A DNA stretch of 64,000 nt, from contig JADEYG010000007.1 in the NCBI GenBank assembly GCA_016906335.1, forward strand, positions 558,001 through 622,000, read 5' to 3'. The notes beneath the pieces were generated by a model. The model saw only the letters and a program-made list of their open reading frames with translations. It searched no databases and had not been told where the DNA came from. A program made the translations under genes and the position numbers. The stretch comes from Novakomyces olei (taxonomy: Eukaryota). Of this stretch, positions 1 through 64,000 are shown piece by piece. Numbering within the stretch: position 1 is the stretch's first letter; every line of letters begins with the position of its first letter.

Positions 1-4
1 CTCT

Positions 5-1529
5 ATGGCAAAGCTGTCGATATCAGATCTAAACGACTACATATCGCCCTCGCAGGCCTGTATCAAACCCGTGCAAGGTCCCGAAATCAGCGATCTTGAG
101 GTCAGTTTACCCCTCTTCAAGTACTATTATTAACAGGCAGGCTACGGATATACGTGTTGACGGGACAGAGTACTTTGAAGTCAAGAAAGACGGCACTGAG
201 CAAAAACTGCCACAGGCGCAGATAACACTGAACGACTGCCTCGCGTGCTCTGGCTGTGTGACCTCGGCGGAGTCAGTCTTGATCCAGCTCCAGTCGCATC
301 AAGAGATTCTTTCAGTATTAAACAGAGACGCTTCCACGCGACCTTTACACTTTATCGTTTCGCTCTCACCACAGAGCCGGGCTTCGTTGGCCGCTAGCGC
401 AAATATATCTCCGTCAGAATGTGAAGCTAAGCTATGGAGCTTTTTCAACTCTCTTGGTTTCGAAGCTTTGGTTGACACTAACTATGCTCGCAATTTAGCA
501 CTCGCTCTAAGTGGACGAGAGTTTGTGCAAACATTCGGTAATTCCGACCTTCCTCGCCCCATACTTGCTTCAGCGTGTCCTGGATGGGTCTGTTATGCGG
601 AAAAAACACACCACGAGGCTCTGCCGCACATTTCAAAGGTCCGTTCTCCGCAGCAGTTGACGGGTCGTATCTTGAAGGATCGACTGAGCCAAACTTATGG
701 CTGCTCACGCCAGGACGTTTACCATGTTGCTATAATGCCGTGCTTTGACAAAAAGTTAGAGGCGAGTCGTGAGGAGTTTGTCGTAGACGGTGCACGTGAC
801 GTTGACTGTGTCATCACTTCTCTCGAAATGGTTGAAATGCTGAAAAGTCAAGGTGGGAATCTGCAATCTATTGAGGCCAAGACTCCCGTTTTGCCACCCT
901 TTCTGACTGATTTTGCGCCTAAAGATGGTGTTTTGCAAGAGCATAAAGGCTCGTCATCCGGAGGGTACGTTGCTCATGTAATGACATATGCAGCAACTCG
1001 GCTTTTTGGTATAAAGGACGTCGATACAGCTACTGGCCAAGGTTTAGCAGTGACTGTGCACCGGAGCCGTGATATGATGGAGTACTGCTTACGCGACTCT
1101 CAAGACAAAGTGCTTTTACGCATGGCTACTTGTTATGGATTTCGTAATATACAAAACCTTGTTCGACGGCTCAAAGGAAGTTCACAAGGTCCACGCCGGG
1201 TAGTGAAGCGATCTCGAGAAAAAGAAGGTCAGACTCGGGATCGGCCTTTTGACTGGGTTGAGGTTATGGCATGTCCTGGAGGCTGTATTAATGGAGGCGG
1301 CCAGTTACGCCCAGAGGCAATTGATTCCCCTAGTGGTCAGCGATTTACGCCCCGTGAATGGGTCAGCCACGTGGAGGAGGTTTATTGGAACGGAGCAGTG
1401 CCCGAGGAAGTAGATGAGCGAGCAGCTCAAAACTTGCTTGACGAATTGGACGAGGAGGCCACGAAATCGCACTATACGGCGGTTAAGCATACTATCGGTA
1501 ACCCCTTAGAGGCAGCCGGAGGTTGGTGA
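5..1529 (+). CDS. NAR1: Cytosolic Fe-S cluster assembly factor Nar1 (iron-only hydrogenase-like)
   Basis: Exon 1 (5-100) reads MAKLSISDLNDYISPSQACIKPV. A GT..AG intron (101-140) joins it in frame to the ORF with ITLNDCLACSGCVTSAE, SACPGW, IMPCFDKKLEASR, EVMACPGGCINGGGQ and a terminal W. Confidence 0.95.
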
Positions 1530-1907
1530 ATGAAGAGCAGGGAGAGTCAATATCTGGAAAATGTTTTATTTCAAAAGTAGCCGATACCCACAAGGAGGAG
1601 TAATTTATGTTGGGGGATCATGGAGGTCGGCATGTACACTCGGAGAGCACATGATTCCGTTTGTTTTATCAGGTAGCTCTATGTAAATAGCATGTACAGC
1701 TTGAATTTATAGACAAAAATATTTTTTATAGGCAATTTTAGCTGATCCAAATTTTATTGTGCTATGTTGGAGCTTTAGTCGAGGTACGGCGTATCATGTG
1801 CTTTGGCAGGCATTGTCTTTGACAGTAGTACTTGGAGAGCAAATAAATAAAAAAGTCAGTATAAGTAACGTAAATTAATTAAAATAAATTGCTACTTACA
1901 CTATTCG

Positions 1908-2100
1908 GATAAGATTGTAAAACTCGACCGATGATGTTTTTTCATTGATTATTTGTTTGTGGGATAAAACGTACACTTCCACCCTTCACAATCGATAAGG
2001 AAAAAAAGGGCAGAGCCAAACACTATATTTAAATCCAGATTTTTGTGATTTAGACACAATTCTTGTTGGCCAATTGCCTTGAATATTTGTCAGCTTTATC
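1908..2100. promoter_or_regulatory. Cluster of GATAA (GATA-factor / nitrogen regulation) motifs upstream of allantoicase
   Basis: GATAAG at 1908 and 1994, GATAAA at 1963 and TTTATC at 2095, all within 250 bp of the ATG. Confidence 0.55.
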
Positions 2101-2147
2101 ACTTGGCCTTTTAATTGATTATTACTTCACCGCGTCTCTGATTAGCT

Positions 2148-3474
2148 ATGGCGCACGCAGTAAACGAGACCGAGTTTGAGCAAACGGTGGGCCAAAACTG
2201 TGTTGATTTAATCAATGATCAAGTGGGCGGCAAAGTAATTGGCTTTTCTGACGAATTTTTCGCCAAAGCAGAGAACCTTATAAACATCCACGAGCCTGTA
2301 TTCCGACCTGGCTACTTTGTCGAGACCGGTAAATGGTATGTGGCCGCCGCTGACCTCGTCTGGTCCGAGCCAAGTTTGATTTATATTTCGTCGATTTTAA
2401 TATTTTTTGAGACTAATTATTTTATTATTTTATTATTTTTATTATTATTTTTTTTTATTTAAATCTATCTTTGGCTGTTGCTATTCTCTGGTTGTTTCTT
2501 ACTACAAAATCGCGCGGTAGAAGATTGATTCTGCATTCCTGCATTATCTCTAGCTTTTCCATCATTTTTTGCTCCAAACCCAAAATCTCATCTTCATTGC
2601 TAACATTCCCAGGTACGACGGATGGGAGACAAGGCGTCATAATACTGGGGCCGACTGGGTTGTTATTCACTTTGGCGTGGCGCGTGGTACAGTAACCGGA
2701 TTCGAAGTGGACACGGCCTTTTTCAGCGGCAATCATGCTCCTGAGGTTTCAGTCGATGCGCTCTATAGCGAGACTCCTTTGGATCTCGAAAATGGACCCA
2801 AATGGACGGCATTGACGGGAAAGTTAGCCTGTGGACCCTCACAAAGGCACTTTTTCGTACTCGACGAGCCAACCAAGCAATCATTCAATTACGTACGTCT
2901 CAACATGTATCCGGACGGAGGAATTGCCCGTTTTCGATTATATGGAAATGCGCAGCCTGATTTCAATGTCGCCAGTGGTGAAATTGATCTGGGTAGTGTT
3001 CATAATGGAGGAATGGTGGTTGCCTGCTCTGACCAGCACTTTGGCAAAAAACACTTTTTGAATTTACCGGGCCGAGGAAAAGACATGAGTGACGGTTGGG
3101 AGACAGCACGGTCACGTACACCAGGTCATTCAGACTGGGCAATACTTCGCCTCGGAGTGCCTGGCACCATTGACAGATTTGTAATTGACACGGCCAATTT
3201 TCTGGGCAATTTCCCTCAGAGTGCTCAGATCGAGGCAACCTCGAGCGATCAAGCTATTCCACCGGCAAATGCAGAATGGCGGTTGTGCCTCTCTGCAAAG
3301 AAATTGGGTCCTGGCAAGATACACGAGTTCAAGGCGGAAAATGTATTTCCTTGCACGCACATCCGTATGACAATATTCCCTGACGGTAAGTTTAATGTAA
3401 ATAATGCACAAGTATGACTAATCGTTACAGGTGGAGTTAAGCGTGTACGCGCGGTTGGGCGACCTTTAGAGTAG
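2148..3474 (+). CDS. DAL2: Allantoicase
   Basis: Three exons (~2148-2335, 2613-3385, 3431-3474). Duplicated allantoicase motifs: SDEFFA, YDGWETRRHN, VRLNMYPDGGIARFRLYG, DGWETARSR, IFPDGGVKRVR. Confidence 0.95.
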
Positions 3475-4032
3475 GCGGAGACTTCACTTTTTAGGACGCT
3501 TTGCGCGTTGAAATCTTGTATAGTTTTAATTAGAAAAGAAAAATAATCGAATTCGAATTCGAACTCGAATTCTGGTTAATGTTTTACAATTTCGTGGCAC
3601 GGCTTCCCCAGCTTCCGCCTGCTTGTTCAGCAGTTTGGAGCTGGCCATCCTTGATGAGTGTTATTGATGATTAATAGACGATATAGTATAATGGAGCATA
3701 TCTGCTCTTTGGGCATTATTAGTTGGACAGTTGACGCAAGTAAAGTCTGACAAAGATTTCAGGATCGAGCAAAAAGCCCGGCAAGTCATAAATAGGCCAA
3801 CCGTTGTACGTATAGCCATAACAATGGAGCTGGAAAATACCTGGCACAAGGTTTGACGGATATATTGAAACGTACACTATGATAAAAGCCTGGTAGTTTA
3901 ATCCCGATCGTCTATCTAATGGCAGACCCAATGCATAAGCTACCTTATGCACAGCTCAAAAGCAAAATTGTGAGGTAAAGCATTGACACAAAACGCCGTA
4001 AAAACGTAAAAAAAGGGTATCTTTGAGCGCAC

Positions 4033-4545
4033 TCAGTATTTGTACCTTCCATGTTAGCCTAACGAAACCGATTGAAAGTAGTACGTACTTTGTAGAATAA
4101 TCTTTTGGACTGACAACGAGACCTCGGCCCTTCCGTGCCCCGCGATAGACAGTCTCAACAATATCAATAAGCTCCTGCTTATCTTCAAGTGGCCAATTTA
4201 TTTTGTTATTATTTCCGGTTCCCAGATCAATCCTGAAACAGTTAGAACCCCGATTCCCAAAATGCAGACTCACATCATATGCTTATTGCGCCAGAAAAAC
4301 ATGATTGTCGTACGGTCATAGAGTTCGTACATCTTGTTAAAGTCTGGAACCTCGTCCAAGTCTACGAGATAGATCACGGCAAAGTTTTTGACCTTATCGG
4401 CAATGCGATACAGTACCTCGTCTTGCTTCATGCATTCTGTGTCATAATCGCGTCCGAATCTGATCACGACGAGCCGCTCGTCCTCCGACAAAATTGCCTG
4501 ATCTACATGCCAGCCAGAATGAAGATGAGGCAAAAAGTACGACAT
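4033..4545 (-). CDS. DIB1: U5 snRNP thioredoxin-like protein Dim1/Dib1
   Basis: MSYFLPHLHSGWHVDQAILSE...VPDFNKMYELYD...IDLGTGNNNKINW...GARKGRGLVVSPKDYST. Two introns; last exon YKY-stop. Confidence 0.97.
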
Positions 4546-5015
4546 GCCGCCGGAATGGCTTTCTAGAAAGATTGTATATTTATTTGATTTAATTAATTCG
4601 CAGTCATTTATGTCACACTTGTTTAACTGGTAAAGTATTATACCACAGTTTTAGTATTATACAGCTTCAGTATTATATTGCAGTTTTTGTACTATATTGC
4701 TATTTTACCAGTAAATTGACCCGCGATTATATCTGTTTAGGCTCGATACTAATACTGCTAAAAGCCATTGTGTAACGGTTTACATTGCTCTCTACTCTAC
4801 AAATGCAGGCATTCCGTCTAAACGGCACGGCAATGCTGCTACACGATCAAGCAAACAGGCAGTCAAGTACTGCGTAAGTCTGCCATTATCTGTCGCCCTT
4901 TACAACAGCGCTCAAGAGCCGGGTTATCACTACGTAGTACACTCAAAAAGTAGAAGCCATTTTCGATTTGTTTAATTGTGGATATGCATTAAAATTGGAA
5001 CAAGAGTCAATGCGT

Positions 5016-5386
5016 CTAGTGACCGGCGCGCCGAGACTTGTCGGGTCAGCAAAAATCCTAATCATACTGCTCTTGGCACGTTTGGGAATATCCCTTACCT
5101 CTGCGATAACATCAGTGATATCTTCAATCTTGGCCTTGGCTCGCTGCAGTGTACCGAGGCGGCGCTTGGCCAGCTTGCGTGCACGCTTATCTTGGGAGTT
5201 GCGCAACAGCTCCATAATTCGCTTCTCGTATGGTGCAAGTCCAGCGACCTCACGGACCATATCGCGTACAAACTTTGTACGCTTTGACGCCTGACCTTTA
5301 CGGCGCGAGATGCGCTCCGGCAGCTCGCGCTGTGTGGTCTTGTGGCCCTTGTTTATACCCGTCGAAAGTCCCGTCTTCTCTGCCAT
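5016..5386 (-). CDS. RPL36: 60S ribosomal protein L36
   Basis: GINKGH...[36 protein letters not shown]. An intron (GTAAGG...GCTGAC..AAG) precedes the terminal SRRAGH-stop. Confidence 0.96.
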
Positions 5387-5988
5387 TGTGTGATTACGCT
5401 GTTGGTGTTTATGGTATCGACTGGATGTTTTGTGTACGGTTTGTGTTACTGCTCTAGGGTTGTACCCTAATATAATTTATTTTACTTATAACTGCACACA
5501 TTATTATTCGTCTACTCGATTTTGGCAGAAATAAAATGAACTTGTTGGCACGTACTATTGCTTGTATACATCACATGAAGATGGGAATATGGGCTAATTG
5601 CGTACGGCATAAGCATTAGAAAAAATATATTTACTAATGTCGGGTTTGGCGTGTTAAAATTCAGGAGAATTCGTCGAACGGTTTTTACGGCAGCGCCGTG
5701 ATGCGCCAAGCAGAAGGAGCAGAACTCGTTCTTCGAGATTAGATTTATACCACAAATAATTAGAAGCAGCATAATTTGTCATAAAAGTATATTATTAAAC
5801 GGCGCCAAGACTTGTAGGCTATCTGTACAAACAAATATTATTGCGCGTTTCACGTCTAGAGATAAATGAATATACTTTCTGTGTCTATAACTATGGCCGT
5901 GAGCCCAGGGTCATACGTAAAAGCACACCTTTTGTGCACAATGCTCTATGAATCATGTCTAATCACGCTAATGCAATCTTTATCCGGC

Positions 5989-7323
5989 TCATTCATCAGA
6001 ATCGTCGTCATCGTCGTCGTCTGGGATATCATCGGCAGCTTCATCCAAATCATCAATAAATCCTTCATCGTCAGCTTCAGCGTCTTGCGCTTCTTTGGAA
6101 AATGTTTGGGCTTGCTCCACCTGCTCTAGTGGCATGTCCTGTTCGTCTACAATTTGCACAATACCGTATGCAAATATATACCATACAAGACCAGACACTG
6201 TTAATAGGCCAAAGCAGACACGCTTTGCCAGTTCTCGTCTTCGCGCACGTGTCTCCTCTGCGTCTTCAACAGAAGCACCAGTAGAATCGTCCCTTCTTTC
6301 TCCTCCTCGAAACAAATTGCGTAAAGACCGGCCAATCATGAATGCCGCACCAGTAACGCCAGGCATAAAGGGTAGCAAATCATTGTTGATGGGCAGGCTT
6401 ATTCCCTCTGGTATAAAAGAATCGCGCACAAGGTTAAGGTACCCCGCAAGTCTCGGTGTGTTTCTCCGTAAAAAAGAGGCCAGGTACGCGTTAGGAAGAT
6501 AGTCCGACGTGGGGTAAAGATGCAGGGCGAGATGGCCAAAGACCAGGCAGTCGAGCGACGTGGGCTGTGAGCCAAGAATAAATCTGTTGTCACCGAGCAG
6601 ATCACGTAAAGCTTCATACAAGGATAAAGCAGCTGCGTGTATTCGGATCGTACGGGCACGTTCACGAGCACTTTCAGTGACGCGCCGGCCAAACATCAAA
6701 TTATAATTTTTTGGAGCAAACATGATATTCCCAAACCGCCGCTGAACCCGAGCTTGGGCCAGCTCGTGTCTTCGTACGGGAAGATAGTATTTCAATGGGA
6801 AAGGTAAGACGCGACCCCAAGTTTTACGCGTAGACTGGACCCAGTTATCATGATCAAGGTAGAGATATAGTAGCTACAGCATGAGAACAAGCTATAAAAC
6901 GAACGATAAAGATATTTGCAGAGGGCCAAATGGGTTCATACCGTGAGATCAAACGCTAAAGAGTTGACGAGTGCTGAGTACGCAAGTACTCGAGCATGTT
7001 GCTGTTCCGTAAGCTCCGCATCCAGATCGCACCCGTACTGAACAAGCAGATTTACACAATTAGCATAGCCGCCTTCCCATATACCCTCGTGGTAAATGGC
7101 CGGCAGTTCACCTGAAACAATTAGAGGCCTCTCGTGATTTTGAATAAGTCTTACCAGTCGGTGAAAACGAAGCATTATTAGAATAGACGAGTTCATACGC
7201 GGGTGCATTCGGCCCGAGCGCCTGCAAGTACGTGATCAAAGCAAGGCAAAACGGGTCAAATGAGGGCAGATTGAATGCACCTGCGTACACATGAACCTGA
7301 AACGCTGCGGTGCCAGCCGCCAT
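5989..7323 (-). CDS. Metaxin / Sam37-like mitochondrial outer-membrane SAM subunit
   Basis: LPSFDPFCLA, SNNASFSPTGELP, GST-C-like FILGSQPTSLDCLVFGHL and a C-terminal TM segment. Three exons joined by GT-AG introns. Confidence 0.85.
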
Positions 7324-7929
7324 AGCACCTGGCCAACAAGTCTGCAAGTCAAATGATTTAATATTGACCAGACATGGATACTGTGACTTAATTGTTGATG
7401 GATGCGAAATGTTGAATGTAACGCAGTTTTGACACAATTTATGATAATAATCACACCAGCTAGATGCTGCTGCTAAATCTTTAAATTAGGGTTAGGTTCG
7501 GGCTTATTGCTTTAATTTCTCTATATTTTATTCTTTTTGAAGAAATTGGATTGGTTGAATCAGGCTATAGTGGGAATTATGGGGATATTTTCATAGCTAC
7601 AGTCATTGGAATAGCTTTGCTCTAGGTATAAACAGTTATTTTGAATTAGCTTTTGCCAAATTACAAAATAATCAAAAAGAAAACATAGTTTTACAAACAT
7701 CTGCTTGACTATTTACCAATACAAGTAAACACATAGGGTATCAAATGCAACGAGTAATTGAAAAACATACCGATAAGAAATAAAGCGCATATAACAATGA
7801 GCGTTGAAGCAAACCAAAGGTAAAAGAGTGGATATGTGGAAACAAGAAACAAAATTAGAAAAGCCAAGCAGCTAAAGTCAAAAAATAAAAATAAAAATAA
7901 ACCAAATCAGATTTTAATAAAATGCCAGT

Positions 7930-10058
7930 TCACCACCCTGCCTGATGGTATCCCGAGTCATCACGGAAAAAAATATTAGTATCAGCTACGATGGGTGTAT
8001 CTGGCTGTAATGCTGGGGCAGCAGTATTTGCACGTCGGGTAGACAATCTATTGCCATTAGGTGTAGCGGTCCCACTCGGCTGCTGTGACGAATTCTGTGA
8101 ACTGCCACCCGAACTATTGGGGAACTGAGAAATGCGCGCAAGATCGCCTCCTGCCGTATGTCGCCTTTTCAATACTGCAGACGGAACAAGTGTCTTTTGC
8201 TGACGTTCCCATAGCAAATTACGTCGGAGTGATTCGCTCAGTTCTGTTGCCAGCATGTTGCGTCGAGTTGTCCGAGGAGAATTATTATTTCCTCGCAACT
8301 CGCTTGATGAGGAGGCATTATTCCCTTGTCGATTTGTAGGGATGGAAAGTGTCACAGAATTCGGTGAACCATACATCTGCCGCTCAGAAGCAGTAGAAGA
8401 TGGTCGCCGAGTAGCTTTAGAGGGCTGTCTTTTTTGATGTGGCCGTTTCATGGAAATTGCATCCCGGCTACTATCACTGCTCTCCTCTTCTTCCGCCGTT
8501 GTTGGTACACTTTCCCGGTGTGTTGTTTTATGGCTGATACCAAAATCTGGATCTGCCCTATTGGGCCGAGACATGCGTTCACGATGATCCCGCTCGCGCT
8601 GTTCTTGCGATGCAACAAAGGCATCTTGCTCCGCTTCCCGGCGCAGTATTAAGTTTGATAGGACACTAGGCGGTCGTCGTAGACTCGCCTGCATGGGGAT
8701 ATGATTATCCCGTAAAAATTGGATCTCTGGCGGCGACGGTGAGGCTGATGCCCAGCTATCATCGTCGTCTGCTACGTCCTCGTAATCAGAGTCGTTTTCG
8801 TTTGAATCGTTCTTGGATTCATTGCTTTTAGTAGAACCGCTAGTGTCGGCAGAGTTCCTTTTTTGCAAAGAAGTTTTGCTTGCTGAGGTCATATGCAACT
8901 TTCTCATAGCACCAGACCCACGGTTACTATTATTATTCTTATTATTATTGCTATTACTTGCTTCACCTGAGCAAGACCCGTTCATCTTTGCTCGCGATTC
9001 GAGTGAGGAGTCTGACTCCTCCTCGTTGGGTGATTTATTTATGAAAAACATCCGCTTAGCCTGCTTTTCGCTTTGCTCTGATTGCATTCCGTCAATTTCT
9101 TCTAATTCATTTCTATTGCTAGAGCCGTCCATATCCTCCACGTCGGGCGATTCTGCCCTCGAGACTCCGTTTGTAGACTCTGCAGAGCTGAAATGAGCAT
9201 TATTGCGTCGCATAGACTCTGATTGCCGGAAAGAAGCGTCTGGATGGAATCCAAAGACAACGCTAGTTGTCCGATGCGGCTGAGGTCTCTGTGGAACTGC
9301 CTGAGCGTCTGACGCCGGCTCTCCCAGTTCCTTATTATTTCTTTTAGACTTTTGGCTAGCGTGTTCTGGCTCCATGCCTAGTCCAAGCCGGTCTGACTCG
9401 GGCAGACTTGTGCTTGTAGACTGTGCTGTTTCTGTACCAGCGTCAGCCGAGGTTGCATTTCTACTTTTATCTGCTGCTGCGGTACTGCAAGACATGTCCT
9501 TTTCACTGCATGACGGAGCAGAATGGTTTGCACGCAGTTGCCGTTGTCGCTGAGCCTTAAGAGTCGCCCAAGTATCCCGCTCCGCTCCTAAAGGTTTCAA
9601 ATCAGCGACCATACGTTGAAACTGGTCAGCTGTGATTGGCGCAGGTCGCTTTGGTAACGTATCCCCAACTGTTTCCGAATGCGCAGAGTCCGTGTCGGAA
9701 GAAGAACACGTGGATGAATAATCGTCATCCTCCGGATCTGAGGCGAAAGCGGTGGACGGACAAATATCGCCGTCTTTCTCCGTGGAGTGACGACGGGAAT
9801 GGGACCACCGAGTTTCGTCAAACAGATGTGCTTCGCGGTACCAGAGCCGCCAAGATAGATTTTCCAGTCGGGTTCCGTTCTCCAGACTGTCCTTGCATTT
9901 CGTGAAGACTATGGCTAATTAGAACACTAGAAAAAGGAACAAGAAGGTCACAGCAACGTACCATTCCACATGCACGATAAGTTGTCTGCGTCGATGTGAT
10001 GCAGTTTGGATATGTTGTCCACAGCTAAGCTGAGGACCGGGTCCGGCAGCGCATACAT
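7930..10058 (-). CDS. DUF1752 + DUF3295 protein (Mks1-like nitrogen/Ras-cAMP signalling regulator family)
   Basis: Exon 1 reads MYALPDPVLSL...MWN. After an intron at ~9911-9961 comes VFTKCKDSLENGTRLENLSWRLW (DUF1752), continuing in frame into ORF 7930-9612, which ends SPRTTRRNMLATELSESLRRNLLWERQQK...YHQAGW. Confidence 0.8.
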
Positions 10059-10923
10059 GGCTATGATGAATCAAACGATCGTGGATATTCCCATGTCATG
10101 GGTTTGTATTTTATATTTATATTAAATATATATATTCATATATTCATATATTATGGGCATTCATTTTGCCTATAACATTTCCTCTACAACACCCATATAT
10201 TGTAAAATTTTACTTTGACAGCTCCCCGTTAATATTTCGGGAGTTTGCACCAACACGTATGGATTTGGAAAGATAGGAAAGTACATTTTGGGAGTACATC
10301 ATCAAAACGGCATTTAGGGCCAAATTCGGGGACTCTGATTTGGTAATAGTTAATAGGGAAATTAGATCAGGGAACAAAAGAAATTAATCATCAAGGCTCT
10401 CTCGTAATCGCCGGCATCAATTATTCCATTCGCCATCCGTCCTGCCTGTGCAGTGATTGATGTTCTAGAGAACCGTACCATGTTCTACACACTAATTTCA
10501 TTGGTGCCCGTGTGCGTGTAGAACGCGCGGGCTGAATAATGTGGTCGGGACTCTTTTCCATAATAATAGAACAAACGTACGCTATAAACACGGTTTTATT
10601 ACTAAGCTAATTTATGGGACAAATCTATGCATACACTATTCATATGCCCAAGTATCGTTCCCAATGCATATGCAACCAACCTGAAATAGCCGAATATGAC
10701 CCGACGGTCGAGACTATTTTTCCGCCGAGCCGTAAACTTCTTGATCAAGTAATGCTATTGACCGGGCGGAAAGCTGCTGCTACATTGCACACTGCGTAAC
10801 ATTACGCTGTGCGTGGCACCCGACGCCGGTCTAGGCCGCTTATTATTCTAAGCGCACAGTATAGACGCTCATATTATGGCTGCACACCGTTAAAAACGCA
10901 ATTACCGCACGCTTCTTCTACCC

Positions 10924-10965
10924 CACACTAAGCGTGCCACACTAAGCGTGCCACACTAAGCGTGC
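10924..10965. repeat. 14-bp tandem repeat CACACTAAGCGTGC x3
   Basis: Three consecutive exact copies are visible in intergenic DNA. Confidence 0.9.
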
Positions 10966-11286
10966 GCCTCGAAACTTTAGTATCCCGCAGATTGGGATAT
11001 ATCGTATCCTCGGTTCTTTTATGCGGGGCAGAGCTGTCTGCTGCGATTCATTGTATGGCGGAGGCGGCAGCTTAATTTGGCCATACCGGATCCGGTATCG
11101 TAGACGCAGACTTATAATATGAATTCTATGATACTTACAGTAGGAATTTAGTATGCAACTATAAAGTCATTAAGCATTGCAGATCTGACGGCGTTATGGT
11201 ATAGAGCTGTCATTTATCTCCATTACGGGGGAAAGGGTGTTTATTCATTCTGACTATAATAAGTCTTGACCTTATAAATAGCATAC

Positions 11287-11975
11287 GGTCCAAAATCAAT
11301 TCAATAGTAAGCAAAGGGTTGTACTAAAACATAGGTCTATCTGCGCTCTGTTTCAGAAGAGGATTAAGTCGTAGATAAATTGAGTACCGCAGATACAAGA
11401 TGTCAATTCATAATTTTGCGCACTTGAAAATGTTGTATAACGGAACGCCGTTAATCAATACTCGCGAGCAAAATTCCAAATCTAGGATTGGGCTGGCTTA
11501 TCTAACCGGCGAACTTGTCTTGCAATATTCGTGACAGCTACTTTGGATCGCGCAGATCAAATGCTTGCTTATCATTGAACCATTACATCAGTCAAGGCCA
11601 CGTTTCAGCGGACAAAGTTAACCTTTTGGAAAAGGACCCTAAACGTAGAATTAAACCTGACTAAAAGCAGTTCGACCCTGATGATTATATTCCGCAAGAC
11701 CGATGCATTACTGAGGTATGTGTCATTGCCAAACACAGTGTTACGTATAAACACTACCTTTCCAGTCAACTATGAGGAACAAGTAGGGTTAGGGTTAATC
11801 GAAACGTCTTTGCCTGCTACACAAAAGAGAGCCTTACAGATTGAGCTGATATTGGGCCACATAGTCGGCTTGCTTTAGGATTGGAGGGAAATATCGTTAG
11901 GACATTATCGTCGTACCTAAATTACGTGCACTTTTAATCAAGCAATACTTTGACGCCTAATACCATTGAATAGCA
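11287..11975 (-). ncRNA. Candidate telomerase RNA (TER)
   Basis: Minus strand has template-like UUAACCCUAACCCUA (11784-11798). An Sm site GAUUUUGG (11290-11297) is followed 3 nt later by 5' splice site GUAUGC (11281-11286). The 5' and 3' ends pair (11961-11971 with 11299-11309), there are many nested helices, a TATATAA at 11987-11993, and no credible ORF. Confidence 0.6.
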
Positions 11976-12155
11976 CACGACCATAGTTATATACGTTAAA
12001 ATTCTACTACATGATTTACGAAACAAGCGTCTTAAACACGCTGAGGAGCGCAAAATGATACGAAGCGTTATCACATGCCACGAAATTTGTATAAACCCGT
12101 TGAAATTAGGTAAAGTCTTGACTACTTTTGTGACTATAGTGGACTGATCGCCTGT

Positions 12156-14220
12156 CTAAAACTGCGCGTCTTCTGTGCCAGATACAATCACATCGTTCAC
12201 CTTGAGGACCATGCGGTTCAGCTGCGTTGCAAGCAAAAACTGTTGCCGTTTTCCAATCAGCGGATCAATCACAAACTGTTCTGCCATATCTGCGTTGTTG
12301 TTAGAAAAGAACACAATACAAAATATAATTGATAATAAGTATTGCTGCAAAAGCTCCCGCTTTCAATTTTTAATTCAATTTATTGTCAATAATTCATTTT
12401 GTGTCTCAATTTTTGTCCGTATTATTTTTGTCCTTTCTTATTTTGTTTCAAGGTCTCTGATTTCTTACCGTTACTGCCCGTGCCCAGACAGTCAATACCG
12501 AGCCGACCCCGGCCACGTTTCTTATCCGAACCCGCTGCTACTTGCGCCGCCCGCACTTTTGCAACTGTCTCGATGGGCGGCAAACCCGAGTTCTCGGCCA
12601 GAGACATGGGTACTATATCAAGAGCACTAGAGAATGCCCTCAAAGCGTATTGCTCAATACCCGCAATCTGTCGTTTAGTTAAAGAAACTTAAAACAAAGT
12701 TATAAATACCTTGTCTGCCTCTTCTGCCACCGCAAGGGCGCATGCCAATTCTGCTGCTCCTCCGCCATACACAATACGGTTGTCCCTAACTATATTTCGT
12801 ACTACGCAAAGTGCATCGTGCAAGGCACGTTTAGCCTCATCAATAATCATTTTATTTGAGCCACGAATAAAACAAGTAGCTGCCTTGCTATTTGCACATT
12901 CTTCAACCACCAGCATACGATCACGTGTTGTTCCAAACGATATCTCGCGAACTACGCCAGCATGGCCCAACTTATCTGCTGTCAAATCCTCAAAACGTGG
13001 GACAATACGTGCGTTCGTAGCAATTGCCAAAAGCTCGATTTCCGGACCGCCGACCCAGCGGACCGCGGGCAGATTGTTTTGCAGCAATAAATGATTAGCC
13101 TCGTCATCAAAGCCCCACTGACAAATGACCAAGTTTGCACCAGTAGCCTTTACCGCCGCAATCATCTCTATAAACTTTTTGTGCTCGTACTCCTGCAAAG
13201 TGCGAAACTCTTCAACCGATGTGATATCCAGCTTATGCTTTGTTTTGGGCTTGGGTGGCTCAAATGGACACGTGAGGATTGCAATCTTGGCATCATGAAT
13301 TTCTCTAGGCATTTGCGGGTGCGACATGTCCTTGTCGATTACAACGCCACGAACTAGCCGTGAGTCTTCGAGTGCCCCACCTACTTTGCCGTCTACTTTG
13401 ATCAATTCAAAGTCCACATCTTTACGCTCCAGATCAGCCACGGAAAGCACCGCTTCTACTGCCATTTTGGCAAACTGATCGTGAGCTTTGGACACGACTT
13501 TGCTGCCTAGTGAAGTATAAGCCGCTCGCAGTAGGTTAGAAGTATCGTCTGTTGTGTAGGGAATTTCGTCCGAGATTGCATCGAGATTGCTCACGGCAAT
13601 ACGACACGCACGATCAAAGCCATCTGCGATACGGATGGGATGGATGCCACGCTCGATCAGCTCTTCAGCTTGAGCAAGTAAGGCTCCGGCGAGAACAACA
13701 ACGCCAGTGGTACCATCCCCGATTTCGTCGTCCTGCGAGCGTGAAAGTTCAACCAACAATTTCGCAATCTGATGCTCCACCTCCATTTTGCTCAGAATAG
13801 TGGCTCCGTCGTTCGTTACCGTGATATCACCGTCCGGCGAGATGAGGATTTTGTCCAGGCCTTCGTTATTAGTCACTTTGGAGGCAAAAAGATAGAGAGC
13901 AATCCAAACCATGGCCTGTCCGAGGAAAGGATTGGGAAACGAGACCATACCACGAGGACCTAAAGATGTCCGTACAATATTGGACACTGTCTTTGCGGCC
14001 AGAATATGCGATTTCACTGCTTCAATGCCGTGCATGCTAATGCACTGGTTAATTATGTTGCACTAAACACGAGGGAATACCGTTTCTTTTTGCCTTGGCT
14101 TTACATGGTTAGCTACAGCACTGGACACGTACAATCTTCGACTTACTCCCGTACGATGATGAAAGGGTTGCCTTGCTCATCACGCGCCATAACCGCATTA
14201 TCCAAATTCGGCGCGGCCAT
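12156..14220 (-). CDS. CCT5: T-complex protein 1 subunit epsilon
   Basis: [76 protein letters not shown]. About five introns. Confidence 0.97.
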
Positions 14221-14831
14221 TTTGCCGACTTGTAAGTTTGCTTTAGCCTAACCGGCGCGAAAGAAACTTTTGGTTCACAAGTCCACGATCAGCTTGAAGC
14301 TTTTTCGCCTCTTGTTTAAGTGTATATATAATTCGTGCCAGTAAAATATTAAATACAATAAAATCGAATTATAATACCAATCCAAGACGAACAATGCGTT
14401 GTTTAAAGAGCGAAAATTAAGATGTAAATATTAGGCAACTTTCACTCCAAAAATATCAAGTAATATTGTCTACTGTATATCGCTACTATTATATCGCTGC
14501 TATTATATCGTTGCTATTGTATTGCCCCTATTATATCGTTGCTCCTTAATATATTATTATTATTGTTGGTATACGCTTTCAGCAAGTAAGGCAACGCTGC
14601 TCCCTCATATAAACAAAAGCGAATAGCCAGCCAGCCGCTGAACAGCGCGCGCGAGATTACAGGATTTTTGCCGGCAGCATTGAGTGCATTGCGTGCTTGA
14701 TATCAGTGGCTTTTTGCTTTGCAATTTTTCTTTGATCGGTGCGTTAATTAGAAGGGCTTTTGTCTAATATTTACCAGCTTCGCAAGGTTAATTACCAAGA
14801 CTTCTCGATTTGATCTGTTTTCCAAGCGAAG

Positions 14832-15718
14832 ATGAGCGGCGCGAACAAGAACGACGAGCAAGTCGTTGGGGGTAAGCGGTGTTGAGTATATAGGAATTTC
14901 CTCTATATTTGTGCTTTTGCCCCGTAGTCTTCCTTTTGGGCCGCACTTGTTTTGATCGCTTTTTACTGCCGCCGTGTTTAGGCTCATGAGGGGTTTATCG
15001 AACTACTGAATGCTAAAAGTTGGGATAGAAAGTGACGGGGAGAGTGATATTTATAACGTCGAAGCTATTGTCGGGCATCGAATCAATAAAGTATGCATCT
15101 TTCAAGAGATCTAGACCCTTGCTAACTCTGTAGTCAAAGCATGGATTTGACTTTTTGATTAAATGGGAAGGTTACGATAATCCTGAGGATAATTCGTGGA
15201 CACCGCAAGAGGATTGCACGTAAGCTTTTTACGCGAATCCAGTGAGAAAGCTAACCATTGGTTCTGTAGTGGATGCGAAGATTTGATCGAGAAATACTGG
15301 GAGTCAATTGGTGGGCGCCCGACGCTGCCGTCGCAAAAGGCAGCCAAGCGTGGAAGAAGCTCTACGCCTGATTCATCTCGCAAAACCAAATCAGCAAGAA
15401 CCAGCAGCGGCAGAATTGCTGAGAAGGAGGATAAATCGGTAGCGGCCAAAGGCACCGAAGAACGTGCTTGGAAGCCACCGCTGGACAAGTCTAATTGGGA
15501 GACGTTGGTAAATCAGATAGAGACTGTTGAGCGGACGGAAGAGGGCTCGCTTTCAGTTTACATAGAGTGGAAAAATGGCCGTCACTCCGTCCACGACTCT
15601 CATATCGTCTATGACCGTTGTCCCAAGAAGGTATTTATACTTTTGCTATTACCGTTTACACTAACATTTTTGATTCTAGATGTGCAAATTTTTCGAGTCA
15701 CATCTTGTGTTCAAATAA
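14832..15718 (+). CDS. HP1/Swi6-family chromodomain + chromoshadow protein
   Basis: Spliced chromodomain (YNVEAIVGHR / FLIKWEGYDNPEDNSWTP), basic hinge, and chromoshadow domain (WETLVNQIETVER...CPKK/MCKFFESHLVF). Four introns. Confidence 0.88.
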
Positions 15719-17020
15719 GTCTGAATCGCTTTGCTTTCTTCTGCAGTAAATAACGGCAAAAGAGCGAGGTGTTTTATAATTTAACGAGTTTCCAATGCAC
15801 CGGTTCAACAGCGGCTGTTTCTAATTGAGAGTATATTAGTGTCCAGCTTTGCCACGTTGGCGTGCGCTAAAATTGCTACTGCTCAGAGATCTATTTAAAC
15901 GTATGCGGCCTAACCCGGGCTCACAAGACGATTGAATCTATCCTTTAAAAATATTTGCTTACCTATGGTTATCCTTGCCTTCTTCCATCTGCAGTGTGTA
16001 TATATATGAATATATATATATATATATGTATATTCTTTCCTTGTATATAGAAGCGTACACAGGACACACATGTGGGAATTTAAATGAGAATTGTACGTGA
16101 CCAGCGGGATGCTTACTTTGTAATACATTACGTACACTATACTCATTTCACAAGTAATGCCAAACCTCAAACTGAGAGAAAAGGAAAAAATATAAGAGCG
16201 ACTAGTTTCTTTTCGCAGAGCTGTTTGGGTCATTTACACTTGTTATTGTAGCACCCTGAGCATCGCTCTTGCGCTCGCTGTATACAACAAGCAGCTACGA
16301 TTCCACGTAGATGATATAGTAGTTTAGGACGCGTCGGACCTCGTGCGCCATGCCCGTTATACTAGTGCTAAGCTTATACGTGACTAGAGTGAAAAATTTA
16401 AAACCGATTATATTTTACATGATAATTACTTCAAAAAAAGGCAAGAATAGCAGATATTAAAAAAAAATTCTCTAGCGTGTTATAAATAAAGGTCGACTTC
16501 CGCCCCCCGAAACGCGGGCAAAATCTGCACGTACAGATACTTGGTTATACGCCTCCAATTTCAAGTAACACTGTCGCCAGAATATTAGAATAATATTCTG
16601 ATATCGCGCATTCCCCTTTTGGTAGGTATGTTTACAGGAAACAGGTCTATTTATTAAAGACGCGAGACCTATCGGCACATTAAGCATGAGAGCAATGAAC
16701 TAACGCGTTGTAGTGACCTGTCGCGTTCGCGCTGATTACGGTTGAATTGCGGCGCTTTCATTTATAAAGGCGAGAACCAAAAGGAAAAAGGAAATTCATG
16801 GTGAGATGGTGGGAGAGCTGAATGCCTGTAACATTATGTATAATTTTGGAAATCGTGACTGAAATGGATCGCATGTTTTCATCACGAGCATATTACAAAA
16901 TCGAGCATTGCCGTTTCACAGATCGGGTTTGAAAATTACCAGCAAATATTTTGTATTTGCCTCTACCTGCCAGCTTGCATTTGTGTCGAAAGTTTTTGGT
17001 ACGTTTGTATACACTGCATT

Positions 17021-19678
17021 ATGTCTACTCGACTAGACCGGCTAGTTTTGCTGTTAGACACTGGGTCTACACAAGTCGTGCGTGATACGGCGGCTCAGCA
17101 GTTGGCGGATATCCAAAAATCACACCCTGATGATCTATACAATCTGCTCACCCGCGTTGTACCGTACTTACGATCAAAAACTTGGGAGACGAGGACAAGC
17201 GCGGGCAAAGCAATTGCTGGGATTGTACAAAACGTTCCACAGTGGGACCCTAATGCGCACGGTGCAGACGATACTGCTGCCAACAGGTTGGCGACAGCAA
17301 AAAAAGAGCGGGACAATGAAGTAGTGGAGCCAAAAATAAAGCCAAGCTCGCAGAACGGAAAAGAAGAGCCACAGGATGGCAGAGCGGGCAGTGTTGACGT
17401 CAAGAGCGAAACAATAGTGAAGTCGGAGGATTTACGGGACGGCGAGTATGATAAACTCAGCACTGCGGAACAAGCAAATGGTGAGGGCACGTCTGCAGAC
17501 TCAGAACCCGGCGACAGTCTGCCTACAATTACAGTGGAAAGCACGAATGGCAGCCTGAAAAATCGGCAGGCTCTTCTTTCTCTGTCTTTGCTGAGTATGG
17601 AGACGGTCATTACTAAAGGCAAACGGCTCCTGGGCAGCGCTGGTAAAGAATACGAAGTATCAATGTCGGACATGACTCCAGCAGAGCGTGTAGCCCTGCA
17701 GAAACGTAACCTAACCAGCCGGCTTGGCCTCGTGGGCGAGTACATGGACGAGGACGTGATTGACGAGCTGGCGTCTGCGCCCACGGCAACAACTCCAGGC
17801 CTTGACCCCTCAACGGCAGCAGTAAAACAGCAGGACCCGGCCACATCTTCGTCCTCCTCCTTACTGTCTCCGAAAACTGAGCCTGACAGGTCTCCATCGC
17901 CGAGAGAGCCTTCGCCCGGTAAGGAAGACACGTCTGCCTTTGCCGGAGTCAGTGCTCGGCAGCGAAATGCGCTCAAGCGAAAAGCAAAACTTTCAGCCAA
18001 AACTTGTCAGAGCAAAGTACGGGTCGTTGACTTTTCGCCCTCCGATGCAGGAAAATCGCCTGCCGTTGAGGCACGAGAAAAGCCGGTGCAAGGCTCCAAG
18101 GACTACTTTTCCCAGTCACCACAGTCAAACCAGTCTGTTGAACAAGACAAAAAAGCCAAGCTTGTTGTGGAGCACAAGTCTCCACAACCCTCGGGGCCGG
18201 TAGTCAGATCTTCGGAGAACGGGCATGATTGGCCGTTTAAAGGGCTGGTAGATTTGCTTGAAGTAGAGATGTTTGATCCGCAGTGGGAAGTCCGGCACGG
18301 AGCGTGCTTGGGTCTTCGAGATATAATTAAATTCCATGGCCCTGGAGCCGGCCGGGTCGTTGGAGCGTCTAAAGCGCAGAACGACAAGTCCAACTTGGAC
18401 TGGCTTGAAGACATTGCGTGTAGAATCCTGTGTATATTTGCGCTCGACAGTTTTGGGGATTACTTGGCGGACCAGGTAGTGGCGCCTATCCGTGAATCTG
18501 CTGCTCAGGTGCTTGGAGCCTTGCTTTTGCATGTGCCCTCTGCCAGTGTAAAGCTTATATTTGGCCACTTGTGTGCGCTTGTCTTCCAGCCTTGGGTCCC
18601 ACAGGGCCGGAGGGTATGGGAGGCGTGCCATGGAGGAGCTCTCGGCTTGAAATACGTGGTGGCCGTTCAGCCGGGCGTAGTATTTGCCGATGCTGGGCTT
18701 CAGATTGGCGCTGTAAATGCGGTCATTGAGGGACTGGCTCACGAGGACGATGACGTTCGTGCTGTTTCTGCGGATACGCTATTGCCCATGGTGGACACGC
18801 TGGCCCAAAGTGGGGACAGTGTACTCCTGCGCCGAGTCATTAATGTTTTATGGGACTGTTTGGCTGATGTGAGGGACGATTTGAGTGCCAGCACGGGGAG
18901 TGTAATGGACGTACTGGCAAAATTTTTCGAGTACGATAGTACGATTGCCCTCATGAGGGGTAGTAGACAGGGAAAAGCAGAAACTAGTGAAAATCTTGAA
19001 AGTGCAAATCTTGAAAGGACAAATTTTGAAAAGACAAATCTTGAAAAGACAAATCTTGAAAAGACAAATCTTGAAAGTGCAAATCTTGAAAGGACAAATT
19101 TTGAAAAGACAAATCTTGAAAAGACAAACCTTGAAAAGACAAATGTTGAAAAGACAAATGTTGAAAAGACAAATGTTGAAAATACAAATGTTGAAAAGAC
19201 AAACTTTGAAAAGACAAATCTTGAAAAGACAAATCTTGAAAAGACAAATCTTGAAAATACAAATTTCGAGACACTATCGTTTGTGTCGCTAGTTCCCAGA
19301 CTCTTCCCCCTGCTTCGTCATACGATTCTGTCTGTGCGCATGTCGGTGATCAGAGCGCTGCTCACGTTTGTGAGTGTCGGCAAGCAAGGTGATGGAGACT
19401 TTACGTCGTGGATAAATGGCCATGTCCTTCAGCTGATTTACCAGAATATATACCTTGAGCAAAACGTGGCAGTCCGCTCACAGAGCCTGGAGCTCTGGTG
19501 GTCCATGACTGAGCGACTAAGCAGTACTGATCTTGCTGCCTGGCTGCAGCCTCGTCTAGAGCGAATGACCCGTCTGCTTCTTGTTCCGATCGGCATTGCT
19601 CGCCGCAGTTATGCTGTCGACAAGTCTCTGCTTGTCTCTGCCCAAGACGAACCTTTCCAAGGCAGTTTTAATACTGGC

Positions 19679-19709
<31 letters not shown>

Positions 19710-22700
19710 CTTTACAACACGCTTATTCGCCCGATATTCCCGTGCTTGCTGGCGATGTTGAGCTGGTCGGGCTGGACAATCTACTGGCAATGCGAGTAGC
19801 GGCCGCTAAATCTCTAGGCCGGGCTATTGCGAAAATGCCTCCGCCTTTTTCCTGCGACTGTATAACGCAGTCGGCAGATCTGATGCTTGGCCAGCAAGTG
19901 CCCTCGTCCACGGCAATGCTGCTGTCCGGCTTTTTGCTGCAGAGCTGGGCCACCAGCTGTGCCCGGGCCGAGTGCTCTGCCACTATCGACCACCTGTACA
20001 CGCAAGTCCAGGCCCGGCTGTCGGAAATGGCCACGGGCCCCGTGTCCTACTCCAACTTGAGCCCGCAAATGGTCGTTGTGCGTGCACAGACGAGTGCTCT
20101 GCTCCATGCCTTTGTGGACGTGGGCAAACTGCCGGCAGACTGCTTGCCTGCTCTGCCAACACAGGTAGAGCAGGTTCGACAAGGAGGAGCAAAAAATGAA
20201 AGTGAACCAGTTTTTGATCTAGACTGTGCCAAAAGAATTATCGGGGACTCTGTTTATGGAGCGCTTAAAGGCCGAGTCGGCTCAGCACAGTCGAGAAAGG
20301 CACTCGAGTCAGCGAAGCAGGGAGTCAGCGATGCCGTTTTGGCGATGGAAAGTATTCAAAAGGCCAGCGATGTCCGTATTGCCGCGAGCCTGGTGGCAGC
20401 GAGTCTCGCCTTGCTGGGCGATAAACTGCCCAAGAAGCTGAACGGCATAATAAAGGCACTTATGGACAGTGTCAAAGGCGAAACTATAGACTTTTTGCAG
20501 GACGAATCGGCGGCCACTGTCACTGACCTGACGGGTCTCTGTCTCGAGCGGAACCGGTCGGGAGTGGCGGACAAGCTGGTCACTAACCTTGGAGCCTTTT
20601 ACTGTATGGACACGGCAGAAACGCCCGAGTTTTACCGATCGAGATCCGTCCTGTCCGAGGCAATTACCCTGCGACTCGGGGACAGCGAACAAAAGGACAA
20701 GGCCAATGATCAGGCCAATGACCAGGCATCGACAGTTAAAGGCCAAGAGGCCTCGTTGAGACGGAGGGGTGCCTTGAAGGCACTCTGCCGAATGTGCACA
20801 GCCTTTGGCGCTTTACTGTTTGAGCGAGTACCGAAACTAGAGACGCTGCTCTTTGCAGCAGACGGACTGCTTACCACCTTTAATGCCAAAGAAGCTCTTC
20901 TCCCCGAGAGCACTACGGGCCAAGAAATAATAGACGCTCTCTCCCTCTTTCGTGCACTGTGCCCTCACCTGTCTCCTGAACTGCACACTACCATTCTGCG
21001 CCATACTTTTAGCATTCTACTGGCGCTAGAAAACCCTTACTCTATGATTAGGTTTGCGGGAGCCAAACTGATGGCGGCACTGTGTGCCGCTATCCCCATT
21101 GAGGCAATGCGCACAGTCGTAATGGACTTGCTGCCGAGGCTGAATGACGCAGCCAATGCACAAAGGCGCCAAGGAGCAATGGAGTGTGTCTTGCATATTG
21201 TAGACTGCCTGCAGGAGAGGGTACTGCCGTATGTAATCTTCTTTATAGTCCCGACACTGGGCCGAATGAGCGATTCCGATGCGGACACAAGGTCCCTCGC
21301 TACAGCCGCCTTTGCCACTCTCGTCAAACTCGTGCCCCTCGAGTCTGGGATCCCCGACCCGCCTGGGTTCTCCGAGGCAATGCTCGCTGGCAGAGCAAAA
21401 GAGAGGGCCTTTATTGCACAGATGCTGGACCCGAGCAAGATCGAGCACTACCATATCCCCGTGGATATAAGGGCAGAGCTGAGGCACTACCAGCAGGAGG
21501 GAGTCAACTGGCTCGCCTTCTTGAACCGTTACCAGCTGCACGGCATTCTGTGTGACGATATGGGCCTCGGCAAGACTCTGCAGAGTATCTGCATAATGGC
21601 CTCGGACCACTACTACCGTGCCCTCCGGCACAGCGAGTCGCCTTCGCCAGAGACGGCTGCTATTCCGTCTCTCGTCATTTGCCCTCCCACGCTCGTGGGC
21701 CATTGGGCTATGGAGATTGAGCGCTACGCTCCCCGACTCTCCTGCTTGGCCTACGTGGGCCCGCCCACGGAGCGGCAGGGTCTGCGCCGGCAGCTAGAGT
21801 CGCATGATGTCATTGTTACTTCGTACGAAGTGTGCCGGGCGGATGCGCTAGAGTTTGCCAGGCACAGCTTCAACTATTGCATCCTGGACGAGGGCCATGT
21901 AATCAAAAACTCAAAGTCAAAGCTGACACAGAGCGTTAAACTGCTGCGCTCGAACCACAGGGTCATTCTGTCGGGGACACCGATACAGAACAATGTGCTG
22001 GAGCTCTGGTCGCTGTTTGATTTTCTTATGCCGGGGTTCTTGGGCACTGAACGCATGTTCTACGAACGCTACGCCAAGCCAATTGCCGCCAGCAGGGACG
22101 GTAAGAGTACAGTGAAGGAACAGGAGAGGGGGGCTCTAGCGCTTGAAGCCCTCCACAAACAGGTGCTTCCTTTCTTGCTGCGCCGGTTGAAGGAGGACGT
22201 GCTGGACGATCTGCCGCCCAAGATTATACAGGACTACTATTGCGATATGAGTCCCTTGCAAAAGCGGTTGTATGACGATTTCGTACAGAGCCAGAGTCTG
22301 CAGGAAAGTGACAGTGGTGGTGGTAACGCTGTAGCGCAAAAGAAACACATCTTTCAGGCACTGCAGTATATGAGGAAACTGTGCAACCATCCTGCCCTTG
22401 TCATCAACGCAAAGCACCCGCAGTACTCTGCCATTTTGGCAGAATTGAAAAGGCAAAACTCGTCCTTGCGAGCGCTTGAACACGCGCCCAAACTGGACGC
22501 TCTTCGTGAGCTCTTGCTCGACTGCAACATTGGCGTATCCGACCCGAAATCGCTGCTCTCTGACGTGGTTGTTAGGGAGCACAGAGTGCTGATTTTCTGC
22601 CAGCACAAGGATATGCTGGATATGGTGGAGAAGGATCTCTTGCAGTCGCAAATGCCCTCTGTCACATACTTGCGCTTGGACGGAAGCGTTGAGAGCCGTC

Positions 22701-23239
22701 GGCGCCAAGATGTAGTACAAAAGTTTAATGCTGACCCTTCTATCGACGTTCTGCTGCTGACTACACACGTGGGCGGCCTCGGGCTCAACCTGACTGGCGC
22801 AGATACGGTTATATTTGTAGAACACGACTGGAACCCCATGAATGATCTGCAAGCAATGGACAGGGCTCACCGGATCGGCCAGAAAAAGGTTGTAAACGTT
22901 TACCGTTTGATTACCCGAGGGACATTGGAGGAGAAGATTATGGGGCTGCAGCGATTCAAAATGAATGTGGCCAACACTGTCGTGAATCAGCAAAATGCCG
23001 GGCTCAATACTATGGATACGGCACAGATATTCGATCTCTTTGAGACCGACAAGACGGCTACTGCTGCCGGCGCCACTGGCAAATCTGGAGACATGGCCGA
23101 GGCACACTTGGACGCCCAGGGCCGGCCGATCACGAAGAAGGGCGGATCAAATATTCTGGATAACCTGGGCGAACTATGGGACGATTCCCAGTATGATGAT
23201 TACAATCTCGATGGGTTCATCTCGACCCTCAAGAAATGA
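17021..23239 (+). CDS. MOT1: TBP-associated SNF2-family ATPase Mot1 (BTAF1)
   Basis: MSTRLDRLVLLLDTGS, WEVRHGA, HEAT region, LRHYQQEGVNWL, GILCDDMGLGKTLQ, ILDEGH, TTHVGGLGLNLTGAD, QAMDRAHRIGQ. Confidence 0.98.
18991..19272 (+). repeat. In-frame 15-bp coding minisatellite in MOT1, ~19 units encoding (T/A)N(L/F/V)E(K/R/S/N)
   Basis: Consensus AAATCTTGAAAAGAC repeated, with a 75-bp higher-order duplication at the start. Confidence 0.95.
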
Positions 23240-23567
23240 TTATGACTTGTTATTTATAATTAATTAATTAATAATTAATAGTTAATAGTTAATTATGGAT
23301 GGCTATAATATGAATTGGACTTTTCTATTTAATAAGTAGGTTGCTGCCTGAAGCAGTTCATCTACCTGTGCACATGGCCATACAATATTTGTCGGCGTTA
23401 AAATAATAGACCGGGTTTTCTTTGCGTACTTTTCGTACAGCGTTCGGTAAGGCGCAAACCAATAATAAGCTTTTCTGCTCGTTTTTTTTGTGAAATAAAT
23501 GAGGAATTCCATAGTTGTACCAAAGCAATGCTCTATTTTTCTTGTAAAACATTAAATGCTCTAAAAA

Positions 23568-23882
23568 TTTATATTTATATTTATATTTATATTTATATTT
23601 ATATTTATATTTATATTTATATTTATATTTATATTTATATTTATATTTATATTTATATTTATATTTATATTTATATTTATATTTATATTTATATTTATAT
23701 TTATATTTATATTTATATTTATATTTATATTTATATTTATATTTATATTTATATTTATATTTATATTTATATTTATATTTATATTTATATTTATATTTAT
23801 ATTTATATTTATATTTATATTTATATTTATATTTATATTTATATTTATATTTATATTTATATTTATATTTATATTTATATTT
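23568..23882. repeat. (TTTATA)n microsatellite, ~52 perfect units
   Basis: Directly visible; it produces the spurious poly-KY and poly-IY ORFs. Confidence 0.98.
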
Positions 23883-25353
23883 CAATTGTCGACTGGCCGC
23901 ACTCGGCTTTGTCAATCGCAATCTCCGCCCCAGCTCTGCGGGACAAGGGCGCAATTCTCGCGACCAACGCAATAATGCCGATAGCAAATGCGCTTAATAT
24001 GAGGCTGACACCCATGGCCATAGCTCCTCCTGCCGAAGAGTAATAAATAGCGCTGGAAGCAATGGGGGCAACCAGTTTCCCCACTCCCTGAGCGAATCCG
24101 AGGCAGGGCATAACCTCTAGCGCAATTTCCCTGGGCAAAGTCAGTTTAAGTAAGGCAGGGACACAGGACGCCTGGCTGTTGTAGCCGATGAGGGTCATTG
24201 TGACTCCGACGGCAAACGCGGCCGCTACAGAGAGACGGTTGCTTTGAGAGATAAAGAGGCTGTGTAGTGCGAGTGCGCTCCAAACGCTCAGGCTGATTGC
24301 CAATCCGCAAATGATACATACAAAGCTAAACCCGGCTGACGTCATTTGCGCAGTGTACACGGCCAATTGGTCACCGTCTGCCCTGATCCCTGTCAGTTTT
24401 GCCTGTATCTTTTGTATGGCAATTGTGCCGACAATACTGGCACACAGTGTGGTGAGGAATACAAGGCTCTGCGCTCGCACGCTCCAGCCAATGTCAACTG
24501 TGTAAAAAATGGGGATAAAGTACTGGATAGACGCGGCAATGTAAGCAGAGCAAATTGTGATGAGCAGTAGCAAAGCTGCAGCGTAAACTTGCCGCCTGCA
24601 CTGCCTCTGCTTGATCCAAATCACAAAGCTGAGACTGCTCCCGTCCGCTCCCGACTCTGCCCTTGCTGGCTCTGCCCTTGCTGGCTCTGCCCTTGCTGGC
24701 TCTGCCCTTGCTGGCTCTGCCCTTGCTGGCTCTGCCCTTGCTGGCGGCTCAGGGTTTTCGAGCAAAAAGGTTAGCACGCAGGCGAGGGCAAACAGGTAGA
24801 ACGACAGGATAAACGTGGGTCCATTATTGGCGTTTATTCTGTACCCGTGGAGGGTAAAAGTGGCACGGGACACTGCTACGCACAGCACTTGGCCAAGGGC
24901 CATGTAAATGGCTGCCCATGTCCTAAACACTTGGAAAAGCCGGACTTGTCCTTGCGCATCGGGCGCAATGGCGGGGATATAGCTGTACGCCAAACTGGCA
25001 GAGACAGAGCCGAGTCCAGTCAGGGCTCTGCCTCCAACAAGCCAGCGCGTCGAGTCCAGGCTCCCTGGGCCGCTGCAGGAATAAAGGAAATTGCCTACTA
25101 CGGAGGACATGTAACAGAAAATAATGCAGTACTTTATGTTGCCCACCCGTTTCACGATGGGGCCGGCAATGAGCGACACGCCGCCCTCAACTGCCGCCAC
25201 GGCCGCCTGCATAACAAAGAGGATATGCGGTTCCCGTGAAGGCGCCAATTCTTGAATGTACAGTCCCACGTTCGACAGGTAGAGCGTAGAGTCCAGCGCG
25301 AACTGCGAGCTGAGCAGCGCTACACCCAGTGTTTGGCGCCAGTTTGGTTTCAT
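23875..25353 (-). CDS. Major facilitator superfamily transporter (MFSD8-like/unknown substrate)
   Basis: About 12 hydrophobic segments; motif VVGNFLYS...[12 protein letters not shown]; central loop carries an (ARAEP)6 repeat. Intronless. Confidence 0.8.
24655..24744 (-). repeat. 15-bp coding minisatellite x6 in the MFS central loop (ARAEP)
   Basis: CTCTGCCCTTGCTGG x6 on the + strand. Confidence 0.95.
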
Positions 25354-25469
25354 AGTAATAACAAAGGCCGATTGCTGTTATAACGATGCTCTTGGTCTGG
25401 TTTCGTCTGGTTAAATCTGATTTAGTCTGCTTTTGTCTGCCTCTGCTTTTGTCTGCCTTTAGTAGTCTT

Positions 25470-25501
25470 GCGGCGATGCGGTGATGCGGCGATGCGGCGA
25501 T
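25470..25501. promoter_or_regulatory. Four CGG triplets at 8-bp period (CGG-N5-CGG), candidate Zn2Cys6 binding site
   Basis: GCGGCGAT GCGGTGAT GCGGCGAT GCGGCGAT lies in the 255-bp divergent promoter between the MFS gene and the TF gene. Confidence 0.45.
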
Positions 25502-25608
25502 ACAAGCGGACACAAGTAATACAAGCGCCAGCAAGTAAAATCAAGAAAATACAGTAAAATGAATGGCAGATAATACGGTTCAATAAGACGAGCAAAAGAT
25601 GGTGGTCA

Positions 25609-27563
25609 ATGGCTGCGGAGGGTGACGGTGACAGTAGCAGTGACAGTGACGAGCTTCGGGCTGCCGCCTGTGTCCGATGCCACAAGCAAAAGCGAAAGGT
25701 AATTGCGACTTGGTCTAGTGCAATTCTTACACTATCTAGTGCGACGGCGGAGCACCGTGCGGCCGGTGCCGAGTGCTGAATGCTGCTTGTCAGTACGTGC
25801 ACGACAGACGGCGGTCGTTGCTGGCGCAGCGTTCACCGTCAGAGCAAAAGAGGAGACACTTGCGTCGTCGGGCGTCAATGCGAGGCCTGAATAAAGGGTT
25901 AGATACAAGTCTGAGTACCAAATTGACTACGAATTTGTCTACAAATCTGCCTACAAATCTGTCTACAAATTTGCCTACAAGTCTGCCTACAAGTCTGTCT
26001 ACAAATTTACCTACAAGTCTGCCTACAAATCTGTCTATAAGTCTGCCTACAAATTCACCTGAAAATCTGCCTAAAAACCTGCCTAAAAACCTGCCTAAAA
26101 ACCTGCCTCTGCCTGCGCCTTCCAGTCTAACCGGTCAGCATGAAGGCGAGACGCTCCTGCAGCTGTGCTTCCACGCACGTGGCGGGCAGTCGCACTCGGC
26201 TAAAGAGCACGACGCGGCGCGTATACTCCGGAACCTGTACGGGTCGGCTCAGACGAACGAGCCTGGAAGCCTTCCCGGCTCGAGCAGGAGCGGCCACGTG
26301 CTGGATATCCACTCGCCGGGCTCTGAGACACGAGCCAGTCTGACGCTAGACCAGTGCCATGAACTGGTGAGGGTGGCAGTCGCCTCTCACTCGGTGGTGG
26401 CCGATGCCTTTATCGGAGACGACTTTTATCGTGCCTTTAGCCGAATGGTCTCCCGGCCGAGTGCCGATGTTTCCTGTGGCGAAAGACTCTACGTCTACTC
26501 TGTCCTCGGGATCGGATCCGTTTTGCAGCAGATGCCCAACGAAACACGCTGCCTCCACACTGCCAGCCTGTGCCTCGCCGGCCTTGCTATCGTGGAGGGC
26601 ACTTTTGAGTGCGGAGCAGCACTAGCTGCCTTGGCCCACCTGTGCATGCAAATGGGCCAGATTGAGGCTCAGGGCAAGTTTTGCCGGGCAGCTTTTGATA
26701 TCTTTTGCGGACTGGGGTACCATCACAACGGTAGGCCGATCAGTGAGAGCAGATTGGCACTGTTCTGGCACGTCTACACGATCGTTTATTTTTACTCGAT
26801 TTACTTTGGCTCTGACCTGCCCGTTACAAGGATCGAGGGGATCCGTGCGCCTTTTCCCTCCACTGCAAACGGGGCGAATGTTAATCTGGTCTACCTGTTT
26901 GCCAAACTAGATCTGATAAGGGTTGTAAGCAGCGTACCAGTTGCTCAGGGCCCCAACTCGTTAGTCGGCGAAAAAGAAAAGGCAGCTGAGCAAGGCAGGA
27001 TTGCCCGTGCCGGGTTGGCTCTGGGCAGTCTGATTGTGGCTATGAAGGAAGCGATCAACGCGCAAAGGTCTTTAAAGGCCACTGACGAAGTTTACCCATT
27101 GATTTATCAGGCTGCCTGTCTCGTGGCCTTTGCGCACATACTAAGACAGGCAGATTATGCTTCAGTAAGGAGCCTCGAGATACTGGGCGATTTGGCAACA
27201 GCAACTGTCCATGGGATCTGGACGCTTCTGTTTGTGGAAAAGAGGGCCTACATTGGCGCAGTTCGGTACATGTGCCAGTACACGTTTTTTGCTGCTCTGG
27301 CAATCATATATTGCCAGCGCAATTGTGGAACAGGACAGCGGGCCAGGGCGGATATAGCTATGGCGCTTGACTGCCTTGCTCTCCTGAGGCAGTATGTACC
27401 CCAGGTCGGGCGCAGTATGGAGATCGTGGAGCAGTTAATGGGGGGTGAAGATTCAGATGGGTCAATGCCCGAGCCGGAACAGGACCTTGATAATTTTTTA
27501 TCGGGCAATATTAGCACCGAAATATTTATGGGGGACTTTATTTACAGCGACGATTTGTTTTGA
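25609..27563 (+). CDS. Zn(II)2Cys6 transcription factor (divergent middle-homology region)
   Basis: Exon 1 (ACVRCHKQKRK) is spliced across intron 25699-25739 to CDGGAPCGRCRVLNAACQY, in frame with ORF 25773-27563. LGYHH...RLALFWHVY resembles the Fungal_trans domain. Confidence 0.88.
25902..26107 (+). repeat. Degenerate 12-bp coding tandem repeat (LPTN/LSTN/LPKN) in the TF linker
   Basis: About 16 CTACAAATCTGC-like units. Confidence 0.9.
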
Positions 27564-28186
27564 TGGTACTCTAAAGTCGGTGGATATCTGGCGTCTGCGC
27601 GTTTAGTTTGTTTTTTGGTAAAAGGTTTGGGTCTGTCTGGTAAATTTCTAGCTGTAAGATCGGGCGCATCGTGTATTAATGGAATTTAATGAATCATCGG
27701 CTTAGCGATAAACTCATTATTCGGCCATAAACACCAAGTCCAAGATCCATAAAAGCGTTTGCAATATGATTCAATTACAAACCTTTCGATCATTAGCAAT
27801 CAAGATTTTGAAATGATTAGTCTAGCTTTGATTCTATAGGGTTAACTATGGAGATCAATGAGAAGACTTTAACACCTCTATAAGTCGCACAAAGGGAACA
27901 TTAACCCTAACCACAAGCTCTTGTACTTGTTATCTCGAATCTGCTCAGCAATATTAGGAGAAGTAGCATCACTAGGCACCACTTGATTAATATATATATA
28001 TATATTTTTTTTATTCATCCGTTTATTTTTTTGTTAATTTGTTAATTTATTAATTTATATCATTTATATTCATTCATATTTGTATCTTATTATTGCTACA
28101 AACACAAGTCTAAAGTCATATTCACTCATCCTATAACACATTAAACATGCAAAAATCCATCAATCGCAGCTCTTCACTTTGAAGCT

Positions 28187-31100
28187 TCATTTTGAAGGCG
28201 TCTCCGTGTACGTTGCGAGATTAATCGTTCTCCGAGCAGGCGCTGTATTACCACTGCTCTTTCTGCTCTTGTTGCTTTTATTGTCTTTATTATCAGCATC
28301 GATCGTCTCCTGTGGAATCGGGGCAGATTGTGTACGGTTTACATAGTGCCCGTACCCCTCTGCGGTACGAGGGAACGCCCGTTCTTCTCCCGAGGCTGCT
28401 AAAAGCCGGTCCATGGCCGCCTGAATGGTGCTCGACCGGCCAACGGGTTTAGTTGTGCTCTTGGCCAAAGTAGCACTCTGCTTTTGTGGAGAAGTTTCAG
28501 CAGCGTTACTTGCTGCTTTGGAAGGCTGCTGTGATGTACTTCCCGCCTGAACAAAAGCGCTCGGAACAGACTTTGGCACGGACTGGTGGGAAGCGGCGGA
28601 GGACACGAGATCCGCTGGGCGGACGTGAGAGATTCCCGGAGCCGGTGAAGGGCTTCTTACATCAATAGACAGCCTTCGTCTTTCTGCCTCTCGAACCAAA
28701 TCTTGAGGGACTTCCTGGCTCTCTATCCGCCAATTGCGGAAGCTTTCTCCAGTCAGTAATTGCTCTGCCAAATGAGCAGAAGCTCGTGAAGAGCTTCGGC
28801 TTGGAGGCCTATTTTCTATAAGCATTTCTTGCTGGTCACTTGAAGGCTGCTGTTGGGGGACCGGCTGGCCTGGAGTTAAGGCAGCACTCGACCCTGAGCC
28901 AGCTGTTGTTGAAGAAGGCAGGACAGAAGAAGAGGAAACCTGCTGATTTGGCTGAGACTCGAACCGGCGTAGGGAATCACCAAACTTTGCAGAGAAATAG
29001 CCTCGAGAACTGCGCCGGGATGAATGAGAATTACGTGAAGATCGATGACGAAGACTATCGAGGAAAGCGACATTAGATTCGATATGGTCGTCCGATACGG
29101 CAGAGGACGAAGCATCCTCAGCCGGCTGCTGCTTGCCCCTTTTCTGTGTATTGGCCTTTTGTTCCTCGTTGCCTTCTGCGCCTGGCTTATGGCCCAGCTT
29201 TACCTGCTCCACGAGGGGCTCATGCAAGGGCTGACAACGGGAGCCTGTTCTGCTGGCCGCTCGAGATGAGGGTACATAAAACCCATCTGTGTCCCGCAAA
29301 GAGTTTTCATACAGCGACTTTGGCTGCTGTGAAGATTGCAAGTTTTGAGCCGTGCTGCGACTCGCCGAAACAGGTTTACGAGGCTGTGGGGATAATGGCT
29401 GCATTGCCGTGGAAATTTGTGGCTGTAAAAATCGCCGTCCGCCATTACGAAGAACGTCGCTCGGTTTGATATTTTTAAATTCATCCTGGCCTTCGTTTGT
29501 TGGGGCTGCTGCCGGTAAGGAAACAGAGACGGAGGAGGAGGACGATGAAGAAGAGTAGTAAGCCTCCTCCGGATCGTCCCTGTACGGCCTGGACTGTGAG
29601 GCAGATGAAACTGTCCGGGAAAGCGCGACACGGGCGCCTGTTGCTGACCACTGCTGAGCCGGCTGAGGAGGCTGTTTGACCAAATGTTCTGTCACGACTG
29701 GAGGAGTCTGAGGCGTAAACTGCATCTGTAGTTCGTCAATCGAAGGGAACCTTTTAGCCACCGAGTCCGAGTCCAGGTCAGCTTCAGCAGGAGTAGGCTG
29801 CGTAGCGTCTTTAACAACTGGCTGGGCCGTGGGTACCTGGCGATGAGGAGGAGGAATAGGAGTGTGTATAGCAGCCGGCTCTGCAGAGGCAGAGGCAGAG
29901 GTAGAGGCAGTCTGCTCTTCTGTGACTGGTCGAGGGGAAGCAGAGGCAGAGGCAGAGGCAGAGGCAAAGGAGGAGAAATTCCCTGAGCTTTTGTTCCGAA
30001 CCGGACGTGGAGCCTCGGCTTTCGGAGTACCTTGCTGCTGTAAACCATCAGGCTTAACTGGCGCACTCGGTTTCCTGCCATGAGAGTAAATGTCTGCCAA
30101 TGGAGGCATATTCACTCCACGCAGACGGCACAGTTCCTTGATTGTCTGGTAAATATTGGGCCGCATTGAAGGCTGCTCTTGTAGCAACACAGCCATGAAC
30201 CGCTTCAGCCGGTCAGAGTAACGTGGCAGAGGAGGGAAAGCAAAAGAGGCATTGAGAATCGCCATGGGTCCACGGTCTTCAAAGGGTGTCGTATAATAAC
30301 ACAGCTTGTAAACCATTACGCCCAATGCCCAAATGTCACTCTTTTCATCAATAGCCTGCCGACGAGTGACGTCAATCATCTCGGGCGATCGGTACTGCAG
30401 AGTTGTGAACCGCTGGATATCGTGATCGATGCGACGGAAATCTTCCTGCGTCGTACCCGGCGGGATCGTGTGGCAGGCACTTCCAAAATCACAGAGTTTA
30501 AACGAACCATTTGAAATGAGTACGTTTTCCACTTTGAGATCCCGATGAATAAGTGGTGGATCGAGGTAGTGCATAGCCGCTACTGCTTCGGCTATATCGC
30601 CTGCAATATGAAGAACTTCTTGCTCAGACAGTCGTTGCTGAAGCCGAGTGTTCATAAAATCTATTAGTCCACCACCTTGGCAGTACTCCATAAGCAAAAA
30701 TACTTCAAAACCACCGTTTTTGCCTTGTGATGCATGTGAGTCTATGTATGATACAACGTGGGGGTGGCCCTTGAGTTTGATCATTGTCTCAATTTCCGTG
30801 CGAACAGAGGACAGTGCCGATTTGTCTGGGACCGTCATTACTTTGAGCACTGCGAGGTTTGTCCCGTTGAAAGGCTGTGTCATTTTGACAACATAAACGT
30901 GTGAGAATCCGCCTGCACGTTAGCGCAAGAACAAGGAAAGTAAACAAATAAATAAAAATTAAATGAATGAATAAATAAATAAATAATTCATTTATTATTA
31001 CATTATTCATTAATAATTAAATCATCATCAATCAACTGAAATCAAAATTTAGAAATGCGGCTAGTAATTACCTTCAGAAAGATACTTCTGTACCACTACT

Positions 31101-31348
31101 TTTTGGGCTCCAACGCGCAAAGGTGTACCTGGAGGAATCCGCCCTGCAGGCACAAATCCCGAGCCCATCATTACCGGCTGCTGCTGTTGCTGAGGTGGAG
31201 GGCCAGGTGATTGCTGATACCTGTTTGCAGGAATGTGCTGCGGTGCTGGCACGGACTGCTGGAAAGCGGGCTGGACTAAACCTGGCACCACGCCAGCGGC
31301 TGAAGCGGGCCCATTCTTGTTGGAGAACTGAGTCGGTTGAGCCGCCAT
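28187..31348 (-). CDS. Ark1/Prk1 (NAK) family Ser/Thr kinase
   Basis: YLSEG|GFSHVYVV across an intron at ~30914-31069. EVFLLMEYC, GGGLIDFMNTRL, IHRDLKVENVL, KLCDFGS, TTLQYRSPEM, followed by a low-complexity tail. Confidence 0.93.
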
Positions 31349-32843
31349 GCCACAGACACCAGTCCTTTAAAACCCTAAATCCTTTTGCTTCCCACAATAT
31401 AAATAATTCAAACTAGTCGTCCAGCGAATTTGACAAGTCAATGTAACGTGAAGATTATTTATCCCTAGCAGAGGTCCTGAAGGTTCCCAAAATAATGTCC
31501 AATCGAATGGCCTTCCTTTTTGAAAGACAGTCTGTGACCAATGGCACGAGCTTGCAACGAGCTTGCAAAATTCAAAATCAGACCTGTCCTTTACCGTGCA
31601 AAATAATCATCGAACAGCTCTAGATCCTATTATTCACTTGCTAACGAATACTCGTCCGGCCAATGTCTCTTGATTCAAAATCAAGCTAAAATTGTTGAAT
31701 ATGCGGACGCAGCAGTACCTGCTTTGTTCATAGAAGAGTAAAGTTTGCCCAAGGACCCTACACGGCGAGACTCTGGCCTTCCCCAGACGATCTCAAATCG
31801 TATTCAGTATTCCGGCAGGATCAATTACCGATGAGCGGCAAGGTAAGCGCGCCCGCGTTTTTCGACACGGCAAACTGTTAAGCAAGTCAGAAAAAGCCGT
31901 TAGCAGAGATCAAAGAGGCCCTTGTGCTTGTAACCTTCAGTGACTGCAAGACGACAAGAGACCAACCGCCGCTCACCGTATAGGCCACGAAGATATTGTT
32001 ATTATTATGAGCCAAGCACAGAATAATAATATAAGGAAAAATCAATGTAAAACTATACGTGTAGCGAGTGATATCGGTATCCGTCGTATTTCTATGCAGT
32101 ACTCGTATATTTACTATTGTTTATTATATATTACTAACCCTATTCAATATTTAATGTTCAATATTCAATATTCAATATTCAATATTATACTTCGTTAATT
32201 ATAATTCATTATTTATTACTGTCTATGAATGAAGCAGCAATTCTGTCCGCTGCTCAATGAATTTGCTACGGCTTAGCCAACCACGCATGTTTTGCCGTAA
32301 TGTTTGAAGTGCCTATTGATATGGAATATCTTTTCCGGGAAAATTAGCACTGCAGCGATTTTAAGACATATCGAGCCCTGATCTCTTGACTGTACTGTCT
32401 TGTGTCTATTTTTTATTTTTTCACTCGATCTCACGTGTCTGTCTCGTCGTGCAATCGGTAGCATTCTGTCGGCCATTAGCAGCTCGGGACGGGTGTTCCG
32501 TCCATTCCAGAATTGAAATTCACCACCACGCAACGTTTGTGGCTTCATAATGCCTTTGCAGAAAATAGAAACGATGAATTATTTTCATATTGCTCTGGCA
32601 TTCAGCTACACGATAAAGCGGCCAAACAATCGTCGCTATTCACGATCCTACAATCATTTACGGTTTTGAATTATCATTTCTCGACACAGTATATATTGTA
32701 TTGTATATACATTATTAAACAAAAATCCTTTTTCGTACACGAATACAGCTAGTCTCCTCCATCAGACTATGGAGCAAAAAGAACAAATCAAAATCACGAA
32801 AATGTGAAGAATGGGACAGATAGAAGTACAAGGAACAGATTGT

Positions 32844-34481
32844 CTAACCAAACAATCCCTTTGTAAACTTGGTCATGCCCGTCTTGACAGCGCCCGTAGA
32901 TTCTTCGTCTGAGATCTCAGGGTAAACCATGCGGTTCAGATCGAGATTGACGTCTTTGAGGGCAATAAGGAACGGACCACGGAAGACGATGCGGCCAATG
33001 GCGTAAACAAAGAGAAGGAGAGGCACAGTGATGTATGTAGAAAAGAAGTTGCGTGCGTTGGTTTCACCGCCCAAAGGCCATACGGCAAGATAAAACTCGA
33101 TGACAAACAGGAGCATGCAGGCGGTGAATCCGACCCATGGTCCCCAAGGATATACAATGCTCTTCCAGGGCAAATCGCTAAATGAGCGGCCTTGAGCCTT
33201 CCATGCAAAGCGAAGACGGATGTGGCACAAAAAGATAATTCCCCAAACATACAAGATACTGAGCGAAGACAGTGAAGAAAACCAGTTGAAGACTTCAGAG
33301 CCGCTGGAAGAAACATTGAGGTACGAAAGACCAAAGGACAAAATGCCGGTGAATACCACAGAAACCCAGGGACGTCCCTTTTTGTCAATGCGACCCAAGA
33401 GATTAGGCGCCATTCCCAACTTTGAAAGGCCAACCAGAGTACGGCTGGCTGCAAACAAGCAAGCATTACCACAGGAAAGTACACTGATGAGAATGATTGC
33501 GTTCATAACATCTGGAAGACCTCGGATTCCTCGGAAAGCAATTACAAAGGGTGATGCAGCTGTGCCAGAGGCTCCCAGCAATTCTTCGTCATATGGCGAT
33601 ACACAGAGGGAAGCCATGAACGAGCCAAGGATGTAAAACAGACCAAGACGAAGCCAGATCGAATTGACCGCACGAGGCACGGAAGTGCGAGGGTTTGCTG
33701 ATTCAGCGGCGGTAATACCGGTCAATTCAGAGCCGGTCAAAGAGAAAATAGTGGTGGAAAAGACGGCGAGGAAACCCTTGAACCCGTTTGTGAAAGCATA
33801 CTCTCTCCAAAATCGGAAGCCAATAGTCTCGCCCGTGGGTCCGCCACCAGCAGTAATGACAATGCAGGCAATAATGATGACGACGATCCACAGAAACTTG
33901 ATGGCGGTAAAGAAAGATTCGACGTGAGCAAAGATCTCAACACCGAAAAGATTGAACAAGAAGAACACAACCATGACGAGAACGATAAAGGCCTCGATTG
34001 GCATTTTGCCATTCGTGTCCCAGTATTGAATTGTGAGAAAAGCACCAGAAATTTCAGCTGGAATTGTAATCATCCAGCTGAACCAGTATACCCAACCAAG
34101 AGCAAGGGCAAGTGAAGGATCCATCAACTTGCGAGTCCATTGAACAAAAGCAGAGGGGACGGGATACAAAATAGCCAATTCTCCGACAGACTGATTCATG
34201 AGAAAAACGATGAATGATGTGATGATATAGCCCAAGAAAAGAGCAACAGGACCGCCTTCGTGCAAATTGGCACCAGATCCGACCCAGAGACCCATACCGA
34301 TACTCGTACCGGCAGTAATGAGGACGATTTGTGTGGTGGTGAGCTTGCGTTTCAGCATATCGTCATTGTGCATAAATGTATCCAGCGTCTCCACCTCACC
34401 GGACGCCGTCTTGGGCTCCGTCATCTCGTCCGAGGTGACATATTCCTTTTTGCCGCTGCTATGAGTCAAGGACGGCTCCAT
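32844..34481 (-). CDS. Amino-acid permease (YAT/APC family)
   Basis: GTSIGMGLWVGSG, GFRFW, FSLTGSELTGITAAESANPR, ASPFVIA, HIRLRFAWKAQG. About 12 TM segments. Confidence 0.93.
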   Translation of the reverse strand: MEPSLTHSSGKKEYVTSDEMTEPKTASGEVETLDTFMHNDDMLKRKLTTTQIVLITAGTSIGMGLWVGSGANLHEGGPVALFLGYIITSFIVFLMNQSVGELAILYPVPSAFVQWTRKLMDPSLALALGWVYWFSWMITIPAEISGAFLTIQYWDTNGKMPIEAFIVLVMVVFFLFNLFGVEIFAHVESFFTAIKFLWIVVIIIACIVITAGGGPTGETIGFRFWREYAFTNGFKGFLAVFSTTIFSLTGSELTGITAAESANPRTSVPRAVNSIWLRLGLFYILGSFMASLCVSPYDEELLGASGTAASPFVIAFRGIRGLPDVMNAIILISVLSCGNACLFAASRTLVGLSKLGMAPNLLGRIDKKGRPWVSVVFTGILSFGLSYLNVSSSGSEVFNWFSSLSSLSILYVWGIIFLCHIRLRFAWKAQGRSFSDLPWKSIVYPWGPWVGFTACMLLFVIEFYLAVWPLGGETNARNFFSTYITVPLLLFVYAIGRIVFRGPFLIALKDVNLDLNRMVYPEISDEESTGAVKTGMTKFTKGLFG

Positions 34482-36324
34482 ATTGAACTGAGTTGCGATT
34501 TAGGTTGACCCACAAAGATTTCTAATGTGTTTTTGTTGTCAATTGACTAATTCTTTTCGTCTCAAAGACAGTTGCCGACTGCTTTGGATTTTTTTGCCTT
34601 CTCAAGCCTTGCAAAAGGATGAAGTGAGTGGAGAAGGCGAGGTGATGCCACCGGTTTTATAGATGACGGTGCAAGAAAAAAGACCCAAGGCTAATTGATA
34701 AGGGACGGGTAAATACTTAAACAGACGTCGTCTATCTTGGTATCGCACTGTACCCTGTCCGTCCTAATCGGGAATATTTAGGGAAGCTCTTATCAATTAA
34801 TAAATTTTATCAAGTAATATGTTGCTTATGTCACTATTTTTATCTAACGAATTACGTTCGTCCCATATGGCCCAATTACCGGATTTAAGCGGAGCCTAGA
34901 GCCTCCAATGTCAGCATACAAATCCCCTGTTCCCAGTTTCAATGGCCTGAAAACATGTGAGAAAAAAAAAGAATATTGATCAATTCCTGCGCAAAGATCC
35001 GCTGATTTTGCCGTTACAAAGTCACGTGTTAATCTGACGATCCAGACGCAAGAGATAAGAATATTACGAAACATGGGTCTCAAAAGTAGAATTTGGCCTT
35101 TATCTGGTAACTGTATATTAAGTCCACTGTATTGGATTTAGATTAAATTCATTGCACACTTGTCTTGTATCTGGCTAGATTAGGCGAATTTGGTCCTACA
35201 CCTAGGCTTTTTACCGCATTAAGTCCAGACCAGTCCGCTCACAGCGGAGGACTTGAACCGACGGTTTACCTTGATCTATCTATACTCCGTGCACCGAGCC
35301 AGAGAACCTAGAACCATAAAAGACGGAAAATAAAAAGTGCGCCCAACTAGAAACCACGTTATTGATTCAACGATTTTTCGCCAACTCGCGTGATCTATTT
35401 ATCAACCTGAGAGAGTTATATCAAAGCAGTTGACCACAGTTGACCAGTATCATCATTATCCTTGAATGAATGGTACTCTATGACGTTCATAGAACGTAGC
35501 TACACAAGTAAATTACGCATTGCGCAAACCATCTCTCAAATTATTCAAAAGCAGTCCCCACATTTTGCTGTGCAGAGAAAATTTAACAGTTACGTAAGAA
35601 ACCCACTTAGATCGAACTCGAAGCAGCCTCCTTTTGTGCCACGCTTTCTATTGCGGGCGCCAATGACCAATCGTTTTAAGCGAGCTTGAATTGTTAAGCG
35701 AAGCTTACATGCTTCATAATCCAGCTGGATGGTAAGACAGTTCTGCATAGTACCTGGTCATTTATAAAAAACACCAAGAAAACACGTTCTACATAGACTC
35801 GACCCTCACACCACATAAAATATTTGATTTGGAACGTTGAACAGCGATTACCACCATTTTATCATTTTGGATATTTATTTTCTTGATCAAGGGCGATCGT
35901 ATCGGTTTGGGTTTGAATATGGTCTTAATACTCAAGAATGACACAGACAATATTAAAATTTCGACTGCACGTTGATCCAAATTTGCAGCACTATAATCGC
36001 GTACAGAGGTTATATGTTCCTGGACATTACTCCAATTGAAAAAACGCGCGTTATCAATTACATAATCGCATCGCGAACTAATGCACTTGTATCATATCCA
36101 TTTTATGGTCGGTTTTGTGAGTTTTATCATTATACTTTTATCATCATCATTGTCAAACTCACTATAACGTTAGAGGGACAGAATATGACAGAATATATAC
36201 AATTTAGTTTTTCTACAGAAAATTTCTGTTTGTGTTCCATTTGCAACAAGGTAAGCATCCAATTCTCGCAGTAGTAGAAGCCTTTGCCAGTGATGAGGCT
36301 GCATTTCGACTGGGAATTGTGCAA

Positions 36325-36430
36325 GCAAGTGATGATCTAATTTGCGATTGATTGCTGTCAGCGCAAGGACCTCGCCTGGCCCTATTTATGCCTACGGTGA
36401 AAATGCTATCGACTATTCGGACTGATCCCG
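36325..36430 (+). ncRNA. Box C/D snoRNA, snR87/U16-like (18S rRNA guide)
   Basis: C box GUGAUGA (36329-36335) and D box CUGA (36422-36425). UAAUUUGCG-A-UUGA (D') is antisense to conserved 18S CGCAAAUUA. It sits inside a GTAAGC...GCTAAC..TAG intron (36251-36532) with flanking stem GGCTGCATT/AATGCAGCC. Confidence 0.75.
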
Positions 36431-36638
36431 CCATTGTATCCCGAGACGAATGCAGCCCTGGGGGCGAGTACGGCGCTTCATAGACTGGGAAAAATGGCTC
36501 TATGTATACGACAAAAGGCTAACATTGTTTAGGGTACGCCAGGCACGGGCAGGATGCGCGTCTACACACAAGCCTATAGGTGAGCCCACGTATATGCTTG
36601 TGTGTATCCGTGTAAACGTGCGGTTTCCCACGGCTGTT

Positions 36639-36720
36639 TCTTGTGATGAGGATCATTGGATGAGCGACAGTAGTCGCCTGATTACACTCCAATTGCTACA
36701 TACACCAAGATCGCTGAAGA
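36639..36720 (+). ncRNA. Box C/D snoRNA, U24/snR24-like (LSU rRNA guide)
   Basis: C box GUGAUGA (36643-36649). CACCAAGAUC-G-CUGA (36703-36717) is antisense to conserved LSU GAUCUUGGUG. Internal GCGAC/GUCGC hairpin and a short terminal stem. Confidence 0.78.
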
Positions 36721-37226
36721 TTCGTCGTGTACGGCCTTGAACGCCTTGGGCTGGTTTCGTTCAGCCTGTATTTACCGGAGATCTGTATAGTGCGGTCCCA
36801 CAATGTAGGGACAGCGCAGCATTGAAAAAATAATTATCATTGGCTGTACTGTGTAATTGAAATTGCATTTCTGCTTTTACGCTATGCTTCACTAGTCTAG
36901 GTTGTATTGGTCTACTGTCGGGCTGCCGTGCTGCCGACGGACAGAGTAAATCTTGTAGCCACGAGCCGGTATAATAATCCCGTTAAAAACTAAAAAAAAA
37001 TCACCATGGCTCGTAGAAGGCACCAAAGTTTCCAGTCAGTATCTCATAGTCGCGTAACGACGTTAATAGCTCACATTATAAGCGCACGGGGCCCGTCTGT
37101 CCAAGGGTGGCGCATTACTAATCGGTATACTACTATTAATTTAATCTAAATAAATCTCCAGATTTTTGGCGATAAAGTATTAAAGCAGGCGCATGGCTTT
37201 TACCTGCCCTTTACTACGCCAATGCT

Positions 37227-40094
37227 ATGCAAACAGAAACCAAAAGGAGGCGGCGTCAGCGGATAATCAAATCCTGCTACGAATGCCATCGGCTTAAAAT
37301 CAAGTGCGATCGGCAATGGCCGTGCTCTTCGTGTCGACAGCGCGGCTGCGCTTACCTCTGTCCCGATGGACCTGTTGGAGAAGGATTAGAGATGCAGCTG
37401 AGCAGTGCCGGTGATGCTTCTTCTCGTGATCGGCTGATGTCTCGCATTATGGAGCGAATGGTCTGGTTAGAGCGCCGTGCTGGAGTCTCACGTAGTGAAG
37501 GTCCCCCCCTTGGATCTGCCTTTTCGGCGTATGAAAACGCACGGGAAGACGAGCTATTCCATCGGCAGTTTGGCCTACTTCACTTGGATGCTGAAGGCCA
37601 CTCAAACTACGTTGGTGCCTCAGCAGTGTTTGAGCATCTGCAGCAGCTTCAACAGCCTGGTGAAGATGAGGAAGATTCTTCAAGTCCCGGCGACGAAGGA
37701 TATAAAATTCAAATTGTAGGCAACGGAGAAGAAACTGACAACGACACGGTCCTCGACGGCTTAATCGACCAACCTTGCACTGATTCTCGGCCCAAAGCAG
37801 CGGCACATGACGCTGAGGCCGCGAGTGAAAATGAGCAGGCAGATGCTGACTTGGCGGCAGAGCTGGAAGCGGCACAGGAAAACATTATTGATAATGTAAT
37901 GATGATTGGCCTGAATGACACAGAATGCGTGTCCTTTTCTTCCGAATACTTGGCAAGTGGCATGCCTGCAGATGGGAATATAGCGATGCAGTGCATCGAC
38001 ATGTTTTTCGGGTTCGATGATTACCTCGTTTCCGTAGTGCCGGCAAGTGATGTTGTGCCGTTTGTGCAACGGTTTTACAGTGAGCCCGGATATAGGGTTA
38101 AAATTCACCGCCAAAAATTGGGGTTTGTTTATGTTATTCTTGCCACTACTGTCTTACGTCATGGACTGTTGGGCGGAGGCAAACGGGACTGTGGGAGAGT
38201 GCGATTGGTGGAATCTTTACGCTTTGCGCGTTTTGCCAAAATGTGCTTGATGTCGTCAAACATTACGTCTGAATGTACGACAGATGCAATTGCGGCTTTG
38301 ACGCATTTTGTTCATTTCTTACGCTCAACAGGAATCAGACGCTATATTGACCAGAGTTTTATAGTAGACCGCCTGGCTTTTGCCCTAGCAATCACGATGG
38401 GCCTGCATCGCGATTTGTCAGCACATCGTGCTCTTTCACGCATAGACTTAGAGCGGCGACGTCGTGCGTATTGGGGCTTGATGATGCTAGATAGGCTACA
38501 AGGCCTGGTGTGGGGCAGGCCCTTCTCTATATCAGAAGTACAGACAGACGTGCCTTTACCCCTAAATGTAGAGTGGGACGATTTCGTACGAGTGTGCGTA
38601 GAGGCGGAGGCAGCAGGAACTCCTATAAAAGATTCAGAAATCGAGAGCAAAAGCTACACAAGCCGCATGTCTATGCTGATTACAGCCTCCCGAATTGTAC
38701 AATTGCTCGGACAAGTTGGAGACCAATTATTTGGTGTAAGGCCGCCAGTTTACGCGCAAGTATTGGAGTTTGAACACAAACTCCGAGAGATCGAGGAGAC
38801 AACAGTGCCGGAGTTGCGGCTCGATCTCTCGACGCCAATTGAACAACTTGCTGCTTTACCGGGCACTTTGTTCCTACAAAAGCTGTCGGTTACCACAATT
38901 ATATATGAGATTTCACTGCTAATGCACCGGCCATTTATGGGCCGTGCTCTGGCACAATCTGGGCCAGACTTGCCGAGTTCAAAGTACTATAAGAGCGTGG
39001 AATATTCACACAATGCCTGCCATTACCTGATTGAGGTGCACCGAATCCTGGTGCAGGTTCAACCAGACTTGGCCAAGACTATATGGTACTTTTGTTTCCA
39101 CGCTATTAATGCAGCTGTTGTGCAGGGTGTCTTTGCTACCGTGCAGCCGCACAGTCGAGCGGCCATGGCTGCTCGTGCCCATGTTCGAACAGTGCTACAG
39201 TCGCTGAAGCGGCAAAATTCGGGCGGCCGAACCGCCAATGTTATGCGGCAAAGTATCAAACTGCTAGAGAATTTGCGTGATGCTATGGACAAGGCACATG
39301 CTTGCGGGCCCATGTCTTTCGATGCGGCCGCTAGCAGTTGGATGCTGGGTCTTACGCATAGTGTGTCACCTGAAAAGGAGGAGCCTGAAGTGGCTCGGAC
39401 TGTGGCGGATGGGATAAATTCAGCTGTCCCCGGAGAAGTTGAGGAGAGCCAGGAGAGTCTGCCTAAAGAACGAGCCAGCAATAACTCGGGGAACAATGCC
39501 TCTGGCGGGACAGAAAGTGCGTCTTTGCCTATTGATTTTGCAGCAAATTTGCATTTACAAGGCCTATTTCTGCCCACAGCTTTTCAGCAAGAAGGAGGGC
39601 CATTGCTGGAGCAATGTAGGGGCCTGATTTTTCCTCAGGGCAACGCTGATGCCTTTAGTCGTGTAGTGGATTATGCCACAAGTAATCCTAATTCTATGTA
39701 CGACCAAAGTATGAAAAAGGACGGTGGCACTGATATTGGCACTGATGGGTACCTGCCTGCACAGGGTTTGAAGCCATCAGAGCCCAGACAAGATGGCCAA
39801 TCTTCTGTTTCTGGCTGGACTGGTGCAGGCGCTAATACCTTTTTCAATGCCCCATTGAGCGATAATGCGTATAGCGAGTATGCTAATAACCTGAACCAGG
39901 CTTATACAGAGTCGCCTGGTTTCCCAGTGTTGCGAAGCGCTATTGATACCAGCCTGGGACCTGTATTCGATGGGTCAGAGACTATGGGCCAGCCTACATT
40001 TGATACGCAAATGCCACAGATGCAGCCGGACGCTTTGAACTGGGAGAGGATTATGAACCGGTTCTGGTCACAGGATTCTAATGCGCAAGTGTAA
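37227..40094 (+). CDS. Zn(II)2Cys6 transcription factor with Fungal_trans domain
   Basis: SCYECHRLKIKCDRQWPCSSCRQRGCAYLC; MGLHRD...ERRRRAYWGLMMLDR...GRP. Confidence 0.95.
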   Translation: MQTETKRRRRQRIIKSCYECHRLKIKCDRQWPCSSCRQRGCAYLCPDGPVGEGLEMQLSSAGDASSRDRLMSRIMERMVWLERRAGVSRSEGPPLGSAFSAYENAREDELFHRQFGLLHLDAEGHSNYVGASAVFEHLQQLQQPGEDEEDSSSPGDEGYKIQIVGNGEETDNDTVLDGLIDQPCTDSRPKAAAHDAEAASENEQADADLAAELEAAQENIIDNVMMIGLNDTECVSFSSEYLASGMPADGNIAMQCIDMFFGFDDYLVSVVPASDVVPFVQRFYSEPGYRVKIHRQKLGFVYVILATTVLRHGLLGGGKRDCGRVRLVESLRFARFAKMCLMSSNITSECTTDAIAALTHFVHFLRSTGIRRYIDQSFIVDRLAFALAITMGLHRDLSAHRALSRIDLERRRRAYWGLMMLDRLQGLVWGRPFSISEVQTDVPLPLNVEWDDFVRVCVEAEAAGTPIKDSEIESKSYTSRMSMLITASRIVQLLGQVGDQLFGVRPPVYAQVLEFEHKLREIEETTVPELRLDLSTPIEQLAALPGTLFLQKLSVTTIIYEISLLMHRPFMGRALAQSGPDLPSSKYYKSVEYSHNACHYLIEVHRILVQVQPDLAKTIWYFCFHAINAAVVQGVFATVQPHSRAAMAARAHVRTVLQSLKRQNSGGRTANVMRQSIKLLENLRDAMDKAHACGPMSFDAAASSWMLGLTHSVSPEKEEPEVARTVADGINSAVPGEVEESQESLPKERASNNSGNNASGGTESASLPIDFAANLHLQGLFLPTAFQQEGGPLLEQCRGLIFPQGNADAFSRVVDYATSNPNSMYDQSMKKDGGTDIGTDGYLPAQGLKPSEPRQDGQSSVSGWTGAGANTFFNAPLSDNAYSEYANNLNQAYTESPGFPVLRSAIDTSLGPVFDGSETMGQPTFDTQMPQMQPDALNWERIMNRFWSQDSNAQV

Positions 40095-40156
40095 TGCAGG
40101 AGCATCAACTTGGGTACAGGCGTTTAAATGATTGATAACAGGATACGAGACTATGT

Positions 40157-40255
40157 ATGATAATATTAGACTTTGAAAAAATTTTAGTATAGGCCAGCTT
40201 TGTGATGATAATATTAGACCTTGAAAAAGTTGTAGTATAAGCCATCTTTGTGATG
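40157..40255. repeat. Degenerate 48-bp tandem duplication
   Basis: ATGATAATATTAGAC(T/C)TTGAAAAA...GCCA(G/T)CTTTGTG starts at 40157 and again at 40205. Confidence 0.8.
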
Positions 40256-40456
40256 TATAGCTGTGTAAAACAACGGGAGAAGACGTTTGATGGGTGCTGA
40301 CCAACGTGACTTTTCATTGCAAAACGTCCATTTTGATTGTAGCGTTACTTGTCATCTCTCCCCAACATATAAGTATATACACGGGCCCCGTGAATATAAT
40401 TTGTAGCTTGACTGAGTATAATAGTGTGTACAAGCGACGACCACCAACGTGGGATA

Positions 40457-41658
40457 ATGGCGGTCGATCTGGATCCGGCTCTTGACCTTGTTCGCCGTCA
40501 TAAAGCGCATCTAGTCGAGAGCACAGCTAAAGCTCCTAAACGAGCCAGTGTGGCACTTATTTTTGTTCGTCGTGGTGGTGCTAATTGCGAGCCACACATT
40601 CTCTTGATCCAAAGAGCTGAACGTAAAGGCGATCGATGGTCAGCACATATTGCTTTGCCCGGAGGTCGTCGTGACTCGCAAGATGAGGATGATCGCGCGT
40701 GTGCCGAGCGTGAGACGCTCGAGGAAGTTGGCCTCGATCTAAAGGGAGGGCACTATACATTTGTCGGTGCTCTGAATCAGCAATGGTACGTGCCCACGAT
40801 AATATGAACGTTGATGTATAATCTATACTTTAAAAAGCAGTCATCTACGAAATTCAATTTGCATTATTAATTTGAGTTAATTGCTAATTTTAGGGTGACT
40901 ACGCAATTTGGCTCGGTTCGTCTTTTGGTTCTGTGTCCCTATGGTATGATCTCTTTGTAGGAGGCAGCAAGCCGTGCTTTTAATTCATTAATATTTCAAT
41001 GTTAAAGTTTCGACTACTCTTCATTCAATTGGAGTATTGACAGCTTCTAGTCTACGTGTTTGAGGGTGACGGGTTTCCGCAGCTCCAAATGCAGGTGGAC
41101 GAGGTGGCCGCGTGTCATTGGGTGGCGATACGCGATTTGCTGCACCCCGAGTACCATACGCGTATGCACGTGGACGTGTCCACGCGATTAGCCCGCCGAC
41201 GTGTTCCACATTATTTGCGGCAGTTATTGCGCTGGACGCTGGGGGATATGCTCTTTGATGCAGTGCGATTACAACCGACAGAGTCTCTTTACAGCAGTTC
41301 AAGCACCGATAAAAATACTAACAACATTAGTCCAAGAGTGCCACTGCTGTGGGGATTGACTCATGCAGTGCTCTGTGATTTTCTTGCAGTGCTGCCCGGT
41401 TACGATGCTCACACACGCTATCGCCCGCCGACACTGAGTGCGCCTGATGTGAGAGCAGCAGTTTATCTTGTTACGCGATTACCGCTGGCTCGGCCCTTGA
41501 GTACTCCTTCAGCCATATCATCGCGGAATTATGTGACCGAGTATTTGAGTAATTATTGGCCACGATTTTGGGTGGCTCTGCGCGCTGTAATTGCTTTGCG
41601 GTCTTTAGGCTTGCTGCTGATCGTGTTTAAAGCGTTGAAGGCTCTTAAACGACGGTAG
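40457..41658 (+). CDS. Nudix hydrolase (CoA-pyrophosphatase-like) with hydrophobic C-terminus
   Basis: RASVALI, DRWSAHIALPGGRRD...AERETLEEVGLDL (Nudix box), LWGLT. Two introns around a ~50-nt exon (~40893-40942). Confidence 0.85.
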
Positions 41659-42134
41659 TGGAAGTGCCAGTTGTTATCGGCGGTCAACTGGTGTCAGTGT
41701 TCAGTTTGTCAAAGAACGGACTTTTAGAGATTTAAATGAAATAATGGAGAGACTGAGGAAGCGAGTTAAATATGCACCGACTATTTATACGGATTTCGAG
41801 CACTGAATATATGGAATGCGCAAACATTAAAAGGTAAACTGGTCTCTTGACAGTTCAAATCAACATTTGCGCATCATATTTTACAACCTTTAGAGAGAAT
41901 GCTTACTGAGTTTGACACCATGCACGTTTTACTGCATTGTAAAGCAGCTGCGATTAATAATGCCATTTACCGCCCAAACTCTTGGAAATTTGGGCACAAC
42001 TGTGGGCAATCTAACATGCAAACACACGTTTGATCCCTTTAAATTTACAGTGAAATCGTAAATTTTAGGTTTGCTCATTTACAGAATAAATCAATCATCA
42101 ATTAATACAGACGTCACCCACACTACTAGACCAA

Positions 42135-43329
42135 TCATTCTTTCAGTACATATCCAAGAGAATCGGGATCACAAGCAGCCAGAGGAGCAATGTTTTCTTT
42201 CATGCGCAAAACATAAGGCCTTTCCTCGGCAATTTTTTCACATAAAGCAGCAAAAGGCTTTTGTGCCAAAAATCTAAGATTGTGTTGGACAATATTGTGT
42301 GCACGGGCCTTGCTGTAGCCCATACAGGCATGCAAAGTAACCCGGCGAGGGCTAATTCCGTAGGATCCACGATGCAAAATGTTATTGTGATAAAATACGG
42401 TTTGACCTGCTCGCAGATGTACGACTTCTTCCCCAGGCATCGGATCACGAGGCCGTTCAAGAGTGATTTCCCGCTCTTCCGGAGTACGTGCACGCAAATG
42501 TGAGCCGGGAATTGCAATCAGACAAGAATCATCGTATAGAGCTGTATTCCATTGAGTACCACAGCTAGAAATTTGCAATTGCTTCACCTCCTCTTCCGAC
42601 TCTGTTTCTGGAGCGATAGAATCACGATGCCAGTTCAAGGAGAAGGCGGACTTCTCTGGATTTACCAGCATGTTGAATATTTCTAGACGATCAGAAACAG
42701 AAGTATGGATGATAAGAACCACTAGTAAAAAAAAAAGAGCACAAATAGAGCTAGAAGGCTGTGCAAGGCAATCGTTAAAAGCAAACAAGTTCGGTCGTAA
42801 ACGACCTTTTAATGGCTAAATGAGCCTTCCAGTCGGCATACCCAGCTGCAGTTTCTCCGCAGGCACATCAAGAATCTGTGATACTGCCGATACAATTTCA
42901 GGCGACGTATACCATTCGAGAAAAATGCTTGCATCCGGATTTTGTCTATGATCGATTAGCTGGCCGTACATTCAAAAAGGTGGCAGGTCTCGAGAGCTGA
43001 AAGCATCAACAGTTCGGCTCGAAAATAAAGAAGAAATTAGAGAGGCAAATATTATATAATTTTTAAAAGAAAAAGCATCACGAAACATCATCAACGTACG
43101 GGTCAAGAAGCCGCTGTACACCCCAGATATCGGAAGCGTCTTCTGGTCTCCAAGGGGGAAATTGTTTGCCCACTACACGAACATCAGTCCATTCGAGACG
43201 GCGAGCGCGTTCAAGTACACGATCGGCCGCAGCTCGTAGTTGATCAAAACGTTCTCCCGCCACAAGGCCGTCAACAATGACGTATCCGTACCTGCGCAAA
43301 TGCTCCAGATCTACCTGCACACCTGTCAT
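42135..43329 (-). CDS. Phytanoyl-CoA dioxygenase (PhyH)-like 2OG-Fe(II) oxygenase
   Basis: LRRYGYVIVDG, WHRD (HxD), L.AGQTVFYHNNILHRG, R.TLH. Three exons. Confidence 0.8.
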
Positions 43330-43834
43330 GATTTGGATTCTGTGTGACAGGCGTCAGGCGAGGCTCTTATTTATCGTTCTATCTCTTGTGTAACCAGCCC
43401 ACGTTTCGATGATGCTTATCCCGCGGACAATAAATTGCTTCTCAATGGCGGCAAGTAGTATGTATTATCTTATGGGGATAGAGTTACTAAAAAGTAACGG
43501 CCGTGCAAGATTTGAATTTGGTCGCTGCATTAAATAGAATTATTATAGCCCAAAACAGACCCTAACCCTAGCAAAGTTGCTTCTGCCAGAGGCAAATACT
43601 GGGAAACATGTGTGCAGTTGTTTAATGAGATGTAGCACGAGCATTGGCTGTATCTTACAATCATAAAGGCAATGGTGTTAAAATGCTTTCTACATTACTA
43701 TTCCAAGGAAACTGACACGTCACAGCCAGGTGCTGTTGCTAGACATAATATTGCATTGCAATTTATATGTACAAGCACAGCGCTCTCGGAACCACAAGAT
43801 ACCATGTTTTCGCTTGACCTAGATCATTCTGCCC

Positions 43835-45078
43835 TTAATCAAAAGCAACAAGACTTATTTTGGGTAGGCGGTACTCTGGAAGCTGCCAGTACTTGTACCG
43901 TATTTCCTCCTCACCAGCACGCTGGCTATCCACAGGTATAGTCTCATATTCACATCGCAAGCCAAAGGATTCCAGTTCTAGCGGTACTAGCTCACAATAA
44001 ACATCGTAAACCGTTTGCCGATCGGCACCAAGACCGTTAAAAAACGAGAAAACTCCACCCTCCGGGCTAAGAGAGTTTACAACCAGATCCCAAAACTCCC
44101 GTAAATCCTCATAGTATTCACCAAATGGATCATAATAAATACCATCAAAGCCATCGGAATACTCGTATATTTCCTGCTGTACATCTTGCCAACGGCCTTC
44201 CAAAATTCGAACGTTTTTCTTCTCGTACCATCCGGCGGCTTTCATTTCACGCAAAACATCTGCATGAGGTTCCACAATTACGTGCAATGAGGGCTCTGTC
44301 TCTTGCAGACAAGTGTCTACCAAACCCAGGCCAAAGCCAATATTAAGGACCCGCAGGCCCTGACGGCCTTGGGTTATGCATTTAGCGCTCCGTCGCATGA
44401 TATCCACCTCCCAATCCATCATGACGCCATTAGAGTCGGCATCTACCAACACCCGATTATCGTCCTGCACCGATTTGTATTCCAGCTTACTAGAAAGGTA
44501 TTCCTGGTTGCGGCACGCGTTTACACGCGTCCGACGAGATAATAAACCGAATATAAGCTCTGCACGCACGCCGGCTGTGACAATATCTTGATAGAGGTCG
44601 AAAAATTTGTGTTTGCGAGCAAGGCAGCCGGCCATTTCATTTTCTGCATTTACTGTTGGATTAGAACTTTTGAAAGGTTTTATTTTTAATTCCACATTAA
44701 ATCTTCGACTTCAGTATCAGTTTTAACTTTGAATTCATAAACTTTTGTTGTCTTGTGAAATAAATTCTTGCCTGTTTCTGCGTTTGCTTTGCTGTCTTAT
44801 TTTAAAATTAAGCACATACACTGGTTCCATACTGCGCCATGTAGAAACAATTGCTCTACAATTTGGCGCGCAGATTGCTCCAAGTCTTGATCTTTACGTT
44901 GCGATAATCCAATTACAACCTCGTGTAATGGCCCATTCAGCGTCTCTGGATCCTGGAACCAACAGTCTGCGTCTTCAGCGACAATACTTTTTACGCTATT
45001 AATGTCAAGCGCTTGACAGACCCGGAGCAGTTGTTTATCGCGCTCAAACTCTTCCGGCGTCAAAACAATTTCGGACAT
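43835..45078 (-). CDS. RMT2: Protein arginine N-methyltransferase Rmt2
   Basis: Ankyrin-like N-terminus (GAVWN), AGVRAELIF, VMMDWE, VLNIGFGLGLVD, GIYYDPFGEYY, FSFFNGLGADR. One intron at ~44653-44820. Confidence 0.93.
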
Positions 45079-45300
45079 TATTTGTTTCAATTGGCATCGT
45101 CCAGTTGATAAAATAAAAAATTATAATTAATAAAAAATCTACCAGTTTCAGGCAATCAATCTGTAATTATATTAGTAAAATTAATATAATACTAAAATGA
45201 ATATAACACTAAAATTAATATATTTGTAAAATTAATATATTAGTAAAATTATATATATAATATTCAGGCATAATGCGACAAGCAGTGTGGCAGCAAAACA

Positions 45301-48017
45301 ATGGAAGAGACTCTGCCGGATAACGAGGCAGAGATTCTCCAATTCTACAACATCTCTGATCCTTTCCCCACCGAATGGGCAACAAAACCTGTTGAGCCTC
45401 CAAATCAGTTGGGTGATGATCGGCCGGCCGGTGTTGGTATACCCGAGCTCGATGTTACAGCAGGCAAACGCGACGACCAGGATCCATTACATATATACAA
45501 GTCTGTCAGCAGTGTACTCCGCGATAGACGCGATCTGGCCAAACAGAATTTGCAAATGTACTATGTCTCCTCCAAGCAGTTTGTACCGGGAGCCTTTTTA
45601 CGGGACATTCATGCTGGCGACAGCATTGAGGATTTGCAACGTGGACAACGTGCACTATTAGCTGCAATTACAGAGCAGGCAGCCGATCTGAAGGAATTAG
45701 TACGGGACAATTTTATTAATTTTGTAAATGCCAAGCAGGTGATTGATGATACGTATGATGTCATGCGGTCAGAGATTCTGAACCCGGGCGAGGACTGGGG
45801 CACTGGCTCTCTGAGGGAAAATGTAACCTTTGCTCAGCACACGGCAACTGCACACTACAAGCCTGCTTTAGACCGTCGGCAGGAAGCTCACTCAGTACGG
45901 CGTACACTGGCTCTGGTCGAGTATCATGCGGATCTGTTTGCCCTGCCTGCTCTTCTAGCAAGGCTGAGGGCCAGTAATGACCTAAAGGCCTTTGTGCACG
46001 AGTACCGTGTCAGTACTGCCCAAATTTACGAGCAGTTGGCAGCTCTGCGACGTGGTAACAGTCGTGCTGGCCGACAAGTAGAATTGCAGGCCAAAATATT
46101 CTCACGTGTCTTGGAAGAAGCAGAACGCGTTGTGGCAGCAGTGCGTGGAGATATCTCGGCCCGATTGGCCAACACTTGCTCTGATGACAGTATTACTTTG
46201 CTTCGATTTCTCTTTGCCCTCGGTGTCCAACGTGACCCAGTGCCCGGGTGTGTTCAGGGCCAATATGAAAGGCTACTGCTTCTTATCCGAGAGCAGTTTA
46301 AACTGCTCTCGATCAAAGCTCAACGGCACATTACTCATGTCGCCAAGCATGTGCCGGCTCCAACAGTGGCAGATCGGCTCCGTTATTTTACTCAGCCGAG
46401 TTTGCAAGTATCGGACGTGCGTGCAGTGGAAAGCGACGACCTTATTGCTGCGTGGGAGGATATTACTGACAGTTTTCGTGGACTGTGTACGACTCTAGTA
46501 AGGGAGCTGTCCACTTTCTTCAAATACTCACAAAAACTCTATGACACAGAGTTTTGTCGGAATTTACTGGCTGAGGAAGCCGGTGCTCACACGCAGCAAT
46601 TTGAATTTGCTGCAAGGGATGAGAAACGGCTAGAAAAGTATTACACTAGCCTTGTCTCTACTTTTCTCGTTAACCTTGAAGCCTTTCTCGCTCCAAGGCA
46701 GCAGGAAAATGCGGATCAAGATGCCTTGTTCTCTCCACAACTGCCTCCAGACACTCCTACTTTTAAAGAAGGCGAAGGGACAGATCAATTACTAGACACA
46801 ATTACGAATTTGCCCGAGTACCCTTTTCTGCCTCCGCACTGTGGCTCACAAAGCACTGTATATTTTATTACGCACATGATGGACACAGTAGGAACGGCTG
46901 CAAGGCAATTGGGCGAGATATCAATGCACTCGCCACAGATACAAAAGGCACTTGCCTTTGTTAGGAGTGCTGCTTGTGAGCAATTTGTAAAGGCGATTCT
47001 GTACAAGTTACAGTACGATGCGTCTGCCTGTGCACAGCTGGAAACATGGCAATGTGCTGCTGACGAAGTTTACGAGTATACGCTTTTTCCGAGGCATTTA
47101 TTGGCTCTCGTAAAATCTGTGTTGACGGGTACACTGCGGGTAGCAGGTGCAGCAAATACAGACAAGAATCAGCCTCCAGCTTTTGGTAATTTGATTGTCG
47201 ATGCGTGTGTTGAGGCCTTGGAGACAGTGGCAGATGGTCTGATCGAATTGTGTACGGATTCCGATATACCAGACTCGGAATCGAACAGGCGACGACTCGT
47301 TCTGCTCTTGGATTTGCAGCAAGTCCGTAAGCAAGTAGTGCCCAAGCTTTTTTCCACTCTTGAATCTGTCCTCTTGAGGCCTCTGGACAGCCCTTTACAC
47401 GAGCTTCAAGATCGGCTAATTAGTCTGGATCATTATTTGCTGGACGGGTACTTGAAGGACAAACGCGACATTGTCGCGAATACTTTGCTGAAAGGATTTG
47501 CAAGTTTTGATTTTGCGATTGCTCCAACTCCGACAGGTACGTAAAAACAGTCGAAACTGTAATTTGTATTTATTATATATTATTCATTATTTATTAAAAA
47601 CTTCTATTCTAACTGACAGAAATTAACCCTTGCATATTTCAGGCTCTTACAATCTTTGTCCTTGTGCATTCTGAGGTTGCTCCCGTGGCTCGAAGCATTC
47701 TAGGCCGAGTGCTTGAAATGCTTTTAGAATCTGCTTCGGAAACATTGGCCTCTGCTATCAACACAGTGACCCAGCTCTCAACGGGAGGCATGCTTCAAGC
47801 TACAATAGACGGAGAGTTTCTCGAACAAAAACTTTACGAGTACATGACTCCAAGGGCACAAGAAAACTTCCAGAATTATTTCCAAGCCATTGAGGCCCGT
47901 ACGATACCAGAAAGCTCCGAGTCTAGCGTAGAAAGCGCAATGAGCAGTGTTCGGTCTCTGTTGCACGAAACGAAAAAGGCTACGGCTAATCAATTTTCGT
48001 GTTTTCGGCGGAAGTAA
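45301..48017 (+). CDS. SEC5: Exocyst complex subunit Sec5
   Basis: DPL, SSKQFVPGAFLRDIH, LKELVRDNFINFVNAKQVID, C-terminal GGMLQATIDGEF...QFSCF. Intron at ~47537-47598. Confidence 0.88.
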
Positions 48018-48071
48018 TTTAATGATGAGATTGTGTATAATGAAATGATTTAATAGTTAGGTTCCTGTAAT

Positions 48072-48188
<117 letters not shown>

Positions 48189-48404
48189 ATGAATTTCATA
48201 CAAAAGTCATAATAGATACGAAACCACTGTGAATACCACTCAAATGGGTATATAGAACACAACAGACGTGCAGCATATTCATAACTGTTTCATTAAAATC
48301 CTATAAACACTAGTGGAATTTCAACAAGGTATTTATATGACGACTGGTGATTTAAACGACACTTTCTCCCACGATTGAAAAAGACATTGCCGTTAACAAC
48401 CAGA

Positions 48405-49791
48405 CTAAATGCTTCCTCCAAATAGCATCTCTACTGCCGCTTCTACATTACCGCCCGTCAGTACACACGCACGCTTAGCCCTTTCATACTCAAAGCCCAT
48501 ACTAACAAGCTGGCCAATCTGGGTAGCGTACCTTTCTTCGGGAGGCGTAGTATTCTCTGGAACTACTGGCCCACCTGCACCTGCACCTGCGCCTGCCCCG
48601 CCAAAGCCTTGCTGGTTCCCTAGCGCACCCAACATAGACATTAAATTAGGGTTTAGGAATGGATTAAATCCTGGCTGTGCTTGTGGATTTCCAGTGGCAT
48701 TTTGAGTATTCTCAGTTGCAGCAGTATTGCCAGCTGGCGATTGCTGCTGAGGAGCACCCGCACCTCCAAAGGCAAACGGATTGAACCCAAGAGCAAAAGG
48801 GTTGGCTGCAAAAGGGTTCTGAGCAGCGCCGGCTCCGTTATCCTGTCTAGGAGCCGTTTGGCCTCCAAACAGAGCAGCAAACGGATTCGCGGCTGCATTT
48901 CCTGTAGGATTGGCAGAAGGGTTTGCAGAGTTTCCAGAGTTCTGATCTGCCGAGCTTTGGTCAGTTTGCTGTTGCGAATTAGTGGCTCCCGGCATGGGAA
49001 ACCCTGAGCCCTGCGCAGGCGCACCAAACATATCTCCCGCACCGGCACCTGCACCACCAAACGCCTGCTGCATTTGCATCATTTGGCGAATAGTATTAGG
49101 GTCGGTCATTGCCCTACGAAACTCTGGGCTTTGGACCATCTGCCGAACGTATGGAGGAGCATCACGAAACTGTGGGACTGAGCTCATTAGCATCTCGAGA
49201 AAGGCAGGATTCTGCCACATTTCGTTCATTTGGCTTTGCACCATTGGATTATCCAGCATACGCAGCAATTCGTCCCTGTTCATCCCACCATTGCCCCCAC
49301 CAAACATCCCCATCCCAGCATCGGGGCCAAATGATGCGGAAGAAGGCAACGGCACGTGTCCCGCGTACCGTGCACTCGTAAGCTGCTGCAGCGGGTTCGA
49401 CGCCGATGTTCCCGCTGCCAGATTTTGAGGCACTTGGGACTGTGCCGCTGGAGCAGCTGGCGTACTACTGGCACCTGACGAGGGAGCTGCGCCTTTAACC
49501 AAGTGGATAGTATGGCCATCGCCAATCTGTTACAGTTAGAATTAAATCCAAAAAAAAGAAAAAAAAAACCCCAACAAAACAAAACAGTTTGCTGCCTTTT
49601 ACCTTGTACGAGCCCACGGTTTCTTGATCTTTAAGCACTTTGCCCGAGTAGATGAGCCGTTGCCGATCTACTGGCACATTTGATTTCTCAACAAGCGCTT
49701 CTTTCAGTGCCGATACTAATGAATCTGTGTCAATGGTAACCTGAAACTTTTGGTCATTGCTGGACTTGATATTGATAGTGACGGAGCCCAT
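48405..49791 (-). CDS. DSK2: Ubiquilin Dsk2 (UBL-STI1-UBA)
   Basis: UBL (RQRLIYSGKVLKD / GHTIHLVK), STI1-like NP/M-rich region, UBA (PPEERYATQIGQLVSMGF...GGNVEAAVEML). One intron. Confidence 0.93.
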
Positions 49792-50561
49792 CTGTATCTA
49801 AAACAAGAAGATTCTGTTGGGCAATTATGTCCGTGGCAGAACGGAGTGACAAGTTGTACGCCGAATGTGTCCAATACGGTGACGTTTCTCTACACTTCTA
49901 TCTCGCACTAGTGCGCGCTTAGCATTGCTTGTCAGAGCTTACACTAGACTGCACTCAAGATTGCTTACACAAGAAATTACATTCAAAGAAGTATTGCGCG
50001 CAGAGCTGCTTGGTGGTTTGGCTGGTGTAAAGGGTATGAATGCGCTCATACTATATTACAATATACTGCGCTACCTATTATTGCTACAATTTCAGATAAG
50101 CTACACTTCCAGATGCTACACTTCCAGTTATGCTACACTTTCAGGAATTGCTACTATGATTCTGCGTCTAGCAATCTATCCACCAAAACTTTGTTGGAAC
50201 ATCAGCTCATAAACTTTCTCTGCCACATTTACTTTACATTCGATGTACAGAAAAATTATAGTCGCAAGAATTTTCGCGTTCTGTATAGCGAGCTCCTGTA
50301 AGAGCCTATTAGCCAACCTTCGTAATACAACTCGGGTATTTCATATCGGCTCAGTAGGCTATGATAAAAACAATATATATTCCCACATGGCTATATGTAA
50401 TATAATTTTTTCGTTCCCAAGCAATTCTAATGCCGTTGCTGACTGGAATAGGAAAAAACAAAATCCCCGTACCTTTGAACTAGACACTTTTAAACGCTAT
50501 GAGCGGCCGCTGACGATCAGTCTTTGAGCTGTACGGTATTGCGCTGGGCGATCCGCGGCGG

Positions 50562-50580
50562 CCGTGACGTTACGTCACGG
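50562..50580. promoter_or_regulatory. Perfect palindrome with two TGACGT (ATF/CREB-type) sites
   Basis: CCGTGACGT-T-ACGTCACGG lies in the divergent DSK2/TM9SF intergenic region. Confidence 0.5.
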
Positions 50581-50885
50581 GAAATTAAAAGGAACGGTAC
50601 CTATTGCTAAAAGACTTGAAAAAAAAAACATTTAAAACACCGTTTCGGGATCGGCGAGCCTTTTACTGGCTGGTCTCGTGAGCGTTCGTGTACTGTTTCA
50701 GGCACGGAAACAGCACAGGAATTGGCGGGAAACGAGTCGGCCTGGCTTTGTAGGCTGCTGACTAGATTGCTGGTTAGAGCAGCCGCTTGAGTGCCTGTCA
50801 GACTATCTGTGTGACTGACGAGAATACTGCCTTTTACATTGCTTTGGCTATCCAGCTCTGCTTAGAGAACCAGTGTACAGACGCA

Positions 50886-52805
50886 ATGGTGTGGTACAGC
50901 GGACAGTACCGGCTCTGCCGGTACGTTATTGCCCTTTGTCTAACGACATTCACCTGCCTGACGACATTTACGCTTGCGCTACAGCCGCCCACTTTCTTGG
51001 ATCCTGGACGGTTCCAGATGGGAGTGCAGGTGCCCGTGTATGCAACGGGACTCTCTTCCTACTCGCTGGGCCGCGTGTACGATCTGTTTGCGGTACCCTG
51101 GCTACCCGTGCCGGAGTCTGGACTCGCCAAGCACGATATATGGCTGAGCGAGTTTATGCACGGCAAGTACGCTTACGAGACCGGGTTCGATATCTTTATG
51201 GGCGAGGATGTGGAGTGCAAAGTGCTCGGGGCAGTTGACTATGAAAAGTCAGACTTGGACCGTCTACGGCAGCTGATTCTCGACGACTATGTGGCCGAAC
51301 TAATGATCGACGGATTCCCCAGTGCGTCCACCGTTATTTCTATAGAAACTGCCCGCACTTATTTCCTCCGGGGTTTCCCTATCGGCGAGGTGACTGCGGA
51401 CGGAGTTTACCTGTACGACCATTTCACATTTGTCATTAGACACAGACCCGTGAGCGGCAAGCGGCCAGAGGAGCATGAAATCCTGACTTTCCAATTGTAT
51501 CCGAAATCCGTCAATGCTCCCCCCTTGCACTGTCCGCAAAACGTGTCGCAAATGGACCCTGGTGTGCCGCTGCTGCGTATTGCCACCGACCCTTATAGAT
51601 CGGACAAACTGAGTTCTGCTAAACGTGTCACTTTTACCTACTCTGTCTACTTTATCGAGGACATGGGCATTAATTACGATCGCAGACTCGACAATTTCTT
51701 TTACAACGAGGATATCGTGTTGGATGCACCCAAAATTGTATCAACTTTTGTGCTCTGGATCGTGGCTGCCTTTGTTCTTTTTGGACTGCTCATCTACACC
51801 CTTTTTTCTAGCCCTCGGCGAACTGGCAATGCTTATTTCAATGGCGGCACCGAATTCTTTCAGCCCGCCGAGTATGGCGGCCTGCTTACCAGCCTGGTCG
51901 GGGCCGGAATCCAGTCTGCATTTGCCGTGCCCGGAGTAGTCGGGCTCGCTCTTATCCGTCTTGTTTCCATGTCGGACCGTATTGCTGCACTTTCTACCCT
52001 GTTCTTTGCCCTGGGCAGTGTTGTTGCCGGTTACGTTTCCTCCCGGCTTTACAGGACAATGAATGGACTAAATACACGGCACAATACAATCTTGACAATG
52101 GCAATTTTGCCAGTGCAAGTCTTTGGAGCAATTCTAGTGCTCAATGTCTTTGTCTGGCTCGAGTCTTATCGTTTCACTATTGGCTTCGTCTCCTACTTTA
52201 AAGTGCTGATATTTTGGCTGATTATGGCTACGCCCTGCTGCAGCCTTGGCGCTTATATTGGGTACAGATATGGTAAACCGTTCACTCAGCAGCTAGAACT
52301 TGATGGAGCCAACAAACAGCTGGCGGCCAGCACTCAACGCCGGCAGATTCCGCGGGACGTTTTATGGAAGAGCCTCGGGCTTTGTGCCACTGTGCCGTTT
52401 TTGGCGGGTGTGACCTGCCTGCACGCTGTAATGGACTCGCTCTGGCTCGAGATTGATAGCGGGTACAACAAGCTATTTGCTCTGGGCGCCGCTGTACTAG
52501 GAATAATGGCTCTGCAGGTAGTTGCCTGCTGCTCTCTGGCCACACTTTACCTCATTCGCCATGGACTCTCGAGGCAGTGGCATTGGTACCTGTTTATGCA
52601 TGGTGCATCGTGCGCTGTAATGTGTTTTTCATACAGTATTCTTTATTGCTATACCCATGTGAGGACAAGCGGCGTTTTTGCCGCTTGCTGGTTCCTTAAT
52701 TTTCTTGTTATCGTGTGGACTGCGCTGGCTATCTGCGCTGGATCGCTCGGGTATGTGGCCGCCTATGCGACTATTTGCGTTTCCACCAGCTTAAAATCAA
52801 AGTAA
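50886..52805 (+). CDS. Transmembrane 9 superfamily (EMP70/nonaspanin) protein, divergent
   Basis: Signal peptide, lumenal domain (DDYVAELMIDGFP, GFPIG, VTFTYSVYF), about 9 TM segments, AGYVSSRLYR, WHW motif. Start codon uncertain. Confidence 0.85.
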   Translation: MVWYSGQYRLCRYVIALCLTTFTCLTTFTLALQPPTFLDPGRFQMGVQVPVYATGLSSYSLGRVYDLFAVPWLPVPESGLAKHDIWLSEFMHGKYAYETGFDIFMGEDVECKVLGAVDYEKSDLDRLRQLILDDYVAELMIDGFPSASTVISIETARTYFLRGFPIGEVTADGVYLYDHFTFVIRHRPVSGKRPEEHEILTFQLYPKSVNAPPLHCPQNVSQMDPGVPLLRIATDPYRSDKLSSAKRVTFTYSVYFIEDMGINYDRRLDNFFYNEDIVLDAPKIVSTFVLWIVAAFVLFGLLIYTLFSSPRRTGNAYFNGGTEFFQPAEYGGLLTSLVGAGIQSAFAVPGVVGLALIRLVSMSDRIAALSTLFFALGSVVAGYVSSRLYRTMNGLNTRHNTILTMAILPVQVFGAILVLNVFVWLESYRFTIGFVSYFKVLIFWLIMATPCCSLGAYIGYRYGKPFTQQLELDGANKQLAASTQRRQIPRDVLWKSLGLCATVPFLAGVTCLHAVMDSLWLEIDSGYNKLFALGAAVLGIMALQVVACCSLATLYLIRHGLSRQWHWYLFMHGASCAVMCFSYSILYCYTHVRTSGVFAACWFLNFLVIVWTALAICAGSLGYVAAYATICVSTSLKSK

Positions 52806-53071
52806 GGCAGACGGGAGTGCCTGGGCAAGTGGGCCGATTGCTTTTGCTGCGATTTAGAGAGCCGTGGAGGGTATTAAAAGCCTTTATAATCTGTGTAATA
52901 GTTTTATAATAATTTAATAATCAATTGTATCGTAACCCAATTTGTCTCGCAGAATTTATTCCGTAACAACGCAATTACGGTTTTAAAAGGGAGTTGGAAA
53001 GTATTGCCTTTTCATCCCAAAATCGTTTATCTCCAGTATCATTCATTGTGGTAAAATAGACATCAGAAAAT

Positions 53072-55915
53072 CTAAATAATCCTATACCATCTACACAAAA
53101 CAACCGTGAGTATAGCAAAAAGCGTCAGTGCAAGAGTGACTAGTGGCGTTAGAAGCGTGATAAACATTTTGTTGAATTCCAAATTATTCGGGGAATACAT
53201 AAACGAGTCAAAGAAAAATAGGACGAGTAAATTTATTATTCAAAAAAAAAAAGGGCACTTACTCATAAAAAACCATGCAAGTCCATGCGTGTCCTGTCCG
53301 GGTACGGGTACATTCATGCCCCACAGTCCCGTTATTAGATTCATAGGGAAGATGATCGTTCCCAGAATCGTTAGACGGGAGACGACATCATCTATACGAT
53401 CAGTCAAATTCCAAATTATTGCTTACTTGTATCATTATTCACACGAGTCATCTCAATCGATATCATTGCCAGATAATTTGAATGCGAGCGTGATAAGATT
53501 TTCTCATAGTGATTGAGATTTTGAACCATTGTCACGATATGGTCTAGAGGTCAGAATAAATTTAAAAAAAAATGATTAAATAATATAACAAGACCCACCT
53601 TGAATATCGCCCAAATAGAGACCAATTTCGCTCTTTGGAGCAACGTCCCACTTCTCGTTGCATCGTTTTGCAAACCCACGTACAACATCGGCTTTAGTAC
53701 CCAACAGTCTGAGGAGACTCATAACCTGCTTCCGGCATTCTCCAATTTTCCGCAACATATTCTGCTGGTCCGCTCCCTTTGGTTTCTCTTCCAAAGAGTC
53801 TTCCATACCGAGCACCATTGCGTCAATAGCGTCTACTTCCGTCTCGATATTATTAATCACAGGCTGAAAGGCGTCTGTAATATCATCAATCAAAGCGTAC
53901 GAAATCCAATCAGCGCTAAACGAAATATAGTCCCGTAGTTGACGAATCCGGCGACGTACGTTTGCACAGTGAGGGGTAGGTCCAAAATGAAAAGTCAGGA
54001 CTCCTCCACGGAAAACGACTATATAAATGCTCTGAGGTTCAAACTCGGATTCATCGTCATTCTTCATTTGTGCAAAGCTACGGAAAGAAACGAGGTAATA
54101 ATGACGAAACAATTCGACCTTTTCACGAGCCTCCTCTGTGCTAATATCCTCTGTTGTAAGAGGATGAATGCCAAAACACCGACTAAGCACCTTCATTTCA
54201 CGATCCGTTGGGTTCTTTATATCCAACCACCATATATTCGTGCTGGAGAAAAGCTCCTCAAATGACTGATCTTCCTGAGTAAGCTCAAACAGTGTAGGAG
54301 AGTGAATAGTCCCCGGTAAATCTTCTCCAAAGAAAGTAAACCTATACGGCCTGTCGTACTCGCGTCCGGAATACATGCCTTGGCCTCTGTAGCGGCCGTT
54401 TATACGCATAGGCTCACTGAGCCTCTGGTGCCTCATTGATTTGCTCTGTACACTGCCCATATTTTGCTCCTGCTCTTCCGATTCCTTTTGCGCATAATCA
54501 TCCAGCACCGAAAACTCTGGCTCCGACCTCGATCCCGCCAGTCCAAACCCATCATCTTCAGAGACGTCGAAATCGTTAAGCGGAAAGCATACATCGTCTT
54601 CAGCCAATCGCTTGGGCTCATCTTCCCCGCCAGCATCTCTCTCGCCCTGCCCTTCTGCGTCGGTGCCCTCTCTGTCACTGTGCTCTGCTGAATTATGGCC
54701 TCTACTGCTGCCTCTTTCTCCATCCTCTTCTTCCTCCGGAATCGTATGGTTATCAGAGTCCTCCATATCAATAATCATATCGCCCCTTGTCTTTTCGCTC
54801 GAGCTGTTTTGCCGAGAGCTAGAGGGCCTTGTTCCCCGGGCTACATTGAACCAGTCGACCGCGTTGTGCTGCCCACCACCAAAACTCGTCCCGGCAGAAA
54901 CGCCAGCGGTAGAATCGCGCCGGGAGACGGCAGAGTTACGACGAGTTCGAGGCTGAATTATTGCCTGTGAGACGGAAGAGGGACGACGTCTCCTTCTCTG
55001 CTTTTGCCTTGAACTCTCGCCGTCATTTGCGTTGTTTTCATAGTAGTACGTATCGTTGGTATCATCAAACCTTGAAGAATTCTGGCTCCAAGTGGGAGAT
55101 CGGTCAGATATAAGGCTCTGTGACTCGTTCACTGTACCAGCATACAAGTTTCCTTCTCCTTCTCCGTCTCCCTCGTCTCCTTCTCCGTCTCCTTCTCTTT
55201 CTCCGTCTTCGTCTCCTTCATCATTATCGTCGTCATTACCCTCACCTCCGTCTCGGCGTCCCGCATTGCCGTCTCCAACATTCTCCGAGTCGCTTGAGGA
55301 CACGATTGCTTGGTTGGGCAGATCGTCCATCGTCGGAGCCTCTGCGTGAGACGAAGATCGAGGCCGCCGTTTAAGGCCTTTGATCAGGTTCCTTCGTGCT
55401 CGACTACTGCGCTTTGACATGAACCCTGAAGCAACAGACTTGGAGGAAGGACCTCCTCCTCCTCCTCCTCCTATAGCAACAGCTCCGCTAGTAACCGACT
55501 GGCGTGGCATCATAAACGCAGTTCCAGTAGACGTATGGGCCCCTTGAGCTGCTCGTACAGGCGCACTGGACTTTTCTTCGTTTGAGTCACTGCGCGATCC
55601 GCCGGCAGGAAAATTCAGCTGTACATTTCGGCCGCTGCTTCCAGCTGTACTGCTCCGACGCCGACGGTTGCCACCGCTGCCACCGGTACGGCTCACGCTA
55701 GTACTGTAGTTATTGTTATTATTATTGCTATTATTATTGCTATTATTATTGCTATTGCTATTGCCGTGCTTGTAGCCACGGTGCCGGTGACGACGAGGGG
55801 TTTCTGTGTCCTCCTCGTCACTATCGAGCGCAGACTCTTGACTGCTGTTTCGCGTGTTTTCCATAAGCTGATCACTCAGCTTATGCCGACTCAAAGACCC
55901 CGAGTATGAAGACAT
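53072..55915 (-). CDS. CorA-family Mg2+ transporter (Alr1/Mnr2-like)
   Basis: WWLDI, FGIHPLTTEDI, REKVELF, WISYALIDDITD, with GMN signature (LWGMNVPVPG) in the downstream spliced exons. Long acidic low-complexity N-terminus; start uncertain. Confidence 0.9.
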
Positions 55916-56030
55916 TTCCGGGCTGAACACATGCGCGAATTGGCAGCGCGGTCAGCTCCCGGTCGTGTGCACTATCAAACTCACGCGGCCGATACTGCTT
56001 GGTTGCCGTCCGTATATGGACGTGTATGTA

Positions 56031-56190
56031 TTTTACTCGTATTTTACTCGTACTTACTCTTAGTTTACTCGTACTTTATTCGTACTTTATTCGTACTTTT
56101 TCTTACTTTATCCAAACTTTTCCTTACTTTGCTCGCACTTTTTTCGTACTTTACTCGGCTCGTACTTTATTCGGCTCGTACTTTATATAC
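56031..56190. repeat. Degenerate ~11-bp tandem repeat (TACTTTA(T/C)TCG)
   Basis: About 14 degenerate copies just upstream of the Mg-transporter coding region. Confidence 0.8.
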
Positions 56191-56446
56191 TGCTTTTTCA
56201 TTGTATTACGTATTGAATTTGTATATTTATTGTAGGTTATTTTATGTATTTCAGAAGGCAAACGAACATACACAGTCGGCATATGATAAATAGATTAACA
56301 GGCTCAATTCATGGTACACATAATCATCACATGAAGATCATAGATTAATACAAGTTTATGCTGTATCGTTCGTAACGACACTGCGTCTAATCTACTCTTC
56401 CAACTCGTCTAAATGGAAGCCGTGGGCCTTGTCCCGAAGAATGGGG

Positions 56447-57873
<1,427 letters not shown>

Positions 57874-58210
57874 TACGCCCATAAACAAAGATCCTCATTC
57901 GTTGGCCAATGCCAGAATGCGATCGCTGACTTAATGTAATTTGCAGATGCTTTGCCTCTGTTTTGCCTTACAAACTTTGCTTGTCTTCTCCACAACAGCG
58001 AGACCAAACTAGGCACTGGACTTAAATAGCTCACAACATACTTGTACTAGGTCACATGTATTTATTAATTAAATTGGACCTAAATTAGCTACTAATTGTA
58101 GATTCCAGCATAAATATATTTATATTTATTGTGCAACACTATGGCTCAGTGATCTGCTGGTCTGATCGCAAAACTCGCATCACCGGGAAATGGTACAGCG
58201 AATCTGAATA

Positions 58211-61200
58211 ATGTCAGAAGCGACCTATGCGGAAGGTGTTCGAGCGGTAATTCATACATTTAAAATTTTTGTGTCTCCACGTCGTGGCCCACAGGGTGTT
58301 TTTGCTTATTCGAAAATTAGACGCGTGAGCGCTGGCAGCAGCTACGAAATCAGAATGAGGCAGCGTGGCGTGGCGAAACTGTATCACCTTCTGCATCCTT
58401 AGATTTGTCGCTAAAGAAAAATACAACTTTGATCAAAAGGTTTCGCACAAATCTCACGGACGACAATCTGTCTGCTATCAAACGCGAGTTTGAAACTGTT
58501 TCTCTCGCGAAATACCTTTCAGAGGCGATTTCTGCCGTTTTGGAAGGCGCTGCAAAGTGCCGTAATCAAGCAGACGTCTCTGCTAGTGTTGAGGTAACGT
58601 CGTTTTTCGGTTTTCGCTATTTCCGTATTTAACGGCAGGTTATATCGCTGCTTTTACAACGCTTCGGAGCCGAATGCATGCAGTCTATTGCATACGCACT
58701 GGCAAGAGACTTGTCTTGCCCACCCAGAGCATTTCTCAAGTCTCTTACACCCGCGGATCGCGATAGGGAGGAGGCTGGACGTTTGACAAAACAGAGGGTT
58801 CTGCTGCGTACTGCCACCGAACTCTGGCTTTGTGGAGCTTTGCGTACGATTGAAGACGCCATTCAAGGTGCACCGCCTGCAGAGAAAGCAAAACTTCAGC
58901 GCAAGGGTAAAGACGGTAAAGATCCCGACACAGATCCGTTCCCATTGTACTGTTTAAAGGGGATATTGCTTGAAGATGATGATTGCACAAACATATCCAT
59001 TGTTTCAATATTATTGAAGAATTATGGTGGGTTTATTTTGCCAACAAAGGAGGAGGTTTCAGAGAAATCGAATGCCGTAGACGAAACAGATGCATTAGGC
59101 ATCTCCACGTCTACCAAGTTTCGGTTCTATTTTCTCTTAAAATCCTACCTGGAAAAGTGTGTTTTGCATCTACAAAAGCAAACTGATCGACTCCAATCGT
59201 TGGAGCAGAGATTACAGGAAGGCGCGGTTAATCGCGGGGAGATAAACGAAGAAAAAAGGGCGGATATTGACAAGTTTTCAAAGCAAATAGAAAAATGGGT
59301 CAGTCTTTGCCAGGCGATTGCAAATTACCTTCACTCTGATCTCAATGTTGATTTTGCTGCCTCAATGACTTCTAGTCAGCAGCAGCAACAAAACAACATG
59401 GTGCTCGGTGTAGGTGGTAATTTGGCACAGGCTTTGCGATCTGATGCTGGAATATGGGAGGATGAATCAGAAAAACGGTTTTACGAGGATTTAGTCGATG
59501 TCACTGGCATCATAAAATCGGAGGCTGAACGAGATATAGACGCCGGTAAACAGCAGAACCAAAATTTGGAGGAAATTAAAGATTTGGACGAGAATATGGA
59601 TATCGATTTGATGGCGACGCCGGATGAAGAAGTTGAGGCTTCATTGGACAGCGATGAAGCAAAGACGTCCTCGTCCGATCCAAATGACACCGAAGAATCC
59701 AGAGAGCCGACATTTGCAGGCTCTCAAATGGATGTCATTCTGTTAAATCTTCCGGGATCCAATAATCGCGAACTCATTGACAAACTGGCTATCGAGTATT
59801 GCTCGATTCATTCCAAAATGACAAAAGGTCGCCTGATAAATTTCATTTTAAAAATGCCGAGAGAACGGTTAGATCTTGTTGCCTATTACATGCGCTTCAT
59901 CGCAACGCTGAACAAGGCGGTGCCCGACTTTGGTGCGAAAATCGCGTCTCAGCTTCTCCGTTCGTTCAAGCAATTATATCGACGCAAGAACGCTAAAGAA
60001 TATTTGCAAATGTCTTGGGTCATGACGATGGTTTCGGAGATGACAAAGTTTAGGATCTGTCCCGATCATGTCGTTCTTTATTTCATAAAGACGTTTGTAG
60101 ACGATTTTTCACACTATTCAATAAACATGCTGGCTCGTCTGCTGGAGCAGATAGGACGGTTTTTGTTTCGGTTCCCGGAAACGACGCAGAGAATGTCAAG
60201 CTTTTTGGATATTGTACAGCGTAAATTAAAGAGTTCTTACCTTGCAGGACAGGATCAAGTTGTTCTTGAATCAGCTTACTATTACGTTGTTCCGCCTCCA
60301 GCAGCAAATATAACCCAGAAAGAAAGATCCAATGTCGAGTTGTTTATCCGCAAACTTTTGTATGCGGATTTGAAAAAGAGCAACCTTAGCCGAATACTTC
60401 GGTATTTCAGAATGCAAGACTGGGGAAGCAAAGACACTTTTTTCATGAACCTGAAATATTTCACAAAGATGGACGAGATAAAGTATGGAAATATTCATTT
60501 GGTGGCGGCTTTGGCAGGAGGACTATCCCAGTCTCATCCGGATTTTATTGTAGCCTTGATTGACACGGTCATGGAGCTGAATCGAGACTATTTAGAGCGA
60601 AACGATTACAGGGACAACCAAAAGCGAGTTTCTATAGCTAAATACATTGGCGAACTCTACAATTGTAAATTAATCGATACTAATCTTTTGTTTGGCACAT
60701 TACATTTTATAATGAGTTTTGGCCATAGTGGTATGTTTTCACGTTATTGTCAATTACTTTACTTTGTTACTAACACCACAAAAAGATCCTCTATTTTTAA
60801 CACCAGAAAAAGTTCCCTCGTCGATCGATTTGCCCTCAGACTACTTTCGGATTCGGCTGCTGACTATTCTACTCAACACCTGCGGGACCTGCTTTAACAA
60901 AGGAACTTTAGCAGCAAGGCTCGATCACTTTCTCTATGCTTTCCAATGCTATGTGTACTCAAAATCAAAGCTGCCGATAGAAAATGAATTCGATTTTCAA
61001 GATATCCTTGGCCAGCTTCGACCCAAGATGCCGTTGGCGACGGACTACGAGTCGGCGAAGAAGAATTTCGAAGAATGGCTCAAGTCGAGTGAATCCAAGA
61101 AAGTGCCTCAGGCCGTAGAGGAGGATTTCGGAGCCGATGATACAAGTGACGTTGAAGACGCTGGGGACTATGGCGTAGAGGCAAACGTGTCTGCGCAAAA

Positions 61201-61804
61201 TGGCCTTGAAAACGGCTCAGTATCGTCCGATACTACGGACAGCAACAGCGAGTCCAGTTTGTCTTCTGAGTCGGAAACTGAAGAGGCGTCTTCGCTCAAT
61301 GCTGACGCCGAACAGGAGGAAACCGCCGAGTTTGAGCGTCGTGAACTTGAAAGAAGGAGAAAAGAACACGAAGATGCAGAGTTTGAACAAGAGTTTGCCA
61401 AAATGATGAAAGACTCTCTCGAATCTCGCAGCCATGAAAAGCATGCAATGTTTGATCTCGCGCTGCCAATGCGTAAGAGTGGGCCACAATATACGCTGTC
61501 AACACAGACGAAGGGTTCACACACTGAGCCGGCGGGCGTGAATAAGAATGTGAACTTTACTTTTCTTTCAAGAAAGGGCAACAAATCACAGGCCAAGTCG
61601 TTGGCAGTCCCATCGGACTCCACGCTAGCGCTTATGAGCAAGCAGACTCTAGAACAGGAGAAGGAAGAAAGGCAGCGTGTAAAGGATCTTGTTTTAAACT
61701 ATGAAAAGCAGGAAGAGTCTCAGGGATGGCGAGAGCCTTATCGTCATCCGTCTTCTAGTTCCTACTCGAAGCCGGAACCGCGAAACTGGATGAAAATGAA
61801 GTAG
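58211..61804 (+). CDS. UPF2: Nonsense-mediated decay factor Upf2
   Basis: LDLSLKKNTTLIKR, KYLSE, IWEDESEKRFYEDL, MIF4G segments (YIGELYN), DYFRIRL, acidic tail, FTFLSRKGNK. Introns at ~58247-58320, ~58594-58638 and ~60731-60785. Confidence 0.93.
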
Positions 61805-61948
61805 ATTTGGGACAATATCATCATAAAATCGTCTCTAATGTGCAATCTATTCTTTTGAACAGGCTAAAACATTGAGTAAGGCTAAAACAATGGGGTAAAT
61901 CAATAGCACTGAGGCAGGCATTAATAAAGAGAAGCATCAAGCACGTGC

Positions 61949-63890
61949 CTAGTTGTCCTTTCCTTGGCTCGTGATCAGTGACTTTATGACATGTATAATA
62001 TCGTCATTAGAAATCATCAGCTGTGGATTGTCTATCTTTGCACCAAGTTTTGCCTGCAATTCTGAGCGCTGTTTTAAGTCAGTAAATATATAAATAAATA
62101 CTTTAATAATCAATTAATTGATCACCTACCAAAATGTTGGCCACGAGTCCAATTTTTGGCCATGATTTGAGTCGATAATAGTCATCAATAATCAAGCCGC
62201 GCCCCCACGGATCGATGGTCACACTTCCGGAAAGCAAAACCAGGCCGTACGCATTCACCGGGCTGACGTTGTGAATGTAGGGTTTTGTAGTGACGACTTT
62301 CTTGTAGAAAGAAATAAAAGGCATCAAATCCCTATTGGAAATTGGGGCACTGAACAAGCTCGAGCTCGGGTGAATGAAAAGGCGGCCCGAATCCTTGGAA
62401 AAGAATTTAATTACCTGCGATTCGTCCTCCTTTTCAATTGCACCACCAATAGACTGAACGTACCGTTTGCTCGGGTACTCTGCCCTCGCCAGTCGCGGAT
62501 GGAAAGCAGAGGCAATTATCGCCTGAATCACAGCAACACTGTCGCCCGAGACAGCAGTTATTTGGTCAGAAGCATTATTTTTATCACCATTTTTATCACC
62601 ATTTTTAATACCATTTTTATTGCCATTTTTATTACCATTTTTATTACCACCAGCTTCTGTAAATCCAAGATTGGCCATCTCTGCCATCATTTCTCGCGCA
62701 CATCGCCATACATCATTGAGCACGACAGCAGACAAGCCATTCTCCTCACACCATAACCGCAACTGTGCCGTAGACAATTTCGCCATTTGGCGCCGCCACG
62801 CGACAATAGCGTTACACTGCACCACCAAATCGCCCATTATTCCTTCGCCAAAGAAAGAGGCACGGGCCCCGTCTGCGTCTGATCGTTTAAAAGGAGACTT
62901 TACGCTTATAATAGCGGCCACGATGGCACAATGCACTCCAAAACCCATTACTTGGCCCAACACCAGCAGCTTTGCACAGCGTATATCCGCGGGAATAAAG
63001 GACAAGTGCTGGCCCAGTGGTGTCAGATGGCCCAGCCGGTCAATTGCTCCAACATCGTACAAGTCTTGAAGGGCTCTGGCAACGCTGCCGGGCAGCGGAG
63101 GGGTCAGAGCCTTTTGCAGGAACTCTGCCGGCTCTCTGCCCAGGCACAAACAGCTCAGGCACACTTGCTCCAGCGAAACCCGTAGTATCTCTGGGTCAGT
63201 ATGCTCAGCGAGCCGATAATGCTCATGGGCTCTAGTGTACATTTTTACACAAAGTCCGGGTTTTACACGTCCAGCTCTGCCGCGTCTCTGCTTCCCAGCT
63301 GCCCGGGAAGCCCAGACTTCACTGAACCTCGTGAAATTGTCCTCCGGACTGTACTGCATTTCTTTCACTCTGCCCGTGTCGATTACCGCAGCAACATCAT
63401 CGATAGTGATGGAAGTCTCTGCCACATTTGTGCTGACAATTATCTTTCTGCTCTCCCCAAACCGCCGGAAAACGGCTCTCTGCTCTCCGGGAGGTAAGGA
63501 CGCATGCAATGGCAGAATCGTCGATTTTTTGTCAGCCATCTGGGCCTGGATGGATTTAATTGCTCGATTTATTTCCGCTACTCCAGGAAGAAAGACTAGA
63601 ATAGAGTCCTGGCTCTGTAGAACTGTATCCAGCCAACTGCAAACACGTGCAAGCAGGCTGTAATTGATCTGAAACGTGCCTGACGGGGTTCTGGGCTGAG
63701 GTGGTGTGGATACTTGCTCTGTGCCGTCGTCGCCAATCAAGGCCGGAAGGTCTTCGAGGTAGTAGTCCGTGATTGGGAACGTGCGGCCTTCAATGTGGAT
63801 ATGTGGAGCATTGTCAAAGTAGGCGCACAGCCGCTCAATGTCCGCCGTCGCACTCATAAGCACAAGCTTTATTTTGCTGCCCGGATTTGC
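61949..63890 (-). CDS. DExH-box RNA helicase (DHX57/DHX36-like), 3' part; 5' end lies beyond the window
   Basis: LMSAT, GRTFP, ILVFLPG, STNVAETSITIDD, QRRGRAGR, HA2 and OB-fold (FIHPSS). Spliced terminal exon at ~61949-62068. Confidence 0.92.
62578..62648 (-). repeat. 12-bp coding repeat (NKNG/DKNG) x~6 in the helicase
   Basis: TTTTTAT(C/T)ACCA-like units. Confidence 0.85.
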
Positions 63891-64000
63891 TGCCCATGTT
63901 AGTATTAAAGATTAAACAATAGTCAAACAAATAACGAAAAATAATAAAATTAAATGAATGAATGAATAAATAAATAAATAAAAAACAATGATGGAAAAGT

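What the first reader, a model, noticed from the sequence alone, without database searches (positions are those of the whole stretch)
11281..11993. Candidate telomerase RNA gene (~690 nt, minus strand) between CCT5 and the Mks1-like gene
Seen, 5'->3' on the minus strand: TATATAA (11993-11987); a 5' strand 11971-11961 pairing 11/11 (one G-U) with 11309-11299 to close the molecule; a core-enclosing-like helix (11844-11834 with 11413-11403); a hairpin just before the template (11828-11807, template-boundary-like); template-like UUAACCCUAACCCUA (11798-11784), complementary to TTAGGG repeats; a three-way junction (~11760-11715); a long arm closed by 11700-11687 with 11528-11517; a possible pseudoknot (UUCGC ~11513-11509 with GCGAG 11465-11461, interleaved with AAUUUUGC 11475-11468 with GCAAAAUU 11419-11412); a distal helix (11395-11388 with 11345-11338); then an Sm site and a 5' splice site. 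Established: this order of elements is the conserved fungal TER core, and TERs are poorly conserved and usually unannotated. Inference: this is the organism's TER, and a short one for a fungus. Caveats: TTAGGG boxes also occur in promoters here; the template match (~2.3 repeats) is longer than typical; no clear U-rich triple-helix strand or P6.1 was identified.
Basis: partly seen in the sequence, partly recalled or inferred. Interest (0 to 1): 0.85.

Follow-up and report, generated by a model that had tools for sequence, protein, structure and literature searches.

The report
Telomere-repeat box; telomerase RNA unproven
A 14-base stretch matching the telomere repeat lies in a gene-free gap of a fungal genome; it may be the template of the telomerase RNA, but similar boxes recur nearby and the proposed RNA folds are no better than chance.

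Summary
The structural case does not hold. The 695-nt fold is no more stable than shuffles (z +1.17). An 11-bp stack appears in 23 of 100 shuffles. The template-boundary hairpin is weaker than shuffles. A pseudoknot search gives no excess, no P6/P6.1 junction was found, the template is not predicted accessible, and Rfam matches nothing. The window also holds three more telomere-like boxes of 11-12 nt (eight 11-mer hits against 0.18 expected), two of them 163 and 230 nt upstream of likely start codons. The candidate contains AGGGTTAGGGTT, the published minimal site for fission-yeast Teb1. Three results favour a telomerase RNA: Sm plus 5' splice-site pairs are rare (3 in 128 kb of strand); the gap is ORF-free; and 2 of 29 fungal metagenome loci carry a conserved AACCCTAACCCT on the CCT5 strand 0.7-1.0 kb after the CCT5 stop. 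No genome, RNA reads or close relatives were available. My odds are: Teb1/Tbf1-type site without a TER about 0.5, genuine TER about 0.33.

The parts
11784..11797 (-). Telomere-like box UAACCCUAACCCUA (plus strand TAGGGTTAGGGTTA). It is either a putative TER template or a Teb1/Tbf1-type double-repeat site, and it contains AGGGTTAGGGTT.
   Evidence: minimal Teb1 site from passages of PMC4839565
11987..11993 (-). TATATAA, 190 nt upstream of the box and 163 nt after the CCT5 stop
11290..11297 (-). Sm-site-like GAUUUUGG
   Evidence: 30 such sites in 128 kb of strand, 3 of them followed by a 5' splice-site-like hexamer within 30 nt
11281..11286 (-). 5' splice-site-like GUAUGC, 3 nt after the Sm-like site
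11126..11173 (-). Branch-point-like UUAAU (11173-11169) and UACUAAA (11153-11147), with AG dinucleotides at 11160-11159, 11135-11134 and 11127-11126. These could complete an intron after 11286.
   Evidence: an intron of the CCT5 gene here has ACUAAAC just before its 3' end
11412..11475 (-). Irregular hairpin closed by AAUUUUGC/GCAAAAUU, the only local element with a marginal stability signal
   Evidence: z -1.99, 10 of 200 shuffles fold as well
11338..11395 (-). 8-bp helix UAUCUGCG/CGCAGAUA enclosing two small hairpins (three-way-junction-like), 41 nt upstream of the Sm-like site
   Evidence: z -0.69, not significant
10233..10285 (-). Alternative, Aspergillus-like 3' end for a longer RNA of about 1.7 kb: a pyrimidine-rich stretch (ACUUUCCUAUCUUUCC), AUACGU (10260-10255), then UUAAC
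   Evidence: motif types from passages of PMC3603654 and section 4 of PMC4299874
12156..14035 (-). CCT5-like chaperonin gene (upstream neighbour, same strand); the main ORF starts at 14035 and further upstream exons were not examined
7930..10058 (-). DUF3295 / LENLSWRLW-motif gene (downstream neighbour, same strand)
7486..7496 (+). Second telomere-like box (TTAGGGTTAGG), 163 nt upstream of the likely ATG (7323) of a GST_C_6 gene on the minus strand
27902..27912 (+). Third box (TAACCCTAACC), between two convergent ORFs
43559..43570 (+). Fourth box (ACCCTAACCCTA), 230 nt upstream of the ATG at 43329 of a minus-strand ORF

Best explanation
The 14-nt element is most likely one member of a family of double telomere-repeat boxes scattered through this genome's intergenic DNA. 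Such boxes are binding sites for a Myb-type TTAGGG-binding factor of the Teb1/Tbf1/Tay1 kind, which in ascomycetes acts at promoters and in internal chromosome regions. On this reading the factor binds the box in the nucleosome-free stretch between the 3' end of CCT5 and the long upstream region of the DUF3295 gene. It may drive or delimit an unannotated transcript there. The 'TER architecture' around the box is over-reading of helices that any AT-rich 700-nt sequence offers. Shown: the family of boxes, the exact match to the published minimal Teb1 site, and the chance level of the helices. Inferred: that a factor binds, and what it does.
For: The window has four boxes of 11 nt or more (11, 14, 11 and 12 nt), giving eight 11-mer hits against 0.18 expected. 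Two of the other three lie 163 and 230 nt upstream of likely start codons. All four lie 265-434 nt after the end of an ORF. The candidate contains AGGGTTAGGGTT, which passages of PMC4839565 give as the minimal Teb1p recognition sequence and as a promoter element in S. pombe. At most one box per genome can be the TER template. The structural evidence for a TER is at chance: MFE z +1.17; an 11-bp stack in 23 of 100 shuffles; 1 pseudoknot candidate against a mean of 3.7 in shuffles; boundary hairpin z +1.18; no upstream partner for the template's 5' flank (37% of shuffles do as well); template accessibility at the 43rd-57th percentile; no Rfam hit. A long gap upstream of the DUF3295 gene also exists in locus L004 (3.2 kb) with no telomeric 7-mer at all, so the gap needs no TER to explain it.
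Against: This box is 1.7 kb from the next annotated start codon, unlike the two promoter-proximal boxes. It is the longest of the four. A canonical Sm-like site with an adjacent 5' splice-site-like hexamer lies 490 nt downstream on the same strand; only 3 such pairs occur in 128 kb of strand, which gives roughly a 3-4% chance in the available 1.7 kb. Two metagenome loci (L017, L020) carry a conserved box on the CCT5 strand downstream of CCT5, in genomes where such boxes are otherwise rare. No binding factor or binding data were examined.
Confidence: 0.5

Rival explanations
1. It is the telomerase RNA gene. A Pol II transcript starts shortly after the TATA box at 11993-11987 and uses UAACCCUAACCCUA (or part of it) as the template for TTAGGG repeats. 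Its 3' end is made by Sm binding at GAUUUUGG plus first-step spliceosomal cleavage at GUAUGC, as in fission yeast, giving an RNA of about 0.65-0.7 kb. Alternatively it runs on to the pyrimidine tract plus AUACGU at 10260, as in Aspergillus, giving about 1.7 kb.
For: A 14-nt perfect telomeric match on the correct strand. A 2.1-kb gap without ORF homology: 10 stop-to-stop ORFs scanned, none reaching a Pfam cut-off. TATA upstream. Sm plus 5' splice site is rare, 3 in 128 kb of strand, and is followed by branch-point-like and AG signals of the kind seen in this organism's introns. 2 of the 29 metagenome loci examined (out of 80 fetched) carry GCCCCAACCCTAACCCT on the CCT5 strand, 984 and 678 nt after the CCT5 stop, in regions without a convincing ORF, and this is the only alignable island between them. 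CCT5-DUF3295 adjacency is itself ancient, being shared with L004. The 3'-end motif types match published fungal TERs.
Against: About one box per 16 kb in this window makes the prior for any single box very low. No boundary helix abuts the template. There is no pseudoknot above chance. The strict P6.1 pattern (4 bp plus NUNGN) occurs only at 11483 and 10492, in neither case with an adjacent P6, although P6/P6.1 and the U-rich pseudoknot are reported as conserved in Pezizomycotina and Taphrinomycotina. Fold stability and template accessibility are unremarkable. Rfam finds nothing. The 14-nt match exceeds the 'no more than two repeats' stated in PMC3603654. The proposed closing-helix 5' strand (11971-11961) lies only 16-26 nt after the TATA box, probably upstream of the transcription start (my own knowledge). 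L017 and L020 sit inside a Pezizomycotina-like clade that excludes the window, lack the otherwise conserved upstream neighbour of CCT5, and their flanks are not significantly similar (p = 0.17), so their box is not proven to be a TER or orthologous. L004 keeps the synteny but has no telomeric motif in the gap.
Confidence: 0.33
2. The box is a promoter element for an unannotated, non-telomerase Pol II transcript on the minus strand: either a long non-coding RNA or a long intron-bearing 5' leader of the DUF3295 gene. GUAUGC at 11286 is then an ordinary 5' splice site, and its neighbour GAUUUUGG is coincidence.
For: The other boxes lie 163-230 nt upstream of start codons. A TATA-like AUAUAA lies about 95 nt downstream of the box. 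A complete set of intron-like signals follows. The DUF3295 homologue in L004 also has a 3.2-kb upstream gap. A perfect 14-bp x 3.1 tandem repeat at 10923-10965 resembles a regulatory array.
Against: There is no transcript evidence of any kind. An Sm-like site 3 nt before a splice site is unusual: 3 pairs in 128 kb of strand, this one included. A 5' leader of about 1.6 kb would be long for a fungus.
Confidence: 0.1
3. It is a chance match or a relic interstitial telomeric sequence with no function.
For: No direct evidence for function exists here, and the structural tests are at chance level.
Against: A 14-mer is expected 0.003 times in the window, and boxes are about 40-fold over-represented at 11 nt, which argues for selection on the family.
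Confidence: 0.05

Closest known systems
Schizosaccharomyces pombe TER1 and other fission-yeast TERs (PMC4299874, section 4 read; PMC3592445, sections read)
   Same: Pol II-type setting. [quoted passage not shown]
   Different: Those TERs are 1,213-1,291 nt and have a demonstrated pseudoknot and a P6/P6.1 junction. Here the RNA would be about 0.7 kb, and none of these folds could be found above chance. None of the described step-2 blocks was recognised at the candidate splice site: the 5' splice site is neither GUCAGU nor AUAAGU, and the S. pombe branch-site and distance features were not scored.
Pezizomycotina TERs (Neurospora crassa 2,049 nt; Aspergillus; PMC3592445 and PMC3603654)
   Same: TTAGGG-type template. 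The alternative long model ends with a pyrimidine-rich stretch, then AUACGU and a UUAAC branch point, like the AUA(A/C)GU ends of Aspergillus TERs. A P6.1-like hairpin (10492) lies about 230 nt before that end, comparable to N. crassa (P6.1 near nt 1854 of 2049).
   Different: No adjacent P6, no conserved pseudoknot and no boundary helix 2 nt from the template. The CCT5 tree and best identities of 75-77% place the organism outside the Pezizomycotina-like clade.
Teb1p/Tbf1p sites, such as the S. pombe histone-promoter HisBox AGGGTTAGGGTT (PMC4839565, passages read)
   Same: The candidate contains exactly AGGGTTAGGGTT. Boxes of about two repeats recur in intergenic DNA, and two of them are promoter-proximal.
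   Different: This box is 1.7 kb from the next annotated start codon. No factor, ChIP or expression data exist for this organism.
Ustilago maydis TER processed from the 3' UTR of the Emi1 mRNA (PMC9564094, abstract and passages read)
   Same: The template-bearing sequence lies directly downstream of a protein-coding gene, on the same strand, here and in L017 and L020.
   Different: A TATA box lies between the CCT5 stop and the box. No evidence of read-through was available. In L017 and L020 the distance from the stop is 0.7-1.0 kb.

Membership tests
Fungal telomerase RNA (non-budding-yeast ascomycete type) | Template complementary to more than one telomere repeat, on the transcribed strand | tested here: met
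   UAACCCUAACCCUA at 11797-11784. Its length (2.3 repeats) exceeds the 'no more than two' stated in PMC3603654.
Fungal telomerase RNA (non-budding-yeast ascomycete type) | Template matches the organism's own telomere repeat | not testable with these tools
   No genome is held, and the window contains no chromosome end.
Fungal telomerase RNA (non-budding-yeast ascomycete type) | [quoted passage not shown] | tested here: not met
   The nearest hairpin ends 8 nt upstream, at -2.6 kcal/mol and z +1.18. The best duplex of the 5' flank with upstream sequence is matched by 37% of shuffles.
Fungal telomerase RNA (non-budding-yeast ascomycete type) | Pseudoknot with a U-rich loop and U-A-rich helix (triple helix) downstream of the template | tested here: inconclusive
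My descriptor search found 1 candidate in the short model (shuffle mean 3.7; 79% of shuffles have at least one) and 9 in the long model (mean 8.9).
Fungal telomerase RNA (non-budding-yeast ascomycete type) | Distal P6/P6.1 element (4-bp P6.1 with loop NUNGN, joined to P6) | tested here: not met
   Two strict P6.1-like hairpins in 2.16 kb (11483 AGAU-UUGGA-AUUU; 10492 GUGU-GUAGA-ACAU), neither with an adjacent P6. Such hairpins occur about once per 1.8 kb in the sequences scanned. The published covariance model was not available.
Fungal telomerase RNA (non-budding-yeast ascomycete type) | 3'-end module: Sm (or Sm-like) site plus 5' splice site, branch point and 3' splice site | tested here: met
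   GAUUUUGG 11297-11290, GUAUGC 11286-11281, UUAAU and UACUAAA, then AG. This is motif-level evidence only.
Fungal telomerase RNA (non-budding-yeast ascomycete type) | Match to curated telomerase RNA covariance models | tested here: not met
   No telomerase family matched at E up to 10 in 9000-14500 or 10000-12200, and none at gathering score in the whole window. I do not know which fungal TER families Rfam 15 holds.
Fungal telomerase RNA (non-budding-yeast ascomycete type) | Conservation and covariation in orthologous loci | tested here: inconclusive
   No relative closer than about 80% CCT5 identity was found. 2 of 29 loci have a box downstream of CCT5. L004 keeps CCT5-DUF3295 synteny without any telomeric motif.
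Fungal telomerase RNA (non-budding-yeast ascomycete type) | Expressed, TMG-capped, TERT-bound RNA | not testable with these tools
   No RNA holder was listed, so no reads could be laid.
Teb1/Tbf1-type double TTAGGG box | Contains about two telomeric repeats in the form AGGGTTAGGGTT | tested here: met
   The plus strand 11784-11797 reads TAGGGTTAGGGTTA. The minimal site is taken from passages of PMC4839565.
Teb1/Tbf1-type double TTAGGG box | Recurs at internal, mostly intergenic or promoter positions in the same genome | tested here: met
   Four boxes of 11 nt or more in 64 kb, all between ORFs, two of them 163-230 nt upstream of likely ATGs.
Teb1/Tbf1-type double TTAGGG box | Promoter-proximal to a regulated gene | tested here: not met
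   The next annotated ATG on either strand is 1.7 kb away.
Teb1/Tbf1-type double TTAGGG box | Bound by the factor in vivo or in vitro | not testable with these tools
   No binding data exist, and the factor's gene was not looked for because no genome is held.

The most novel reading that the evidence does not exclude
The locus encodes an unusually small (about 0.65-0.7 kb) telomerase RNA of a deep-branching ascomycete. It keeps the Sm/spliceosomal-cleavage 3' end but lacks a canonical P6/P6.1 and a boundary helix. It sits in an ancient CCT5-TER linkage that also survives in one Pezizomycotina clade (L017, L020). In the boldest form it is released from read-through CCT5 transcripts, as the Ustilago TER is released from the Emi1 mRNA.
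Probability: 0.12. Interest if true: 0.7.

Novelty: new member of a known kind. Interest (0 to 1): 0.35.

Why it matters
Telomerase RNAs evolve so fast that they remain unannotated in most fungal lineages. A TER from a lineage equidistant from Taphrinomycotina, early Saccharomycotina and Pezizomycetes would help reconstruct the ancestral fungal TER and its 3'-end processing. The opposite outcome is also useful. It shows that in genomes rich in Teb1/Tbf1-type double-repeat boxes, a template-like motif plus hand-drawn helices is not enough to call a TER. It also points to a dense family of such boxes lying 265-434 nt behind ORF ends, which may mark promoters or gene boundaries.

Tried and rejected
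- **Whole genome:** none is held, so chromosome ends, TERT and competing TER loci could not be checked.
- **RNA evidence:** no RNA holder was listed for 9600-12400, so no reads were laid.
- **Rfam:** nothing relevant in the region at E up to 10, in the whole window at gathering score, or in L017 plus L020 at E up to 1. An attempt to query a remembered Rfam accession against the records behind L017 and L020 failed because those records are not held.
- **Relatives:** the metagenome scan with CCT5 gave no locus above about 80% identity. blastn of the window's gap against all 80 loci gave only low-complexity hits in L061.
- **L017 against L020:** nothing is alignable beyond a box island of about 20 nt. 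A P6.1-like hairpin at L017 14164 does not fold into a junction. L017 has no Sm-like site downstream of CCT5; L020 has two weak matches (GAUUUUG, AAUUUGG), neither followed directly by a splice-site-like hexamer.
- **L017/L020 helix:** a consensus GGGC/GCCC helix abuts the template in both, but all four pairs are invariant.
- **Coding potential of the gap:** 10 stop-to-stop ORFs scanned, with only two sub-threshold Pfam hits (E 0.047 and 0.014).
- **Other scans:** no tRNAs in the window. The bacterial-type promoter/terminator scan is not informative for a eukaryote.
- **Literature on a CCT5-TER linkage:** one search ('telomerase RNA', 'CCT5', 'synteny', 'fungi', at least 3 of 4 terms) listed no paper containing CCT5 among the 10 shown. 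This does not show that such a linkage is unpublished.
- **Supplements:** closed, so the P6/P6.1 and pseudoknot alignments of PMC3592445, which would allow a proper model search, could not be seen.

Full report
**What is there.**
On the minus strand a CCT5-like chaperonin gene (Pfam Cpn60_TCP1, E 1e-130) ends with TAG at 12158-12156. A DUF3295 gene with the LENLSWRLW motif starts at 10058. The 2.1-kb gap between them holds no ORF with family support: I scanned 10 stop-to-stop ORFs and found only two sub-threshold hits. In the gap, on the same strand, lie:
- TATATAA (11993-11987);
- UUAACCCUAACCCUA (11798-11784), of which 14 nt are perfectly telomeric;
- GAUUUUGG (11297-11290);
- GUAUGC (11286-11281), followed by UUAAU, UACUAAA and several AG dinucleotides.

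The sequence-level observation is therefore confirmed.

**Are the folds more than chance?**
No.
- The 695-nt molecule folds at -161.7 kcal/mol against -169.8 +/- 7.0 for shuffles (z +1.17; 17 of 20 shuffles fold at least as well).
- A stack as long as the 11-bp 'closing' helix occurs in 23 of 100 dinucleotide shuffles. Stacks of 9 bp or more number 2 against 4.0 expected.
- The one result pointing the other way is an excess of stacks of 8 bp or more: 22 against 12.4 +/- 3.5, reached by 0 of 100 shuffles.
- The boundary hairpin is weaker than shuffles (z +1.18). The small junction after the template (z -0.82) and the distal junction (z -0.69) are unremarkable. Only the hairpin 11480-11408 reaches z -1.99, matched by 10 of 200 shuffles.
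- The 24 nt just 5' of the template have no better upstream partner than 37% of shuffled controls.
- A descriptor search for H-type pseudoknots with a U-containing first loop and a U-A run in stem 2 gave 1 hit (shuffle mean 3.7) in the short model and 9 (mean 8.9) in the long model.
- A strict P6.1 pattern (4 bp, loop NUNGN) occurs at 11483 and 10492, in neither case next to a P6 hairpin.
- Predicted accessibility of the template is at the 43rd-57th percentile of all 14-nt windows.
- Rfam gives nothing.

Qi et al. report that the U-rich pseudoknot and P6/P6.1 are conserved across Pezizomycotina and Taphrinomycotina, in the order template, pseudoknot, distal junction (PMC3592445, sections 13, 18, 19 and 23 and further passages read).

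**The box is not alone.**
The window holds four telomere-like boxes of 11 nt or more: 7486-7496, 11784-11797, 27902-27912 and 43559-43570. That amounts to eight 11-mer hits against 0.18 expected.
- Two of the other three lie 163 and 230 nt upstream of likely start codons of minus-strand genes.
- The third lies between convergent ORFs.
- All four lie 265-434 nt behind the end of an ORF.

The candidate contains AGGGTTAGGGTT. Passages of PMC4839565 give this as the minimal recognition sequence of S. pombe Teb1p and as an element of histone promoters. The same paper notes that Tbf1p binds TTAGGG-like repeats and acts as a transcription factor.

At about one box per 16 kb, a genome of this kind would hold on the order of a thousand boxes, my extrapolation from one window. 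Only one of them can be the TER template. This is the main reason for caution.

**What still favours a TER.**
1. Sm-like sites followed within 30 nt by a 5' splice-site-like hexamer are rare: 3 in 128 kb of strand, this one included. The chance of one in the 1.7 kb after the box is about 3-4%. A CCT5 intron here has an ACUAAAC-type branch point, so the UACUAAA after 11286 is plausible. Sm plus spliceosomal cleavage is the published 3'-end route of fission-yeast, Candida and Aspergillus TERs (PMC4299874 section 4; PMC3603654 passages).
2. The gap gives room for a long RNA.
3. There is a parallel elsewhere. Of 80 metagenome loci fetched with the CCT5 protein, I examined the 29 with at least 443 nt after the match. 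Two of these (L017 and L020, 97% identical to each other in CCT5) carry GCCCCAACCCTAACCCT on the CCT5 strand, 984 and 678 nt after the stop, in regions without convincing ORFs. In the remaining 294.5 kb of those 29 loci there is no telomeric 11-mer and only six 9-mer sites.
4. CCT5-DUF3295 adjacency is itself old: locus L004 has the same order and strand with a 3.2-kb gap.

**Limits of the parallel.**
- L017 and L020 sit inside a tight Pezizomycotina-like clade in a CCT5 tree of 78 loci plus the window (2 loci dropped for coverage under 85%). The window branches outside that clade.
- The window's best named relatives are Nadsonia (77%), Lipomyces (about 76%), Saitoella (75%) and Pezizomycetes (76-77%), apart from one partial hit at 80% over 73% of the query (Verticillium).
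- The flanks of the L017 and L020 box are not significantly similar (upstream 150 nt, p = 0.17).
- Their consensus GGGC/GCCC helix next to the template does not vary.
- They lack the divergent upstream neighbour of CCT5 that the window shares with 11 other loci.
- L004, which keeps the synteny, has not a single telomeric 7-mer in its gap.

The parallel raises the odds of a TER, in my judgement by a factor of a few, but does not establish orthology.

**Weighing.**
I started from about 1 in 1,000 per box. I then applied rough likelihood ratios:
- room for a long RNA, about 12;
- the Sm/splice module, about 12;
- TATA, about 2;
- the CCT5 parallel, about 3;
- failure to find the structural hallmarks, about 0.5.

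The result is odds near 0.4, that is about 0.3, with a plausible range of 0.15-0.7. These ratios are my estimates, not tool outputs.

The complementary reading is a Teb1/Tbf1-type site, possibly serving an unannotated transcript. It is the likelier single reading at about 0.5, plus about 0.1 for the ordinary-transcript variant.

**Size and ends if it is a TER.**
The short model (about 11960 to about 11290) gives 0.65-0.7 kb, well below the 1.2-2.4 kb of the fission-yeast and filamentous ascomycete TERs in the papers read. The proposed closing-helix strand 11971-11961 lies only 16-26 nt after the TATA box, probably before the transcription start (my own knowledge). A long model ending at a pyrimidine tract plus AUACGU (10260) plus UUAAC would be about 1.7 kb and Aspergillus-like. 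It places a P6.1-like hairpin (10492) about 230 nt before the end. Neither model is supported over the other.

**Verdict.**
The motifs are real. The RNA architecture is not supported. The TER call is possible but unproven. Transcript mapping, a whole-genome search with the published P6/P6.1 and pseudoknot models, and the orthologous gaps of close relatives would decide it.

Noticed in passing
window 7486-7496, 27902-27912, 43559-43570 (plus 11784-11797): A family of telomere-like double-repeat boxes, about one per 16 kb. All lie 265-434 nt behind an ORF end, and two lie 163-230 nt upstream of likely start codons. Shorter 8-9-mers occur at 15909, 25895, 27837, 31371, 32134, 38093 and 48646.
   Followed up: partly
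window 10923-10965: A perfect tandem repeat of a 14-bp unit (CCACACTAAGCGTG, 3.1 copies) in the gap, about 0.9 kb upstream of the DUF3295 start. It may be a regulatory array.
   Followed up: no
L017 12597-12618; L020 8313-8334: A conserved island (A/T)TGCCCCAACCCTAACCCT, 678-984 nt after the CCT5 stop on the same strand, in two metagenome fungal contigs whose flanks are otherwise unalignable. These are candidate TER templates of that clade.
   Followed up: partly
L004 11544-14746: CCT5 is followed on the same strand by a DUF3295 gene after a 3.2-kb gap, as in the window, but the gap has no telomeric 7-mer. The gene adjacency is therefore ancient.
   Followed up: partly
window 15193-15750 (+): An ORF divergent from CCT5 has homologues in the same divergent position upstream of CCT5 in 11 metagenome loci, but not in L017, L020 or L004.
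   Followed up: no
window 12290-12467 (-): The last CCT5 intron is unusually long (about 178 nt) and AT-rich compared with the 42-50-nt introns seen elsewhere in the window.
   Followed up: no
window 17021-23239 (+): A 2,072-aa Mot1/BTAF1-like protein (DUF3535, SNF2, Helicase_C) also matches the Pentapeptide-repeat family at residues 658-690, which is unexpected for this protein type.
   Followed up: no
window 12689-14035 (-): The CCT5 protein has no full-length named hit above 77% identity. Its best named hits are spread over Saccharomycotina, Taphrinomycotina, Pezizomycetes and Orbiliomycetes. The organism appears to be an isolated deep ascomycete lineage.
   Followed up: partly
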